Shown here: piece after piece, positions 1-64,000 of the stretch
Layout of the letters: the number at the start of each line of letters is the position of its first letter
How positions within the stretch are numbered: position 1 is the stretch's first letter
Source: an uncultured Collinsella sp.
GTDB taxonomy: Bacteria > Actinomycetota > Coriobacteriia > Coriobacteriales > Coriobacteriaceae
DNA: 64,000 nucleotides
NCBI GenBank assembly: GCA_902491935.1
Contig: CABUJN010000003.1
Location: forward strand, 1,245 to 65,244
Direction: 5' to 3'
Notes under the pieces: model-generated
The model's database searches: none
Seen by the model: the letters and a program-made list of their open reading frames with translations, nothing else
Told to the model about the DNA's origin: nothing
Made by a program: the position numbers and the translations under genes

Positions 1-30
1 TGCCGGGTTGGTGCACCATCCCCGCCCTTC

Positions 31-509
31 GTCTCAATCTGTAACATCTAGCCCAGTTTTTGCCGAGCTGCTGTTACAGAATGAGACAAACTCTCCGGCG
101 GCAAATCAATATCTCGATCTGTAACATCTAGCTCTCGATCTGTAACATCTAGCGGGGAAAATGACCTCTAACTGTTACAGATTGAGATTTTGTTTTGAGA
201 GGTTTGAGTTTGTCTCCATCTGTAACAGTTAGACCGGTTTTTGGATTCCAGATGTTACAGATCGAGACGAACCTTCAGCAATAAACTCAATGTCTCAATC
301 TGTAACATCTGGCGGGAAATATGACCCCTTACTGTTACAGATCGAGACAGACCGTCCGCGGACAACTCAAATGTCTTGATCTGTAACATCTAGAGAGGTT
401 TTTGACCCCTTACTGTTACAGATTGAGATGTTGTCTCGCGGGATTGGGGTTTGTCTCGTTCTGTAGCATCTAGACCTGTATCTGCCGAGCTAGTGTTACA
501 AATCGAGAC
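31..509. repeat. Tandem array of six 57-nt palindromic elements. Arms are 16 nt (GTCTCRATCTGTAACA / TGTTACAGATYGAGAC), the loop is 25 nt and the linker about 23 nt. A 21-bp half-site duplication lies at 112-132.
   Basis: Read directly from the sequence. The elements span 31-87, 132-188, 212-268, 292-348, 373-429 and 453-509. Start-to-start spacing is 101 (80+21), 80, 80, 81 and 80 nt. Within each element the two arms are reverse complements with 0-2 mismatches. Confidence 0.9.
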
Positions 510-551
510 AACTGCCGGGGAGGGGTCCCGTCACGGCAAGACGCCCGCCGC

Positions 552-2636
552 CTAGATACAGAACCCGGGAATCACACAGGTTAGCTTGTTTGGCTTTTCC
601 GCAGGCGTTGCGTACGTAAAGACGTCGCCGTCGTGGCCCACACGGTTTATGTAGAGCGTGCCTTCGGTCTCCGATGAGTCGGGGCTCACCGTGCGCTCCC
701 ACCAGCAGGTGTCCTTGCTCTTCCACTGGCGGACCATCGTCTCGTTCGTGGAATACGGGCTCACCTTGAGCTCGCGGAAGAGCTGATACTCCTTGCCCTC
801 GCCGTTGTAGATTTCTGCCAGGTAGTGATAGTCCTTGGCAAACGAATCGGGCGGTTGCGTACCGCACAGCTCGACCATGGCGGGCAGCCAAAGGGTTGCG
901 GGCAACTCGCTCAGACACGATGCACTGTTGGCGGCGCCAGCGTTATTCGAGACCTTTTTGACAGATTTGATGAGCGCGCGCAACTTGTTGGGCAGCAGCT
1001 TAAGGCCGTCGCCGTCGAGCCATTCCCGCAGCTCGCAAACTGCCCAGCCGGCGCTCGGCGGTTCAGCCGCAGCGTTGCGCTCGGCAATACCCGCGTCGAA
1101 CATAAACGTCAGTCCGGCCTTGCCCGTCCCGTCCAGAAGCTCATCGTGACGGATGCCCACAAGCTGCGCGCCGACCTCCAGCCCGTTGGTGAGTTTCACG
1201 CGCTTGGTACACGGATAGGGGATATGCCCATCGGCATCGAGCAGGTGATAGCGCTTGGCAATCTCGCGTGCCTCGCTACGGGTCTCGGCGGCCTTAATCT
1301 TGAGCGAAATCTCCTGCAGCTGATCCCAGGTGTAGTCGTCAAGTGAACCGCGGATGCCGTCGAGGTAGTCGGGGATGCCAAAGCCATGGGTTGCCGCCCC
1401 GATAACGCTGAGCCCCGCAACGGCTGCGATAGCGCCGCCGATAATAAAGCGGCGGCGGGTCATGGCATCGTGGCGGGCCTGATTCAGGATCTCTCGTGCG
1501 CGCTCGCCGGCGACGTCGACCTTAAGGTGCGTGCCAGAATCGATATCAATTGCGGCCTCGTCTCCTGCACCTTCGCGGCCTTCGGATTCGGCGTCGGTGA
1601 GGTATGCCGAGAGCACCTCGAGCATCTGCTGCTCGGTGGGACGATCGCACTGCTCGACTGAGAGACCCTTCATGATGATCTGGACGAGCGCCTCATCGCC
1701 CTCGCAGCGCGGCTCGAGCGGTGCCGGCTTGGTCTTGGTCTTTACGAGATAGAACGAGCCGGTTGCAGCGGCGTCCGTCGACTCAAAGTCAAACGGTTTG
1801 CGACCGCTGTAGAGCTGGTACAGAATGCTCGAAAGCGCATAGACGTCGATTGCCGGCGAACGGCGAAGGGCCGCGATGCCTTCGATATCCTGCGTGAGCA
1901 TCTCGGGCGCGGCGTATGCGGGCGTGGCAAAACGCCAGATGTCGGCGCGCCGGGTGATCGTGTCGTCGCCGAGAGCCATGGTCGCGGAGCCCATGTCGAT
2001 GAGGCAGGGGTCAAAGGAACAATCAGCAATCTGCTGCTCGAGCGTTCGGCTGGTGGTGCGGAACATGATATTGGCAGGCGACAGGTCGCGATGGATGACC
2101 GGATTCACGAGGCCTTGGGTCATCAAGAGCGCACGAAGCACGGCGTTTCCGACGGCGGCGACCATCTGGGTGGTCAGCCCGCCCGAGGCGTCGTGCGGAA
2201 GCAGGGGCAGCGCCTGCTTGAGCGAGGTGCCCTCGACCCACTCCATGAGGATGAGAGGGTCATCCTCGCACGATCCGTAGCCATAGACGCGCGGAAATCC
2301 GCGCAGGTGCGAGACGGTACACAGATGACGGTACTCCTCGAACAGCGCGGCGGTGCTGGCCAGGTGCGCTGCCGATTGCTCGGCGGAGCGGTCGGGGGCT
2401 TGGCCGGAAAGGATAGCGTTGTCCTTGAGCAGCTTGACGGCAAAGACCTCGCCGCTCGTGTTGGTCGCGCGCAGCACGTGCCCGATGTTGCCGTTGTTGC
2501 GGTGGGCCGTCTGGAGAATAAGCGTCATAAACCGACGTTTGGCGTCGTCCTCGGCGCTGGGGTCGACCGCCACGGCGGTATCGAACGTATCGAGACGGAT
2601 GAGTTTGTCGCCATAGGCGCTATCGGTAGTATCCAT
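552..2636 (-). CDS. Membrane-anchored Hanks-type Ser/Thr protein kinase with a large extracytoplasmic C-terminal domain
   Basis: Kinase motifs are present: FAVKLL (VAIK Lys), IHRDLSPANIMF (HRD loop), LIDMGSA (DFG variant) and YAAPE (APE). One TM helix, RRRFIIGGAIAAVAGLSVIGAA, follows. After it comes about 290 aa of Cys/Trp-rich domain (CWWERT). I chose the ATG at 2636 because AAGGAA lies about 6 nt upstream; the ORF track extends to 2723. Confidence 0.88.
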   Translation of the reverse strand: MDTTDSAYGDKLIRLDTFDTAVAVDPSAEDDAKRRFMTLILQTAHRNNGNIGHVLRATNTSGEVFAVKLLKDNAILSGQAPDRSAEQSAAHLASTAALFEEYRHLCTVSHLRGFPRVYGYGSCEDDPLILMEWVEGTSLKQALPLLPHDASGGLTTQMVAAVGNAVLRALLMTQGLVNPVIHRDLSPANIMFRTTSRTLEQQIADCSFDPCLIDMGSATMALGDDTITRRADIWRFATPAYAAPEMLTQDIEGIAALRRSPAIDVYALSSILYQLYSGRKPFDFESTDAAATGSFYLVKTKTKPAPLEPRCEGDEALVQIIMKGLSVEQCDRPTEQQMLEVLSAYLTDAESEGREGAGDEAAIDIDSGTHLKVDVAGERAREILNQARHDAMTRRRFIIGGAIAAVAGLSVIGAATHGFGIPDYLDGIRGSLDDYTWDQLQEISLKIKAAETRSEAREIAKRYHLLDADGHIPYPCTKRVKLTNGLEVGAQLVGIRHDELLDGTGKAGLTFMFDAGIAERNAAAEPPSAGWAVCELREWLDGDGLKLLPNKLRALIKSVKKVSNNAGAANSASCLSELPATLWLPAMVELCGTQPPDSFAKDYHYLAEIYNGEGKEYQLFRELKVSPYSTNETMVRQWKSKDTCWWERTVSPDSSETEGTLYINRVGHDGDVFTYATPAEKPNKLTCVIPGFCI

Positions 2637-2665
2637 GGCGTTCCTTTGTCTGGCATGGGTTGCCG

Positions 2666-2729
2666 CACGTATACGCGAGCAGTGCGGATATCGGTAAAGT
2701 ACCATGATAGCCGCACTGCCCACGTATAC
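2666..2729. promoter_or_regulatory. Imperfect 19-bp-arm palindrome in the kinase upstream region
   Basis: The layout is CACGTATAC-GCGA-GCAGTGCGG, then 23 nt, then CCGCACTGC-C-CACGTATAC. It lies 30-95 nt upstream of the kinase start on the minus strand. Confidence 0.35.
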
Positions 2730-2761
2730 CGCTGAGCATTGTCGTTTACGACGCAGAAGGT

Positions 2762-2805
2762 AGAAGACGAAAGACGGACGGCGACCGTCTTCCGATCGCC
2801 GTCCG
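2762..2805 (-). terminator. Rho-independent terminator after the FHA gene
   Basis: On the minus strand the stem is CGGACGGCGA / TCGCCGTCCG (10 bp), followed by TCTTTCGTCTTCT. Confidence 0.7.
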
Positions 2806-2807
2806 CG

Positions 2808-3770
2808 CTAGTCCACAATGACAAGGAATGTCGTGTAGAGACCCAGATGGAGCCTGTCGCTGTTTTCGATTTCCACTGGGGGATAGATCTTGCCGGGCTC
2901 GCGTTGGTCGCGCGGCGGCTCAATCACAATATCGCCGTCACCCGCGCCCGATTCGAGCACTGTGCCGTTGGTCGACCCAAGGCCCTGGGCGTACCAGTGC
3001 TCACCCTCAAGCCAAATGCGAAGATGCTCGCGCGATGCGTCGGCGCCCACATCGGTGATGCTGGGCGAGGTTTTGGGCAAAGAACCAATCACGGTGCCGC
3101 GCGGATCGCGTGTGAGGGGATGGATTTGCATGCCGGCGCAGTTGTCGGCATGGGTTCTGAGCAGACCGAGGTTGGGGGCGACGGTGCGCGGCTGCTCCAG
3201 GCTGCTCATAAAGCCACGTCCGACGGTAGTTTCGGTGGTGCCAAAGTGCTCGCCCGTCTTGCTGTCGCAAAAGCGCTCGACGGTGGCCACGCCCTGAACG
3301 GGATCGGCGAGCGCCCCCGTTGCCACAAAGAGCATAAGGTAAAGCGTGCTTTTCTCGCGCACGGCATTGCCGTCAAAGTTGTCGATGCGATTGAGGGCAT
3401 TTGCATATAGGCGGCTGTCCAGCTTGTAGCTGGCGAGAGCCGACATCATTTCGTTGGCGGCCGGACCGCGATAGTGCTCGGCGATTGCCTGATAGGCGGA
3501 CTCGCCGCCGCCGAGCTTGCTGCAGATTGCCGCGGAAAGGTTGAGCGTGGTGACGATAAAGTCGCTGTAGATGGCGGGCGCGCACTGGTCAGGCTTGCGA
3601 TGGACGATGTAACGGGTGAGATACGAGCGGTTGGAAGAGCATTTCTCGAGCAGGGTACTGCCGAGATAAGAGTTTCCATTGATGAGCATTCGGGCGATCT
3701 CGAGATGTTTAAGACCGCCGAACGAGCGAATATCGTTATAGAGGACCGAGCAAGGCGTCTCTGCTGCCAC
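2808..3770 (-). CDS. FHA-domain protein with an unrecognised ~220-aa N-terminal domain
   Basis: The C-terminus has FHA hallmarks: GSLPKTSPSITDVGADASREHLRIWLEGEHWYAQGLGSTNGTVL. I chose the GTG at 3770 because AAGGAGG lies 5 nt upstream; the ORF track start is 3800. Confidence 0.8.
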   Translation of the reverse strand: MAAETPCSVLYNDIRSFGGLKHLEIARMLINGNSYLGSTLLEKCSSNRSYLTRYIVHRKPDQCAPAIYSDFIVTTLNLSAAICSKLGGGESAYQAIAEHYRGPAANEMMSALASYKLDSRLYANALNRIDNFDGNAVREKSTLYLMLFVATGALADPVQGVATVERFCDSKTGEHFGTTETTVGRGFMSSLEQPRTVAPNLGLLRTHADNCAGMQIHPLTRDPRGTVIGSLPKTSPSITDVGADASREHLRIWLEGEHWYAQGLGSTNGTVLESGAGDGDIVIEPPRDQREPGKIYPPVEIENSDRLHLGLYTTFLVIVD

Positions 3771-3949
3771 GGATACCTCCTTTGATTGCTTCCTAGCCAA
3801 TATGGCGATAGGAATTAATGGCCCCCGGTGGGCGACGTATTAAATGGCTGCGCAATATATAGCGTAACCAAAGCAACATTATAGGCCACATGTTCGAAAT
3901 TGCAGGAAGACCGAGAGATTTTGGTCGGACTGAACGGAAATCCCCCTCT

Positions 3950-4006
3950 GTCTTGTTCTGTAACATTTGGATCCGGTTTTGCCCTGCATCTGTTACAGAT
4001 TGAGAC
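3950..4006. repeat. Solo copy of the 57-nt palindromic element
   Basis: GTCTTGTTCTGTAACA, then a 25-nt loop, then TGTTACAGATTGAGAC. The geometry is the same as in the 31-509 array. Confidence 0.9.
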
Positions 4007-4279
4007 AATCGGCCAGGCCCACCTCGGGCCTGCCCCGTCATCTGTGGTTTACGTGGGGGCATGCGGAGTACGGGTATACTAACCGGCGGCGAATCTGCTC
4101 CATCGCTTAGAGCTGCTGCGTCTGGACGGCGCGTGATAGGGCTGCCAAAGCGATCGCCAGCGTGCTGAGCAACGTCCTCTCTGTGCGCACCTGTTTTTGT
4201 ATGTATTAGCGCACTACCAAGCACGCCCGCGCGGCCGCATGCCGTGCCCATTGCGCGTGCAGATAAGGAACATCAACAT

Positions 4280-6529
4280 ATGCGTAATTCTGTATCCGAC
4301 GTCACCGACGCCGAGATCCTGGACGAGGCCCGCGAGGCCATGACCCAGGCTGCCTTCGATGCCGCCGATGAGGCCAATGCTGCCCAGGCCGTCGAGTCCG
4401 CTACCGAGAGCCTGCCCGCCTTTGACGAGCTGGGACTTTCGGACGAGATGCTTCGTGCTATCGAGAACCTGGGCTACACGGCGCCGACGCCCGTGCAGGC
4501 CGGCTCGATCCCCGTGGTGCTCGAGGGTCGCGACCTGCTTGCCGCCGCTCAAACCGGCACCGGCAAGACGGCCGCCTTCTTGCTGCCGACCATGAACAAT
4601 CTGGAGCACATCGCTCCGCCCAAGCCCGTGCGCGAGCGCGGCGGTCGCAATCGCCGTCGCGGCGCCAAGAAGCCCGAGGGCAACGGCCGTGGCCCCGTGA
4701 TGCTCGTCATTACCCCTACGCGCGAGCTTGCCCAGCAGATTGACGAGGTCGCGAGCAAAATCGCCGACGTCACCGGCCATGTCGCCGTGACCGTCGTGGG
4801 CGGCGTGAGCTACAAGCCGCAGACCGCTGCCCTCAAGTACGGCTGCGACATCCTGGTCGCAACGCCGGGCCGTCTGGTCGACCTGATCGAGCAGGGCGCC
4901 TGCCACCTGAACGAGGTTAAGGTCCTGGTGCTCGACGAGGCCGATCGCATGCTCGACATGGGCTTTTTGCCCGCCGTCCGCCGCATTGTGCGCGAGACGC
5001 CGGCCGAGCGCCAGACGCTGCTGTTCTCGGCGACGCTCGACGAGGAGGCCGTGGGCGAGATCACCGACCTGGTGAGCGACCCGGCCCGCGTGGAGATCGC
5101 GCCCGCCACGTCGACTGCCGACACCGTCGACCAGTTTGTGTTCCCGGTGTCCATCGAGGCCAAGAACAACCTGTTGCCCGAGTTCCTCAAGAAGGAGGGT
5201 CCGGAGCGCACCATCGTCTTTATGCGCACCAAGCATCGCGCCGACAGCTGCTGCCGTCGTCTGGAGCGTAAGGGCATCAAGGCTGCCGCGATTCACGGCA
5301 ACCGCAGCCAGGCGCAGCGCGAGCGCGCGCTTTCTGCCTTCCGCGACGGCACCGTCGACGTGCTGGTGGCAACCGATGTTCTCGCCCGCGGCATCGACAT
5401 TAGCGACGTGCGCTACGTCGTGAACTTTGACGTGCCGGCCGAGCCGACCGACTATATCCACCGCATTGGCCGTACGGGCCGCGCCGGCGAGCTGGGCTGG
5501 GCCATTACGTTTGTGACCGAGCAGGACGTCGATGAGTTCTACGAGATCGAGAAGCTCATGGACAAGACGGCCGATATTTACGAAGCCGGCGACCTGCATG
5601 TGGGTCCCAACCCGCCTGCGGTTGATCCCGAGCGCGACCCTGCGGCCTTTAAGGTGAAGAAGAAGACTAAGCGCGGCAAGTCCAAGAGCAAGAAGAAGCT
5701 TGAGCGGGCGCGTCGCGACGGCAAGCGCAACGGCGACGATTACGGCGATGTTGCCGGTCGTTCCAACCGCGGTCGCGACGAGCGCCGCGGCGACGGCGAG
5801 CGTCCGAGCCGTCCCAAGCGCGGCGGCAAGACCCGCGTGCGCGAGGGCGTTCAGGCTCGCGTGGACGAGGCTGTTGAGAGCGTGGCTCGCGAGGTAGCTG
5901 CCGAGGAGCGCGGCGGTGCTGGTGCCGCTGAGCAGCCTGCGCGCGGCAACCGTGCCGAGCGTCGTGCCAAGCAGTTCCAGGGCGAGGCACACCGCCGTCG
6001 TCGTGAGGACGAGGACCGCGGCGGTCGTCGTCGTGTCGAGCGCGAGGACGAGGGCCGCGGTTCGCGCGGTGGCAAGCGCGGTGCGGGCGACCGCCGGCGT
6101 TCCGGTCGTGATGACGAGCGCGGCGGCCGTGATGAGCGTCGCGGCGGCGAGGGTCGCGGTGAGCGTACTGCCCGTGGCGGTGAGTCCCGTGGCGGCAAGC
6201 GCTTTGAAGAGCGCGGTAGCCGCGGCGGCGAGCGTCGCGAGGGTGCTCGCGGCAATGGCGGCCGCGGCGGCGCTGGTCGTTCTAACGAGTCGCGTGATCG
6301 TCGTGACCCGCGTGCCAGCCGCGATCGTCGCGATGACTGGCGCAACTACGACGATACCCGCGAAGAGCGTCGCGGCGGCTATCGTGGTGGTCGTGGCGGC
6401 AACCAGGCCGGCTCCCGTGGCGGCCGTGCCGGCGGTCGCGATAACCGTGGCAGCTACGGCAACAGCCGTGGCGGCAAGCGCGGTGGCAGCTCCCGTCGCC
6501 CCGGCGACGGCGGCGGCAAGCGCAAGTAA
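4280..6529 (+). CDS. DEAD-box ATP-dependent RNA helicase with a ~290-aa Arg/Gly/Glu/Asp-rich C-terminal tail
   Basis: Helicase motifs AQTGTGKT, DEAD, SAT and HRIGRTGRAG are present. The tail is full of RGG/RGGR/DERRG repeats. I chose the ATG at 4280 because AAGGAA lies upstream; the ORF track start is 4244. Confidence 0.95.
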   Translation: MRNSVSDVTDAEILDEAREAMTQAAFDAADEANAAQAVESATESLPAFDELGLSDEMLRAIENLGYTAPTPVQAGSIPVVLEGRDLLAAAQTGTGKTAAFLLPTMNNLEHIAPPKPVRERGGRNRRRGAKKPEGNGRGPVMLVITPTRELAQQIDEVASKIADVTGHVAVTVVGGVSYKPQTAALKYGCDILVATPGRLVDLIEQGACHLNEVKVLVLDEADRMLDMGFLPAVRRIVRETPAERQTLLFSATLDEEAVGEITDLVSDPARVEIAPATSTADTVDQFVFPVSIEAKNNLLPEFLKKEGPERTIVFMRTKHRADSCCRRLERKGIKAAAIHGNRSQAQRERALSAFRDGTVDVLVATDVLARGIDISDVRYVVNFDVPAEPTDYIHRIGRTGRAGELGWAITFVTEQDVDEFYEIEKLMDKTADIYEAGDLHVGPNPPAVDPERDPAAFKVKKKTKRGKSKSKKKLERARRDGKRNGDDYGDVAGRSNRGRDERRGDGERPSRPKRGGKTRVREGVQARVDEAVESVAREVAAEERGGAGAAEQPARGNRAERRAKQFQGEAHRRRREDEDRGGRRRVEREDEGRGSRGGKRGAGDRRRSGRDDERGGRDERRGGEGRGERTARGGESRGGKRFEERGSRGGERREGARGNGGRGGAGRSNESRDRRDPRASRDRRDDWRNYDDTREERRGGYRGGRGGNQAGSRGGRAGGRDNRGSYGNSRGGKRGGSSRRPGDGGGKRK

Positions 6530-6562
6530 GATGCGCATCGCGCGCTAGCGTGAGACAAGCTA

Positions 6563-6598
6563 AGGGCCCGAGCAAATAACGCTCGGGCCCTTTTGTTT
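6563..6598 (+). terminator. Rho-independent terminator after the helicase gene
   Basis: GGGCCCGAG, a 9-nt loop, CTCGGGCCC, then TTTTGTTT. Confidence 0.85.
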
Positions 6599-7148
6599 GC
6601 CGTGTCCATCGCTAATTCAAACGTGATGTTCTCGGGAATGCATCTGGGGGATGCTGAGGACCTATTTTCCGCCATGCAGCAATGGGTCCTATGGGGTGCG
6701 CCGTGCATTTTTTGGAGTATTCTGCAGTTCGAGTTGTCTGCATATGATTTGACGTCGCCAACGGTGGCTTTCGGATATCCCTAGCGAGCGTTCTGAGTCA
6801 GATTTCGTCGTTTTCCGGAGCAGGGGCGCGTCATTCTCGCCATGTCGGAACCCAAAATGACGCAGCGCCCTAAAGGTTTGCCCGCTCGGGGTATTGCTGG
6901 CGCGGTCACGTTGCAGAATACTCCGTTTTTTGCACGGGCCAGGATGGGGTACCTCGGGAGAACACGGCGGTATCCCGTAAATATATACAATCTGTACCGT
7001 AATTTATACAAAACGAAGAGGCAGACAGCGTAGGGTTGGTGCATTGGGGTGCTTGATGCACCAAAATGGGGATCCCACGTGCCGTATACTCTGGCTGGAT
7101 GTGAAAACGGCTTGACGCGTTGCCAGACGTAGGGGGGAGGGTGTCTCG

Positions 7149-7910
7149 ATGAGCGTATTCGAAATTGTGTTTAGTCCGACGGGTGGAACGCAGAAGGTGT
7201 CTGGCCTTGTGGCCGGGGCACTGGACAAGAATACCGTTACCGTCGATCTGACCGATAGCGGGCTAGATTTCAGCGCTGTCTCGATGACTGAGGACGACGT
7301 GGCCGTAATCTCTGTGCCGGCGTATGCCGGTAGAATCCCGGCTGTGGTGGCTGACCGGTTGGGCATGGTTCACGGCAACGGAGCGCGGGCCGTTCTGGTG
7401 TGCGTCTACGGAAACCGCGCGTTTGAGGACACGCTCGTAGAGCTGGAGGACGTTGCGAAGCATGCGGGATTCCGGGTGATCGCGGCAGTTGCGGCCATTG
7501 CAGAACATTCCATTGCGCGACAGTTTGCTGCCGGTCGTCCGGATGCGCAGGATGCGGCGCAGCTTGCTGAGTTTGCTCAGCAAATTCAGCAAAAGCTGTT
7601 GGCTGAGGATGCGTCCGAGCCCTCTATCCCCGGCAATCGTCCTTATAAACAAGCTGGAGGTCACCGCATGGCGCCCGAGGCAACAGAGGATTGCGTCTCC
7701 TGCGGTGCATGCGCCGCGGCGTGCCCCGTTTGTGCTATCGACAAGGGTGACCCCAAACGAGCAGCTGGCGAGGCGTGCATCTCCTGCATGCGCTGCATCG
7801 CCGTATGTCCGCGAGGTGCTCGCAAGCTTGATTCCAGCAAACTATCCGCTGTTTCCCAGATGCTGAGCAAGGTTTGCGTCGTGCGGAAGGAATGCGAGCT
7901 CTTCATCTAG
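7149..7910 (+). CDS. Flavodoxin-like / 4Fe-4S dicluster ferredoxin-domain protein
   Basis: The N-terminal half resembles a flavodoxin-like fold. The C-terminus has two Cys clusters, CVSCGACAAACP and CISCMRCIAVCP. Confidence 0.8.
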   Translation: MSVFEIVFSPTGGTQKVSGLVAGALDKNTVTVDLTDSGLDFSAVSMTEDDVAVISVPAYAGRIPAVVADRLGMVHGNGARAVLVCVYGNRAFEDTLVELEDVAKHAGFRVIAAVAAIAEHSIARQFAAGRPDAQDAAQLAEFAQQIQQKLLAEDASEPSIPGNRPYKQAGGHRMAPEATEDCVSCGACAAACPVCAIDKGDPKRAAGEACISCMRCIAVCPRGARKLDSSKLSAVSQMLSKVCVVRKECELFI

Positions 7911-8253
7911 CGCATACGAAATTGGCGCAATGGGGCCAGGTTAATCTGCACCGACCTGGTGCAAACAAACCTGTCCCCAATGCACCAGAGCAAGGAGTGT
8001 CCCCGGGTGCCGGCAGAAAAGGAACGTCCCTAAGTACCGCATAAATACCGTTTATCGGAGAAAAAATACCGTTCGCCGGTCATAATGATTGTTCCGGCTT
8101 TGGGCTTGTCTACAATAACCCCCGTAAAAGAAATGCGGAAGGTTACCGAGTCCCCTCGGACGTGGGCCTAACCAAAGTCTTTGATCGCGAGCGTCTCAAT
8201 GGGCGCATTCGATTGATTTTGGTTGGGCTATATTTATGAAGGGACATGTCACC

Positions 8254-8766
8254 ATGGGTTTCTTTTCTCGCCTAATGGGTGGCTCGGATAAGCAGACGAC
8301 TGCGGCTTCCGAGTTCGAAATCCTCGCTCCCGTTTCCGGCGAGCTTGTTCATCTAGAAAATACCAATGACCCCGCTTTTAGCAGCCGTGCAGTGGGCGAT
8401 GGCGTTGCCGTGGTTCCCCAAGAGGGAACGGTGTGCGCTCCTGTTTCCGGCACCGTCGCGGCGCTGTTTCCGACTGAGCACGCGCTGGGCATCATGTCCG
8501 ACGACAGCTCTGCTCAGGTGATGCTGCATATCGGAATCGACACTGTTAAACTTGAGGGCAAGGGCTTCCATGCGCTTGTTGCCCAGGGTGATCACGTTGA
8601 CGCGGGCCAGCCCCTCGTCGAGGTCGATTTCGACGTGGTCCGCGCCGCCGGCTTCGATCCCACGGTCTTCGTTATCGTGTGCGAGCGCTCGGAGAACTCG
8701 ACTCTTCGTGAGCATGCTTCCGGCCCTGTTGCTGTTAAAGAGCCTGTCGTCTGGCTTTCCGAGTAA
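8254..8766 (+). CDS. PTS glucose-family EIIA component
   Basis: The EIIA-Glc signature is present: DPAFSSRAVGDGVAV ... HALGI ... MLHIGIDTVKLEGKGF. I chose the ATG at 8254 because GAAGGGA lies upstream. Confidence 0.9.
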   Translation: MGFFSRLMGGSDKQTTAASEFEILAPVSGELVHLENTNDPAFSSRAVGDGVAVVPQEGTVCAPVSGTVAALFPTEHALGIMSDDSSAQVMLHIGIDTVKLEGKGFHALVAQGDHVDAGQPLVEVDFDVVRAAGFDPTVFVIVCERSENSTLREHASGPVAVKEPVVWLSE

Positions 8767-8784
8767 ATTCTTGTGGTGGGTACC

Positions 8785-9639
8785 GTGGTTATCAAGCGAG
8801 TTTTTAACAACAACGTCGCAATGGTCACTTCGGACGATGGCTCCGAGCTCATCGTCATCGGTCGAGGCCTCTGCTTTGGTCGTCATGCCGGCGATGCCAT
8901 CGACGAGGCGTCGATCGAAAAGACCTACGCGTTGCAGGAGGGAACTTCTCAGGATTCGCGTACGATTGACCGCTTGGCACATCTTTTGGAGTCCATCCCC
9001 ACCGTCAACCTCGTGATTGCCGAGGACATTGTTCAGATGCTCCGTCGAGAGCTCAATGTTGATATCAACGACAAGATTCTCATTGCTCTCGCAGACCATA
9101 TCAGCCTTGCTTTGGAGCGCGAGCGCAAGGGCGTCTCCTGTGAGAATCCGTTGCTGCTCGAGATCCAGCAGTTCTATCGCAAGGAGTATGCACTTGCGGG
9201 CCGTGCGCTGCAGATTATCAAGGAGTATATGGGCATTCAGATGAGCGAAGAAGAGCAGGGTTTCATTACGCTGCATATCGTCAACGCCACCATGCCGCAA
9301 CGCTCCGATCGTTTGATTGTTTCGGTCCAGCTTGTTCGCGACGTGCTCGCGATTGTTTCCAAGCGCTATGCTACGACCCTCGATGACACCTCGCTGCCTT
9401 ACGAACGTTTCGTTCGTCACCTGCAGTTTTTCGCACAGCGAGCGCTCGATCCTACGGCAGGGCAAATCAACGGAGACGCGCTGTTCCGAATCGATGAAAC
9501 GGCGTATCCGTGCGCATTCTCGTGCGCGGACGCCATAGCCGCCCACTTGTCGTCTACCTATAACGTTGTCGTTACCGATGCTGAGAAGAGTTATCTCGCA
9601 TATCACATTGTTAACCTGCTTGGAGAACCTGGTCTCTAG
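8785..9639 (+). CDS. BglG/LicT-family PRD-containing transcription antiterminator
   Basis: The N-terminal CAT domain reads VIKRVFNNNVAMV, followed by two PRD-like halves. A GTG start at 8785 places NNN at residues 8-10, as in LicT-type proteins. The ORF track start is 8773. Confidence 0.88.
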   Translation: MVIKRVFNNNVAMVTSDDGSELIVIGRGLCFGRHAGDAIDEASIEKTYALQEGTSQDSRTIDRLAHLLESIPTVNLVIAEDIVQMLRRELNVDINDKILIALADHISLALERERKGVSCENPLLLEIQQFYRKEYALAGRALQIIKEYMGIQMSEEEQGFITLHIVNATMPQRSDRLIVSVQLVRDVLAIVSKRYATTLDDTSLPYERFVRHLQFFAQRALDPTAGQINGDALFRIDETAYPCAFSCADAIAAHLSSTYNVVVTDAEKSYLAYHIVNLLGEPGL

Positions 9640-9738
9640 GCATAACGTGCCCACACATCGATTGATATAAGGCAAGGCTCACGGTCTTGTCCAGGGCACA
9701 TCTGTCTTAATTTGCGGAAAAGGAAGGGGAGTACCGCT

Positions 9739-11355
9739 ATGACCGCAAAAAAGAAGTTCAATTTCAAAGCGCCGTTGGAGGTGTTCGCGAAGTCGATCGT
9801 TCAGCCGATGATGTATCTCTCGGTTGCCGGCATCCTGCTCATCGTGGGCATCATTCTGACCAACAAGACCATCTGCGCTTTGGTCCCCGTACTGGGCTCC
9901 GGTCCGTTCCAGCTTGTGGGCGCCGTTGTCTATCAGTCGCTGATGTTTATCATCAACAACCTCTCGATTCTGTTCTGCGTGGGCATCGCCGGCGCCATGG
10001 CAAAGAAGAACAAGGGCCATGCTTCGCTGATTGCCCTGATGTCGTTCTTCCTGTTCCTGCAGGCTAACAACATCGTGCTCAACGCCACCGGCTCTCTTGC
10101 CGATGCGAGCGGCATGCTCGGTCTTACCGGAACCGGCCAGGCCACCGTTATGGGCATTCAGGTGCTCGATACCGGCGTGTTCGGCGGCATCATCCTTGGT
10201 TGCATCACCGGTGCCGTGTTCAACAAGTACTCGAACAAGCAGTTCCCCATTGCCCTTTCGATGTTCTCGGGCGTCCGCTTCCCGTTCCTGATTATGATCA
10301 TCATTTCCTGGATCATGGGCGCTGGCTTCTGCATCGTTTGGCCTCCGGTTCAGGGTGCCATCTCCTCCGTTGCCGGCATCATTAAGGAGTCGGGCAACAT
10401 CGGTCTGTTTATCTACGGCATGCTCAACAAGCTGCTCGTTCCCACCGGTCTGCACCACCTCATCTACACCCCGTTCCAGTTCTCCGATGTGGGTGGCACC
10501 CTGACGCTGGGTGATCAGGTTATTGCCGGCGCCTATCCCATCCGTGTTGCCGAGATGGCAATGACGGGTCAGCCCTTCTCCGATAGTACGTATTTCAACA
10601 GCTACACCTTCAACAACCTGTGGCCCTACATCGGTATCGGTCTCGCCTTTATCGTCACCGCTTACAAGGGGAACAAGGATAAGACCAAGGCCGTTATTAT
10701 CCCGCTGATCATCACCGCCGTGCTCTCCTGCGTGACCGAGCCCATGGACTTCCTCTTTGTCTTTGCCGCTCCCGTGCTCTTTGTCGTTCACTCGGTTCTT
10801 TCCGGCATCTTCCTGGTCCTGCTCAAGGTCCTCTCCGTGCCCGCTTCGACTGCAGGCGGCATCATCAACATCGTGGTTTCCAACCTGGTCCTCGGTGTCG
10901 ATAAGACCAACTGGCCGGTTATGCTGGTGCTTGGAGTCGTCAACGCCGCTCTGTACTTCTTCCTCTTCACCTTCCTTATCAAGAAGCTCAACCTCCACAC
11001 GCCTGGTCGCGAGGAAGAGTCCGAGCTTGCCGAGTCCGTTGCCGAGGGCGAGGCCGCCGCGTCTGTCGCGGTGAAGCAGGGCGCTGTTGCCGCGGCTCCC
11101 GCAGAGGGCGTCGATGCAGGTATTGCCGACCTGGTCGCAGGTCTTGGTGGCAAGGACAACATCGAGGAGCTCGAGAACTGCTTTACGCGTCTCCGCGTGA
11201 ACGTTAAGAACCCGGACCTCATCAATGAGGACCTCATCAACCACGTGCCCAACAGCGGCATCAACCGCAACGGCAATAATATCCAGATCATCTTTGGCAT
11301 GAAGGTCGCCGAGATGCGCGACAAGGTCGAAAACGCAATTGAGAAGGAGCAGTAA
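9739..11355 (+). CDS. PTS glucose/alpha-glucoside-family EIICB component
   Basis: A polytopic EIIC region is followed by a C-terminal EIIB with the NCFTRLRVNV Cys motif. The ATG at 9739 is preceded by AAGGAAGGGGA. Confidence 0.9.
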   Translation: MTAKKKFNFKAPLEVFAKSIVQPMMYLSVAGILLIVGIILTNKTICALVPVLGSGPFQLVGAVVYQSLMFIINNLSILFCVGIAGAMAKKNKGHASLIALMSFFLFLQANNIVLNATGSLADASGMLGLTGTGQATVMGIQVLDTGVFGGIILGCITGAVFNKYSNKQFPIALSMFSGVRFPFLIMIIISWIMGAGFCIVWPPVQGAISSVAGIIKESGNIGLFIYGMLNKLLVPTGLHHLIYTPFQFSDVGGTLTLGDQVIAGAYPIRVAEMAMTGQPFSDSTYFNSYTFNNLWPYIGIGLAFIVTAYKGNKDKTKAVIIPLIITAVLSCVTEPMDFLFVFAAPVLFVVHSVLSGIFLVLLKVLSVPASTAGGIINIVVSNLVLGVDKTNWPVMLVLGVVNAALYFFLFTFLIKKLNLHTPGREEESELAESVAEGEAAASVAVKQGAVAAAPAEGVDAGIADLVAGLGGKDNIEELENCFTRLRVNVKNPDLINEDLINHVPNSGINRNGNNIQIIFGMKVAEMRDKVENAIEKEQ

Positions 11356-11358
11356 ACA

Positions 11359-12741
11359 ATGATCATTACTCTGTGTGGTGGCGGATCCACCTTTACCCCC
11401 GGCATCGTCAAGTCCATCGCCCTGCGCAAGGACGAGCTCGACGTTGACGAGATTCGTCTGTACGACATCAACGAGGAGCGCCAGCGCAAGATCGGCGTGC
11501 TCGTGGACTGGATTTTGCACGAGGACCTCGGCCTGGACATCAAGCTCACGGTGACCACCGACAAAAAGACGGCTTTTACCGACGCGAGCTTCGTGTTTGC
11601 CCAGATGCGCGTGGGCGGCTACGCCATGCGCGAGCAGGACGAGAAGATTCCGCTGCGTCACGGCTGCGTGGGTCAGGAGACTTGCGGTTGCGGCGGCCTT
11701 GCCTACGGCATGCGCACCATCTTCCCCATGGTCGAGCTGATCGATGACGTTGAGAAGTACGCCAAGAAGGACTACTGGATTCTCAACTACTCCAACCCTG
11801 CCGCCATCGTCTCCGAGGGCTGCCGCGTGCTGCGTCCCAACGCTCGTATCATCAACATCTGCGACATGCCGATCGCGATCATCGACGTGGTTTGCGCCGC
11901 GCTCGATATCGACAAGAAGGATGTCGAGTACGATTACTTTGGCCTCAACCACTTTGGTTGGTTCACCTCGATCCGCCACAAGGGCGAGGAGGTGCTCCCG
12001 CAGCTGCGCGAGTACATCAAGGAGCATGAGATTCTGCTGCCCGACTCTTACCTCAAGGGCATGGGCTCGCTCATGGCAAAGAAGCCCGAGGAGGCCGTCG
12101 ACGAGCACCCCGAGCAGAACCGCCACACCAAGGGCAGCTGGTACTACGTCTGGAAGGGCGAGTACGAGATCATGGAGTGCTTCCCGGAGTACCTGCCCAA
12201 CACGTATCTGAACTACTACCTGCAGCAGAAGGAGTTCGTCGAGCACTCCAACCCCGAGCGCACCCGTGCTAACGAGGTTGAGGAGACGCGTGAGAAGAAC
12301 CTCTTTGATGGTATCGACCATTACGAGAAGACGGGCGAGATCGACGAGAGCACGTTCTATGCGGGCAGCCACGGCGACTGGATTGCCGATCTGGCTATCG
12401 CTCTGAAGAACGACACCAAGCAGCGCTTCCTGGTCATTTGCGAGAACAAGGGCGCCATCCCCAACATGCCCTACGACGCTATGGTCGAGCTGCCTGCCTA
12501 CATTGGCAAGAACGGCCCCGAGGTCATCAGCCGCGACAACATTCCGCTGTTCCAGCAGGGCCTCATGATGCAGCAGCTGAACTCCGAGAAGCTCATTGTC
12601 GAGGCTACGATCGAGGGTTCGTACGAGAAGGCGCTTAAGGCCTTTACGCTCAACAAGACCGTGCCGTCGATGAAGGTCGCCAAGGAGGTTCTCGACGACA
12701 TGATCGAGGCCAACAAGGGTTACTGGCCCGAGCTTAAGTAA
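11359..12741 (+). CDS. GH4-family 6-phospho-glucosidase (NAD/Mn-dependent; 6-phospho-alpha-glucosidase type)
   Basis: The N-terminus is MIITLCGGGSTFTPGIV (the GH4 Rossmann motif). The gene is adjacent to EIICB. Confidence 0.9.
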   Translation: MIITLCGGGSTFTPGIVKSIALRKDELDVDEIRLYDINEERQRKIGVLVDWILHEDLGLDIKLTVTTDKKTAFTDASFVFAQMRVGGYAMREQDEKIPLRHGCVGQETCGCGGLAYGMRTIFPMVELIDDVEKYAKKDYWILNYSNPAAIVSEGCRVLRPNARIINICDMPIAIIDVVCAALDIDKKDVEYDYFGLNHFGWFTSIRHKGEEVLPQLREYIKEHEILLPDSYLKGMGSLMAKKPEEAVDEHPEQNRHTKGSWYYVWKGEYEIMECFPEYLPNTYLNYYLQQKEFVEHSNPERTRANEVEETREKNLFDGIDHYEKTGEIDESTFYAGSHGDWIADLAIALKNDTKQRFLVICENKGAIPNMPYDAMVELPAYIGKNGPEVISRDNIPLFQQGLMMQQLNSEKLIVEATIEGSYEKALKAFTLNKTVPSMKVAKEVLDDMIEANKGYWPELK

Positions 12742-12774
12742 AAGCAACAGGGTCGCTGGCCGCATGCCTGAAGC

Positions 12775-12817
12775 AATGCCCCGCCCACGTGATTGCGTGG
12801 GCGGGGCATTGTCGTTT
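12775..12817 (+). terminator. Rho-independent terminator of the PTS operon
   Basis: A perfect 15-bp stem, AATGCCCCGCCCACG / CGTGGGCGGGGCATT, with a 6-nt loop, followed by GTCGTTT. Confidence 0.85.
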
Positions 12818-12997
12818 GGTAACGCGTTTTATCAAATATGGCATTTATCTGCGATAATGTTCATTTTCACCGCTGATGGTGACATTTCATACCGCCTGCC
12901 GAACTGCGTGGAGACCTAACAACTTTTTAGGTCAGTGTTGTGCGTGTAGCAATTTCGCCCGGCCTCGCCTCCGGGCTGCCATGTGAGAGGGGATCTT

Positions 12998-14830
12998 ATG
13001 GCTCGACTGCACGTAATGGAACGCAGCCACGCTCAGGCCGTCATGGACGACCTGCACGATGCACTCGGACGTCGTCTGGCGGTGAGTTCACTCGCCCCGT
13101 GCCCCGTCGAGTTTACGGCGGCGCTCGTCAACCTGTGCTCCACCCAGAGCTGCGGCAAGTGCACGCCCTGCCGCGTGGGCCTGAGCGCGCTGAGCGACCT
13201 GCTCGCCGATGTGCTCGAGGGCCGCGCCGACGAGTCCACGCTCAACTTGATTGAGCGCACGGCCCGCACCATCTACCTTTCGAGCGACTGCGCCATCGGC
13301 TACGAAGCTGGCGCCATGGCACTCACGGCCATTCGCGGCTTCCGCGACGATTTTGAGCACCACATCCGCGAGCACTCCTGCGGCTTTGACCGCGAGGCTC
13401 GCGTCCCGTGTGTCTCGGGCTGCCCGGCGCACGTCGACATTCCTGGTTACATCTCGCTCGTCGAGGCAGGCCGTTATGCCGACGCCGTCAAGGTCATCCG
13501 CAAGAACAACCCGCTACCGCTCGTCTGTGGCCTGGTGTGCGAGCATCCCTGCGAGATGCATTGCCGCCGTGGCATGGTCGACGACCCCATGAACATCCTC
13601 GCCCTCAAGCGTTTTGCCGTTGAGCATAGCGACCTCAACGACCACAAGCCACATGTAGTGGACAACACCGGTAAGCGCGTCGCCGTGATCGGCGGCGGCC
13701 CGGCCGGCCTTTCCTGTGCCTACTACCTGGCCGAGATGGGCCACAAGGTGACCATTTTTGAGCAGCGCCACCACTTGGGCGGCATGCTGCGCTACGGCAT
13801 CCCCAGCTATCGTCTGCCGCGCGAGCGCCTGCAGGCCGAGATCGACTGGATCTTGAACGCCGGCATCGACGTGGAGCTCGACCACTCCGTGAGCGGCGAG
13901 GAGCTCGCCCGTCTGCGCGACGAGTTCGATGCCGTCTACCTGGCCATCGGTGCCCACAGTGACAAGAAGCTCGGCCTTCCGGGTGAAGAGGCGCCCGGCG
14001 TGGAATCGGCCGTCAAGATGCTGCGCGCCATCGGCGATGACGAGCTGCCCGACCTGAGCGGCCAGCGCGTGTGCGTCATCGGCGGCGGCAACGTTGCCAT
14101 GGACGTGGCACGCTCCGCCGTGCGCTGCGGTGCCGAAAAGGTAAGCATCGTCTACCGCCGTCGCATCTGCGATATGACGGCCCAGGACGCCGAGATTGCC
14201 GGTGCCCAGGCCGAGGGCTGTGAGGTGCTGGAGCTGACGGCCCCGCTCGCCATCGAGACGGGCGAGGACGGTCGCGTGAGCGGCCTGCGCGTGCAGCCGC
14301 AGATTATCGGCGAGCCCCGTCGCGGTCGTCCGGCTCCGCGTGCCGCCGCCACGCCCGAGCGCGTCATCCCCTGCGAGCGTGTGTTCGTCGCCATTGGCCA
14401 AGACATCGATTCCAAACCGTTTGAGGAGGTGGGCATTGCCTGCAAGTGGGGCTGCGTGGTCACCGATTCGGACGGTGCCGTGCCCAACTTCGACGGCCTC
14501 TTTAGCGGCGGCGACTGCCAGACCGGTCCCGCCACCGTCATCCGTGCCATCAACGCTGGCCGCGTGGCTTCGGCAAATATCGACCGCTACCTGGGCTTCG
14601 ACCACAAGATCAAGCTCGACGTGGAGCTGCCGACCGTGCAGTTTAAGGGCAAGCACGAGTGCGGCCGCTGCGAGCTGGGTGAGCGCGAGGCCGGCGAGCG
14701 TATTCACGATTGGAATCTGGTCGAGCAGGGCCTTACCGAGGAGGAGGCGCGCCAGGAGGCAAGCCGCTGCCTGCGTTGCGACCACTTTGGCTTTGGCGCG
14801 TTCCGCGGAGGGAGGAGCCTGGAATGGTAG
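12998..14830 (+). CDS. NAD(P)H oxidoreductase: NuoF-C-like Fe-S domain fused to a GltD-like (glutamate synthase small subunit) flavoprotein
   Basis: Motifs are SCGKCTPCRVG (NuoF 4Fe-4S), CEHPCEMHC and the dinucleotide fold VAVIGGGPAGLSCAYYL. The ATG at 12998 follows GAGAGGGGA. Confidence 0.9.
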   Translation: MARLHVMERSHAQAVMDDLHDALGRRLAVSSLAPCPVEFTAALVNLCSTQSCGKCTPCRVGLSALSDLLADVLEGRADESTLNLIERTARTIYLSSDCAIGYEAGAMALTAIRGFRDDFEHHIREHSCGFDREARVPCVSGCPAHVDIPGYISLVEAGRYADAVKVIRKNNPLPLVCGLVCEHPCEMHCRRGMVDDPMNILALKRFAVEHSDLNDHKPHVVDNTGKRVAVIGGGPAGLSCAYYLAEMGHKVTIFEQRHHLGGMLRYGIPSYRLPRERLQAEIDWILNAGIDVELDHSVSGEELARLRDEFDAVYLAIGAHSDKKLGLPGEEAPGVESAVKMLRAIGDDELPDLSGQRVCVIGGGNVAMDVARSAVRCGAEKVSIVYRRRICDMTAQDAEIAGAQAEGCEVLELTAPLAIETGEDGRVSGLRVQPQIIGEPRRGRPAPRAAATPERVIPCERVFVAIGQDIDSKPFEEVGIACKWGCVVTDSDGAVPNFDGLFSGGDCQTGPATVIRAINAGRVASANIDRYLGFDHKIKLDVELPTVQFKGKHECGRCELGEREAGERIHDWNLVEQGLTEEEARQEASRCLRCDHFGFGAFRGGRSLEW

Positions 14831-16635
14831 AGCTCAACAACCCCACTGTCAGCGACAACACCGAAAGCGGAGCACTCAATATGGTCAAGCTCACTATCGA
14901 TAATTGCGAGGTCGTGGTACCCGAGCACACCACGATCCTGGACGCGGCCAAGTCCGTCGGTATCCAGATTCCCACCCTGTGCTACCTGCGCGATCTAAAC
15001 GAGATCGGCGGCTGCCGCGTGTGCGTGGTCGAAGTCGAGGGCTGCGATCAGCTGGTTGCCGCCTGCAACAACTACGTGCTCGACGGCATGGTGGTCCACA
15101 CCAACAGCCCCAAGGCTCGCGAGGCCCGTCGCACCAACGTGCAGCTGCTGCTGTCCCAGCACGATTCGCAGTGCACGAGCTGCGTGCGCAGCGGCAACTG
15201 CAACCTGCAGACCATTGCCAACGACCTGGGCATTTTCTATCTGCCGTTTCAAAGGCATTTGGCGGGCGAGGGCTGGGATTTCGATTTCCCCATCATCCGC
15301 GAAAACGACAAGTGCATTAAATGCATGCGCTGCATCAAGGTGTGCGAGAGCGTACAGGGCCTAGGGATTTGGGACCTGACCAACCGCGCCACGCATACCG
15401 CCGTGGGCACCCGCGGGCGCGTGCCGATCGGCAAGACCGATTGCGTCGCGTGCGGCCAGTGCATTACGCATTGCCCGACGGGCGCGCTGCGCGAGCGCGA
15501 CGACACCGAGACCGTGTTTGACGCGCTCGCTAATCCCGACAAGATCGTGCTGGTGCAGATCGCGCCTGCCGTTCGCAGCGCCTGGGGCGAGGAACTCGGC
15601 ATTCCGCGCGAGGAGGCAACCGTCGAGCGTCTGGCTTGCGCGCTGCGCCGCGTGGGCTTTGAGTACGTGTTCGATACCGATTTCTCGGCCGACCTCACCA
15701 TTATGGAGGAGGGCTCCGAGCTGCTCGAGCGCCTGGGCGCCGCCGCTAAGGGTGAGGGCGACAGCCGCGGCTGGCCCATGTTTACGAGCTGCTGCCCGGG
15801 CTGGGTGCGCTTTGTGAAGGCACGTTACCCCGAGTTTGTCGACAGCCTGTCCACGTCCAAGTCGCCGCAGCAGATGTTCGGCGCTATTGCCAAGACCTAC
15901 TACGCCAAGGCGCTGAGCGTGGAGCCAGAGCGCCTGTTCGTGGTGTCCGTGATGCCGTGCACGGCCAAGAAGGCCGAGTGCGCGCTGCCGAGCATGGTGG
16001 GCGAGGGCGGCGCGCCCGACGTAGATGTTGCGCTGACGGTGCGCGAGATGGTGCGCATGATCCGCGCGAGCCACGTGGGCGTGGACACGCTGGTCGAGGA
16101 GCCGCTCGACACGCCGCTGGGCTTTGGCACGGGCGCGGGTGTGATCTTTGGCGCCACGGGCGGTGTGATGGAGGCTGCTGTGCGCTCGGCTTACTACCTG
16201 GTGACGGGCAAGAACCCCGATGCGGATTTCTTTACCGACGTGCGTGGACTCGACGGCTGGAAGGAAGCCGTCGCCGATATCGATGGCACTAAGGTGCGTG
16301 TTGCCGTGGCGCACGGGCTGGGCAACGCTGCCCGCCTGCTCGACGCGATTCGCGACGGCCGTGTGAGCTATGACTTCGTTGAGGTTATGGCATGCCCGGG
16401 CGGCTGCGTCGGTGGCGGCGGTCAGCCCATCCACGACGGCTGCGAGCTGGCGGCCGAGCGCGGCCAGGTGCTCTGGGGCCTCGATGCGAACGCCGAGATT
16501 CGCTTCTCGCATGAGAATCCCGATGTCCAGGCGTGCTATAGCGAGTTCTTGGGTGCGCCGCTCTCGCCGCTGGCCGAGGAATTGCTGCATACCGATCATC
16601 ACGCATGGACGATGCCTAACGAGGGGACGTGCTAG
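14824..16635 (+). CDS. hydA: [FeFe]-hydrogenase catalytic subunit
   Basis: An N-terminal 2Fe-2S/4Fe-4S region is followed by the H-cluster motifs FTSCCPGW, MPCTAKKAE and EVMACPGGCVGGGGQP. The ATG at 14824 overlaps the upstream stop (ATGGTAG) and follows GGAGGGAGGAG. An alternative start is 14881. Confidence 0.95.
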   Translation: MVELNNPTVSDNTESGALNMVKLTIDNCEVVVPEHTTILDAAKSVGIQIPTLCYLRDLNEIGGCRVCVVEVEGCDQLVAACNNYVLDGMVVHTNSPKAREARRTNVQLLLSQHDSQCTSCVRSGNCNLQTIANDLGIFYLPFQRHLAGEGWDFDFPIIRENDKCIKCMRCIKVCESVQGLGIWDLTNRATHTAVGTRGRVPIGKTDCVACGQCITHCPTGALRERDDTETVFDALANPDKIVLVQIAPAVRSAWGEELGIPREEATVERLACALRRVGFEYVFDTDFSADLTIMEEGSELLERLGAAAKGEGDSRGWPMFTSCCPGWVRFVKARYPEFVDSLSTSKSPQQMFGAIAKTYYAKALSVEPERLFVVSVMPCTAKKAECALPSMVGEGGAPDVDVALTVREMVRMIRASHVGVDTLVEEPLDTPLGFGTGAGVIFGATGGVMEAAVRSAYYLVTGKNPDADFFTDVRGLDGWKEAVADIDGTKVRVAVAHGLGNAARLLDAIRDGRVSYDFVEVMACPGGCVGGGGQPIHDGCELAAERGQVLWGLDANAEIRFSHENPDVQACYSEFLGAPLSPLAEELLHTDHHAWTMPNEGTC

Positions 16636-16637
16636 CG

Positions 16638-17693
16638 ATGCGCGCGTTTGATGTTGAGATGTCGCGCCGGGGGTTTGCCTCGGCGCTCGCCATGGGCACC
16701 CTGTCGCTTGCGCTCGCGGGCTGTGGCGGCGGGGCTGCCGGTGTCGGGTCCGCCGCGGGCTCGGCTGCCACGGACGGCGCCGGTGCTGCCGCAGAGCCGG
16801 TCGAGGTACACGTCGCCTCGCTCAAGGGGCCGACGTCGATTGGCCTGGTGCAGTTTATGGACCAGGCGGCCGACGGTGCCACGGACAATGAGTTCGACTT
16901 TGCGATCAACACTGCCGCCGACGAGATTGTGCCCAAGGTCATTCAGGGCGATATCGATATCGCCCTGGTGCCCGCCAACGTGGCGAGCGTGCTCTACAAC
17001 AAGACTGAGGGTGCGGTGCAGGTCATCGACATCAACACGCTGGGCGTGCTGAACGTTGTGACGGGCGACGCGAGTGTGGCCTCGTTTGGCGATCTGGCGG
17101 GCCATACTGTCTATATGACGGGCAAGGGCACCACGCCGGAGTACGTCATGAACTACCTGTTGGAGCGCGCGGGCCTGACCGGCCAGGTTACGCTCGAGTT
17201 TAAGAGCGAGCCCACCGAGGTTCTGTCGGCGTTGCTTGCCGATCCGTCTGCCGTGGGCGTGCTGCCGGAGCCGTTCAAGACCGCTGCCATCGCAAAGAGC
17301 GAAGGCAAGCTGTCGGCTCCGGTAAGTCTGACCGATGTGTGGGATGAGCTGGCAGGTGACACGGGTTCGCGCCTGCTGACGGGCGTGACCGTGGTGCGCC
17401 GTGCCTTTGCCGAGGAGCATCCCGAGGCCGTGGCGGAATTCCTGAGCTGCCATGCTGCGAGCGTTGAGGCCGTGAACGCGGCGCCGGCGGACTGGGCGCA
17501 GGCCGTGGTCGATGCGGGCATCGTGGATAACGCCAAGATCGCCGAGAAGGCGATTCCCGGGTGCATGCTTGTCTGCCAGACAGGGAAGGATATGAAGGCC
17601 GCGCTCGGTGGGTACCTGAAGGTGCTGGCCGATGCGGACGCGAGCGCCGTGGGCGGCAAGCTCCCGGCTGATGATTTCTACTACATGGAGTAA
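16638..17693 (+). CDS. ABC-transporter substrate-binding lipoprotein (NMT1/THI5-like; nitrate/sulfonate/taurine-type family)
   Basis: A Tat-like SRRGF motif and the lipobox LALAGC are present, and the gene sits next to the permease/ATPase gene. The ATG at 16638 follows GAGGGGA. Confidence 0.8.
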   Translation: MRAFDVEMSRRGFASALAMGTLSLALAGCGGGAAGVGSAAGSAATDGAGAAAEPVEVHVASLKGPTSIGLVQFMDQAADGATDNEFDFAINTAADEIVPKVIQGDIDIALVPANVASVLYNKTEGAVQVIDINTLGVLNVVTGDASVASFGDLAGHTVYMTGKGTTPEYVMNYLLERAGLTGQVTLEFKSEPTEVLSALLADPSAVGVLPEPFKTAAIAKSEGKLSAPVSLTDVWDELAGDTGSRLLTGVTVVRRAFAEEHPEAVAEFLSCHAASVEAVNAAPADWAQAVVDAGIVDNAKIAEKAIPGCMLVCQTGKDMKAALGGYLKVLADADASAVGGKLPADDFYYME

Positions 17694-17696
17694 CCC

Positions 17697-19076
17697 GTGC
17701 GTGCGTTTGCTCGACAAATGATAGAGCGTATGAAGGCGGTGGCGGCAGCAGGTGCCGTTGCCGCCTTTTGGCTTGCCGTGTGGGTCTTCGTGGCGGCGCT
17801 GGTGGCACAGCCGCTGATTTTGCCGGGTCCGGGTGCTGTTGTGGTGGCGTTGCTGCGGCTGGTATGCGATGCCGGCACGTGGGCGATTCTGGCGGGCTCG
17901 GGTGTGCGGATTCTAGGCGGTTTGGCGCTTGCCGCGGTGTGCGGTGGTTTGCTGGCCGGAATTTCGTCGCGCTCGCGGGCGTTTGCCCGCTTGGTGGCTC
18001 CGGCGCTTTCGTTTGTTAAGGCGACGCCGGTTGCCTGCGTGGTGGTCCTGCTGCTCATTTGGCTGGGGTCGGCGCGCGTAAGCATTGCGGCGGTCTTTTT
18101 GATGGCGCTGCCGGGAGTGTATTTTTCGCTGGTCGAGGGCTTGACGCAAGCGGATAAACCGCTGGAGCAGATGTTTCGTCTGCATGGCGTGCGGGGTTGG
18201 CGACTGTTTTGTGCCCACACCTGGCGCGAAGTCCTGCCGTTTGTGCTTTCGTGCGCCCGCGCCGTGATTGGCATGAGCTGGAAGGCCGGCGTGGCGGCGG
18301 AGCTGATCGGCATGGCGGTGGGCACCGTGGGTGAGCGCATCTATCAGGCGAAGCTGCTCATCGAGACGGCTGACCTGCTGGCGTGGACCGTGTTGGTCGT
18401 GGCGGCATCGTGGGCATGCGAGCGCGTGCTGGTGTGGCTGCTGCGGGCTTCGGGGCCCGCAGCATGGCGTGCTGCTGTGCGGGCGCATGGGCGTTGTCCT
18501 CGCGGACGTGCAGGCGGCTCTGCTGGCGGCAGGGCTGCTGCGGAGCTTGCGCTCGCCGTGGGCGATCGCGCTCCCTGGGCTCCGGCGCTCGACGGACTGG
18601 TGCTTCGTGTGCCCGCCGGTGGGCGCGCCTGCGTGATGGGCACCTCGGGCGTGGGCAAGTCGACGCTGCTTGCGCTGGCGGCGGGGGAGTGCGCGCCGTG
18701 CTCCATGGTGTTTCAGGATGTGCGCCTGGTAGAGGGCGCCTCGGCTTTGGATAACGTGCTGGTGTGCGCCGACGCGCGCGTGGACGCCTCGAGTGCCGCG
18801 GCCCTGTTGCGCCTGCTGGTGCCGGGGGTCGATGTGCATGCTCGTGTGGCCGAGCTCTCGGGCGGGCAGCGCCGTCGCGTCGAGATTGCCCGAGCCCTGC
18901 TGTGTCCGGGCGGCGCAGTGATTCTGGACGAGCCCTTTACCGGCCTAGATACCGCTGCGCGCGACGCATGCGCCGAGGTCGTGCTCGACTTGCTCGACGG
19001 CCGCATGCTGTTGCTTGCTACGCACGATGCCGTCGACGCTCGGGCCCTCAATATCTCGGACATCATCACGCTCTAA
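17697..19076 (+). CDS. Fused ABC importer permease (N-terminal) and compact ATPase (C-terminal)
   Basis: The N-terminal ~250 aa are polytopic. The C-terminal ~175 aa carry Walker A GTSGVGKST, the signature LSGGQRRR, Walker B ILDEP and the H-loop ATHD. All of this lies in one uninterrupted frame. Confidence 0.8.
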   Translation: MRAFARQMIERMKAVAAAGAVAAFWLAVWVFVAALVAQPLILPGPGAVVVALLRLVCDAGTWAILAGSGVRILGGLALAAVCGGLLAGISSRSRAFARLVAPALSFVKATPVACVVVLLLIWLGSARVSIAAVFLMALPGVYFSLVEGLTQADKPLEQMFRLHGVRGWRLFCAHTWREVLPFVLSCARAVIGMSWKAGVAAELIGMAVGTVGERIYQAKLLIETADLLAWTVLVVAASWACERVLVWLLRASGPAAWRAAVRAHGRCPRGRAGGSAGGRAAAELALAVGDRAPWAPALDGLVLRVPAGGRACVMGTSGVGKSTLLALAAGECAPCSMVFQDVRLVEGASALDNVLVCADARVDASSAAALLRLLVPGVDVHARVAELSGGQRRRVEIARALLCPGGAVILDEPFTGLDTAARDACAEVVLDLLDGRMLLLATHDAVDARALNISDIITL

Positions 19077-19143
19077 ATACTTACTCAGCAACAAAATGAT
19101 CCGTTTTTTCTCCGTCCCCATAGGGTTGGGTATGGTATTCTAT

Positions 19144-19185
19144 CTGCGGGGTAATACTTAGGATTACTAAGTAATACCAACGCAG
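19144..19185. promoter_or_regulatory. Palindromic candidate operator upstream of the DinJ-like gene
   Basis: CTGCGG-GGTAATACTTAG-GATTA-CTAAGTAATACC-AACGCAG. The 12-nt arms have one mismatch. The site is AT-rich and lies about 110 nt upstream of the start codon. Confidence 0.45.
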
Positions 19186-19292
19186 TAGAAACAAACTCCA
19201 GATGCGGGCCAATCGGGTTGCCTTCACAGCCCGTCGCCCAGCCGCGTGGCCCGCATCTATCCGCACCACCGTCGTTTCAAAAAGGAAGCGCC

Positions 19293-19514
19293 ATGGCAGA
19301 ACACATGACCCCGGTTGTCGCGAAGGTCTTGCCCGAGGAAAAGGCGGCCTTCGCGGCGGCAACCCAACTCGTAGGCACCACGCCGTCCAACGCCATCCGC
19401 ATGTTCATCGCCGCCTTCAATCGCTGCGGCACCTTTCCGTTCGACATTTCGCCCAGCGGGGCCTTTGGCAAAGACTGTCCCCAACAGCTAGTCGTTGAAG
19501 AACGTCCCCAATGA
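19293..19514 (+). CDS. RelB/DinJ-family (ribbon-helix-helix) antitoxin-like protein
   Basis: The sequence VVAKVLPEEKAAFAAATQLVGTTPSNAIRMFIAAFNRCGTFPFD matches the DinJ pattern (beta-strand, two helices, then the PF motif). The ATG at 19293 follows AAGGAAG. Confidence 0.7.
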   Translation: MAEHMTPVVAKVLPEEKAAFAAATQLVGTTPSNAIRMFIAAFNRCGTFPFDISPSGAFGKDCPQQLVVEERPQ

Positions 19515-19537
19515 CTAGTCGTTGGGAGGAGGTCGGC

Positions 19538-20449
19538 ATGCTCAATGCGCTGGTTTGGGCGCTTGCCTGTTTTGGCGTCGTCGCTGCCGATATTGTCCTG
19601 AGCATGGTTTTGTTCTCCGTGCTGGACATCGTGTCGGCGCTGACGGGTTTCCCGATCGACAACCTCGATATTCAATGGTTTCAAGCCGTCGCTCAGACGG
19701 TGTCGTTTTTGATGGCGCTGCTATGGTGGCGTTATTTGTGGTCGCGGTCGTTTATCGCGCGCTGGCAAGGTGAGCGTCCGCTTGGCGGGGGAGTGCGTAG
19801 CGCGTGGAAGCGCATTGCCTGCGTTATCGTGATCGGCTTGGCACTGCAGGTGGTCGTTGGCTACGTGACCGACGCCGTACTGTCATTGTTGCCCGAGGTC
19901 GCGGCCGATTACAGTGAACTTGTCGAGGAAACAGGCATGGGCGACACCAGCTATCTCGCCGTCCTGACTACGGTGCTCGGCGCTCCGTTTTGCGAGGAGC
20001 TGCTGGTGCGCGGCATCATTTTTGAGTTTTCGCTCCGAGCGTTTAACCCGCAGTGCCGCCCACTTTGGAAGCGCCGACGTCTCGTGCGACCGCAAGACGG
20101 CGCCATAGTGCCCTGGGCGGCCCCGAGTGCCTGGGGTGTCGCCGCGGCAATCGTGCTGCAGGCGGCGATTTTCGGTTTTATGCACATGAACTGGGTGCAG
20201 GGTTGCTACGCGGGGGCCGCCGGCCTCATCTTTGGCTGGGTACTCGTGACCACCGGAAAGCTCCGCTACACGATTCTGCTGCACTTTGCCTTTAATGCCG
20301 GCTCGTACCTCATGGGCCTGCTATGGTTTGTGAACACGCCGCTCGACGCGGTAGCCACGGTCGCTATCGCCGGCGTCGTCCTCGTTGAGGCAATGCGCTC
20401 GCTGCGCCACGCGTGTGGGATGGACGCAGCGAGCGCACCACTGCCCTAG
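19538..20449 (+). CDS. CPBP-family (CAAX/Abi) intramembrane glutamic protease
   Basis: Motifs are APFCEELLVRG (EExxxR), FGFMHMN and LHFAFN. The protein is polytopic. The ATG at 19538 follows GGGAGGAGG; the ORF track start 19511 overlaps the upstream stop. Confidence 0.85.
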   Translation: MLNALVWALACFGVVAADIVLSMVLFSVLDIVSALTGFPIDNLDIQWFQAVAQTVSFLMALLWWRYLWSRSFIARWQGERPLGGGVRSAWKRIACVIVIGLALQVVVGYVTDAVLSLLPEVAADYSELVEETGMGDTSYLAVLTTVLGAPFCEELLVRGIIFEFSLRAFNPQCRPLWKRRRLVRPQDGAIVPWAAPSAWGVAAAIVLQAAIFGFMHMNWVQGCYAGAAGLIFGWVLVTTGKLRYTILLHFAFNAGSYLMGLLWFVNTPLDAVATVAIAGVVLVEAMRSLRHACGMDAASAPLP

Positions 20450-22581
20450 TTGCGGCGACCGCCTCCGTTGGCACCCTGACGTCCCTGGGCCGCGCGATTG
20501 CGGCCGGCGGTGTTCTGCGCACGCGACATACCGCTGTGGCCCTTGCTGCCCTTGGGCCCCTTGCCGGCGGCGCCACCGTGGGCCTTGCCGCCCTTCTTGC
20601 CAGTGCCGTGTCCGCCGCTGGCCGATGCCTCGCCCGGGCGTGGCGGCACGGGGCGAATCAGACAATGCTTGGTGTAGCCGATCAGGTCACGACGCCCGGC
20701 TTTTTCCAGCGCCTCGCGCACCAGCTTGTAGTTCTCGGGCTTGCGATACTGGATGAGCGCGCGTTGCATGGCCTTCTCGTGTGGGTCGCGCGCCACATAG
20801 ATCGGCTGCATGGTGCGCGGGTCCACGCCGGTGTAGTACATACACGTCGACATGGTGGACGGCGTGGGGTAGAAGTCCTGCACCTGCTCGGGCATGTAAC
20901 CCATGTCTCGCACGGCCTCGGCAAGGTCCACGGCTTCCTTCATGGTTGAACCGGGGTGGCTCGAGATCAGATACGGCACCACATATTGTTTAAGACCGTA
21001 TTCGCGATTCAAGCGCTCAAATTTGCGGCAGAAAGCATCGTAGACGGCTCGGCTCGGCTTGCCCATCACAGACAGCACGGCATCGCTCACGTGCTCGGGC
21101 GCTACGCGCAGCTGGCCCGAGACATGGTGTTCCAACAGCTCGCGTAAAAACTCGTCCGAGGCGTCGGCCATGGTGTAGTCAAAGCGGATGCCGCTGCGCA
21201 CGAAGACCTTCTTGACGCCCGGCAGCTGGCGCAGGTCGCGCAGCAGCTGCGTGTAGCCGCTCTCGTCGACCACCATGTTCTTGCACACGCTCGGCCACAG
21301 GCAGCGCTTATTCTTGCATACGCCGTGCTTGAGCTGCTTGTCGCAGGCAGGGCGGCTAAAGTTTGCCGTTGGGCCGCCCACGTCGTTGATGTAGCCCTTA
21401 AACTCCGGGTCGCGTGTGAGCAGCTCGGCCTCGCGCATGATTGAGTCGTGGCTGCGCATCTGCAGGACGCGGCCCTGGTGGAAGGTGAGCGCGCAAAAGG
21501 AGCACTCGCCAAAGCACCCGCGGTTGGAGCTAATGGAAAACTTGATCTCGGCAAAGGCCGGCACGCCGCCCGCCGCGTCGTAATCGGGATGCCAATCGCG
21601 TGCGTAGGGGAGTTCGGCCACCTCGTCCATCTCATCGGTAGTGAGCGTCGCCGACGGCGGGTTTTGCACCACATAGACGCTGTTGGGGTAGGGCTCTACC
21701 AGGCGATGACCGGTGATGGGGTCCATATTCTGCTGCTGCACATTAAAGCTGCGCGCGTAGTTGAGCTTGTCGGCGGTAAGGTCGTCCCAGCTGGGCAGCA
21801 GATCGTAGTCGTAGACCTCGTCGAGCGAGCCTGTGCGGTAGACGGTGCCGTTGATATAGGTGATCTGATCGACGGGCAGCCCCGCGTCGAGCGCGTCGGC
21901 GATCTCGACAATCGCGTGCTCGCCCATGCCGTAGATGAGGATGTCGGCGCCCGAGTCGAGTAGTACCGAACGCTTGAGCTTGTCCTGCCAGTAGTCGTAG
22001 TGGGCCAGGCGGCGCAGGCTCGCCTCGATGCCGCCGATGATGATGGGAGCGTCCTTAAACGTCTGACGGATGAGATTGCCGTAGACCGTGACGGCACGGT
22101 TGGGGCGGTGACCTTCCTCGCCGCCGGGGGTATAGGCGTCGGTGTGGCGGCGGTGCTTGGTTACCGAATAGTGGTTGACCATGGAGTCCATGTTGCCGGC
22201 GCTGACGAGAAACCCCAGGCGCGGCTCGCCGAGCACCGTGATGCTGGCGGGGTCGGTCCAGTCGGGCTGGCAGATGATGCCCACTTTGTAGCCGTGCGCG
22301 TCGAGTACGCGGCTGATGATAGCCATGCCAAAGCTCGGATGGTCCACGTAGGCATCACCGCAGATATAGACGAAGTCGCACTGGTCCCAGCCGCGCGCAT
22401 CCATGTCGGCGCGGCTGACGGGGAGGAACTTATCGCGGCCCGGGCGCCAGGGACGGGCGGGCGCTGTCGGGGTATGAGCGGCGTGGCCGCCCTGGGCTTT
22501 GCCGCCGCGCTTTTGCTGCTGGCCCTGTTTGCCCTGCTGACTGCGCTGGTTATTCTGAGCGTGCTGAGGCTTTTTTGCCAC
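20446..22581 (-). CDS. ygiQ: YgiQ-family radical SAM protein with basic low-complexity extensions at both ends
   Basis: The N-terminal domain reads FLPVSRADMDARGWDQCDFVYICGDAYVDHPSFG. The radical-SAM Cys cluster is NRGCFGECSFC. I chose the GTG at 22581, which follows GGAGGG. The stop overlaps the CPBP stop within CTAG. Confidence 0.88.
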   Translation of the reverse strand: MAKKPQHAQNNQRSQQGKQGQQQKRGGKAQGGHAAHTPTAPARPWRPGRDKFLPVSRADMDARGWDQCDFVYICGDAYVDHPSFGMAIISRVLDAHGYKVGIICQPDWTDPASITVLGEPRLGFLVSAGNMDSMVNHYSVTKHRRHTDAYTPGGEEGHRPNRAVTVYGNLIRQTFKDAPIIIGGIEASLRRLAHYDYWQDKLKRSVLLDSGADILIYGMGEHAIVEIADALDAGLPVDQITYINGTVYRTGSLDEVYDYDLLPSWDDLTADKLNYARSFNVQQQNMDPITGHRLVEPYPNSVYVVQNPPSATLTTDEMDEVAELPYARDWHPDYDAAGGVPAFAEIKFSISSNRGCFGECSFCALTFHQGRVLQMRSHDSIMREAELLTRDPEFKGYINDVGGPTANFSRPACDKQLKHGVCKNKRCLWPSVCKNMVVDESGYTQLLRDLRQLPGVKKVFVRSGIRFDYTMADASDEFLRELLEHHVSGQLRVAPEHVSDAVLSVMGKPSRAVYDAFCRKFERLNREYGLKQYVVPYLISSHPGSTMKEAVDLAEAVRDMGYMPEQVQDFYPTPSTMSTCMYYTGVDPRTMQPIYVARDPHEKAMQRALIQYRKPENYKLVREALEKAGRRDLIGYTKHCLIRPVPPRPGEASASGGHGTGKKGGKAHGGAAGKGPKGSKGHSGMSRAQNTAGRNRAAQGRQGANGGGRRN

Positions 22582-22833
22582 GATCCCTCCCGGTGTTTGT
22601 ATGCTGCACGTAATTGTAACCAGTCTTTTTGGGACGGGGCTAAAAGACTGGTGGAGTACATGGGCTGGCGGATCGGCGTGTCGATGCGGGTGCCGTTTGT
22701 TTCCAGACTGTGTATCCCCGTGTCGAAGGAGCCGTCTCGCGCGCACGCCATGTTGTCAATGGGTTACAGTATGAACGGCGGCTATGTTTCCGCCAACGCA
22801 CGAGAGGGTCGTCAACAAGGAGGATGCACGACG

Positions 22834-23550
22834 ATGCAGCGTGCCAAACAGATATCGGAGTCCATCGAACTGGGCATTATCCTGGCGCTCGCCGGCGGCT
22901 TTATGGATGTGTATTCGTACATTGGGCGCGACCATGTTTTCGCAAACGCGCAGACGGGCAACATCCTGCTTGTGGGCGTGAGCATCTCGGAGGGCAATTG
23001 GGCACTTGCGGGGCGCTACTTCTTCCCTGTGGTGTCGTTTGCCGTGGGCATTATGCTTGCCGACCTGGTACACGAACGGTTTGGCAGCGTGATTCACTGG
23101 CGCCAAGTGACGGTGTTCTTTGAAGCCGTCATCTTGCTGGGCGTGAGCTTTATCCCTGGCGGCAATTTCAACCTGCTCGCCAACTGCCTCACCTCGTTTG
23201 CCTGCGGCATGCAGGTTGAGAGCTTCCGCAAGATCCACGGTCACGGCATCGCTACGACCATGTGCATCGGCAACTTGCGCAACGCGCTGCAAAACGTGGA
23301 CGATTACATCATCACCCACAGGCGCGGCTTTTTGGAAAACGGCCTGCTGTACTTTGGCGTGATCTTTACCTTTGTGTTTGGCGCCGTGTTGGGCAACTGG
23401 TGTATTGAGCGCATGGGCCTGCACGCCATCGTCGTGGCGAGCTTGCTGCTGTTTGTCGCGTTTGCCATCATGTTCATCGACCGCGAGCGCGACTTGCGCT
23501 TACGCTGGAAGGTTGCGGCCGAGGCTTGGAAAGAGGGCTGTCGAAAGTAA
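22834..23550 (+). CDS. YoaK/DUF1275-family membrane protein
   Basis: GGFMDVYSYIGRDHVFANAQTGN is typical of DUF1275, and the protein is polytopic. The ATG at 22834 follows AAGGAGGA. The upstream part of the 516-aa ORF is antisense to ygiQ. Confidence 0.75.
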   Translation: MQRAKQISESIELGIILALAGGFMDVYSYIGRDHVFANAQTGNILLVGVSISEGNWALAGRYFFPVVSFAVGIMLADLVHERFGSVIHWRQVTVFFEAVILLGVSFIPGGNFNLLANCLTSFACGMQVESFRKIHGHGIATTMCIGNLRNALQNVDDYIITHRRGFLENGLLYFGVIFTFVFGAVLGNWCIERMGLHAIVVASLLLFVAFAIMFIDRERDLRLRWKVAAEAWKEGCRK

Positions 23551-23556
23551 CCGAAT

Positions 23557-23592
23557 GCGGCAAAGGGGCTGTCCCTTTGCCGCAATATTTTT
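23557..23592 (+). terminator. Rho-independent terminator
   Basis: GCGGCAAAGGG, a 5-nt loop, CCCTTTGCCGC, then AATATTTTT. Confidence 0.85.
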
Positions 23593-23714
23593 CATCATCT
23601 GTTGAAACGCTTTAACAATTTTGACGTTCTCACGCGTTTTTCGTTTCAAAAGCGTTAGGATGGGACTCATAGCGTGGGCGTAATGGGCGCCCCGCACACG
23701 ATGGGAGGCTATCA

Positions 23715-24881
23715 ATGGCTAATCGTTTCGTTCTCAATACCATCTCTTATCATGGTTCCGGCGCCATCAAGGAGATCCCCGGTGAGCTCCAGCGTCGCGG
23801 CTACAAGAAGATCTTCATCTGCTCCGACCCCGATCTGGTCAAGTTTGGCGTTACCGCTAAGGTGACCGACGAGCTCGACGCCGCCGGCATCGCTTGGAGC
23901 CTCTACTCCGAGATTAAGCCCAACCCCACCATCCAGAACGTCAAGGACGGCGTCGAGGCCTTCAAGGCCGCCGAGGCTGACGCTATCGTGACCATCGGTG
24001 GCGGCTCCTCCATGGACACTGCTAAGGCCATTGGCATCATCATCAACAACCCCGAGTTTGCCGATGTCCGTAGCCTCGAGGGCGTTGCTCCGACTAAGAA
24101 CCACGCCGTGTTCACCATCGCCGTGCCGACGACCGCCGGTACCGCTGCCGAGGTGACCATCAACTACGTCATCACCGACCCCGAGAAGGTCCGCAAGTTC
24201 GTGTGCGTCGACACCAACGACGCCCCCGAGGTCGCCGTCGTCGACCCCGACATGATGGCCTCCATGCCCGCCGGCCTGACCGCCTCCACCGGCATGGACG
24301 CTCTGACCCACGCCATCGAGGGCTATACCACCAAGGGCGCTTGGGAGCTCTCCGACATGTTCCACTTTGAGGCTATTAAGCTGATCAGCGAGAACCTGCG
24401 CGACTCTGTCGCCGAGGCCAAGTCCGGTCAGCCCGGCTCCGGCCGTGAGGGCATGGCCCTTGGCCAGTATGTCGCCGGCATGGGCTTCTCCAATGTCGGC
24501 TTGGGTATCGACCACGCCATGGCTCACACCCTGTCCGCTCACTACGACACCCCGCACGGCGTCGCTTGCGCCATGCTGCTGCCGATTGCCATGGAGTTCA
24601 ACAAGCCGGTTTGCGCTGAGCGCCTGGCCAAGGTTGCCGTTGCCATGGGTGTTGACACCACGGGCATGAGCACCGACGAGGCTGCCGACGCCGCTATCGC
24701 CGCCGTCAAGCAGCTTTCCGCCGACGTGAATATCCCGCACGTCTGCGAGGCTATGAAGGCCGACGAGATCGAGGTTCTGGCCAAGGACGCCATGGCCGAC
24801 GCCTGCTTCCCGGGTAACCCGCGCGAGGCAACGCTCGACGACGTCATCGAGCTCTTCAAGAAGATCTGCCCGGCTGCCTAA
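23715..24881 (+). CDS. fucO: Iron-containing alcohol dehydrogenase, lactaldehyde reductase type
   Basis: Collinear resemblance to E. coli FucO: MANRF, IGGGS..DT.KAIGII, NPEFADVRSLEG, PTTAGTAAEVTINYVITD, GNPREATL. Confidence 0.9.
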   Translation: MANRFVLNTISYHGSGAIKEIPGELQRRGYKKIFICSDPDLVKFGVTAKVTDELDAAGIAWSLYSEIKPNPTIQNVKDGVEAFKAAEADAIVTIGGGSSMDTAKAIGIIINNPEFADVRSLEGVAPTKNHAVFTIAVPTTAGTAAEVTINYVITDPEKVRKFVCVDTNDAPEVAVVDPDMMASMPAGLTASTGMDALTHAIEGYTTKGAWELSDMFHFEAIKLISENLRDSVAEAKSGQPGSGREGMALGQYVAGMGFSNVGLGIDHAMAHTLSAHYDTPHGVACAMLLPIAMEFNKPVCAERLAKVAVAMGVDTTGMSTDEAADAAIAAVKQLSADVNIPHVCEAMKADEIEVLAKDAMADACFPGNPREATLDDVIELFKKICPAA

Positions 24882-24934
24882 CTTGGTTCGGCGGGCTCCT
24901 GCCCGTTAGCCCCACAATCGTCCTCGGACATGTC

Positions 24935-24978
24935 GGAGGCCCCGCTGCGCACTACGTGCGGCGGGGCCTCCTTCTGTC
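24935..24978 (+). terminator. Rho-independent terminator after fucO
   Basis: GGAGGCCCCGC, a 15-nt loop, GCGGGGCCTCC, then TTCTGT. Confidence 0.7.
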
Positions 24979-25145
24979 CTGCGGAAAGATTCTGGGGCTT
25001 ACGGGCAGGGGCCCGCCGGCTCGTTATCGTGGCGGGCGCTGCTCTGGGAAGCTCGACGGGTTGTCTCGCTAGGTAAATAATTGTGCGTGGTGGTATTGTT
25101 GCTGTGGGTTTAATTCGATATGAAAGGGTGACATTGGTGTCCCAG

Positions 25146-26165
25146 ATGGATTCTTCGCTTGGTTTTATCACTGACCAGTTGAAGGTGCTGACTTCTATTG
25201 CTTCGCCTACGGGCTATACCCGCGCGGCTACTGATTATCTGATGGAGACCCTGCGCGATATGGGGTTTGGGCCTGAGCGTTCCAATAAGGGTAACGTGCT
25301 CGTTGAGCTTGGTGGCGAGGGTGAGCCGCTCGTACTGGCGAGCCATGTCGATACCCTGGGCGCCATGGTGCGTTCCATTAAGGACAATGGTCGCCTGCGC
25401 CCCACGACGCTTGGTGGGCACCAGTGGTCTACGGCCGATGGCGAGAACTGCACCGTCTACACGCGTGACGGCAATGTGTACACGGGTGTGGTCCTCAATA
25501 TCGAGCCTTCGGCGCACGTGGCCGACGAGCCGGTCAAGACCATCGAGAAGAACATGGAAATCCTGCTCGATGAGAATGTCGACAGCAAGGATGATGTGCT
25601 CGAGCTGGGTATTCAGACCGGCGACATCATTGCTATGGATCCGCGTACCACGGTGACGGAGAGCGGCTACATTAAGAGTCGCTTCCTAGATGACAAGCTG
25701 TCGGCGTCGATTCTGCTGGGTTTGGCCCGTTCCGTTGCTGACGGCGAGGTGTCGCTTTCGCGCAAGGTGTCGCTGCTCTTTACCGTGTACGAGGAGGTCG
25801 GCCACGGCGGCGCCTTCGTGCCGGCCGACACGCGCGAGATGATCAGCGTTGACATGGGCTGCGTGGGCGATGATCTGGGCTGCACCGAGCGCATGGTTTC
25901 GATTTGTGCCAAGGATTCGGGCGGTCCGTACAACTACGACCTGGTGACCACGCTGTCCAATATCGCGCGCGAGCTTGAACTTGACTACGCCATCGACGTG
26001 TACCCGCACTACGGCTCGGACGTTGAGGCCACGCTCTCTGCCGGCTACGACATCCGCCACGGCCTGATCGGCCCCGGTGTGTACGCGAGCCACAACTACG
26101 AGCGCAGCCACATGGACGGCGTGCGCAACACCTATGAGCTGGTCCGAGCCTACGTACAACGCTAG
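25146..26165 (+). CDS. M42-family metallo-aminopeptidase
   Basis: SHVDTLGAMV, RFLDDKLSA and TVYEEVGHGGA are the metal-ligand blocks of M42 peptidases. The start may instead be the GTG at 25137. Confidence 0.85.
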   Translation: MDSSLGFITDQLKVLTSIASPTGYTRAATDYLMETLRDMGFGPERSNKGNVLVELGGEGEPLVLASHVDTLGAMVRSIKDNGRLRPTTLGGHQWSTADGENCTVYTRDGNVYTGVVLNIEPSAHVADEPVKTIEKNMEILLDENVDSKDDVLELGIQTGDIIAMDPRTTVTESGYIKSRFLDDKLSASILLGLARSVADGEVSLSRKVSLLFTVYEEVGHGGAFVPADTREMISVDMGCVGDDLGCTERMVSICAKDSGGPYNYDLVTTLSNIARELELDYAIDVYPHYGSDVEATLSAGYDIRHGLIGPGVYASHNYERSHMDGVRNTYELVRAYVQR

Positions 26166-26201
26166 GGGAGCAGCTTGCGACTCGGCTGACCAATTGCTCT
26201 A

Positions 26202-26227
26202 AGGCCCGATTGCTCGGGCCTTTTTTC
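26202..26227 (+). terminator. Rho-independent terminator
   Basis: AGGCCCGA, a 4-nt loop, TCGGGCCT, then TTTTTT. Confidence 0.8.
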
Positions 26228-26305
26228 GCTTCAGTCTGTTTAGTATTATGCTGTATGTAACTAATTAACTTTACGTTTGGAATACTTAACGAGGTGATGC
26301 GGCGT

Positions 26306-27679
26306 ATGGATACATTTGAGTACTTGTCTATGGGTGATGCCGCCCGCCTGTTGGGCGTTACGAAAGCCCGTATATCGCAACTTGCCGCATCGGGGACGCT
26401 TGTGTGCGATATTGTGGGCGGCCGGAAGATGGTCGAGTACAATTCTGCGATCGCCTATCAAAAGGTCCGTAAGCGAGGACGTCGTCCTGCGGCCGATGTG
26501 GGACGCAAGTTTACGCTGATGTCGGCCGACCATGAGGTCGCGCATGTCTCATTTGATCCGACGCGCGAGTTTCCCTTCGAAATCGCCGAGGTCCTCGATG
26601 CGCAACGAATGCCGTTTGGCACATGCTCGAGTTCTTCTCCAACGGTGAATAAGCGGGAGCTCAACGCGTGGTGGGGGCATCGGTCGGTGCCCGATGTTCG
26701 CCCTGGGCTTATCTCGCGCTACCGCGAGCTGGGGATTGTCAACGGCGTTGAGGTGCCGGTTCAGTGCCTGGGCCTCTCGCTTTCGGATTGCTATTGGCTG
26801 CGGCCGGCAGAATGCGACGGGCTCGAATGGCGAAACCTCAATTACTTCGAGAATGATTTTGAGCGATCGGCGCCCGAGGAGCGTTCGGGTTGGCTGGAGG
26901 GTATCGGTCTTAAAAATCCCGACAACACATCCGAGGGCGAGCTCCCTAAATCGTGGATGATCCGAAACGGCATTCGCGTTTTGGCTAAAGGGTGCGGGAT
27001 GGACGATCAGCGTCCCTTTAACGAGGCGGTTGCAACGGCTCTACATCGTCGCTTGCTGTCGGAGGGCGAGTTTGTTCCTTATACGGTTGAGCGGATGTTC
27101 GATGGCCCTGTGTGTCTGTGCGACGACTTTCTTGACGGCCGCGAGGAATATGTTCCGGCTGTTTACGTTAAGAACGCCCTTGGCGGCCAGCGAGGAAACT
27201 CGACGTACGACCGGTACTGCCGCTTCCTTGGTAAGCATGGAGCAGACGAGGCTGCCGTGAGAAGGTCTATGTCGCAGATGATCGTTTGCGATGCCCTTTT
27301 GGCCAACAGCGACCGCCATTGGCGAAACTTCGGCATCATCCGCAATGTCGACACCCTGGAGATAAAACCTGCTCCGCCGTTCGATAGCGGCAACTGCCTG
27401 TGGTACAACGTGCCAACTGCCGTGCTCGCAGCTGGGGAGTTTGGGTTTTCCGCTAAGCCGTTTGGGCCCGACCCTTCCGTCCAGCTGGCGCTTGCGGACT
27501 CACTCGGTTGGTTCGACGCATCGCGACTCGACGGATTTGTTGATGAGGCGATCGAGATTCTTTCGCAGAGCGAATGGGCGACGGCGGAGGGTCGACTCGA
27601 GGCCATTTGCCGTGGCCTCGAGCGTCGCGTAATCGAGGTTAGTGCCGCCGTTGAGGTACTTCGACACGTGCAGCGATAA
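26306..27679 (+). CDS. HipA-homologous kinase with fused N-terminal HTH (YjjJ/HipH-like architecture)
   Basis: The N-terminal HTH reads MGDAARLLGVTKARISQLAASG. The C-terminal kinase core has LLANSDRHWRNFG (the HipA catalytic-loop pattern D-x-H-x-x-N). No hipB-like or hipS-like ORF is adjacent. Confidence 0.8.
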   Translation: MDTFEYLSMGDAARLLGVTKARISQLAASGTLVCDIVGGRKMVEYNSAIAYQKVRKRGRRPAADVGRKFTLMSADHEVAHVSFDPTREFPFEIAEVLDAQRMPFGTCSSSSPTVNKRELNAWWGHRSVPDVRPGLISRYRELGIVNGVEVPVQCLGLSLSDCYWLRPAECDGLEWRNLNYFENDFERSAPEERSGWLEGIGLKNPDNTSEGELPKSWMIRNGIRVLAKGCGMDDQRPFNEAVATALHRRLLSEGEFVPYTVERMFDGPVCLCDDFLDGREEYVPAVYVKNALGGQRGNSTYDRYCRFLGKHGADEAAVRRSMSQMIVCDALLANSDRHWRNFGIIRNVDTLEIKPAPPFDSGNCLWYNVPTAVLAAGEFGFSAKPFGPDPSVQLALADSLGWFDASRLDGFVDEAIEILSQSEWATAEGRLEAICRGLERRVIEVSAAVEVLRHVQR

Positions 27680-27687
27680 ACCCGCGG

Positions 27688-28788
27688 CTACTTAAGTGCG
27701 CCGGTTACCGTGCCGCCGCCGAGGACGATGTCGCCGCGGTAGACTACAACGGCTTGGCCGGGGGTGATGGCTCGCTGCGGCTCGTCAAAAGTCAGCAGCA
27801 TTTGCCCGTCTTCGCCGCGCGTAAGGGTCGCTGCCTGGTCTTTCTGACGGTAGCGGTACTTGGCGCCCACGCGAATGCCGCCGGCATCCAGCTCGGCCTC
27901 CATGCGCGTGTCCGGCGCGCTCCAGATCCACTCATCGGCCGTGAGGGCAGCGGCGGTTAGGTCCTCGGCCTCGCCCAGATGCACGGTGTTGTTGACGGCG
28001 TCGACGCCTGTCACGTATACGGGATGCGCCATCGCTACGCCCAAGCCCTTGCGCTGGCCGATGGTATAGCGCAGCGCGCCGTTGTGGCGCCCTACCACGC
28101 TGCCGTCGCGCCATACGATGTCGCCCGGTGCAGCGGGATGTCCGCAGCGGCGCTCGATATAGCCCGCGTAGTCACCGTCTGGAATAAAGCAGATATCCTC
28201 GCTTTCGGCCTTCTTGGCGTTGATGAAGCCCTGCTCGGCGGCAATGCGGCGCACGTCGTGCTCCTTGTCCAGGCCTGCCAGCGGAAAGATTGTGCGTGCC
28301 AGGCGCTCCTGCGTAAGCGAATACAAAAAGTAGCTTTGGTCCTTCTTGGGGTCCTCGCCACGGTACAGCTGCCAGGTGCCGTCGGACGCCTGGCTCGTTT
28401 TGGCGTAGTGACCTGTGGCGATGTAGTCGCAGCCCATATCGAGCGCTGCATCGAGCAACGCGCCAAACTTAATATGGCGGTTGCAGATGATGCACGGGTT
28501 GGGCGTCAGTCCTTCCTGGTAGGCAGTCACGAAGCGCTCGATAACGTTGCGGTCGAAGGTCTGCTGCAGGTCGAGCACGTGATGGGGTATCCCCAGGCGC
28601 TCGGCGACGGCCTTTGCATCGGCGATATCGCGGTCGACCTTACTCATGCCTGTTGCGGGATCGGGTGCGGGGCAGGTGAGGCGCATGGTGGCACCGACAC
28701 ATTCGTAACCCTGACTTTTGAGCAGATACGCGGTCACGCTGGAATCGACGCCGCCGCTCATGGCGACGAGCACGCGCTTGTTGTGCAT
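27688..28788 (-). CDS. mnmA: tRNA 2-thiouridine(34) synthase
   Basis: The N-terminal PP-loop is VLVAMSGGVDSSV, and the MnmA-typical length and blocks are present. Confidence 0.95.
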   Translation of the reverse strand: MHNKRVLVAMSGGVDSSVTAYLLKSQGYECVGATMRLTCPAPDPATGMSKVDRDIADAKAVAERLGIPHHVLDLQQTFDRNVIERFVTAYQEGLTPNPCIICNRHIKFGALLDAALDMGCDYIATGHYAKTSQASDGTWQLYRGEDPKKDQSYFLYSLTQERLARTIFPLAGLDKEHDVRRIAAEQGFINAKKAESEDICFIPDGDYAGYIERRCGHPAAPGDIVWRDGSVVGRHNGALRYTIGQRKGLGVAMAHPVYVTGVDAVNNTVHLGEAEDLTAAALTADEWIWSAPDTRMEAELDAGGIRVGAKYRYRQKDQAATLTRGEDGQMLLTFDEPQRAITPGQAVVVYRGDIVLGGGTVTGALK

Positions 28789-28817
28789 GGGGAGGTTCTC
28801 CTTGGTGGCATGTGGCC

Positions 28818-28856
28818 AAAAAAGAAAAGCGGCGCGGGAGGCTGGTTCCGCGCCGC
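28818..28856 (-). terminator. Terminator hairpin between cysK and mnmA
   Basis: On the minus strand: GCGGCGCGG, a 10-nt loop, CCGCGCCGC, then TTTTCTTTTTT. It ends about 30 nt before the mnmA start. Confidence 0.7.
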
Positions 28857-28969
28857 AGACATTGTAGCAAGTTCGGAGGTCTCGTGGGACACCCTGTTGG
28901 GATAAGCCCAGGCTGCCAGAAGAGAGGGGAGACCGGCGTGCCTTGGACTCGTTCTAAGAACGAGAAGCT

Positions 28970-29908
<939 letters not shown>

Positions 29909-29966
29909 GGTGAACCTCCAAAGTGTTCAAGTTGCTGGTTGCCGTGTGGTTTCACGGTGCGTGTAG

Positions 29967-30006
29967 CAGCTAAACCCATAAACCTTATAGGTTGTTCGTT
30001 TAGCTG
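29967..30006. promoter_or_regulatory. Nested palindrome immediately downstream of the predicted cysK promoter (candidate Rrf2/CymR-type operator or leader hairpin)
   Basis: The outer arms are CAGCTAAAC and GTTTAGCTG. They enclose AACCT-TAT-AGGTT. Confidence 0.4.
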
Positions 30007-30015
30007 TTGGGAAGC

Positions 30016-30044
30016 ATACTAGACACTAAAGCCTAGTAATGCAA
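30016..30044 (-). promoter_or_regulatory. Predicted sigma-70-type promoter of cysK
   Basis: On the minus strand: TTGCAT, a 17-nt spacer, TAGTAT. Confidence 0.5.
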
Positions 30045-30097
30045 TAGGAAATAGAAGATTATTACGAGCTGATTAACCATCTTGACCGGAACGGGTA

Positions 30098-30125
30098 TTT
30101 TCAAAACCAATTTTTCGGCTAGAAT
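30098..30125 (+). promoter_or_regulatory. Possible promoter of the Rrf2 gene
   Basis: The -10 is TAGAAT at 30120-30125, with a weak -35 TTTTCA 16 nt upstream. It lies about 36 nt before the start codon. Confidence 0.3.
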
Positions 30126-30161
30126 TTCTACGGACTAAATGACCGAAAGGCAGCACTATAC

Positions 30162-30590
30162 ATGTTGGTTTCTACAAAGGGCAGATATGCCCTGCGCGTT
30201 ATGGTCGATCTGGCCGAGCACCAGGCGGCCGGTCGCATCCCGCTCAAAGAGATCGCGGCGCGACAGGGGATTTCCGAGAAATATCTCGAGAACATCTTGG
30301 CTACGCTCGTGCGCGCCAACATGCTTTCGGGCATGCGCGGCAAGGGCGGCGGCTACGTGCTCACGCGCCCGCCCGAGCAGTACACGGTGGGCGAGATCCT
30401 GCGCCTGACCGAGGGCAGTCTGGCACCGGTTGCATGCCTGGATGGCGACTGCAAGGGCTGCTCACGCTCGGATGAGTGCCCCACGCTCGACGTGTGGAAG
30501 AACCTGGACAAGCTCATCAACGACTACCTCGACGGTGTGACACTCGATCAACTTGTCGCTCCCAACCATGGCTACGACTACGTCATCTAA
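30162..30590 (+). CDS. Rrf2-family transcriptional regulator (CymR/IscR-like), divergent from cysK
   Basis: MLVSTKGRYALRVMVDLA is followed by a wHTH and a Cys cluster, CLDGDCKGCSRSDEC. Confidence 0.9.
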   Translation: MLVSTKGRYALRVMVDLAEHQAAGRIPLKEIAARQGISEKYLENILATLVRANMLSGMRGKGGGYVLTRPPEQYTVGEILRLTEGSLAPVACLDGDCKGCSRSDECPTLDVWKNLDKLINDYLDGVTLDQLVAPNHGYDYVI

Positions 30591-30660
30591 CCCACACCTG
30601 CCATTTGGGGACGGGGTAGAAATGGTAGATTCTCTCGCCCTTTGAGACTTGACAAATAAG

Positions 30661-30697
30661 AAGGCCGCCCATTTTTGCGATGGGCGGCCTTCGTTTT
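30661..30697. terminator. Bidirectional terminator between convergent genes
   Basis: AAGGCCGCCCA, a 9-nt loop, TGGGCGGCCTT, then CGTTTT. Confidence 0.8.
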
Positions 30698-30732
30698 GGG
30701 CTGTTGAGACGGGCACGGCCGGAATGGCCGTT

Positions 30733-31098
30733 TTAGTCCTCGGCGATGCTGTCGAGGATGCTGCGCGTGATGGATACCAGGATACTGCCCATAAAGGCCG
30801 ATCCAAAGCTGGCGATGGAGATGCCCGCGCCCAGCAGATTGACCGACAGGTAGCTGGCCAGCTCGAGCATAAAGCTGTTGACTACGAGCTGAAAAACACC
30901 AAGCGTAATAATAGTGAGCGGCAGTGAGATGACGGTCAGGAACGGTTTGACGAACGAATCGACAATGTTCAGGAACAGTCCCACAAAGGCAAAGCAGACC
31001 CAGGTCTCGGCAAAGCCGAAGGGTTGGATACCGGGGACGAGGAACGTGGCGATCGCGATGGCGATCGAGGTGAAGAGCCAGTTAAGCATAAAGCGCAT
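30733..31098 (-). CDS. Small membrane protein of the DUF360 / phage-holin-4-like family
   Basis: 121 aa with 3-4 TM helices. The sequence pattern NWLFTSIAIAIATFLVPG ... LTIITLGVFQLVVN fits this family. Confidence 0.7.
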   Translation of the reverse strand: MRFMLNWLFTSIAIAIATFLVPGIQPFGFAETWVCFAFVGLFLNIVDSFVKPFLTVISLPLTIITLGVFQLVVNSFMLELASYLSVNLLGAGISIASFGSAFMGSILVSITRSILDSIAED

Positions 31099-31422
31099 GG
31101 CGTGAATCCTTTCTTGCGCCGGGATTGCTGGCGTCGCGTGAAGCGGCTTACGGCGGCGACCTGGATGGTTGCGCGGGCGCGCCGCGGTGTTTGGGCGCCC
31201 ATTGTCTCAAATATTCGTGGAGCTTACGTGCGCATATGGTTTCTAAACGGCGTTCGTCCTGAAAAACGCGCCGCTGGCAGAGAGTCTTGTCGCTTTAGTT
31301 TGGTGGTGTGCTACACTGCTACGGGCAAAAGCCACAGGCGTTGCCCTATTGCATAGAACGGGTGAACGATGCCCGATGTCAGTATCAACTTCGATGCCTT
31401 TTGGCGGGTTTGGCGGTGATCG

Positions 31423-31722
31423 ATGAATATCGAGAACATGTTTGACAAGCCTGATGTCAAGCAGCTGGTCCACGCATTTAGCCTTTTGGACGACGAGAAG
31501 GATATCCAAGCGTTTTTGACCGATATCTGCACGCCGCGCGAGATTTGCGACCTTTCTCAGCGTTTGCAGGTTGCGCGCTATTTGGACGAGGGCGAGCCTT
31601 ATGTTGAGGTTCAGGCCCGTACCGGCGCTTCGTCCACCACGGTGAGCCGCGTTTCAAAGGCGCTGAACGGCGAGTACGGTGGCTACCGCAAGATCCTCAT
31701 TAAGTTGGAGGATGGCGAGTAG
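31423..31722 (+). CDS. YerC/YecD-family TrpR-like protein
   Basis: FLTDICTPREICDLSQRLQVARYL ... TGASSTTVSRVSKAL is characteristic of the family. Confidence 0.85.
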   Translation: MNIENMFDKPDVKQLVHAFSLLDDEKDIQAFLTDICTPREICDLSQRLQVARYLDEGEPYVEVQARTGASSTTVSRVSKALNGEYGGYRKILIKLEDGE

Positions 31723-31906
31723 GCCAGCGACAACATTGAATTACGAAGAACCGTCCCTCCGGGGGCGGTTTTTATATGCCTGCAATCGGCTGGTGCGTTG
31801 GGTTCAGGTTGCTTTGTACCAAAAGATGGAACTGCGGTGGCAATGTGTCCGCTTGGGCGGGTAGGATGGATGCATTGATTATTGCGAACGGTTTGAGCGG
31901 AGGACC

Positions 31907-34900
31907 ATGCCTGTTCGAATCTATACCACCAATGCCGGCACGGATTTGAGCGATGCCGAGTCGGCGCTGCTTGCCGACCTTATTGCCCGTCACGGGCGTG
32001 CCGTGTTGCTGGCACCAACGTTTGCCGAGCTCGATCTGTGCCGTCATGATGCGGCGGAAGCCGGCATTTCGCTGGGTATCGACTACAAGACACCCGCATC
32101 GTGGCTTCGCTCGCTTTGGGAGCTTTTGGGCGACGGGCGCGGTTTCGTCGACAACCTGCAACGTCAGATGCTGTTTTCGGATATGATTGCCCGCCGCGAC
32201 GATGCCGACCTGCAGCCGCTTTCGCGTAGCCAGGGCACGGTGCGCATGCTCGCGCGCATGGCCCGCGATGTGCTGCCGGGTGTGGCGGGGACGACGGCCG
32301 AGCGATGCGGTGGCAACAATTGCCAGCCTGAGCCAAAAAGCGATGCCGAGGCTCGTGTGTTTGAGCTTTTGCGTGCCTACGCGGGCGGTTTGGACCGTCG
32401 AGATATGGTCGAGCCCTGCGAGGCAGCCGACATTATGGCCGGTGCCCTGGCCGATAGCCTGCCGGCGTGCGCCCGCGCCGTATGCGTGCGCGGTACCACG
32501 TCGTTTACGCACGGTCTACTCGAGCTGCTGTCTGCCGTGGCGAACAATGGGGGAGAGGTCGTCGTGCTGCTTGCCCGCGAGCAGGCGGCGATGCGCGAGG
32601 AGCTTGCCACGGCATTTGATGCCCGCGGTGTGCTGTTTGAGATCGCGCCGCTGGGGGAGGACGCCGTCGCGTCTGATGTCGCTTGCGGGGCCGCCGCTCA
32701 GCCTGCCTTTATTGAGGTCGCCGGCCCCCATGCCCGTGCTCATGTCTATGCGGACGCCATCGATAAGTTGGTGAAAGCGCACAAGGAGTCCAAGGCCGAT
32801 AAAGCTACTGCAACGCCCGCCGACCCCGTGCGCGTGCTCGTCGTTTCTGCCCGGGCACCCCAGCTGTTCGGCGAGCTCGCCGCCCGTTTGGCGGCGCGTC
32901 ACATTGCGGCCGAGACGACTGAGTTCACGGCGTTTTCCCAGTCCATCGCGGGCAGGCAGTTTACGGCGCTCGCCAACCTGATCGAGCGTATGAAAGCCGC
33001 CGACGAGGGCACCGCTTCCAAGACTGAGTGGTGGCCCGCGCCGGAGCTTACCGACTGGATCTACAGTCCGCTTTCGGGCGCTGATGCCGTCAATGCCCGT
33101 ACCTTCGATAAGAATATGCGTCTCTCGCGCAGCAAGACTACCGCGGGCGTCAAGAGCCTGCTGCAGAGCGTTCAGGGCCAGGTGAGGGGCGCGCACAAGG
33201 CGACGAGCGACGATAACTGGTTTAAGAACGTACCGTGTGTGGTCTCGGACGTGTTCCAGGCGCTGTGGCGTGACAAGCCCGTGACGGCGCTTAAGGCCAT
33301 GCTTGCCGTTGCAGAGGCGCTGCCCGATCGCGCTCTAGGCGGTCTTGACGGCCAGGCCCGTCGTCAGGCAGAGACGGCTTTGCTGCGCCATGCCATCGAC
33401 ATCCTTATGAACGATGCTCGCGCGCTCGACGTGTCGCAGGCCGCGACCGTGCCGGTTCTCGACGGCGTTCGAACTAAGGTGGACAAGCGCAGCACCGCTT
33501 ACGATTACGAGACCTACGAGGTCGATCGCACGCCACGGGCGCAAGTGCGCTTCGTGTCGCTTGCCGATGCGTCGGTTTTGCGTCCTGGCGGCTACGATGC
33601 CGTGCTGTTTGCCGATGTCGACCTGGACAGCTATCCGCTTTCGCACGAAGAGGGCCCGCTTGCCACATTGACGGCCGAGCTGCGCCGCGACGGCGTGTCT
33701 TTGGAGCCCGCCGCCCTGTTGCGCGTGCGCTTTGGCCGTGCGATGCAGGCGGCGAGCGGTCCGGTCGCGCTTGCCCGCGTGACACACGATCGCCAGGCGC
33801 GCGAGTGCTACCCGGCAGCCGTATGGACCGAGCTGCGGGCACATGCCGAGGCCGCTGGCGCTGCCAAGCCCACGTGCGTGGGCGAGGGCGATATCATCGC
33901 CGACTTTGATCCCGCGGCAGGTGAAGGCCTCAAGCGCGAGCGCGTGACCTGTGAAGCCCCTCAGCATCTGAGTGCCGAGGCCGTGCCGTATTTGGTCCTG
34001 CGCCGTCGCGATGGCGAGGGTGAGGACGCGCCGCTCGTGCCGCGTCTGACGTCCGCCTCGCAGATCGAGGCCTATTCTACCTGCCCACTGTGCTGGTTCG
34101 TGTCGTATCGCGTCAAGCCCCAGTCGATCGACGCGGGCTTTGGCAACATGGAGAAGGGCAACTTTGTCCACGACGTGCTGGAGCATCTGCATGCCCGTCT
34201 GCCCCAAGAGGGCATGGAGCGCGTGACGCCCGAGAATCTGCCGCGTGCACAGGAGCTGCTGCACGAGGTCTTTGACGAGACGTTGGCCGAGCACGCCGGC
34301 AAGCGCGGCACGGAGGGCCCGCTGGTGCCGCTCTCTGCGGTGGAGGAACGCCAGGTGGCCGAGATCTTGCCGCAGCTGGAGGGTGTGCTTGCCTACGAGT
34401 CCGAGGCACTTGCCCCCTTTGCCCCGCGCTACCTGGAGTTCGCCTTCAACGAGCTCAAGGTCGAGTATGCCGGTTGGCCGCTTGGCGGGCGCATCGACCG
34501 CGTGGACGTGGACGCCGAGAATCGTGCCGTGGTGATCGACTACAAGCATCGCACGGGCGTTGAGGAGTTTAAGCTCGCCGACCCCACGGTGCGTGACGAG
34601 GAATCGGGCACGGCGCCCATCGACGATCCGCGCTGGTTGCCACCACATACCCAGACGCTCATCTACGCCCAGGCCATGCGCCGAGCGCTGGATTTGGACA
34701 CCCGCGCGGCGCTCTACTTTTCGACCAAGGGCGGCAAACCGGCGTTGCGAGGCGCAGCGAGTGCCGAGCTGCTCGAGGAGGAGCGTGGTGACGGTCGCAT
34801 CCCGGGCCTTAAGAAAGGTTTCCCCGGCGAGGGTGGCAGCATGGACTTCGACGCCCTGCTCGATCGCGTGGAGACCGGCATCGCCGAGCGTCTGCGCGAG

Positions 34901-35005
34901 CTCGAGGCGGGCAACGTTGCCGCCGTCGACCCGACGTCGGCTCAGGCCGCGCATGCGCGCTGCTCGTATAACCACGAAGGAACGTTTGTAAGGAGGGACG
35001 TGTAG
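31907..35005 (+). CDS. addB: AddB-like helicase-nuclease subunit (PD-(D/E)XK nuclease, no Walker A)
   Basis: The C-terminal nuclease block reads GNFVHDVLE ... GRIDRVD ... VVIDYK. No GxGKT motif is seen. The gene lies immediately upstream of the UvrD-type subunit. Confidence 0.75.
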   Translation: MPVRIYTTNAGTDLSDAESALLADLIARHGRAVLLAPTFAELDLCRHDAAEAGISLGIDYKTPASWLRSLWELLGDGRGFVDNLQRQMLFSDMIARRDDADLQPLSRSQGTVRMLARMARDVLPGVAGTTAERCGGNNCQPEPKSDAEARVFELLRAYAGGLDRRDMVEPCEAADIMAGALADSLPACARAVCVRGTTSFTHGLLELLSAVANNGGEVVVLLAREQAAMREELATAFDARGVLFEIAPLGEDAVASDVACGAAAQPAFIEVAGPHARAHVYADAIDKLVKAHKESKADKATATPADPVRVLVVSARAPQLFGELAARLAARHIAAETTEFTAFSQSIAGRQFTALANLIERMKAADEGTASKTEWWPAPELTDWIYSPLSGADAVNARTFDKNMRLSRSKTTAGVKSLLQSVQGQVRGAHKATSDDNWFKNVPCVVSDVFQALWRDKPVTALKAMLAVAEALPDRALGGLDGQARRQAETALLRHAIDILMNDARALDVSQAATVPVLDGVRTKVDKRSTAYDYETYEVDRTPRAQVRFVSLADASVLRPGGYDAVLFADVDLDSYPLSHEEGPLATLTAELRRDGVSLEPAALLRVRFGRAMQAASGPVALARVTHDRQARECYPAAVWTELRAHAEAAGAAKPTCVGEGDIIADFDPAAGEGLKRERVTCEAPQHLSAEAVPYLVLRRRDGEGEDAPLVPRLTSASQIEAYSTCPLCWFVSYRVKPQSIDAGFGNMEKGNFVHDVLEHLHARLPQEGMERVTPENLPRAQELLHEVFDETLAEHAGKRGTEGPLVPLSAVEERQVAEILPQLEGVLAYESEALAPFAPRYLEFAFNELKVEYAGWPLGGRIDRVDVDAENRAVVIDYKHRTGVEEFKLADPTVRDEESGTAPIDDPRWLPPHTQTLIYAQAMRRALDLDTRAALYFSTKGGKPALRGAASAELLEEERGDGRIPGLKKGFPGEGGSMDFDALLDRVETGIAERLRELEAGNVAAVDPTSAQAAHARCSYNHEGTFVRRDV

Positions 35006-35008
35006 ACC

Positions 35009-38000
35009 ATGGATCTTTCGACTTTGATGCCGCAACAGCTGCAGATCGTCAAAACGCTCGACCGTCCGCTGTTTGTCTCGGCGGGCGCCGGTTCGGGCAA
35101 GACCTTTACCCTCACGCGCCGCATCGTCTACGCACTCTCTCCCGAATCCGGTCCGTTCGTTGAGCATCTGGACCAGGTGCTCGCTATTACCTTTACCAAA
35201 GATGCCGCGGCCGAGATTCGTGACCGCGTGCGCCGCGCGCTCATCGACGAGGGCATGGACGAGGAAGCACTGACCGTCGACGACGCGTGGATCTCGACCA
35301 TTCACGGCATGTGCTCGCGTATCCTGCGCGCGCACGCGCTGGAGCTGGGCATCGATCCCGAGTTCACAGTGCTCACCGATACCGACGAGCTCATGGATCA
35401 GGCTGTCGAGCATGTGCTGGGTCGCGCAACGGCGCCCGATGCCGCCCCCGAGCTCGCGGCATCGCTCAAGGCCCTCTACGCCTGGTATCCCATGGCGGGC
35501 GAGGGCGGTTCCTTTGGCGCCGGTACGACCATCAAGGGTCTGGTGCGCGACCTGCTGGAGCTGTCGAGTCAGTTGCCGGGCGGTATGGACGACGTGCGCG
35601 TGGCGCGCGGCCAGGCCGATACCTCTGCACTCGCCGATGCCTATCGCGCGGCGCTGGGCGCAAGCAAGGCCGCGACCGAGAAGGCGCAGGTGGCGCTCGA
35701 TGCCATCGACGCGTTCGAGGCGAGCGGCAAGACCATGGTCGATGCGGCGCGACTCATGATGTCGTGCACCATGCCGCGCGCGAGCAAGGCATTCCCCAAG
35801 GAGCAGGTCGAGCTGCTCAAGGCCGAGGCCGCCGATGCGTTTATCAATATCGTGCTTGCCTGCGGTGGCCCGGCGCTCGATGCGCTGGTGGGTCTGGCCC
35901 GTTCCGTCGAGGCCGAGTATCGCGCATTGAAGGCTGCCCAGTCCGCCCTCGATAATAACGACCTGCTGCGTATGGCCTACGAGGCCCTGCGCGATTACCC
36001 TGCCATCCGTGCTGCGTACGAGGGCCGCTTTAAGATGGTCATGATCGACGAGTTCCAGGACACCGACCAGATGCAGGTCGATTTGATTCGCTATCTGACG
36101 GGCGCGGGGGAGCGCGCGTTGTGCACCGTGGGCGATGCGCAGCAGTCGATCTACCGCTTCCGTGGCGCCGAGGTCGAGGTGTTCCGTCGTCAGGAGCGCA
36201 AGGTGGGCTCGTCTGCCGCGCCCGAGGCGACTGCCGTGGCCGATGCCCCTGCCGGCGAGCTCGTCAAACTCGTGCGCAACTTCCGCAGCCATGACGAGGT
36301 GCTGCGTTACGTGGCACGCGTCTTCGACGGCGATGACGGCGGCCTGATGCAGGGCTTTTTGGATCTTGAGGCGAGCGACGGCCGCAAGGACACGCTGGTG
36401 GCAGACGCTTCGCGTCGCCAGGCCCTCTTTGTTGCCGGCGGCAGTACGCAGGAGCGCACGCAGGCCAAGGCCCGCGCGATCGCCGAGCGATTCCGCGCGC
36501 TTGCCGATGCCGGCCAGCCCCAGGGCGGCATGGTACTGCTACTGGGCCGCATGACCAACGCCGACGTCTACGCCCAGGCCTTCCGCGATCAGGGGCTCGA
36601 CTGCGTGATCGCAGGCGGCTCGGTCTTTGCCCAGGCAGCCGAGGTGCAGACGGTGCGTGCCCTGGTCTGCGCGCTCGCCAATCCGGCCGATACGGCGCAG
36701 GGCCTTATGCCACTGCTCGCCTCGCCGATGTTTGCGCTCGGTGCCCAGGAGTTCCTGGCGCTGGCGACCAAGCTCGATAGCGAGACAGGGGAGACCTCGC
36801 GCCGGAATATCGACATGGGCATCATGAGCGATTTCGACGTGCCGGGTTTGCAAGACTTGCCGCTTGTGACGCGCGCCCGCGAGGTGCTGCGGTATGCGCT
36901 TCGTCGCGTGGGCCGCGATTCGTTCGCCGCCATCGCGCGCGACGTGGTCAACGCCTCCGGCTGGTTTGTGCGTCTGGGACAGCGCGGTCCCGAGGGCAAG
37001 GCCATTGCCGCCAACGTGCTCAAGGCGCTCGACGCCGTGGCTGAGGCTGAGGCCGAGTTCGGCAACTCGCCGCGTTCCATCGCGCTGGCCTTCGACCGCT
37101 TCTTGGCGGGCAAGGAAGCCCCGGGTGCCCTCAACGAGGAAGGCGACGGCGCGGTGCGCATCATGACGGTGCATGCCTCCAAGGGTCTGGAATATCCGGT
37201 CGTGGCGGTTGCCGAGTGCTTTGGCGTGCGTAAGTCCTCGGGTGCGGCACAGATGGGCCGCGTCGAGGGCGGAGCACAGGTCGTGGCACTGCCGGCACGC
37301 TTCGACGGCGTTAAGCTCGCCGACGGTACCTTTGTGAAGGGCGACGACGTCAAAAAGCAGTTTGAGCATGCGTTTAAGGGCAAGGGCACGTCGCTGTGGT
37401 TGCCGCCGGAGCTCATGGAGGATGTCTGCGCGACGGGTTCTCCCGCCGAGGCATTCGTTCGCCTGCGCAACGACGACCTGCAGCTTTCGCTCGAGGAGCG
37501 GGCTCGTCTGCTCTATGTCGCCATGACGCGTGCGCGCGAGCTGGTGATCTTGGCGATGGATACCGGCGTGAGCCGTGGCAAGGTGACGGCGCCGACCTTC
37601 GATGTCGAGACGGATCTGACCTACGACGTGCTGCGCCGCATCCTGCCGACCGACAGTCTGGACATGCCGCAGCTCGATAGCGACCGTTTGGTGTTCGACA
37701 ACTCCAAACCGGGCGACTACGAGCTCATTTCGCTCGCGGGCTTTACCTTTGGCGAGCAGGCGTTTGAGGCCAACGCTTCGTTGGATGCCGAAGGCAGGCT
37801 TGTTCGTGGCGATGCCGATACAGATGCTGCCGACGATTCGGCCAGTACAATCGTCCCCGGTCCTGCCGACCCCAAGCCCGATTCGTTTGAGCTTGTGTAT
37901 CCCCGGGCAGTGGGCGTGCGCATGGGCATCTGTCCGTTTCCGGTGCGTGACTCGTATAGCTACTCGTCAATCGCCGCGGCGCTCCATGCCGAGACAGAAG

Positions 38001-38641
38001 ACCGTGCCGCCGAGGCGCGTGTGCCCATGGACGAGTCCGGTGATGATGCGGAGTCGGATGGTTCCGAGATGACGGATGCAGACGTGGCCGCTGTTGAGCC
38101 CGCCGGCAACCCTATGGCGCTGGGCTCGGCGTTCCATGCCGCCTGCCAGTGGCTGATCGAGATGGGTTCCGATGCACTGCCCGCTGAGCGTGCCGATGCG
38201 CTGGCGCGCCTGTGGCGCCTGACGCCGGAGCAGCGCGAACGCTTCGACGTTGCCCTGGACCGCTGGCTCGAGTCGGCTGTTCGTGCCGACCTGCTCGCGT
38301 GGCCGTGCGTTCGTGCCGAAGTGCCGTTCTTCTCGCTGGGCTGCGAGGACGAGGACATCGCCCGCTACGGTGCATATGCCGAAGGCGCCATCGACGCTTT
38401 GGCGACCGACCCGGCCGATCCGTCACGCGCACTGGTCATCGATTACAAGACGGGTGGCACGTCGGATGAGACGCCGGACCAGCTGCTCGAGAAGCACGCC
38501 CTGCAGGCGCGCGTCTACGCCGACGTGTTGCACAAGGCGGGCTTTGAGACGGTGACGGTCAAGTTCGTTCGCGTGGAGCAGGCGAATCCAGCCATCTTCG
38601 TCGAACCCGCCGAACCTCAAGTAGTCACCTACAATCTCTAG
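35009..38641 (+). CDS. addA: AddA-like UvrD-family helicase / RecB-type nuclease subunit
   Basis: Motifs are GAGSGKTFTL, DEFQDTD and TVHASKGLE. The C-terminal nuclease block is GAIDAL ... VIDYKTG. Confidence 0.88.
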   Translation: MDLSTLMPQQLQIVKTLDRPLFVSAGAGSGKTFTLTRRIVYALSPESGPFVEHLDQVLAITFTKDAAAEIRDRVRRALIDEGMDEEALTVDDAWISTIHGMCSRILRAHALELGIDPEFTVLTDTDELMDQAVEHVLGRATAPDAAPELAASLKALYAWYPMAGEGGSFGAGTTIKGLVRDLLELSSQLPGGMDDVRVARGQADTSALADAYRAALGASKAATEKAQVALDAIDAFEASGKTMVDAARLMMSCTMPRASKAFPKEQVELLKAEAADAFINIVLACGGPALDALVGLARSVEAEYRALKAAQSALDNNDLLRMAYEALRDYPAIRAAYEGRFKMVMIDEFQDTDQMQVDLIRYLTGAGERALCTVGDAQQSIYRFRGAEVEVFRRQERKVGSSAAPEATAVADAPAGELVKLVRNFRSHDEVLRYVARVFDGDDGGLMQGFLDLEASDGRKDTLVADASRRQALFVAGGSTQERTQAKARAIAERFRALADAGQPQGGMVLLLGRMTNADVYAQAFRDQGLDCVIAGGSVFAQAAEVQTVRALVCALANPADTAQGLMPLLASPMFALGAQEFLALATKLDSETGETSRRNIDMGIMSDFDVPGLQDLPLVTRAREVLRYALRRVGRDSFAAIARDVVNASGWFVRLGQRGPEGKAIAANVLKALDAVAEAEAEFGNSPRSIALAFDRFLAGKEAPGALNEEGDGAVRIMTVHASKGLEYPVVAVAECFGVRKSSGAAQMGRVEGGAQVVALPARFDGVKLADGTFVKGDDVKKQFEHAFKGKGTSLWLPPELMEDVCATGSPAEAFVRLRNDDLQLSLEERARLLYVAMTRARELVILAMDTGVSRGKVTAPTFDVETDLTYDVLRRILPTDSLDMPQLDSDRLVFDNSKPGDYELISLAGFTFGEQAFEANASLDAEGRLVRGDADTDAADDSASTIVPGPADPKPDSFELVYPRAVGVRMGICPFPVRDSYSYSSIAAALHAETEDRAAEARVPMDESGDDAESDGSEMTDADVAAVEPAGNPMALGSAFHAACQWLIEMGSDALPAERADALARLWRLTPEQRERFDVALDRWLESAVRADLLAWPCVRAEVPFFSLGCEDEDIARYGAYAEGAIDALATDPADPSRALVIDYKTGGTSDETPDQLLEKHALQARVYADVLHKAGFETVTVKFVRVEQANPAIFVEPAEPQVVTYNL

Positions 38642-38653
38642 CCCTCAGATAAC

Positions 38654-38716
38654 TTGCGGTGGAATACGGACTGTTTTGGCCAGAAAATCCGCCAATCAGT
38701 CCGTATTTCACCGCAA
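38654..38716. repeat. Long hairpin (20-bp arms, one mismatch, 23-nt loop) in the addA-dnaE spacer
   Basis: The arms are TTGCGGTGGAATACGGACTG and CAGTCCGTATTTCACCGCAA. Confidence 0.8.
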
Positions 38717-38858
38717 CTGAGAGAGGGGAGGGGTGGGTAGTGCTGCCTGATCGTTCTGATCGCTAAAACCCGTGTTGGTTTGGCTAGGTTCGGGTGCTGT
38801 CCGTGCCGTGGGGTAAAATCGTTCAGTCAGAACACGAACCCGCATCGGAGCTCATCAC

Positions 38859-41800
38859 ATGGCATTCGTCCATCTGCACAACCACACTGTCTTTTCCATG
38901 CTCGACGGCGCAACCCGTATCCAGGATATGGTCAACCGTGCCGTTGAGCTGGGCATGCCCGCCGTGGCCATTACCGACCACGGCTACATGTATGGCGTGC
39001 CCGACCTGGCGCTGGCCTGCGACGCCGTCAACCACAACACGCCCGAGTACAAAACCTGGAGCCACGACAAGGCCTTCCTGGAAAAGGACCGCCGCGACGA
39101 GCTGGTGGAGCCCGATCCCGAGGAAAACCCGCGCGAGCATGCCCAGTATGTGAAGGACATGGCCATGTGGGACGAGAAGGGCAACATCGACGAGCTCAAG
39201 CCGCCCCTGGTCATCAAGCCCATCTTTGGCTGCGAGGTCTACTTTACGCCGGACGAGACCCTTGCTCGCGACCACAAGCCCGAGCTCTACCACATGATCC
39301 TTCTGGCCAAGGACCAGGAGGGCTACGTCAACCTGATGCAGACGGTTTCCGAGGCCGCCGTGCAGGGCTTTTACTACAAGCCGCGCGTGACGCTCGACAA
39401 CCTGCGCCGCCACGCCAAGGGCATGATCTGCACGAGCGCCTGCATCGCGGGCATCATCCCCAAGTACATCGACCGCGGTGACATGGAGGGCGCCATCAAG
39501 TGGGCCGAGACCTTCCGTGACACCTTCGAGCCCGGCGACTTCTACATCGAGATCCAGGAACACGGCATCACCACCGACAACGGCCTGACCGACGAGCAGA
39601 TGGACCGCACGCTCATCGACATCGCCAAGCAGGTGGGCGTCAAGGTCATCGCCACCAACGACTTCCACTACCTGCGCCGCGAGGACGCGCCCGTGCAGGA
39701 CGTCATCATGTGCATTGGCATGAACGCCAAGGTCGACGACCCTAACCGCATGCGCATGACCGGCTCGGAGTTTTACATGAAGACCGAGGAGGAGATGCGG
39801 GCGATGTTCCCGTATTGCCCCGAGGCTTGCGACAACACGCTCGAGATCGCCGACAAGTGCTACGTTGAGCTGGACTGGGACTCCATCATCCTGCCGCGCT
39901 TCCCGTTGCTCGATCCCGGCGAGACGCACGAGAGCCAGTTCCGCCGCGAGTGCGAGAAGGGCCTGCGCCAGCACTACGGTGACGACTGGGCCACGCGCGA
40001 GATCGGCGGCGTCAACATCAAAGAGCGCTTTGAGTACGAATACAAGGTCATCTGCGACAAGGGCTTTGCCGCCTACTTTTTGATCGTTGCCGAGTACGTG
40101 CAATGGGCCAAGGACAACGGCATCGGCGTCGGCCCCGGCCGTGGCTCGGCCGCCGGCGCTATCGTCGCCTACGCCATGAACATCACCGCGTTCGACCCGC
40201 TCGAGAACGGCCTGATGTTCGAGAGGTTCCTGTCCCCGCAGCGTACCGAGATGCCCGATATCGATATGGACTTCGACGATGAGCGGCGCCTCGAGGTCGT
40301 GGAGCACGTTCGCCAGCTCTACGGCCCCGAGAAGGTTACCCACGTCATCACCTACTCGACCATTAAGGCCAAGCAGGCCATCAACGACGCCGCGCGCGTC
40401 CTGGACTACCCGGTCTACATGGGCCAGCGCCTGTCCAAGATGGTCTCGAGCGACCCCAAGGTCAAGCTCAAGCAGGTGCTCGAAAAGCAACCCGGCAAAG
40501 AGGATCTGTTTAACCCCGACTTTGCCGAGGCCTATAAAAAGGACGACGACGCCCGCCGCATCATCGACACGGCGCTCTCGATCGAGGGCCTTACCCGTGG
40601 CGAGGGCGTGCACGCGTGCGCCGTTCTGATTTGCCGCGACCCCGTCAACGAGCACGTGCCCACCAAGCTCGATACCAAGGGCGGCGTCGAGATTACCCAG
40701 TACGAGGGCCATACCGTTGCCGACATGGGCCTGCTCAAGATGGACTTCCTGGGTCTGCGTACGCTGACGGTTATCTCCAAGGCCAAGGCCAACATCAAAA
40801 AGAACTTCGGCATCGACATCAAAGAGGAAGAGATTCCCTTTGACGACCCCGAGATCTTTAAGCTCATGGGCTCCGGCCACACCGCCGGCGTCTTCCAGGT
40901 CGAGTCCGCCGGCATGACGGCCACGATCAAGAACATGAAGCCCACCGAGTACAAGCACGTCGTGGCATTGATCGCTCTGTACCGCCCGGGACCGCTGGGC
41001 GCCGGCATGGTTTCGTCCTATATCAACCGTATGAACGGCAAGGAACCGGCTGTCTCCTACGACGACCGTCTGGACGACATCCTGGGCGAAACCTACGGCA
41101 CCATGGTCTATCAGGAGCAGGTTATGCTCATCTCCGTCGAGATGTGCGGCTTCTCCAAGGGCGAATCGGACTCGCGTATCCGTAAGCCCGTGGCTAAGAA
41201 AAAGATCAAGCTGCTCACGTCGACGGTGCTCCACTGGGAGGATGGCTCGGACGAGACCACCTACGACCACTGGATGAACGGCGCTATCAAGAACAACTAC
41301 ACGCGCGAGGTCGCCCAGAAGATTTGGGACGATGTTCTTGAGTTCGCGTCCTACGCCTTTAACAAGTCGCACTCCGCCGGCTACGCCATCCTGGTTATGC
41401 AGACGGCGTGGCTCAAGGCGCACTATCCGCACGAGTACATGGCGGCCGTTCTGACGTCCTATACGGGCAAGACCGACAAGATCGTTCACTACGTCTCGGC
41501 GTGCCGTCACGACGGCATCCCCGTGCTGTCGCCAGATGTCAACGAGTCCGGTACTGAGTTCACGGCTACCAAGGAGGGCGTGCGCTTTGGTCTGGCCGGC
41601 ATCCGCGGCGTGGGCACCGGCGTGGCGCAGGCGATTATCGCCGAGCGCGAGGCGGGCGGTCCGTTTAAGACGCTGCACGACTTTGTCGAGCGCGTGGACT
41701 CGAGCCAGGCCAACCGCCGTGTGATCGAATCGCTCATCAAGGCAGGCGCCTTCGACTCCACGGGGTATCCGCGTCGCCAGATGATGCACTTTGTGGATAA

Positions 41801-42662
41801 GAACAACCCCGAGAACATCATCGATGCCGCGGTGAAGCGCCAGAAGGATCGTGCGAGCGGCCAGACGTCGTTCTTCGACATGTTTGGTGATGTTGAGGGC
41901 TCGGGCTTTGAGGTGAGCGTGCCCGATCCGGATGGCCAGGAGTGGGACCGCCACCTTAAGTTGAGCCAGGAGAAGGAGGTTCTGGGCATCTATGTCTCGG
42001 ACCACCCGCTGCGCCCGTTTGAGTATGCGCTGGCCAAGGCACGCGACTTCTCGTTCTCGCAGATCGACACTGGCTACGAAGTTCAGAATCCTACGGGCGG
42101 TACCATCAACCAGGAGATTCCCGAGGGCAAGGCGCTGTGGTGGGCCGGCATGGTCTCGAGCGTGTCCAAGCGCGTGACCAAAAACGGCGACCCCATGGGC
42201 ATCGTGCAGCTCGAAGACATGGAAGGCGAGGCCACGGTCGTGGTGTTCCCCAAGACCTACAAGGAGGCCGAGGGGTATCTGTATGGCGAGGTCGATCCCG
42301 AGACCGGCGCGCAGCTGTCCGACGCGTTTGTGCGCATTAAGGGCAAGCTCGAGCGCTCGGACCGCGGCGACCAGATCATCGCGCAGGAGATTGTGCCGCT
42401 GGAGCTTAGCGAGGAGAAAAACAAGCCCAAGGTCTTTGAGGTCATGGTGCCCAACAGCCGATTTAGCCAGGGCAATATGGCGCGCCTGGCCACGGTGCTC
42501 ACCACCAACCCGGGCGGCGACCGCGTGGAGATCTTTATTGAGCAAGTCGACGGGCGCGTGCTGCGTGCTGAGGTGCCGGCCAAGGTCAATGCACGCTCGA
42601 TTCCGCTGCTGGCAGAGGCAAAGGCCATCGTCGGCAACCAAGGCCGCGTGACGGTTATCTAA
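38859..42662 (+). CDS. dnaE: DNA polymerase III alpha subunit
   Basis: The PHP domain reads FVHLHNHTVFSMLDG. The protein is 1267 aa with DnaE-typical blocks throughout. Confidence 0.97.
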   Translation: MAFVHLHNHTVFSMLDGATRIQDMVNRAVELGMPAVAITDHGYMYGVPDLALACDAVNHNTPEYKTWSHDKAFLEKDRRDELVEPDPEENPREHAQYVKDMAMWDEKGNIDELKPPLVIKPIFGCEVYFTPDETLARDHKPELYHMILLAKDQEGYVNLMQTVSEAAVQGFYYKPRVTLDNLRRHAKGMICTSACIAGIIPKYIDRGDMEGAIKWAETFRDTFEPGDFYIEIQEHGITTDNGLTDEQMDRTLIDIAKQVGVKVIATNDFHYLRREDAPVQDVIMCIGMNAKVDDPNRMRMTGSEFYMKTEEEMRAMFPYCPEACDNTLEIADKCYVELDWDSIILPRFPLLDPGETHESQFRRECEKGLRQHYGDDWATREIGGVNIKERFEYEYKVICDKGFAAYFLIVAEYVQWAKDNGIGVGPGRGSAAGAIVAYAMNITAFDPLENGLMFERFLSPQRTEMPDIDMDFDDERRLEVVEHVRQLYGPEKVTHVITYSTIKAKQAINDAARVLDYPVYMGQRLSKMVSSDPKVKLKQVLEKQPGKEDLFNPDFAEAYKKDDDARRIIDTALSIEGLTRGEGVHACAVLICRDPVNEHVPTKLDTKGGVEITQYEGHTVADMGLLKMDFLGLRTLTVISKAKANIKKNFGIDIKEEEIPFDDPEIFKLMGSGHTAGVFQVESAGMTATIKNMKPTEYKHVVALIALYRPGPLGAGMVSSYINRMNGKEPAVSYDDRLDDILGETYGTMVYQEQVMLISVEMCGFSKGESDSRIRKPVAKKKIKLLTSTVLHWEDGSDETTYDHWMNGAIKNNYTREVAQKIWDDVLEFASYAFNKSHSAGYAILVMQTAWLKAHYPHEYMAAVLTSYTGKTDKIVHYVSACRHDGIPVLSPDVNESGTEFTATKEGVRFGLAGIRGVGTGVAQAIIAEREAGGPFKTLHDFVERVDSSQANRRVIESLIKAGAFDSTGYPRRQMMHFVDKNNPENIIDAAVKRQKDRASGQTSFFDMFGDVEGSGFEVSVPDPDGQEWDRHLKLSQEKEVLGIYVSDHPLRPFEYALAKARDFSFSQIDTGYEVQNPTGGTINQEIPEGKALWWAGMVSSVSKRVTKNGDPMGIVQLEDMEGEATVVVFPKTYKEAEGYLYGEVDPETGAQLSDAFVRIKGKLERSDRGDQIIAQEIVPLELSEEKNKPKVFEVMVPNSRFSQGNMARLATVLTTNPGGDRVEIFIEQVDGRVLRAEVPAKVNARSIPLLAEAKAIVGNQGRVTVI

Positions 42663-42690
42663 GCTACCCCGGGTGAGATTGGAGGAAGTG

Positions 42691-45600
42691 ATGGCGCAGG
42701 GGACGTTTGTGCAGGCGCTCCGGAAAGAGGCGGCGCTGAGTGGCACCTTTATGAAGGGGCGTTCGCTCATGCTCAACGGCGCCGTGCTGTCGATCGAGGA
42801 CAGCGGCTCGCGCTTCTCCAAAAACGTGACGGTTGAGGGCTCGGTGCGCGGTTCGCGTGGCGACCTGTACAAGACGCACGTGGCGCTCGACATGGACGAG
42901 CACGAGGTGATCGACTACGACTGCGATTGCCCCGCTGCCTATCGCTACCCCGGCATGTGCAAGCACGCTATTGCCACGGCTCTGGCGTATTTGGATGCCA
43001 GCGGCGCCGAGCCCGTCGAAGGTTTGCGCACGCCGGTCCGCACGTTTGCGGCGCAGCCGAAACAGCCCGCGCGCAACGCGCCCAAAGCGCCGGCCGTCAA
43101 TCCCAACTTTCCCTTTCCGGCGCCCGTCCCCACGAGTCCCAGCCTCATGGCGGCGCTCTCCGATCTTTCGGACGCGCGCATGGATGAGCTGGCGAGCATG
43201 CGCCGCAAGCTCGCCGGCAGTGTGGATCCCGATGCCCCCAAGGCGGTGTTGGAGCCCTCGCTGGTGCCGTATTACAATCCACTGTTTGCCGAGCGCTTTA
43301 GCTGGGCGCTCGAGCTTCGCATTCGCTGTGGATCGGTCTCCTACGTGGTCAAGGACATCGACGGCATGGCCGATGCCTACGTGCGCGGCGGCACCTTCTC
43401 GTACGGCAAGAAGCTCACGTTTGTCCATACGCCCGAAGCCTTCGAAGACGTGTCGACAAAGCTGCTCAACCTTGTCGTGACGACAGTTGCCTATCTCGAT
43501 GACATCACAAGCTCGCGTTCGGCGTCGTACGACTTTGCCCGCAGCGGTTTTGTCGCCGAGCGTCAGTTGCCGCTGTCCGAGCATAGCATCGTATATGTGC
43601 TGGACCTGTTGCGCGGCCAGACCATCTCTTTTGAGCCCGCCTGGTCGCGGGGGACGACGATGCATCGCACCTATGACGTGGCGGTTGAGATGCCTCCGGA
43701 AGGGGAGGACGAGGCGCTGTCTGAGCGCCCACCGCTCCTTGCCGCCAAAATCGCGCCGGCGGCTGGTGGCAGCTACGATCTACGCCTGCCGGCCGATGCA
43801 TACTGCTTTGCTTCGGGCGACGTTGCCTATCTGGTCGACACCCGCCGTGCGCGCCGCGCCGATGTAGCGTTTGCCCAGCATGCGGCGCCGTTCCTATCGC
43901 GCTTACTGCCCTGTCGCACGCCGATCCATATCGCTGTCGACCAGGTGGGGGAGTTCTGTCGTATGGCGCTGCCCATTTTGCGCGACTATACCGACCTTAC
44001 CGCGCCCGCCGCGCTCGATACCGTGGCGCCCGAGCCGAGCTTTGCTATGGCGATCGGCGTCGACGATGGGCTTGTGACCTGCAAAATTACGGTTGCCTAC
44101 GGCGACTGGTCGGCAGATCTCTTTAGCCTGGGCGCTCCGGGCAGCCCCTTCGAAGAGCAACGCCCCGGCGTGCCGCCCCGCGACGAGGTGGCAGAGTTTC
44201 GTGTTATGGACACGGCGGCCCTGTACTTCGATTTCTACGAGGGCGGTCTGGCGTTTGAGGAGCGCGATGACGAGAGCTTGTTCTGCCTGCTGACCGAGGG
44301 CCTGTCCGCCCTGTCCGAGCTGGGTGAGGTCATGCTCAGCGACCGTCTGCGCCAGATTTCGGTGCGACCCGCGCCCAAGCTCTCGGTTCGTGCGACCGTC
44401 AAGAGCAATCTGCTCGACGTCGAACTGGGCGCGAGCGGCCTTTCGGCGTCAGACCTTGCCATCTACCTCGACTCCTACAAGCGTCACCAGACGTTTGCGC
44501 GCCTTACGTCCGGCGACATCATTCGTTTGGACGAGGGTGCCCGAGCCGCGTTTGGCCTTGCCGAGGATCTGGGGGTCGATGCTGTTGACCTGCTCGACGG
44601 CGTGTCGCTTCCCGCGTCGAGCACCCTGTTCGTCGATAGCATGCTCGCGCGCACGCCCGCGCTCGAGGCCGATCGCGACGCTGCGTTCCGCCGTACCGTC
44701 GAGCGTCTGGACACGCTCGGCAAGATGGACTTTACGGTGCCGGCATCGCTCAAGGCAACGATGCGCGGCTACCAGGTCGACGGATACCAGTGGCTCGGCT
44801 CGCTCGAACACCTGGGCCTTGGCGGCATCTTGGCCGACGACATGGGCCTGGGCAAAACGCTGCAGATGATCGCGCATATCCTGGCGCGCGTGGAAGCGGG
44901 GGACATTAAGCCCACGCTTGTGGTGTGCCCTGCGTCGCTCGTGTACAACTGGACTGCCGAGCTGGAGCGCTTCGCCCCGTCGCTCGATGTGTGCGCCATC
45001 GTGGGCGCCAAGGCCCAGCGTCGCGTGCAAATCGCCGGCGTGGCCGAGCATAACGTGGTCGTGACGTCGTATGACCTTATGCGGCGCGATATCGACGAGT
45101 ACGTCGAGCAGGACTTTGCCCGCGTGGTACTCGATGAGGCCCAGTACATTAAAAACCCGCTCACCCAGGTGGCGCGTGCCACCAAGCGCCTGCCGGCCGG
45201 CGTGCGCTTTGCCCTGACGGGCACGCCCATCGAAAACCGCCTATCCGAGCTCTGGAGCATCTTCGACTTTTTGATGCCGGGCCTACTTGGCACGCGCGAG
45301 TCGTTTGCCAAGCGCTTCGAAAGCCCGGTCGAGCATGCCGAGGGCGACAGTGCCGCTCGCCTGCAAGCGCTCGTGTCGCCGTTTGTGCTGCGCCGTGTCA
45401 AGGAAGACGTGGTGGCCGACCTGCCCGAGAAGATCGAGGATACGGTCATGGCGCAGCTCACCGGCGAGCAGCGCAAGCTCTACCTGGCCAACCAGGACCG
45501 TATCGCCCAACAGGTGCAGCACCGCGAGTCATCCGAGTTTAAGAAAGACAAGCTCAAGGTGCTCGCCGAGCTCACCAAGCTGCGCCAGATCTGCTGCGAC

Positions 45601-46155
45601 CCGCGTCTACACTACGAGGATTACAAGGCGGGGAGCGCCAAGCTCGATACGTGCATGGAGCTCGTGCACGGCGCACTCGACGGCGGACATCGCATCCTAT
45701 TGTTCAGCCAGTTTACGGGTATGCTCGATATTATCGGTAAGCGCTTGGCCAAGGAGGACATCGCCTTCCTTAAGCTCACGGGCGCTTCGTCTAAGGAGAG
45801 CCGCGCCAAGATGGTCGCGCAGTTCCAAGCGGGCGAGGTTCCGGTCTTTTTGATTTCGCTCAAGGCGGGCGGCGTGGGCCTTAACCTGACGGCGGCCGAT
45901 GTGGTCATTCACTACGACCCGTGGTGGAACGTGGCCGCGCAGGACCAGGCGACCGACCGCGCGCATCGTATTGGTCAGCAGCATACCGTGACCGTGTACA
46001 AGCTCATCGCCAAGGACACGATCGAGGAGCGCATTATGCAGATGCAGGAGTCCAAGCGCGACCTGGTCAACAGCGTGCTCGGCGGCGACGGCATCTCGTC
46101 GGCGTTGTTTACCCGCGAAGATGTTCTGGCGCTGCTGGGCGGCGACGGGCGCTAG
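42691..46155 (+). CDS. SWIM zinc-finger / SNF2-family helicase
   Basis: The SWIM motif is CDCPAAYRYPGMCKH. SNF2 motifs are DDMGLGKTLQ, DEAQYIKN and DRAHRIGQ. The ATG at 42691 follows GGAGGA. Confidence 0.92.
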   Translation: MAQGTFVQALRKEAALSGTFMKGRSLMLNGAVLSIEDSGSRFSKNVTVEGSVRGSRGDLYKTHVALDMDEHEVIDYDCDCPAAYRYPGMCKHAIATALAYLDASGAEPVEGLRTPVRTFAAQPKQPARNAPKAPAVNPNFPFPAPVPTSPSLMAALSDLSDARMDELASMRRKLAGSVDPDAPKAVLEPSLVPYYNPLFAERFSWALELRIRCGSVSYVVKDIDGMADAYVRGGTFSYGKKLTFVHTPEAFEDVSTKLLNLVVTTVAYLDDITSSRSASYDFARSGFVAERQLPLSEHSIVYVLDLLRGQTISFEPAWSRGTTMHRTYDVAVEMPPEGEDEALSERPPLLAAKIAPAAGGSYDLRLPADAYCFASGDVAYLVDTRRARRADVAFAQHAAPFLSRLLPCRTPIHIAVDQVGEFCRMALPILRDYTDLTAPAALDTVAPEPSFAMAIGVDDGLVTCKITVAYGDWSADLFSLGAPGSPFEEQRPGVPPRDEVAEFRVMDTAALYFDFYEGGLAFEERDDESLFCLLTEGLSALSELGEVMLSDRLRQISVRPAPKLSVRATVKSNLLDVELGASGLSASDLAIYLDSYKRHQTFARLTSGDIIRLDEGARAAFGLAEDLGVDAVDLLDGVSLPASSTLFVDSMLARTPALEADRDAAFRRTVERLDTLGKMDFTVPASLKATMRGYQVDGYQWLGSLEHLGLGGILADDMGLGKTLQMIAHILARVEAGDIKPTLVVCPASLVYNWTAELERFAPSLDVCAIVGAKAQRRVQIAGVAEHNVVVTSYDLMRRDIDEYVEQDFARVVLDEAQYIKNPLTQVARATKRLPAGVRFALTGTPIENRLSELWSIFDFLMPGLLGTRESFAKRFESPVEHAEGDSAARLQALVSPFVLRRVKEDVVADLPEKIEDTVMAQLTGEQRKLYLANQDRIAQQVQHRESSEFKKDKLKVLAELTKLRQICCDPRLHYEDYKAGSAKLDTCMELVHGALDGGHRILLFSQFTGMLDIIGKRLAKEDIAFLKLTGASSKESRAKMVAQFQAGEVPVFLISLKAGGVGLNLTAADVVIHYDPWWNVAAQDQATDRAHRIGQQHTVTVYKLIAKDTIEERIMQMQESKRDLVNSVLGGDGISSALFTREDVLALLGGDGR

Positions 46156-46320
46156 CCGCGCGCGGGGTGGGACTGCTGGAGTGGGCAGGACGGTCGACGC
46201 ATTTTGGCCCGACCGCTTGCCTGATCCGTTATGTGTTCATTTGCAATGCCGTGGATGGTTTGTCTGCCTTTGGGCATAAGAACCATCGAGAACATTGGCA
46301 CATCAGCAAAGGAGAACATC

Positions 46321-46683
46321 ATGGCGAAATTCTTTAAGGACCCCGACGGCAAGCTCATCGCTGCCCTTGGCGACGGCGTTGCGACCCCTGCCGGTTGCAC
46401 GGAGCTGACTGCAAACACTGAGGACGCGGCGCACGAGAAGCACGTGCCTGTTGTCGAGACCGAGCGTGACGGTCACGTGATTCGCGCACGCGTTGGCTCG
46501 GTCGAGCACCCCAGCCTGCCCGAGCACTACATTGAGTGGATCGCCCTTGAGGCCGAGGGCCGCTTAGAGGTCCATTACCTTGAGCCCGGCATGAAACCCG
46601 CGACGTTTTTCGCGGGCGGCTCCAAGACCGGTACCGTCTATGCCTACTGCAACCTGCACGGGCTGTGGTCCGCGACATTCTAG
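46321..46683 (+). CDS. Superoxide reductase (desulfoferrodoxin-family, single-domain type)
   Basis: EKHVPVV, HPSLPEHYIEWI and CNLHGLW are the centre II iron ligands. The ATG at 46321 follows AAAGGAGAA. Confidence 0.8.
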   Translation: MAKFFKDPDGKLIAALGDGVATPAGCTELTANTEDAAHEKHVPVVETERDGHVIRARVGSVEHPSLPEHYIEWIALEAEGRLEVHYLEPGMKPATFFAGGSKTGTVYAYCNLHGLWSATF

Positions 46684-46800
46684 GAGCGCGCCCCCGCTCG
46701 GGGTATCATAGCTAGCATATGCACATGCAAGCGCCGACTGCATTATGCGGCCGGCGCTTTTACTACGATTTCGATGGTTTACGACGGAAAGGGCTGAGCC

Positions 46801-48786
46801 ATGAAGCTCGCGCTTGCACAGATCGATATGCGCCTGGGTGATATTGAGGGCATTTGCGGCCGCATCGAGGACCAGGCTCGTCTGGCCCACGAGCGCGGGG
46901 CGCGCGTGCTGTGCGTTCCGGCTCCGCTCTTTATGGGCGCCATGCCCGGTGGCCTGGTGGGCGCTGCCGACTTTGAGCACGACATGCTTGCCGGCTTGAC
47001 TGGTGTCGCCGAGCGTATCCAGGAGCTTGACATGATCTGCATCGTGCCCGCGGCGGTTTCGTTTGAGGGCCAGCCGCTGCTCGACTACATGATGCTCAAG
47101 GACGGTCATGTGGTGCCGGCGCGTTCGAGCATTGCCCTGCAGCGTGGCGAGAACAGCGACACGCGTTGGGCGCCGCCGGTGTTCGACGTGGACGGCGTGC
47201 GCATCGCCGTGATTTTTGACTTGGACCGCGAACTCGAGATGTTGCCGACCGGTGTTGACCTCATTGCGTATTTCCAATTCAACGCGTTTGACATGACCGA
47301 CCGCGAGACTGCTGCCATTGCCGCCGTTCGCAGCGGCGCCTACCGCAAGATCGCATCCAAGCGCAGCGTGTGGTTTGCCTGCATAGCGCCGGTCGGTGCC
47401 TATGACGAGTCGGTGTATACCGGCGGTTCGTTTGTGCTCGACGACTGCGGCCGCGTGGTGGCCCAAGCGCCGTGTTTTGAGGAGAGCCTACTGGTTCAGG
47501 AGATCCAGCGCGGTGTGATGCTCGATGCCCTGGAAGACCACGAGCTGCCCGAGTTTCGCTCCGAGGAATGGCTGTGGCAGGCGCTGGTGCTTGCCGTTCG
47601 CGATAACGCCCGCGCCCGCGGTGCGTCGCGCGCCGTGGTGGCGCTCGAGGGCGACTTGCCGTCGTCTTTGCTGGCGGCGCTGGCCGTCGACGCTCTGGGC
47701 CCGCGCAATGTGATTGGCCTGGTGCTGGGGCGCAACCGTATCTTTACTCCGGCGCAGGAAGAGGCCGAGGCTGCCCGCTGTGCCGCCGTCCGCGCCATCG
47801 CCGAGCGTTTACACATTCGCACTGTCGAGCGCGATGCACCGGATGCGACGCGTGTGCTCGATCGCGACGTGTCGGCGGGCGATGCCGAGCGTCTGCGCTC
47901 GCGCACGTTGGGCCTCATGCTGGAGGACACGGCGCTCGAGCTGGGTGCGATGGCGCTGAGCCCGCTGTCCAAAACCGAGTACGCGCTGGCGGCGCCGGCG
48001 CTTTGCGGCGGCTACCAGGGCGATTACGCGCCCTTTGGCGATGTGTACCTGTCGACGCTTGAGTTTGTGGCGCGCGTGCGCAACCGCACGTCTGCCGTGG
48101 TGCCCCAAGAGCTCGTGACGCTCAACGCGGTGGAAGATTGTATGGAGCGCGTGCTGGCGCAAGCGCTCTCGACGCTCGACGGTCCGGTCGATATGCTCGA
48201 CCGCGCGGCACAGCTGCTCGGCGGGCTTGAGCCGGGTGAGGTCGATGGCGCGCTCGAGGCGCACGTGGACCGCAATCGATCTTTCGACGACATCCCGATG
48301 GCCGCTGGCAAGACTGAGGCCTGCTCGCTGCTGCTGATGCTCGTGCGCCAGGGCGAGGCTGCTCGCCGCATGCTGCCGACGGCTCCGATCGTCTCGGCAC
48401 GTTCGTTTGTTGAGCGCTCCTGGCCCTACATGCTTGCGTGGTCCGATCTGGGACTCAGCGGCAAGGAGCGCATGACGGTCGATTCGCTGGCGCGCGCCGA
48501 GGTGCGCCGTTTTGCTGACGAGGATACGAGCGAGCGCGTGCGAAACGAGATGATGGGCGTGCTGGGCGAGCTGCTGGGTATTTCGCCCGAGCAAATGGAG
48601 GAGCTGCGCTCCGAGGACGGTCAGCGTCGTTTGCACGAGGGAATGAAAAAGTTCGAGGGCGAGGTTCAGGACGCCATCGATAAGATGATGGGCGGTCAGG
48701 GCGGCTCGCAAGGTAGTCCCCAGGGTGGCCCGATGCCGCATCCGCCGGTTGATCCGAGGCAGTTCCCCTTTTTCTCTCAGAACTAG
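46801..48786 (+). CDS. NadE-like two-domain protein (CN-hydrolase-like plus NAD-synthetase-like) with apparently degenerate catalytic motifs
   Basis: The overall architecture and length match glutamine-dependent NAD+ synthetases, but the expected motifs are altered (see findings). Confidence 0.7.
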   Translation: MKLALAQIDMRLGDIEGICGRIEDQARLAHERGARVLCVPAPLFMGAMPGGLVGAADFEHDMLAGLTGVAERIQELDMICIVPAAVSFEGQPLLDYMMLKDGHVVPARSSIALQRGENSDTRWAPPVFDVDGVRIAVIFDLDRELEMLPTGVDLIAYFQFNAFDMTDRETAAIAAVRSGAYRKIASKRSVWFACIAPVGAYDESVYTGGSFVLDDCGRVVAQAPCFEESLLVQEIQRGVMLDALEDHELPEFRSEEWLWQALVLAVRDNARARGASRAVVALEGDLPSSLLAALAVDALGPRNVIGLVLGRNRIFTPAQEEAEAARCAAVRAIAERLHIRTVERDAPDATRVLDRDVSAGDAERLRSRTLGLMLEDTALELGAMALSPLSKTEYALAAPALCGGYQGDYAPFGDVYLSTLEFVARVRNRTSAVVPQELVTLNAVEDCMERVLAQALSTLDGPVDMLDRAAQLLGGLEPGEVDGALEAHVDRNRSFDDIPMAAGKTEACSLLLMLVRQGEAARRMLPTAPIVSARSFVERSWPYMLAWSDLGLSGKERMTVDSLARAEVRRFADEDTSERVRNEMMGVLGELLGISPEQMEELRSEDGQRRLHEGMKKFEGEVQDAIDKMMGGQGGSQGSPQGGPMPHPPVDPRQFPFFSQN

Positions 48787-48958
48787 GTCGCTGCGCGCCC
48801 GCCAGAGCGGCAATCTGCCTTTCAATCGTCGGACATGACCGCCAGGTCAATGCCCTCCTCTTTCAAGGCACCTTGCTCGCTCTGGCGGGCGCTCGCTTGC
48901 GTATACTCAACCTACAATTCGATCTCGGCTGACTTATAGGGCTAGCGTTGTGTTATTC

Positions 48959-48974
48959 TAGAACAGACGTTCGT
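48959..48974. promoter_or_regulatory. LexA (SOS) box upstream of ruvC
   Basis: TAGAACAGACGTTCGT contains GAAC-N4-GTTC. It lies 57 nt upstream of the ruvC start. Confidence 0.6.
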
Positions 48975-49028
48975 GAATGATGCGCGGGGCCTTGCCTTGC
49001 GCTGTGCTTGTGGCGAGGGGAGGTCGGC

Positions 49029-49550
49029 TTGGTTATCTTGGGCATTGACCCCGGTTTGGCTCATACGGGTTGGGGGATTATCGAGGAGCGGCGTGGCGAG
49101 GTTCGCTGCCGTGCCTATGGCTGCATCGAGACCAGTGCCGGAAGTCCGCTCGCGGTGCGCCTGTCGCATATCGCCCATGACCTTAAGGATGTCGTTGAGC
49201 GTTATCGACCCGACACGGCTGCTGTCGAGAGCATCTACTTTGGTGCCAACGTTCGTTCGGCCATCCCCACGGCGCATGCCCGCGGTGCTGCGCTTGTGGC
49301 GCTTTCGGAGTGCGCGCTCGAGATTGGCGAGTACACGCCCATGCAGATCAAACAGGCTGTGGTGGGCACTGGCGCCGCGGACAAGCGGCAGGTCGCCTAC
49401 ATGGTACGCACACTAACACAGCTCGACCACGACCCGCATCCCGACCATGCCGCCGATGCCCTGGCCTGCGCCATCTGCCACGTAAACCTCAGCCGCACCC
49501 GCGCCCTCACCGGTGGCGAGTTCTATCAACAGAGAGGAACCGGATACTGA
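49029..49550 (+). CDS. ruvC: Holliday junction resolvase RuvC
   Basis: VILGIDPGLAHTGWG is the RuvC N-terminal motif. I chose the TTG at 49029, which follows GGGGAGG. Confidence 0.93.
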   Translation: MVILGIDPGLAHTGWGIIEERRGEVRCRAYGCIETSAGSPLAVRLSHIAHDLKDVVERYRPDTAAVESIYFGANVRSAIPTAHARGAALVALSECALEIGEYTPMQIKQAVVGTGAADKRQVAYMVRTLTQLDHDPHPDHAADALACAICHVNLSRTRALTGGEFYQQRGTGY

Positions 49551-50170
49551 TGATTTCCCAGCTCCACGGAACGCTTGTCGAGGCCACGATGAGCTCTGCT
49601 GTCGTCGATGTGTCGGGCGTTGGCTTTGAACTCGGCATCTCGGGCAGCACTGCGGCCACGTTGCCGACGCCCGGCGGCGAGGTCCGTCTCTACACGCGTA
49701 TGCAGGTGCGCGAGGACGCCATGACACTTTTCGGTTTTTCCTCAAAGGATGAGCGCACGATGTTCGACCGGCTCGTGTCCGTTTCGGGCGTTGGCCCGCG
49801 CCTGGCGCTTGCCGTGCTTTCCACCTATACCGTGGGGCAGCTGTATTCGCTGGTGATGGCCGAGGACGACAAGGGCATGGCCAAGGTACCCGGTGTGGGC
49901 AAAAAGACAGCTCAGCGCCTGATCCTGGAACTCAAGAGCACCTTTGCCAAGGATAAGGGCTTTGTGCCGGTCGACGTGATTCCCGGACAGGTTGCGATGC
50001 CCGTGTCCGCTGCCGCTCCCTCGGCGATCGACGATGCCCGTGCGGCACTCCTTTCCATGGGCTTTAGCCCGCAGGAGACCGATGTTGCCCTGAGCGGGTA
50101 TGATGGGCAGAATATGCGTGTCGAGGATTTGCTCGGCGCGGCGCTTAAGCGACTTGGAATGGATGCGTGA
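49550..50170 (+). CDS. ruvA: Holliday junction branch-migration complex subunit RuvA
   Basis: MISQLHGTL ... [17 protein letters not shown] ... [17 protein letters not shown]. The start overlaps the ruvC stop (TGATG). Confidence 0.95.
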
Positions 50171-51237
50171 TGTGGGAAGCCGATGACTCTCAGGACCTGT
50201 GGGCGACGCCCGGCAACTCGCCGGCGGCATCCATGGCGCACGGCGAGCGCATGGTGGGCTCGGAGCTGACGGCCGAGGACCTCGATGTCGACCGCACTTT
50301 GCGCCCCCAGCGCCTGGACGATTACTGTGGCCAGGAGCACATCAAGCAGAGCCTGCGCGTGTTGATCGAAGCGGCGCAGAGCCGTGGCGAGACGCTCGAC
50401 CACGTGATCTTCTCGGGTCCTCCGGGCCTGGGCAAGACCACGCTGGCCACCGTTATCGCCAACGAGCTGGGCGCTCAGATCAAGACCACGAGTGGCCCTG
50501 CCATCGCGCGCACGGGCGACCTGGCGGCCATCCTTACTAACTTGCAGCCGGGTGATGTGCTGTTTATCGACGAGATCCACCGCCTCAACCGTTCGGTCGA
50601 GGAGGTCCTGTACCCCGCGATGGAGGACTTTGCCCTCGATATCGTGATTGGCAAGGGTCCGGCGGCGCGCTCGATTCGCCTGGATATTCCCAAATTTACG
50701 CTGGTAGCGGCAACGACCCGCTCAGGCATGTTGACAGGCCCGTTGCGCGACCGCTTTGGCATTTCATATCGCCTGGATTACTACACGGTCGAGGAGCTCG
50801 CGCAGATTGTGACGCGCTCGGCGACTATCCTGGGCGTGACGATCGATCATCCCAGTGCACTCGAGATCGGCTCGCGTTCGCGCGGTACGCCACGTCTTGC
50901 CAACCGCCTGCTCAAGCGCGTGCGCGACTATGCACAGGTGCGCGGCAACGGTCCCATTGAGCTCGATATCTGCCGTCAGGCGCTCGAGTTCTTCGAGATC
51001 GACGAGCTCGGTCTGGACTGGATGGATATTCGTATCTTGGAGACGCTTGCCAAGACGTTCTCCGGTCGTGCCGTGGGACTTACGACCCTTGCCAGCGCGG
51101 TGGGCGAGGACCCGGGCACGCTCGAGGATGTCTATGAGCCCTATTTGCTGCAGTGCGGCTTGATGATTCGTACGCCGCAGGGCCGTCAGGCAACCCTTCG
51201 CACCTTTGAGCACCTGGGGATTGAACCTACCGTTTAG
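50167..51237 (+). CDS. ruvB: Holliday junction ATP-dependent DNA helicase RuvB
   Basis: [27 protein letters not shown] and DEIHRL are present. The start overlaps the ruvA stop. Confidence 0.96.
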
Positions 51238-51381
51238 GGCGCTTTGTTTTGGCGGGCTGTTGGACTATCGCTGGGCATCGGGTAAACATATCGCCGTTCA
51301 TCGGTTATGGGCGTTTTACTATTGCGCGCCCGTGCTATGCTGAATTGGTCTTTTTCTCATTCGGTAACGAAAGGACCGCCC

Positions 51382-53049
51382 ATGCCTACTGACATCGAAA
51401 TCGCACGTTCTGTCACGCCACTGCCTATTACCGAGGTGGCCAAGAACGCCGGCGTCGACGTTAAGCACCTGATTCCGTACGGCTTCGACAAGGCTAAGGT
51501 CGACTATTCACTGCTCAACGAGCCGACTGATCACCAGGCCAAGCTTGTCCTCGTGACCGCCATCAACCCCACGCCGGCGGGCGAGGGCAAGACCACCACG
51601 ACCATCGGTCTGGCCGATGGCCTGCGTCGTCGCGGCGTCAAGAGTGCCGTGGCCCTGCGCGAGCCTTCGCTCGGCCCCGTCTTTGGCGTTAAGGGCGGTG
51701 CTGCCGGCGGCGGCTGGGCTCAGGTCATCCCCATGGAGGATATCAACCTGCACTTTACCGGCGACTTCCACGCTATCGGTGCTGCCAACAACCTGCTGGC
51801 CGCCATGCTTGATAACCACATCCAGCAGGGCAATCAGCTCGGCATTGACGTTAAGCGCATCACTTGGAAGCGCGTCGTCGATATGAACGACCGTCAGCTG
51901 CGCCACGTCATCGACGGCATTGGCGGTAAGGCCCAGGGCGTGCCGCGCGAGGACGGCTTCGATATCACCGTTGCCTCCGAGGTCATGGCGATCCTGTGCC
52001 TGTCCACGAGCATCAGCGATCTTAAGGAGCGCTTGGGCGAGATCGTTGTCGGCTATAGCTATGCCGGCGAGCCCGTCCGCGCCCGCGACCTTAAGGCCCA
52101 GGGAGCTATGGCCGCACTGCTCAAGGATGCGCTCAAGCCCAATCTGGTGCAGACGCTCGAGGGCACGCCCGCGTTTGTCCACGGCGGTCCCTTCGCCAAT
52201 ATCGCCCACGGCTGCAACTCCATCATGGCCACGCGTATGGCTATGCGTTTTGGCGATGTCGCCATTACCGAGGCGGGCTTTGGTGCCGACCTGGGTGCCG
52301 AGAAATTCCTGGACATCAAGTGCCGCATGACGGGCGTTCGTCCCAACGCCGTCGTGATCGTCGCCACCGCTCGCGCGTTGAAGTACAACGGTGGCGTCGC
52401 CAAGGCCGATCTCAACGAGGAGAACCTCGAGGCACTCAAGGCTGGCATGCCCAACCTGCTGCGTCACGTCGACAACATCCAGAACGTATATGGTCTGCCC
52501 TGCGTGGTCGCCATCAACCGCTTCCCGACGGACACCGAGGCCGAGCTCGCGCTCATTGAGTCCGAGTGCCAGAAGCTCGGCGTCAACGTTAAGCTTTCCG
52601 AGGTCTGGGCCAAGGGCGGCGAGGGCGCGCTCGAGCTTGCCGATGAGGTCATGCGTCTGATTGAGCAGCCGAGCGAGCTCAAGTTTGCCTATGAGGACGG
52701 CGCTGATGTCGCTGATGCCCTCGAGGCCGTTGCCACCAAGGTCTACCGCGCCGACGGCGTTGACTTTACGCCGGCCGCCAAGCGCCAGCTCGCCGAGCTG
52801 CGCGAGAATGGCTTTGGCAACCTGCCGGTGTGCGTCGCCAAGACGCAGTACAGCTTTAGCGACAACGCCAAGGCCCTGGGCGCTCCCGAGAACTTCCGCA
52901 TCACGGTGCGTGAGCTCAAGGTTTCTGCCGGCGCCCACTTTGTGGTCGCGCTGACTGGCAGCGTCCTGACTATGCCGGGCCTGCCCAAGGTTCCCGCGGC
53001 AGAGAACATCGACGTCGACAACGACGGCAACATCACCGGCCTGTTCTAA
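51382..53049 (+). CDS. fhs: Formate-tetrahydrofolate ligase
   Basis: MPTDIEIA ... [14 protein letters not shown] is typical of FTHFS, and the length (555 aa) fits. The ATG at 51382 follows AAAGGA. Confidence 0.96.
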
Positions 53050-53074
53050 GCCTGCTGACTATAGCTGCTAGCCC

Positions 53075-53112
53075 GCCCCGTCGCGCCTACCAAGGCTCGG
53101 CGGGGCTTTTTG
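53075..53112 (+). terminator. Rho-independent terminator after fhs
   Basis: GCCCCGTCG and CGGCGGGGC pair with one G-U, followed by TTTTT. Confidence 0.7.
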
Positions 53113-53229
53113 ATCCTTAGGCACGCGCATGTCTTGTAGATACCGGCGGGCTTTGCCCATCATAGGCTTTTGCGCGGGTAGAATGCATGGATAACTTGAT
53201 GCTTGCAGGCGACGGAAAGGAAACGTTGC

Positions 53230-54213
53230 ATGGACCAGGACAAGACGACCGTGATGGGCGGATATGGCTCCGCACAGGCTGGCGATAGCGCCGATGCGAC
53301 TCGCGTTGTTTCCAACCCCGGTTATACCGACCCCGCCGCGACGCAGACGTCTGCCGAACCCACACGGGTTATAGGCTACGGCGATACACCACGGGATCCG
53401 TTTGATTATGCACCGCAGGACCCGTATGACAATGCGGCGCCGGACCCGTATGGCAATGCGGCGACAGATGCTTATAACAACCTGCCGCATAATCCCATTC
53501 CGCAGCCTCAGCAGACGACGTATATGCCGCGTACGGCGCAGGTCCAGTCTCGTTATGAGTCGCGCGATCCGCATGCGTGCCAGCCGTATCGCGAGTATCC
53601 CAAATCGATTCCGCAGTATGGTGAGGACGAGGAGAAGGCACCGTCGCGTTCGTCGAGCGTGATCAAGAAAATCCTGATTGTGCTGGCGATCTTCTTTGCC
53701 TTGTCGATCGTGTTCGCCATCGTGTCGGGCATGCTCAACAAGCGGGGCGCCACGACCGATGCCACGACCGAGCAGGCCGAGACCACCCAGTCTGCTGCCG
53801 TCGACCTGAGCGATATCCCGGGACAGTACTGGTCCAACGCCAAGAAGCTCCTCAAGTCGCGCGGAGCCGACCTTTCGAACGCCGTGATTCTGACCGACGA
53901 TGGCTCAACGCCCGTCATCGATTCCAACTGGGTTGTTACGAATGCCTACTATAACGACAACGGCAACCTGGAGATTCAGCTCACGCACAAGAACAGCTAT
54001 GGCAACTCGTCCGGCGGCCAAAGCGGTACCGACAGCTCGAGCTCCAATACGCTGGAGGACTTGAGCAACAAGGCGCAGGAGTTGGGAGATAAGGCGCAAG
54101 AGCTGGGCGATACGGCACAAAACCTGGGTGATACTGCTCAGAATCTGGGCGATATGGCTACCAATGCCTGGGACGCTCTGCAAAACGGCATTTCGGGCGC
54201 ACAGGGTAACTAG
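53230..54213 (+). CDS. Single-pass membrane protein with a Pro/Asp/Tyr-rich cytoplasmic N-terminus and a C-terminal heptad-repeat tail
   Basis: The TM helix is IKKILIVLAIFFALSIVFAIVSGML. A compact ~100-aa exodomain follows. The ATG at 53230 follows AAAGGAAA. Confidence 0.6.
   Translation: MDQDKTTVMGGYGSAQAGDSADATRVVSNPGYTDPAATQTSAEPTRVIGYGDTPRDPFDYAPQDPYDNAAPDPYGNAATDAYNNLPHNPIPQPQQTTYMPRTAQVQSRYESRDPHACQPYREYPKSIPQYGEDEEKAPSRSSSVIKKILIVLAIFFALSIVFAIVSGMLNKRGATTDATTEQAETTQSAAVDLSDIPGQYWSNAKKLLKSRGADLSNAVILTDDGSTPVIDSNWVVTNAYYNDNGNLEIQLTHKNSYGNSSGGQSGTDSSSSNTLEDLSNKAQELGDKAQELGDTAQNLGDTAQNLGDMATNAWDALQNGISGAQGN
54070..54174 (+). repeat. Five tandem in-frame 21-bp repeats
   Basis: The units encode KAQELGD, KAQELGD, TAQNLGD, TAQNLGD and MATNAWD. 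Confidence 0.85.
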
Positions 54214-54225
54214 CTGTTAAGCGGG

Positions 54226-55407
54226 CTACAGCTGCTCTGCCGGACGGTCGGGCGAGCTAAAGCCCGAGTCAAACGTAACGACGCATGATGCATCGGGCCG
54301 GCGCTCGTGCACGATGCGCGTGACGAGCTCCAGTAGCTCCTCGTCGGATATGTCAAAGCCGTCGGGACGCACCAGGTCAAACGAAACAAAGCCGTCGTGC
54401 TCGTGCAGGTCGTGGATGGAAAGCGCAGGGTCGATCTGCGCTACGCCGCGCTTTACCCAGCCGCGCAGGTCGTCACCGGTTGTTGCAATGGGGTCGCAGT
54501 GCAGCGTAATGCCAATGCCCATCTGGCGTTTGATGTCGTGTTCGATGGTGTCCAGAATCTCGTGGTGCTCAAAGGCATCGCCCTCGCCGGGCATTTCCAC
54601 GTGTGCGCTGGCAAACTGACGGCCGGGGCCGTAGTCATGCACCATGAGGTCGTGCGTGCCTAGAACCTGGGGGTATGACATGATCCTGTCGCGGATTTCC
54701 TGGACGAGCTTGGGGTCGGGCGCTTGCCCCAACAGCGGGCTGATGGCGTCGCGCACCAGGCCCATGCCGCTGATGCAAATGAAGATGCCCACGCCCAGGC
54801 CTGCCCAGCCGTCGAGATCAAAGCCGGTCGCTTGCGAAATAAGCGCCGCCGCCAAGACCGAGCCCGAGGTGATGACGTCATTCTTGGAGTCCTGTGCCGT
54901 GGCGATGAGCGTCTCGGAATCGATGCGGTTGCCCAGCGTGCGGTTGAATGCCGCCATCCAGAGCTTAACGAGCATGGACAAGACGAGGGCGGCTAAGGAG
55001 AGCACCGAATATGCAGTGGGGGAAGGCTTGATGATCTTAGTGACCGACTCGAGAATCAGGTTGATGCCGACGGCGCAAACCAGGACGGCGACAAACAGAC
55101 CGGCCAGGTACTCGTAGCGGCCGTGGCCATAAGGGTGGCCCTCGTCTGCCGGGCGGCTGGCAAGGCGGAACCCGAGCAGACTCACGATGTTGCTCGAGGC
55201 ATCGGAGAGGTTGTTGAAAGCGTCGGCGATGAGGGAGACGGAGCCGGCAAGCAGGCCCGCGATGCCCTTGGCTAGGCACAGAGTGATGTTGAGGCCAATG
55301 CAGATGAGGCTTGCGGCAAAACCCGCGTTGGTGCGGCAAGATGCATCGACCGGCTCGCCCTCGCTGCCGGGAACAAGCGTATGTACCAGCCGATTTACAA
55401 ATAGCAT
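54226..55407 (-). CDS. Cation diffusion facilitator (CDF) family metal efflux transporter
   Basis: SLIADAFNNLSDA and HPYGHGRYE are present, with a C-terminal cytoplasmic domain. The ATG at 55407 follows GAGGA. Confidence 0.9.
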   Translation of the reverse strand: MLFVNRLVHTLVPGSEGEPVDASCRTNAGFAASLICIGLNITLCLAKGIAGLLAGSVSLIADAFNNLSDASSNIVSLLGFRLASRPADEGHPYGHGRYEYLAGLFVAVLVCAVGINLILESVTKIIKPSPTAYSVLSLAALVLSMLVKLWMAAFNRTLGNRIDSETLIATAQDSKNDVITSGSVLAAALISQATGFDLDGWAGLGVGIFICISGMGLVRDAISPLLGQAPDPKLVQEIRDRIMSYPQVLGTHDLMVHDYGPGRQFASAHVEMPGEGDAFEHHEILDTIEHDIKRQMGIGITLHCDPIATTGDDLRGWVKRGVAQIDPALSIHDLHEHDGFVSFDLVRPDGFDISDEELLELVTRIVHERRPDASCVVTFDSGFSSPDRPAEQL

Positions 55408-55625
55408 AGCGGTCGTCCTCACAATCATGTTTAAGGGGATAGTGTAGCTCGCACGGGGGCGCCGTGTGCCGATGCTCAGAAAATGCAGCAATAGTCTGCC
55501 GGTGCTAACGAGCGAGACTTCTCGTCTGCCTGGGTGGTCCATTTTGGGCCACATGGGTATGGGCATGTGCCTGCTTGCTCGACATACTTAATGTCGACAG
55601 CCCCTGTGCAAAGGAGGACGTTTCC

Positions 55626-56963
55626 ATGGACGAGATGTTTGCCATTAAATGTCAAAACTGCGGCGGCCCTATGTACTCGCACCAGGCTAAGCGCAGCTTT
55701 GAGTGCGCCTATTGCGGCACGGTGGTTCCGTGGCAGGCGGACGCCGGAGAGCCCAAGAGCGCTTTGGGTATTCGCCATACGCCGTTGACGGTGGTGGATG
55801 GACTGCTCAAACTCACGCATGTGTCGCAACTCGAGCGCCCGCAGGACCCGGACTGGTATTTCTTCAATGCGCACTGGCGCAATCAGTCGGTCCTGGAACA
55901 TCTGCTGTGGGAGGATCGCGGCACGGCGCAGGAGTTCCAAGAGGCCACGCATGTGAGCATTCCTTGCCCCTTCTGCGGAGCGTCCTTTGAGGGCGAGTCA
56001 ACGCAGCGTGTGTTTGAGTGCCCGTCCTGCGGCAATAAGATCGGCATTGCGGACCTGCTCAAGCCGGGGACGTTTAGCAAGCGCCTGACCATGGGCGTTG
56101 GTGCGGAGTATGTGCCCGAGCAGGGTATTCCCTGCGAAATCTCGCCGCAGCAGGCACGTGCCAACGCGCTGCAGCTGGTGCGCCAGTATCCGGATGCCTT
56201 TGCCGGGCACGACGTGGAAGACGCGATCCAAAACGACATGATGCTCTTCTATTTCCCCATGGCGCTGGCGGACTTGCGCATGATGGCGAGCTTCCCGGGC
56301 AAGGGCCTGAGCAAGGAGGCCTTGGTGTACTACGAGGTGCTCGACTGGGCATACCCCAGGGCAAACTACCTGGACGTTCGCCTCATGGGCATTTTGGAGC
56401 CGTGGGACTTTGCCAAGGTCGGTCCGTTCGATCCCGCCATGCAGGAAGGTGACTTTCGCGTTGTCTCAGTCGATGCGTCTACCAAGGACCAGGTGGTCAT
56501 TGATAAGTTGGCGCTCGACGTTGCGGGCAACGACGCCGAGGCTGTACTGGGGCTCAATAAAAAGAGCATTCGCATGTGGGCGCGCAAGGCCCGCAAACAT
56601 AAGGACGGCCTGGTGATGGTGCCGGTCTACTTTGTCGATCGTCCGGCGACAGACGGCCGCGATGGCGAGCAGGTGCGCATTGCCGTAAACGGCCAGACGG
56701 GCCGCGCGGCCGCGGTGGTGTTTAGCGACAAGCGCGAAACGCATATCGTGGCGCCGCTCAGCCCGAGCCTGCATCTGTCCGGTGAGAGCACCGTGCACGC
56801 CACGCCCGTCGAGGTCAAATACGTTAAATCGCCCTTCCTGTACCAGATCGTGCGCCGTGGAGGCGGCGAGCAACCGCGCCAGGTTGCAGCCGCCGTCGAG
56901 GGTTCCTACCGAGAGGAGAAGCCCAAACGCCGCGGTCTGCTGGGTGCGCTATTTGGGAAGTAG
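55626..56963 (+). CDS. Hypothetical protein with two zinc ribbons and a basic amphipathic C-terminus
   Basis: The zinc ribbons are CQNCGG...CAYCG and CPFCGA...CPSCGN. The ATG at 55626 follows AAGGAGGA. I do not recognise a family. Confidence 0.6.
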   Translation: MDEMFAIKCQNCGGPMYSHQAKRSFECAYCGTVVPWQADAGEPKSALGIRHTPLTVVDGLLKLTHVSQLERPQDPDWYFFNAHWRNQSVLEHLLWEDRGTAQEFQEATHVSIPCPFCGASFEGESTQRVFECPSCGNKIGIADLLKPGTFSKRLTMGVGAEYVPEQGIPCEISPQQARANALQLVRQYPDAFAGHDVEDAIQNDMMLFYFPMALADLRMMASFPGKGLSKEALVYYEVLDWAYPRANYLDVRLMGILEPWDFAKVGPFDPAMQEGDFRVVSVDASTKDQVVIDKLALDVAGNDAEAVLGLNKKSIRMWARKARKHKDGLVMVPVYFVDRPATDGRDGEQVRIAVNGQTGRAAAVVFSDKRETHIVAPLSPSLHLSGESTVHATPVEVKYVKSPFLYQIVRRGGGEQPRQVAAAVEGSYREEKPKRRGLLGALFGK

Positions 56964-57186
56964 GGGAGTAGCACCGGTTGTTGCCGTAAGGTGATGGCCG
57001 GGGGTGCGGGGCAGCTCTCAGGAGTGCGGGCTGCCGTCTGATTGTTTGAGGGTGCCAGATGTAAATAAACAGTGGAGCGGCTGCAAAAGAGCCTCCTCAC
57101 TGGGTAAAATCAGGTTGTGCCGCGGAACCCGCTCCTCAGCTAGTCACACTTCGGAAGCGCGGGCAACGCAGGTATTATCGTCTAAA

Positions 57187-57211
57187 GGGCCGGCTGCAAC
57201 CGGCCCTTTTC
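57187..57211. terminator. Hairpin terminator with no adjacent plus-strand ORF
   Basis: GGGCCGG, a 6-nt loop, CCGGCCC, then TTTTCT. On the minus strand it is followed by TTTAGA. Confidence 0.55.
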
Positions 57212-57388
57212 TGTGGCAGCCAATGGACCCACATCAGACGAAGGCCGCGTCTTTGCCTGTCAGGTCACGCTCGCCAGCCACGGCTAGAATGTCGTTGCCG
57301 GCGTCCATGACCGGTATTGTTTCGTAGCGTGCGTCGCAACCGCGAGTGCGCCTGCGACGGCTGCGGTGGCTTCGGTCGCAACGTGCTG

Positions 57389-58441
57389 CTACCCTTGCGT
57401 TTCGCCATTGGTCGCTTCGTTGATGGCGCGGTACTCGGCGCTTAGTTCGCGCGCCAGCTCTTCCTTGCTTGGAAGATACGGCAGGGATTTGGCGGCAAAC
57501 ACTTGGTCGTTGTCTTCGGGCAGCGTGTACTCGACAATCGAATCGCTTTTGTCCGCGCAGAGCACGATGCCTATGGGCGGATTGTCGCCTTCGTTCATGA
57601 GCTCGCGCGTGTAGTAGTTCACATACATTTGCATCTGGCCCAGGTCCTGATGCGTAAGGTCGTCCGTCTTAAGGTCGATGAGCACGAAGCAACGCATCAG
57701 ATAGTTGTAAAAAACAAGGTCAATATAGAAATGGCGCCCATCAAAGGTGATGCGCTTTTGGCGCGCCTCGAAAGCGAAACCACGGCCAAGCTCCAGCAGG
57801 AACTTCTGAAGATGCGTGATGAGCGCCTGCTCTAGATCGCTCTCGCGAAACGCAGTATCGTCCGAGAAACCTAAAAACTCCAGTACATATGGGTCGCGGA
57901 TGATATCCTCGGGGCGACGAGCCGGGGCGCTCTTTTGGATTTCCTGGGTGACGGCCTCCTTGTCCTTGCTGGCAAGCAGGCGCTCGCGGAACATGGTGTT
58001 GATCTGGCGTTCGAGCTGACGCGTGCTCCAGCGAGAATCGGCGCATTCGTTCATGTACCATGTTCGAGCATCAGGGTCGGTTATACGCGATAACCTGCGG
58101 TAATGTGTCCAATTCAATTCGGAACGCAGCGCGTTCCGAATTGGGAACGCAAGATAAAACTGACGCATGTATCTTAAGCTTCTGGCGTTGAAGCCTCTGC
58201 CAAAATCCTTAGTCAATCTAACGGCAAGTTCGTCGATCAGTGCATCGCCGTACTTGGCGCGCTCCTCTCCGCCCTGCTCATCAACAATGCTCTTGCCGAT
58301 CTCCCAATACGCCTCAACCATCGCAAAGTTAACGGCGGTATAGGCCTTGTCGCGAGCGGCGTTGAGAATCGAGGAAACCTGCTTGTAAAAAACTTCTGGT
58401 ACGATTGCCGATTCTCCACGGTTTACCAGTTCGTCCATCAC
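57389..58441 (-). CDS. DUF1016 / YhcG-family PD-(D/E)XK nuclease-domain protein
   Basis: VNFAMVEAYWEIGKSIV ... FLLELGRGFAFEARQKRITFDGRHFYIDLVFYNYLMRCFVLIDLK is the DUF1016 core, with an E...D...DLK nuclease pattern. Confidence 0.85.
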   Translation of the reverse strand: MMDELVNRGESAIVPEVFYKQVSSILNAARDKAYTAVNFAMVEAYWEIGKSIVDEQGGEERAKYGDALIDELAVRLTKDFGRGFNARSLRYMRQFYLAFPIRNALRSELNWTHYRRLSRITDPDARTWYMNECADSRWSTRQLERQINTMFRERLLASKDKEAVTQEIQKSAPARRPEDIIRDPYVLEFLGFSDDTAFRESDLEQALITHLQKFLLELGRGFAFEARQKRITFDGRHFYIDLVFYNYLMRCFVLIDLKTDDLTHQDLGQMQMYVNYYTRELMNEGDNPPIGIVLCADKSDSIVEYTLPEDNDQVFAAKSLPYLPSKEELARELSAEYRAINEATNGETQG

Positions 58442-58606
58442 TGTCGCCCCACTTTCCTCTTGTGGAATGCATCTTTATCGCATTTAGTTTAAAGCCTCGC
58501 GCGGACACGAATTGCTGTGCTGTCTGGCACCTTCGCATGGGAGCCTTGCGGTGACTAAAATGTGGCCATAGAAGCAGCTTTAGCGAACCCCGCGGGAGTG
58601 ACACGC

Positions 58607-58876
58607 ATGGATAACAACACCTTGCTGTTCCAGGACAAAGGTTCGGGCAGCTTTAAAGACGTCAGGATCTACCCCAACCGTATCGAGGTGCTCAAGAAGG
58701 GCACTTTTGGCGGCAAGCACACCGAGATTGTCTACCTTAAGGACATCACGGGGGTCAACAGGATCAAGGGCCGCAATGTTTTTCTGCGCAACAGGCTGTT
58801 AACTGCCTGTGTCTTTTGCCTGAGCAGCCGCTCCCGGGCTCAGGAATTCGTCAATGTGCTCAATATGGTGATGTGA
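58607..58876 (+). CDS. Small hypothetical protein (possibly bacterial PH-like fold)
   Basis: 89 aa. The ATG follows GGGAG. The only support is the pattern VRIYPNRIEVLKKGTFGGKHTEIVYLKDITGV. Confidence 0.4.
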   Translation: MDNNTLLFQDKGSGSFKDVRIYPNRIEVLKKGTFGGKHTEIVYLKDITGVNRIKGRNVFLRNRLLTACVFCLSSRSRAQEFVNVLNMVM

Positions 58877-58894
58877 CCGGGCGCTTTCGAACAC

Positions 58895-58933
58895 AAAAAA
58901 CCGGGATGCAAGGAGTCGCACCTTGCATTCCGG
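58895..58933 (-). terminator. Rho-independent terminator after lipoprotein gene 1 (usable bidirectionally)
   Basis: On the minus strand: CCGGAATGCAAGG, a 7-nt loop, CCTTGCATCCCGG, then TTTTTTGTGTT. Confidence 0.8.
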
Positions 58934-58970
58934 TTGAGCTAAAACGGCGCTGCTGCATGCCGTTGGAGCT

Positions 58971-59564
58971 TTAGCGCTTGATCTCGATATCGTCGAGCTT
59001 AACATCCATGGCCTCGGTCTTTGCCTCGGCGATGTCGTCGGCAAATTCCAGGGACTTCATCATGGTTTCGACGGCATCCTTGTGCTCCTCGACGTTGTCG
59101 ATGCGCACGTAGACGCTGCCGCCGCCTGCTTCGGTGAAGTACTCAGTCGTCACGCCGCCCGAGTGTGTATAGGAAGCGTTGCGCCAAGTCTTGCCGTTGT
59201 ACTTGACGGGGTCATTCTCGGTCCACTCAAAGCTGGCATTCCACTTTGCCTCGTAGTCGAACAACTCGTCAGCGTTCTTGTCGGGGTCGAAGACGGGGAT
59301 AAAGCGGTCGCTGGCGTGCTCGCTCTCGGTGAACTTAAACTGGGCCCTGTCGGCGGTATCGCCTGCGACGTCGGTGACCTCGACGCCCTCGGGGACCTCG
59401 ACCTTAAACCAAATGAAGTCGGTCCTCATATCCACGGCTGGCTTTTCTGCTCCGCCGCCACCGCCACTGCCGGTGGCGCCGCCGCTTCCGCCACAGCCCA
59501 CCAGGGCAACCGCGGCAAAGAGACTGATGCAGAGGGTGAGAATCGCAAAGGCCTTCTTTTTCAT
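58971..59564 (-). CDS. Lipoprotein of unknown function (paralog 1)
   Basis: The signal peptide has the lipobox AVALVGCGG. A Gly-rich linker follows. Confidence 0.75.
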   Translation of the reverse strand: MKKKAFAILTLCISLFAAVALVGCGGSGGATGSGGGGGAEKPAVDMRTDFIWFKVEVPEGVEVTDVAGDTADRAQFKFTESEHASDRFIPVFDPDKNADELFDYEAKWNASFEWTENDPVKYNGKTWRNASYTHSGGVTTEYFTEAGGGSVYVRIDNVEEHKDAVETMMKSLEFADDIAEAKTEAMDVKLDDIEIKR

Positions 59565-59575
59565 GGTCGTGTCCT

Positions 59576-59626
59576 CCTCGATCTGTAACCGCCCATGGAT
59601 TACCTGCTTTTACTGTACGCGTTGAC
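59576..59626. repeat. Decayed copy of the 57-nt palindromic element
   Basis: CTCGATCTGTAAC is a 13-nt exact match to the array arm. The partner region TACTGTACGCGTTGAC is degenerate. Confidence 0.5.
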
Positions 59627-59636
59627 GGCTCGCTAG

Positions 59637-59655
59637 GGTGGGCCATGTGTCCCAT
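59637..59655. promoter_or_regulatory. Conserved 19-nt motif upstream of lipoprotein gene 1
   Basis: GGTGGGCCATGTGTCCCAT is identical to 60593-60611. It has a TGGG-N8-CCCA imperfect dyad. Confidence 0.45.
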
Positions 59656-59699
59656 TCTGAGGACCGGATTTGCGCCGTTAAGTGGCAATATGTTCGGGC

Positions 59700-59736
59700 G
59701 CAAAAGAGGGGAGGGCCGATGTTGTCGGCCCTCCCC
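59700..59736 (-). terminator. Rho-independent terminator after lipoprotein gene 2
   Basis: The stem is GGGGAGGGCCGA / TCGGCCCTCCCC with a 5-nt loop. On the minus strand it is followed by TCTTTTG. Confidence 0.75.
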
Positions 59737-59795
59737 GGGGTTGGGTGCCCGTTGTTTTAATGGGGCGCGCGTACGTGGGCGTGTGCGGGGTCCCG

Positions 59796-60395
59796 TTACT
59801 TGATCTCGATGCTCGAAATCTCAACTTCGCGTGCCTCGGCAACTGCCTTCGCCATGTCATCGGGGAACTCGATGGAGTTGAGGAGCGTCTCGGCTTCTTT
59901 CGTGTGAAGGTCGACGTTCCTAATCATGATATAGACGCTTCCCGTGTCGACGTCGGTAAAGAGGTAGGTATAAGTGCCGCCGTTGTCCTTGCACGTTCCG
60001 GTGAGCCATGTTCTGCCGTTGTACTCGACGGGGTCGCCATCCTCCCACTGGAACGTTCCGGTGTGCCTTTCGGCCTGCTCTGCAAAGGACTCTTCGGCCG
60101 TCATCTTCTCTTGCCAAACGGGGATGAAACGGTCGACTGTGGTGTTCTCGTTCTCGGGGAAGGTGAGCTGGACCCTGTCGGCATTCTTGCCGGCAGAGTC
60201 GCTTACGCCGACGCCCTCGGGCATCTCGACCTTAAACCAGATGAAGTCGGTCTTCTTGGCGACGGGGGCCTTTTCCTTGCTCTCGCTCTTGGGGGCGCTG
60301 CCTCCGCCCGATGCGCTCTCGCCGCAGCCGACAAGGGCAAACGCGGCAAAGAGGGCGATGCAAAGGGAAAGGATCGATAGGGTCTTTTTCTTCAT
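59796..60395 (-). CDS. Lipoprotein of unknown function (paralog 2)
   Basis: The lipobox is AFALVGCGE. It shares blocks with paralog 1: TDFIWFKVE.PEGV, DRFIPV, YNG.TW and GSVY. The ATG at 60395 follows AAGGAGGA. Confidence 0.75.
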   Translation of the reverse strand: MKKKTLSILSLCIALFAAFALVGCGESASGGGSAPKSESKEKAPVAKKTDFIWFKVEMPEGVGVSDSAGKNADRVQLTFPENENTTVDRFIPVWQEKMTAEESFAEQAERHTGTFQWEDGDPVEYNGRTWLTGTCKDNGGTYTYLFTDVDTGSVYIMIRNVDLHTKEAETLLNSIEFPDDMAKAVAEAREVEISSIEIK

Positions 60396-60592
60396 GGTGG
60401 CGTCCTCCTTGTCTGCCGATGACATCACGGGGCCGCGGGCTGTTGGGGTACTGATTGCGCTGGCGGCGGATGTCTTTGTGTGCTGTGCGGCTTATGCCTC
60501 CGTTCATCGCTTGTGGCCGTTACGCGGCCGTGCCCCAACGGGTTCCTTACTTATAGATATGCCCCAGTTTGTACTGTTCGGGAGTCTCGAAA

Positions 60593-60611
60593 GGTGGGCC
60601 ATGTGTCCCAT
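60593..60611. promoter_or_regulatory. Conserved 19-nt motif upstream of lipoprotein gene 2
   Basis: Identical to 59637-59655. Confidence 0.45.
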
Positions 60612-60772
60612 GTTTGCGGCGCCGACGCCTATCGTTCGTCATAGAAATCCGCGATGGCCAGGTGTGCTGACGCTCATGTGCTTATGGGCTAGACTTAGCA
60701 TCATTACGTGTTTGATGCGGTTGGTCGACGGTTGCCGCCCGACCGATCTATATGACTTGAAGGTGCATACGT

Positions 60773-61405
60773 ATGAGCCAAGAGATGATGGATAAAACCT
60801 GTCGCGGTTTTGCCGAGGCGCTTGCCGCCCGCGAGCCGGTTCCCGGCGGCGGCAGCGCGAGCGCCTTTGTGGGCGCGCTGGGCGCCTCGCTTTGCGGGAT
60901 GGTCGCTCGCTACGGGGCGACCAATCCCGCGCTTGTCGATCGCGCAGACGATTTGACGCGCGCGTTTGCCCAGGCAGACGAGTTGGCGCAGGAGCTAGTG
61001 GGCCTGGTTGCCGAGGACGTTCGTGCGTACGGCCAGGTGTCCGCGTCGTACGGCATTCCGCGCGAGGACCCGGCTCGACCCGCGGCGATTCAGGACGCGT
61101 TGCGCGTGGCGGCCATGCCACCGTATCGGATCATGGACACCTGTGGGCGCGCGCTGGCGCTGCTCGAGGACATGGCAGACAAAGGCTCGCGCCAACTGCT
61201 GTCCGACGTGGCGTGCGGCGCCGTGTTCTGCCGCGCCGCCATGCAGGGTGCGAGCCTGACGCTCTTTGCCAACACCACATCTATGAAAGACCGGGCGCGC
61301 GCCGAGGAACTCGAGGCGGCGTGCGACGAGCTGCTAGATACGTGGCTGCCGCGCGCCGATGCGCTGGCGCGCCGTGCTGCCGACGCCGCAAGGAAGAGGG
61401 GATAG
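60773..61405 (+). CDS. Cyclodeaminase/cyclohydrolase-family protein (FchA/FtcD C-domain-like)
   Basis: FAEALAAREPVPGGGSASAFVGALGASL is typical of the family. The gene lies directly upstream of folD. Confidence 0.8.
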   Translation: MSQEMMDKTCRGFAEALAAREPVPGGGSASAFVGALGASLCGMVARYGATNPALVDRADDLTRAFAQADELAQELVGLVAEDVRAYGQVSASYGIPREDPARPAAIQDALRVAAMPPYRIMDTCGRALALLEDMADKGSRQLLSDVACGAVFCRAAMQGASLTLFANTTSMKDRARAEELEAACDELLDTWLPRADALARRAADAARKRG

Positions 61406-61407
61406 CC

Positions 61408-62262
61408 ATGGCAGAGCTGCTCAAGGGCGCTCCCGTTGCCCGCGCGTTGACCGAGGAACTTGCCGCTCGTTGCGTCGCCCTGTGCGAACAGGGGATCGTG
61501 CCGACGCTGGCCATCGTGCGTGTGGGCGAGCGCGAGGACGATCTATCCTACGAGCGTGGCGCCCTCAAGCGCTGCGAGAAGGTTGGCATTGAGGCTCGCC
61601 GCGTTTTGCTTCCCGCCGATGTTTCACAGGACGAGCTGTTGGCGGCTATTAAGGACATCAATGCCGACCCCGCTGTTCACGGCTGCCTGATGTTTCGTCC
61701 GTTGCCCGCTGGGCTTGACGAGGATGCAGTTGCCGCGGCACTCGAGCCCGCCAAGGATGTTGACTCCATGACGCCGGCCTCGCTGCTTACCACGCTTTCG
61801 GGTCGCGGCGAGGGCTTTGCTCCTTGCACGGCCGAGGCCGTGTTGGCGTTGCTGGACCATTACAGCGTTGAGCTGGATGGGGCCAAGGTCGCGGTTGTTG
61901 GTCGGTCGCTCGTGATTGGCCGTCCCGTTGCCGCCATGCTTACGGCTCGCAATGCCACGGTGACGACGTGCCATACGCATACGCGCGACTTGGCTGCTGA
62001 GTGCCGTGCGGCTGATATCGTGGTTGCGGCCGTTGGACGTGCGCGCACGATTGGCGCGGATGCGGTTCGCGATGGCCAGACGATCATCGATGTGGGCATT
62101 AACTGGGACGAGGCCGCCGGCAAGCTGGTCGGCGATGTCGATTTTGATGCTGCGGAGCCGATTGTTGACGCAATTACTCCCGTGCCGGGTGGCGTGGGCA
62201 CTGTAACGACGGCGATTCTCGCCAAGCACGTGATCGAGGCGGCGGAGCGCGCATCGAAATAG
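61408..62262 (+). CDS. folD: Bifunctional methylenetetrahydrofolate dehydrogenase / methenyl-THF cyclohydrolase
   Basis: LAIVRVGEREDDLSYERG, VVGRSLVIGRPVA and ITPVPGGVGTVTTA are present. The ATG at 61408 lies 2 nt after the upstream stop. Confidence 0.94.
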   Translation: MAELLKGAPVARALTEELAARCVALCEQGIVPTLAIVRVGEREDDLSYERGALKRCEKVGIEARRVLLPADVSQDELLAAIKDINADPAVHGCLMFRPLPAGLDEDAVAAALEPAKDVDSMTPASLLTTLSGRGEGFAPCTAEAVLALLDHYSVELDGAKVAVVGRSLVIGRPVAAMLTARNATVTTCHTHTRDLAAECRAADIVVAAVGRARTIGADAVRDGQTIIDVGINWDEAAGKLVGDVDFDAAEPIVDAITPVPGGVGTVTTAILAKHVIEAAERASK

Positions 62263-62300
62263 GCGTTTTGGGCTGTTTGAGGGTTAGCCAAATACCATGT

Positions 62301-62526
62301 GGTCAAAAAACGCCAAATATGAGTACTGTTGCCAAGATAGTCACATATGTTTTATAGCATTTGAGCTTCCTAATGATATCCATTATCGTTAGGAAGCTCA
62401 TTTTATTGAACCTATGGGGAATAACGTAGTCTTGCTTTTGGACAAATGGGGATTTTTGGCACTCGTTACAAGGAAAATTGCTGCTACTAAATTGGTGACA
62501 GTACTCATATTTGGCATTTTTTGACC
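62301..62526. mobile_element. MITE-like non-coding element: 29-bp terminal inverted repeats around an AT-rich core with an internal terminator-like hairpin
   Basis: The left TIR, GGTCAAAAAACGCCAAATATGAGTACTGT (62301-62329), matches the reverse complement of 62498-62526 at 28 of 29 positions. The internal hairpin GAGCTTCCTAA / TTAGGAAGCTC (62363-62399) is followed by ATTTTATT. The core is far more AT-rich than its flanks. Confidence 0.7.
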
Positions 62527-62626
62527 CCAGGGGTTCCGAGGGGCCCCGAGGTGCCGCGATTTCGCCCTTTTTGCGCCGAAGCGATACACTGTTGCCGTTT
62601 GATTTCTTCGCTCAAGGAGGATGCGC

Positions 62627-64000
62627 ATGCCGTGCACAACGATTTTGGTTGGTAAGAACGCGAGCTACGATGGGTCGACGCTTGTCGCCCGCAACGAGGA
62701 CTCGTCCAACGGGGTGTTTGAGCCCAAGCGCATGCGCGTAGTGCATCCCGACGAGCAGCCGCGTGTCTACACGAGTGTCCTGAGCCACCTGACCGTTGAG
62801 CTGCCCGACAATCCCATGCGTTACACAAGCGTCCCCGACGTTGTCCCAGGTCATGGCATTTGGGCCGAGGCCGGTTTCAACGAGCTCAATGTTGGCATGT
62901 CCGCAACCGAGACGCTCACCACCAACGAGCGCGTCCGCGGCGCCGATCCGCTCGTGGACTACGTGCCCGCCAAGGGCAACGAGGGCGAGGACGGCTATGT
63001 GCCGGCGCAGCCCGGCGGTCTGGGCGAGGAGGACATGGTGACCCTGGTGCTGCCGTACGCCAAGTCCGCCCGCGACGGTGTGCGCATTCTGGGCGAGCTG
63101 CTCGAGCGCTACGGCACCTACGAGAACAACGGCATCGCCTTTAGTGACGTTGACGAGATCTGGTGGCTCGAGACCATCGGCGGCCACCACTGGATCGCCA
63201 AGCGCGTGCCCGACGACGCCTATGTGACCATGCCCAACCAGCTGGGTATCAACAGCTTTGACCTGGACGACGCCGAGGGTGCCCAGGCAGACCACATGTG
63301 CTCGGCCGACCTGCGCTCCTGGATGGCCGAGTGGCATCTGGACCTGACGCTAGGCGTCGAGGGCGACGGTCCCGCCGCGGTCTTTAACCCGCGCGAGGCC
63401 TTTGGCTCGCACAGCGACAGCGACCACGTCTACAACACGCCGCGCGCCTGGTACATGCAGCGCTGCCTCAACCCCAGCGATGTGTGGGACGGTCCCGACG
63501 CTGACTACACGCCCGAGAGCGACGACATCCCCTGGAGCCGCGTGCCCGAGCGCAAAGTGACCATCGAGGACATTAAGTACGTGCTTTCGAGCCACTACCA
63601 GGGCACGGAGTACGACTGCTACGGCAGCAAGGGCACGCCCTCCACGCGCGGCGCCTATCGTCCCATCGGCATCAACCGCAACAGCCAGCTTGCCGTGCTA
63701 CAGCTGCGCCCCTATGCGCAGCCGGCGTATCGCGCCGTGCAGTGGATGGCGTTTGGCTCTAACTCGTTTAACGCGCTCGTGCCGCTGTACGCCAATGTCG
63801 AGACCATGCCTGAGTACTATGCCGACACGCAGGCCCGCGTGACGTCCGAGAATTTCTATTGGGCAAATCGCCTGATCGGTGCCTTGGCCGATGTTCGCTT
63901 CCACGAGTGCGGTCGCGCAGTCGAGGATTATCAGGAGAAGGTCGGCGGCATGGGCCACAAGCAGATTCACGACGTTGACGCTGTCGTAGCCGCGCTCCCA
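62627..64000 (+). CDS. C69-family dipeptidase (3' end outside the window)
   Basis: The N-terminus [26 protein letters not shown] carries the Cys nucleophile at position 3. The frame is open to the window end. AAGGAGG lies 6 nt upstream. The ORF is missing from the ORF track because there is no stop in the window. Confidence 0.9.

What the first reader, a model, noticed from the sequence alone, without database searches (positions are those of the whole stretch)
31..509. Strictly 80-bp-periodic array of 57-nt palindromic elements downstream of the kinase gene
Six elements with 16-nt reverse-complementary arms (GTCTCRATCTGTAACA ... TGTTACAGATYGAGAC) and exactly 25-nt loops recur every 80-81 nt. 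One extra 21-bp half-site duplication (112-132 duplicates 133-153) is the only break in phase.

The arms are conserved. The loops and the 23-nt linkers are mosaics of a few shared blocks: TCTAG, GGTTTTTG, GCCGAGCT and ATGACCCCTTAC. Some linkers look related by reverse complementation; for example, AAACTC begins both linker 1 and the reverse complement of linker 2.

The window starts inside or next to the array, so it may extend further left.

This is not CRISPR-like, because each spacer contains the inverted repeat. It resembles REP/BIME-type or other small palindromic dispersed elements, but I do not recognise the sequence family. On the minus strand it would form six consecutive stable hairpins in the 3' region of the kinase transcript.
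Basis: seen in the sequence. Interest (0 to 1): 0.7.

Follow-up and report, generated by a model that had tools for sequence, protein, structure and literature searches.

The report
Palindromic repeat array tied to nuclease gene
The array is real and belongs to a Collinsella-wide family of intergenic palindromic repeats that always bracket one nuclease-type gene. That gene's relatives in other Actinomycetota carry their own flanking repeats, an arrangement like REP elements and their RAYT transposases but built on an unrelated protein.

Summary
Window 31-509 holds six 57-bp units (16-nt arm, exactly 25-nt loop, 16-nt inverted arm) at an 80/81-bp period, plus one extra 21-bp half-site. A seventh, solitary unit lies at 3950-4006.

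The genome is Collinsella. The unit belongs to a genus-wide family found in about two dozen conserved intergenic sites, usually as arrays of 2-3 units whose number varies between species.

Variable arm positions do not covary, and G:U is not favoured on the transcribed strand. Between orthologous units, the arms and a central A/T tract change about three times more slowly than flanking DNA. This fits double-stranded protein-binding half-sites spaced about 40 bp apart, not selected hairpins.

No RAYT, Rfam family or parent IS was found. Instead, a single-copy 356-aa gene is bracketed by these arrays in 71 of 71 loci. It has an AbiEi-like DNA-binding part and a Vsr/DUF559-like nuclease part, and in a syntenic reference it lies about 6 kb left of the window.

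Twelve other family members are all flanked by their own repeats: a paralog, a 59% ortholog with the same 16+25+16 geometry, other Coriobacteriia-like contigs and Tsukamurella.

Best reading: these are cognate binding sites of this protein that spread in a REPIN-RAYT-like way. Binding and nuclease activity are inferred, not shown.

The parts
31..87 (.). Unit 1: arm GTCTCAATCTGTAACA (31-46), 25-nt loop (47-71), arm TGTTACAGAATGAGAC (72-87). This is the copA-side end of the array.
88..110 (.). Linker 1, 23 nt (AAACTCTCCGGCGGCAAATCAAT).
111..131 (.). Extra half-site (ATCTCGATCTGTAACATCTAG). It is a perfect 21-bp tandem duplicate of the first arm of unit 2 (TRF 112-153, period 21, 100%) and is the only break in phase.
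132..188 (.). Unit 2. The loop centre is AAAA.
189..211 (.). Linker 2, 23 nt.
212..268 (.). Unit 3. Its loop polarity is inverted relative to units 2, 4 and 5.
269..291 (.). Linker 3, 23 nt.
292..348 (.). Unit 4.
349..372 (.). Linker 4, 24 nt, with a CCGCGG centre.
373..429 (.). Unit 5.
430..452 (.). Linker 5, 23 nt.
453..509 (.). Unit 6, the most degenerate (2+1 arm mismatches). It sits 43 nt downstream of the kinase stop codon. The boundary on this side is conserved in all orthologous loci.
3950..4006 (.). Solitary seventh unit of the same family, between the divergent FHA gene (2808-3800, -) and a DEAD/DEAH helicase gene (about 4244-6529, +). Orthologous loci carry 1 or 2 units here.
552..2723 (-). 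Neighbouring gene only, not part of the system: Ser/Thr kinase with a DUF6273 domain. The reference annotation gives 694 aa, so the true start is probably near 2636.

Best explanation
The array is a cluster of six paired double-stranded-DNA binding sites, 13 half-sites about 40 bp apart in alternating orientation. The protein I think binds them is a single-copy 356-aa product referred to here as p364 (WP_148332043.1 in C. aerofaciens). In a syntenic reference genome its gene lies about 6 kb beyond the left edge of the window.

Anatomy of p364. It has an AbiEi-like winged-helix N-terminal part and a Vsr/DUF559-like PD-(D/E)xK nuclease C-terminal part.

Inferred mode of action. One protein molecule binds each roughly 20-24-bp arm. 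Two molecules therefore occupy one 57-bp unit across a conserved central A/T tract. This follows what has been shown for AbiEi-family proteins on pairs of 23-bp inverted repeats, and for the homodimeric Vsr-like homing endonuclease I-Bth0305I, which footprints about 60 bp.

Distribution. The gene is itself bracketed by arrays of the same units. Further arrays lie mostly within 10 kb of it, plus roughly two dozen conserved intergenic sites per genome.

Array dynamics. Unit number changes in 80-bp steps by unequal recombination or slippage. This is shown by comparing orthologous loci.

Overall the system behaves like a REPIN-RAYT pair: a vertically inherited, single-copy gene flanked by its cognate palindromic repeats, which are also dispersed. 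It is built on an unrelated, non-HUH protein that reads double-stranded sites.

Shown here: the anatomy, the distribution, the constraint on arms and centre, the gene-repeat association and its generality.

Inferred: binding, nuclease activity, and that the protein promotes spread or maintenance of the repeats.
For: 1. Geometry. Across 119 Collinsella loci there are 769 half-sites. The spacing across the loop is exactly 41 in 352 of 355 cases, and across the linker it is 39 or 40. Array periods are 80 (127 cases) or 81 (84 cases).

2. Arms behave as independent motif copies. Pairing at variable positions 1:57, 5:53 and 6:52 is 0.53, 0.66 and 0.53, against 0.54, 0.68 and 0.50 expected. There is no consistent G:U versus A:C bias relative to transcription.

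3. Constraint. Between orthologous units, differences per site are 0.127 in flanks, 0.040 and 0.038 in the arms, 0.091 in the loop, and 0.00-0.04 in the central A/T tract at positions 28-30.

4. Gene association. p364 is bracketed on both sides in 9 of 9 genome loci and 62 of 62 metagenome loci with complete flanks.

5. Local clustering. In 100 kb of the C. aerofaciens reference, all six clusters lie within 10 kb of the gene, out of 19 blastn places in the 900-kb record. The window shows the same pattern: two sites in its first 4 kb and none in the next 60 kb.

6. Generality.
- A 36%-identical paralog is bracketed by a different dispersed family, GAGCGTGGATWWTC.
- A 59%-identical syntenic ortholog is bracketed by arrays with 16-nt arms, 25-nt gaps and an 81-82 period but a diverged arm sequence.
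- Tsukamurella and four further contigs have their own flanking palindromes.
- Upstream-versus-downstream flank similarity reaches the 99th percentile of 499 controls in 9 of 11 genes tested.
- One Tsukamurella repeat occurs at 10 places in 5 records.

7. The protein. The AlphaFold2 model has pLDDT 90.4. Foldseek matches the AbiEi antitoxin 6y8q (probability 0.97) and the I-Bth0305I Vsr-like catalytic domain 3r3p (probability 0.99, TM-score 0.63 normalised to the target). D264, E278, G281, E302 and R305 are invariant, and D280 and K284 are at least 90% conserved, in 44 diverse members.

8. Precedent. AbiEi-family monomers bind pairs of 23-bp inverted repeats, and the Rv2827c promoter has two pairs in tandem (PMC7319586). 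I-Bth0305I is a homodimer that footprints about 60 bp (PMC3239194).
Against: - No experiment links the protein to the arms.
- The sequence-family assignments are weak. Pfam DUF559 gives E = 0.004, below its cut-off; AbiEi_4 matches 3 of 44 members. All Foldseek E-values are 0.01 or worse.
- Whether the window's own genome encodes p364 was not verified, because the window ends before that locus.
- The arrays sit at only about 23 orthologous sites shared between closely related species. Recent mobility is therefore not demonstrated, and no empty-versus-filled site was found.
- Arm conservation could also come from gene conversion between units.
- Two of eleven relatives have repeats on one side only.
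- Co-occurrence of the gene and the repeat family across genomes could not be tested.
Confidence: 0.55

Rival explanations
1. p364-family genes are homing-endonuclease-like passengers that inserted into pre-existing arrays. The arrays would serve another host function, for example sites for a nucleoid protein or gyrase as proposed for BIMEs. The flanking repeats would then be the split target rather than operators.
For: The C-terminal domain resembles a homing endonuclease catalytic domain. The genes sit inside or between arrays. In the related genus, the gene upstream of p364 (hyp235) forms an overlapping gene pair with the p364 homolog and no array lies between them. This suggests that the array between the two genes in Collinsella is secondary.
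Against: The gene is single-copy and syntenic across Collinsella and in related genera. Each paralog or ortholog has its own repeat family, and the array geometry is conserved with the protein lineage. Neither is expected if the repeats belonged to an unrelated host system. The arrays also cluster around the gene.
Confidence: 0.15
2. The units act as RNA hairpins in 3' UTRs, as mRNA stabilisers or terminator-like structures, which is the first reader's suggestion for the kinase transcript.
For: The array folds far better than shuffled sequence on both strands: -248.5 against -158.3 +/- 6.5 kcal/mol, z = -13.9, for the minus strand. Many arrays follow gene ends.
Against: There is no covariation at variable stem positions and no consistent G:U preference on the transcribed strand. 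About 39 of 146 arrays lie between divergent genes. There is no T-tract or terminator-like site. Many arrays lie downstream of a separate, conventional terminator hairpin. The conserved central A/T tract and exact spacing are not explained. There is no Rfam hit.
Confidence: 0.1
3. A classical REP/BIME family mobilised in trans by a RAYT (IS200/IS605-like Y1 HUH transposase) encoded elsewhere in the genome.
For: The elements are extragenic palindromic units in alternating orientation with fixed-length linkers, as in BIME-2. A conserved TAG lies next to each arm.
Against: The arms are not themselves hairpins. No Y1-type ORF lies next to arrays in 1.74 Mb. The single IS200 TnpA found interrupts a unit in one strain. 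The flanked single-copy gene is a different protein. There are only about two dozen sites per genome.
Confidence: 0.07
4. MITE-like remnants of an insertion sequence whose terminal inverted repeats are the 16-nt arms, amplified locally as a minisatellite with no dedicated protein.
For: The arms look like terminal inverted repeats. Copy number changes in 80-bp steps.
Against: No long-range arm pairs enclosing a transposase were found; the isolated half-sites are units with one decayed arm. No target-site duplication is seen, since the flanks WWT/AWW extend the palindrome. Arms and loop centre are under constraint at orthologous sites. This model does not explain the gene association in 71 of 71 loci or in distant relatives.
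Confidence: 0.05

Closest known systems
REPIN-RAYT systems and REP/BIME arrays of Proteobacteria
   Same: Short extragenic palindromic units made of two inverted repeats with a less conserved spacer. Arrays show alternating orientation and fixed-length linkers. A single-copy, vertically inherited, syntenic gene is flanked by its cognate repeats, and different paralogs each have their own repeat family (definition in 10.1101/2021.07.10.451892).
   Different: The associated protein is not an HUH/Y1 transposase but an AbiEi-like plus Vsr-like nuclease. The arms are not hairpins themselves and show no pairing selection, so recognition is probably of double-stranded DNA. Copy number is tens rather than hundreds. 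The repeats cluster strongly around the gene. The host phylum is Actinomycetota.
AbiEi-family operators (S. agalactiae PabiE; M. tuberculosis Prv2827c)
   Same: Pairs of roughly 23-bp inverted repeats at fixed gaps, several pairs in tandem, directly upstream of a gene for an AbiEi-fold protein. Monomers bind one repeat each and bend the DNA (PMC7319586). The N-terminal part of p364 matches the AbiEi structure.
   Different: There is no AbiEii (DUF1814) toxin partner; the C-terminal part is a nuclease fold instead. Repeats lie on both sides of the gene and at many other loci, including the array in this window. Arrays reach six pairs.
I-Bth0305I (EDxHD homing endonuclease with a Vsr-like catalytic domain)
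   Same: Multidomain protein with a C-terminal Vsr-like nuclease. It is a homodimer with a roughly 60-bp pseudopalindromic footprint (PMC3239194), comparable with the 57-bp unit.
   Different: I-Bth0305I is intron-encoded in a phage gene and mobile by homing. Here the gene is chromosomal, single-copy and syntenic, and its presumed sites are repeated in arrays.
MIRU-type intergenic minisatellites of mycobacteria (from general knowledge)
   Same: Intergenic tandem units of 40-100 bp whose number varies between close relatives.
   Different: MIRUs are direct repeats. They lack the paired inverted arms, and I know of no flanked cognate gene.

Membership tests
REP/BIME | Short extragenic imperfect palindromes | tested here: met
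   132 of 146 arrays are clear of called ORFs. The unit is a 57-bp palindrome.
REP/BIME | Clusters of units in alternating orientation separated by linkers of fixed length | tested here: met
   Half-site spacing is 41 across the loop and 39 or 40 across the linker. Periods are 80 or 81.
REP/BIME | Each REP is itself a stem-loop with an adjacent conserved tetranucleotide (GTAG) | tested here: not met
   The 16-nt arm has no internal stem beyond TGTAACA. Only a TAG at loop positions 19-21 is conserved.
REPIN-RAYT | Two inverted repeats with a short, less conserved spacer as the repeated unit | tested here: met
   Position frequency matrix of 351 unique units.
REPIN-RAYT | A single-copy, vertically inherited gene flanked by the cognate repeats | tested here: met
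   71 of 71 loci are flanked. There is one copy in the 900-kb record. Synteny is kept in Collinsella and related genera.
REPIN-RAYT | The flanked gene is a Y1 HUH (IS200-like) transposase | tested here: not met
   The flanked gene has an AbiEi-like plus Vsr-like fold. The only IS200 TnpA found is an insertion into one unit.
MITE | Terminal inverted repeats plus a target-site duplication | tested here: not met
   Inverted arms are present, but the outer flanks WWT...AWW are reverse complements of each other, not direct duplications.
MITE | A parent autonomous element with the same termini | tested here: not met
   No long-range arm pairs occur in about 0.9 Mb; the isolated half-sites are decayed units. 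Complete genomes were not searched.
CRISPR | Direct repeats in one orientation separated by unique spacers | tested here: not met
   Orientation alternates strictly. Loops and linkers share blocks.
AbiEi-type operator | Pairs of roughly 23-bp inverted repeats at a fixed gap next to a gene for an AbiEi-fold protein | tested here: met
   Arrays end about 20 nt before the p364 start codon. Foldseek matches 6y8q with probability 0.97. The window's own array lies about 6 kb from the gene.
AbiEi-type operator | Operon partner AbiEii (DUF1814 nucleotidyltransferase toxin) | tested here: not met
   The neighbours are a hypothetical 235-aa protein with no Pfam match and an amidohydrolase.
AbiEi-type operator | Demonstrated binding of the protein to the repeats | not testable with these tools
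   Needs gel-shift, footprinting or ChIP experiments.
Rfam RNA families | A covariance-model match at the gathering score | tested here: not met
   The only window hit is Collinsella-1 at 57010-57206. Hits in 1-4300 are all far below their thresholds.
Intrinsic terminators | GC-rich hairpin followed by a T-tract | tested here: not met
   No terminator-like sites in 1-700.

The most novel reading that the evidence does not exclude
A large family of Actinomycetota proteins (about 4,900 clusters at 50% identity), each an AbiEi-like DNA-binding module fused to a Vsr/DUF559-like nuclease, forms a second, independently evolved class of repeat-associated nucleases. Each member would maintain and spread its own population of double-stranded palindromic sites, arranged in phased arrays, within the host chromosome. 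That would be a non-HUH counterpart of REPIN-RAYT systems. The Collinsella 80-bp arrays would be its most developed example so far.
Probability: 0.35. Interest if true: 0.85.

Novelty: new variant of a known kind. Interest (0 to 1): 0.72.

Why it matters
REP elements with RAYT transposases are so far the only well-described case of short repeats living long-term with a dedicated, vertically inherited host-encoded enzyme, and they are essentially a proteobacterial story.

Here the same logic appears in Actinomycetota with an unrelated protein: a gene bracketed by its own repeats, paralog-specific repeat families, and dispersed copies. The sites also appear to be read as double-stranded DNA.

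If confirmed, this would:
- give a function to a large family of hypothetical proteins;
- explain hypervariable intergenic arrays in a common human gut genus, which could be useful for strain typing;
- provide a simple system for testing how a site-specific nuclease shapes repeat populations.

Tried and rejected
- Rfam at gathering and permissive thresholds: no family for the array.
- tRNA scan: none.
- Promoter and terminator scans of the array and of the p364 flanks: nothing.
- Exact-protein look-up of the kinase ORF failed, probably because my GTG start is 29 codons too far upstream.
- Plain Pfam, NCBIfam and PDB sequence searches of p364 gave nothing significant. The single-sequence AlphaFold model was useless, pLDDT 40.
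- The first homolog search and the metagenome locus scan returned only close Collinsella orthologs. They confirmed the flanking arrays but not generality. Distant members came from the representative search and a profile search.
- RAYT hypothesis: tblastn with the local IS200 TnpA, even at E = 1, found no Y1-like ORF near arrays.
- An apparent empty site at reference position 443 kb was a spurious flank match, so no insertion footprint was obtained.
- Co-absence test for the second repeat family: the 900-kb reference record lacks the paralog and has only 2 weak family-2 places. The rest of that genome was not available, so this is inconclusive.
- Literature searches for the arm sequence, Collinsella palindromic repeats and DUF559 found no prior description.

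Full report
**1.

Window 31-509 contains 13 copies of the motif TCTCRATCTGTAACA (2 mismatches or fewer) in strictly alternating orientation. Across the whole window there are 17 matches at 3 mismatches or fewer, against 1.27 expected (maximum 4 in 100 shuffles).

They form six 57-bp units at 31-87, 132-188, 212-268, 292-348, 373-429 and 453-509. Each unit has 16-nt arms and an exactly 25-nt loop. Linkers are 23 or 24 nt, giving periods of 80, 80, 81 and 80.

The only break in phase is a perfect 21-bp duplication of a half-site, 112-132 = 133-153.

The array does not run off the left edge. Bases 1-7 do not match an arm at the expected phase, and in five orthologous loci unique sequence follows the array before copA.

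A seventh, solitary unit lies at 3950-4006.

**2. Organism and family**

The window carries the Collinsella-1 RNA (RF01700, 221.9 bits) at 57010-57206, and the loci most similar to it are from Collinsella.

Those loci hold 769 half-sites and 366 units. The geometry is very regular:

| Measure | Value |
|---|---|
| Spacing across the loop | 41 in 352 of 355 cases |
| Spacing across the linker | 39 (136 cases) or 40 (87 cases) |
| Array period | 80 (127 cases) or 81 (84 cases) |

Arrays usually have 2-3 units. The window's six is the largest seen.

The consensus is WWT-R-TCTC-R-ATCTGTAACA-nn-TAG-(GC-rich)-AAA/TTT-(GC-rich)-CTA-nn-TGTTACAGAT-Y-GAGA-Y-AWW. The conserved arm is therefore about 20-24 bp. 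The loop has a central A/T tract with polarity, found in either orientation.

Arrays start and end with complete units and are intergenic: 132 of 146 are clear of called ORFs. About equal numbers lie between convergent (41), divergent (39) and tandem (40) gene pairs. Many lie just beyond a conventional terminator hairpin.

No Rfam family matches. The array has no promoter-like or terminator-like sites. I found no paper describing it.

**3. Hairpin or double-stranded site?**

The array folds far better than shuffled sequence on both strands (z = -13.9 and -11.4). Any inverted repeat would do so, so this is not informative on its own.

Evidence against selection for pairing:
- The variable arm positions 1:57, 5:53 and 6:52 pair at 0.53, 0.66 and 0.53. 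Chance expectation is 0.54, 0.68 and 0.50.
- In tandem gene contexts, A:C mismatches are as frequent as G:U pairs on the transcribed strand.

Evidence for constraint on the sequence itself comes from orthologous units of different species:

| Region | Differences per site |
|---|---|
| Flanking intergenic DNA | 0.127 |
| Arms | 0.040 and 0.038 |
| Loop (whole) | 0.091 |
| Central A/T tract, positions 28-30 | 0.00-0.04 |

Exact spacing, independently conserved arms and a conserved A/T centre are what a protein reading double-stranded half-sites would produce. They are not what a selected RNA or single-stranded-DNA stem would produce.

**4. Dynamics**

- The kinase-copA spacer holds 1 unit (L050, L060), 2 units (L044), 5 units (L066, L011) or 6 units (window). 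The proximal boundary is conserved in all of them.
- The site upstream of the FHA gene holds 1 unit (window, L044, L066) or 2 units (L050, L060, L098). The single unit looks like an in-register recombinant of the two.
- The 146 arrays fall into only 23 orthologous sites.

The family is therefore low-copy and positionally conserved. Unit number changes in 80-bp steps. No empty-versus-filled site was found, so recent transposition is not shown.

**5. The associated gene**

In nine loci a gene of about 356 aa (referred to here as p364) is bracketed by arrays on both sides. The last upstream arm ends about 20 nt before the start codon. The first downstream arm begins 9-45 nt after the stop codon. 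All 62 metagenome loci with complete flanks show the same arrangement.

In C. aerofaciens TSDC17.2-1.1 (NZ_OY725717.1) the gene order is: gltB, gltD, a hypothetical 235-aa gene, p364, an amidohydrolase, a hypothetical gene, csoR, an HMA-domain gene, copA, [array], the DUF6273 kinase, and the FHA gene. In that syntenic reference, p364 lies about 6 kb beyond the window's left edge.

In the 100 kb examined there, all six clusters lie within 10 kb of the gene and none lies in the remaining 80 kb. The whole 900-kb record has 19 blastn places. The window mirrors this pattern: two sites in the first 4 kb, none in the next 60 kb. Of the 146 arrays from the genome scan, 50 map to this neighbourhood.

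**6. What the protein is**

Plain sequence searches are nearly silent. The family is nevertheless large: 4,896 clusters at 50% identity with E < 0.001.

With an alignment of 44 diverse members, AlphaFold2 gives pLDDT 90.4. Foldseek matches:
- the AbiEi antitoxin 6y8q (probability 0.97);
- the Vsr-like catalytic domain of the homing endonuclease I-Bth0305I, 3r3p (probability 0.99, TM-score 0.63 normalised to the target);
- other PD-(D/E)xK nucleases, more weakly.

All Foldseek E-values are weak (0.01 or worse). Pfam gives only sub-threshold DUF559 and AbiEi_4 matches.

D264, E278, G281, E302 and R305 are invariant, and D280 and K284 are at least 90% conserved. This is consistent with an active nuclease site.

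**7. Generality**

| Family member | What flanks it |
|---|---|
| Collinsella paralog, 36% identity (L025, L043, L048, L085) | Both sides: a different family (GAGCGTGGATWWTC; 22-nt tandem copies plus a palindromic pair). Further copies lie a few kb away and in other loci. |
| Ortholog, 59% identity, same synteny (L223) | Both sides: arrays with 16-nt arms, 25-nt gaps and an 81-82-bp period, but a diverged arm sequence |
| L213, L215, L216, L219, L221 and two Tsukamurella genes | Their own palindromic units. Several have roughly 20-nt arms and 21-30-nt gaps. |
| L220, L222 | Repeats on one side only |

Upstream-versus-downstream flank similarity reaches the 99th percentile of 499 controls in 9 of 11 genes tested. 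One Tsukamurella repeat occurs at 10 intergenic places in 5 records.

The orthologs in related genera keep the copA-csoR...gltD neighbourhood. The gene is therefore inherited vertically.

**8. Interpretation**

The pattern has four parts: a single-copy syntenic gene; flanking by cognate repeats; a separate repeat family for each paralog; and dispersed copies. This is the logic of REPIN-RAYT systems (10.1101/2021.07.10.451892).

The defining HUH/Y1 transposase is absent, however. The only IS200 TnpA in 1.74 Mb of loci interrupts a unit in one strain.

The closest mechanistic precedents are:
- AbiEi-family proteins. Their monomers bind pairs of 23-bp inverted repeats, and the Rv2827c promoter carries two such pairs in tandem (PMC7319586).
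- I-Bth0305I, a homodimer with a Vsr-like nuclease domain that footprints about 60 bp (PMC3239194).

I therefore read each arm as a binding site for one p364 molecule and each 57-bp unit as a two-molecule site with a bend or cleavage centre at the A/T tract. The window's array would be one of the satellite site clusters around the gene.

Binding, cleavage and any role of the nuclease in spreading or homogenising the units are inferences.

The main rival is that the gene is a homing-type passenger in arrays that serve another host function. RNA-hairpin, RAYT-REP and MITE readings are each contradicted by at least one test above.

**9. Verdict**

The array is real and strongly non-random, and the kinase gene is irrelevant to it. 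It is a member of an undescribed Collinsella repeat family.

The broader lead is a large family of AbiEi-like/Vsr-like nuclease genes in Actinomycetota, each bracketed by its own palindromic repeats. As far as I could find this has not been described. I rate it a new variant of the repeat-plus-cognate-enzyme kind.

Noticed in passing
window 57010-57206 (+): Full-length Collinsella-1 RNA (Rfam RF01700, 221.9 bits, E = 5.8e-60). It is the only Rfam family in the window and identifies the genus.
   Followed up: partly
L025 1430-1577, 2853-2972 and 7135-7294; also L043, L048, L085, L089, L091, L103, L115: A second dispersed Collinsella repeat family, GAGCGTGGATWWTC, made of 22-nt tandem copies plus a palindromic pair. 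It brackets a 36%-identical paralog of the array-associated gene and recurs a few kb away. It is absent from the window.
   Followed up: partly
L218 22699-23341 (NZ_OY725717.1 422699-423341): An IS200/IS605 tnpA is inserted into a family-1 unit between the Nramp gene and the next gene, in one strain only. This resembles the known tendency of IS elements to target REPs.
   Followed up: partly
L130 4933-5640; L220 2282-3004; L222 2234-3004; L223 1019-1765: A hypothetical protein of 235-256 aa with no Pfam match always lies directly upstream of the nuclease-type gene (44% identity between genera). In the related genus the two genes overlap by 4 nt. The two-gene cassette is inverted relative to gltD between genera.
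   Followed up: partly
L050 about 3700-3960 (orthologous to the window's left edge): In one species the synteny breaks exactly at the distal side of the single unit. A large alanine-rich surface-protein-like gene replaces copA, and the break lies inside what is a linker in other species.
   Followed up: no
L066 about 5560-5600 and orthologs, just left of the window: A palindrome, ACCCCCAGGGGGT, lies upstream of copA. It looks like a CsoR-type operator (from general knowledge), next to a csoR gene in the reference.
   Followed up: no
window 53387-53463 and 54056-54158: Tandem repeats with 24-nt and 21-nt periods (about 3-3.6 copies, 76-92% matches). Periods that are multiples of three suggest repeats within a coding sequence.
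   Followed up: no
window 4214-6538 (-) versus 4244-6529 (+): Two long overlapping ORFs lie on opposite strands. GC3 and the reference annotation (DEAD/DEAH helicase) favour the + strand, which places the solitary unit at 3950-4006 between divergent genes.
   Followed up: partly
L120-L129 (IMG/VR contigs): Ten contigs classed as viral carry the same units. None encodes the nuclease-type gene, and seven share a weak 13-residue match to the same query, so they may come from the same region. Whether they are prophage flanks or misclassified host DNA was not examined.
   Followed up: no
all loci, arm positions 1 and 6: Two half-site variants exist, A-TCTC-A and G-TCTC-G. Positions 1 and 6 are correlated within an arm (p = 6e-7). 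They are anti-correlated across a linker (p = 7e-5) and independent across a loop. This hints at an alternating arrangement like the Y/Z REP types in BIMEs.
   Followed up: partly
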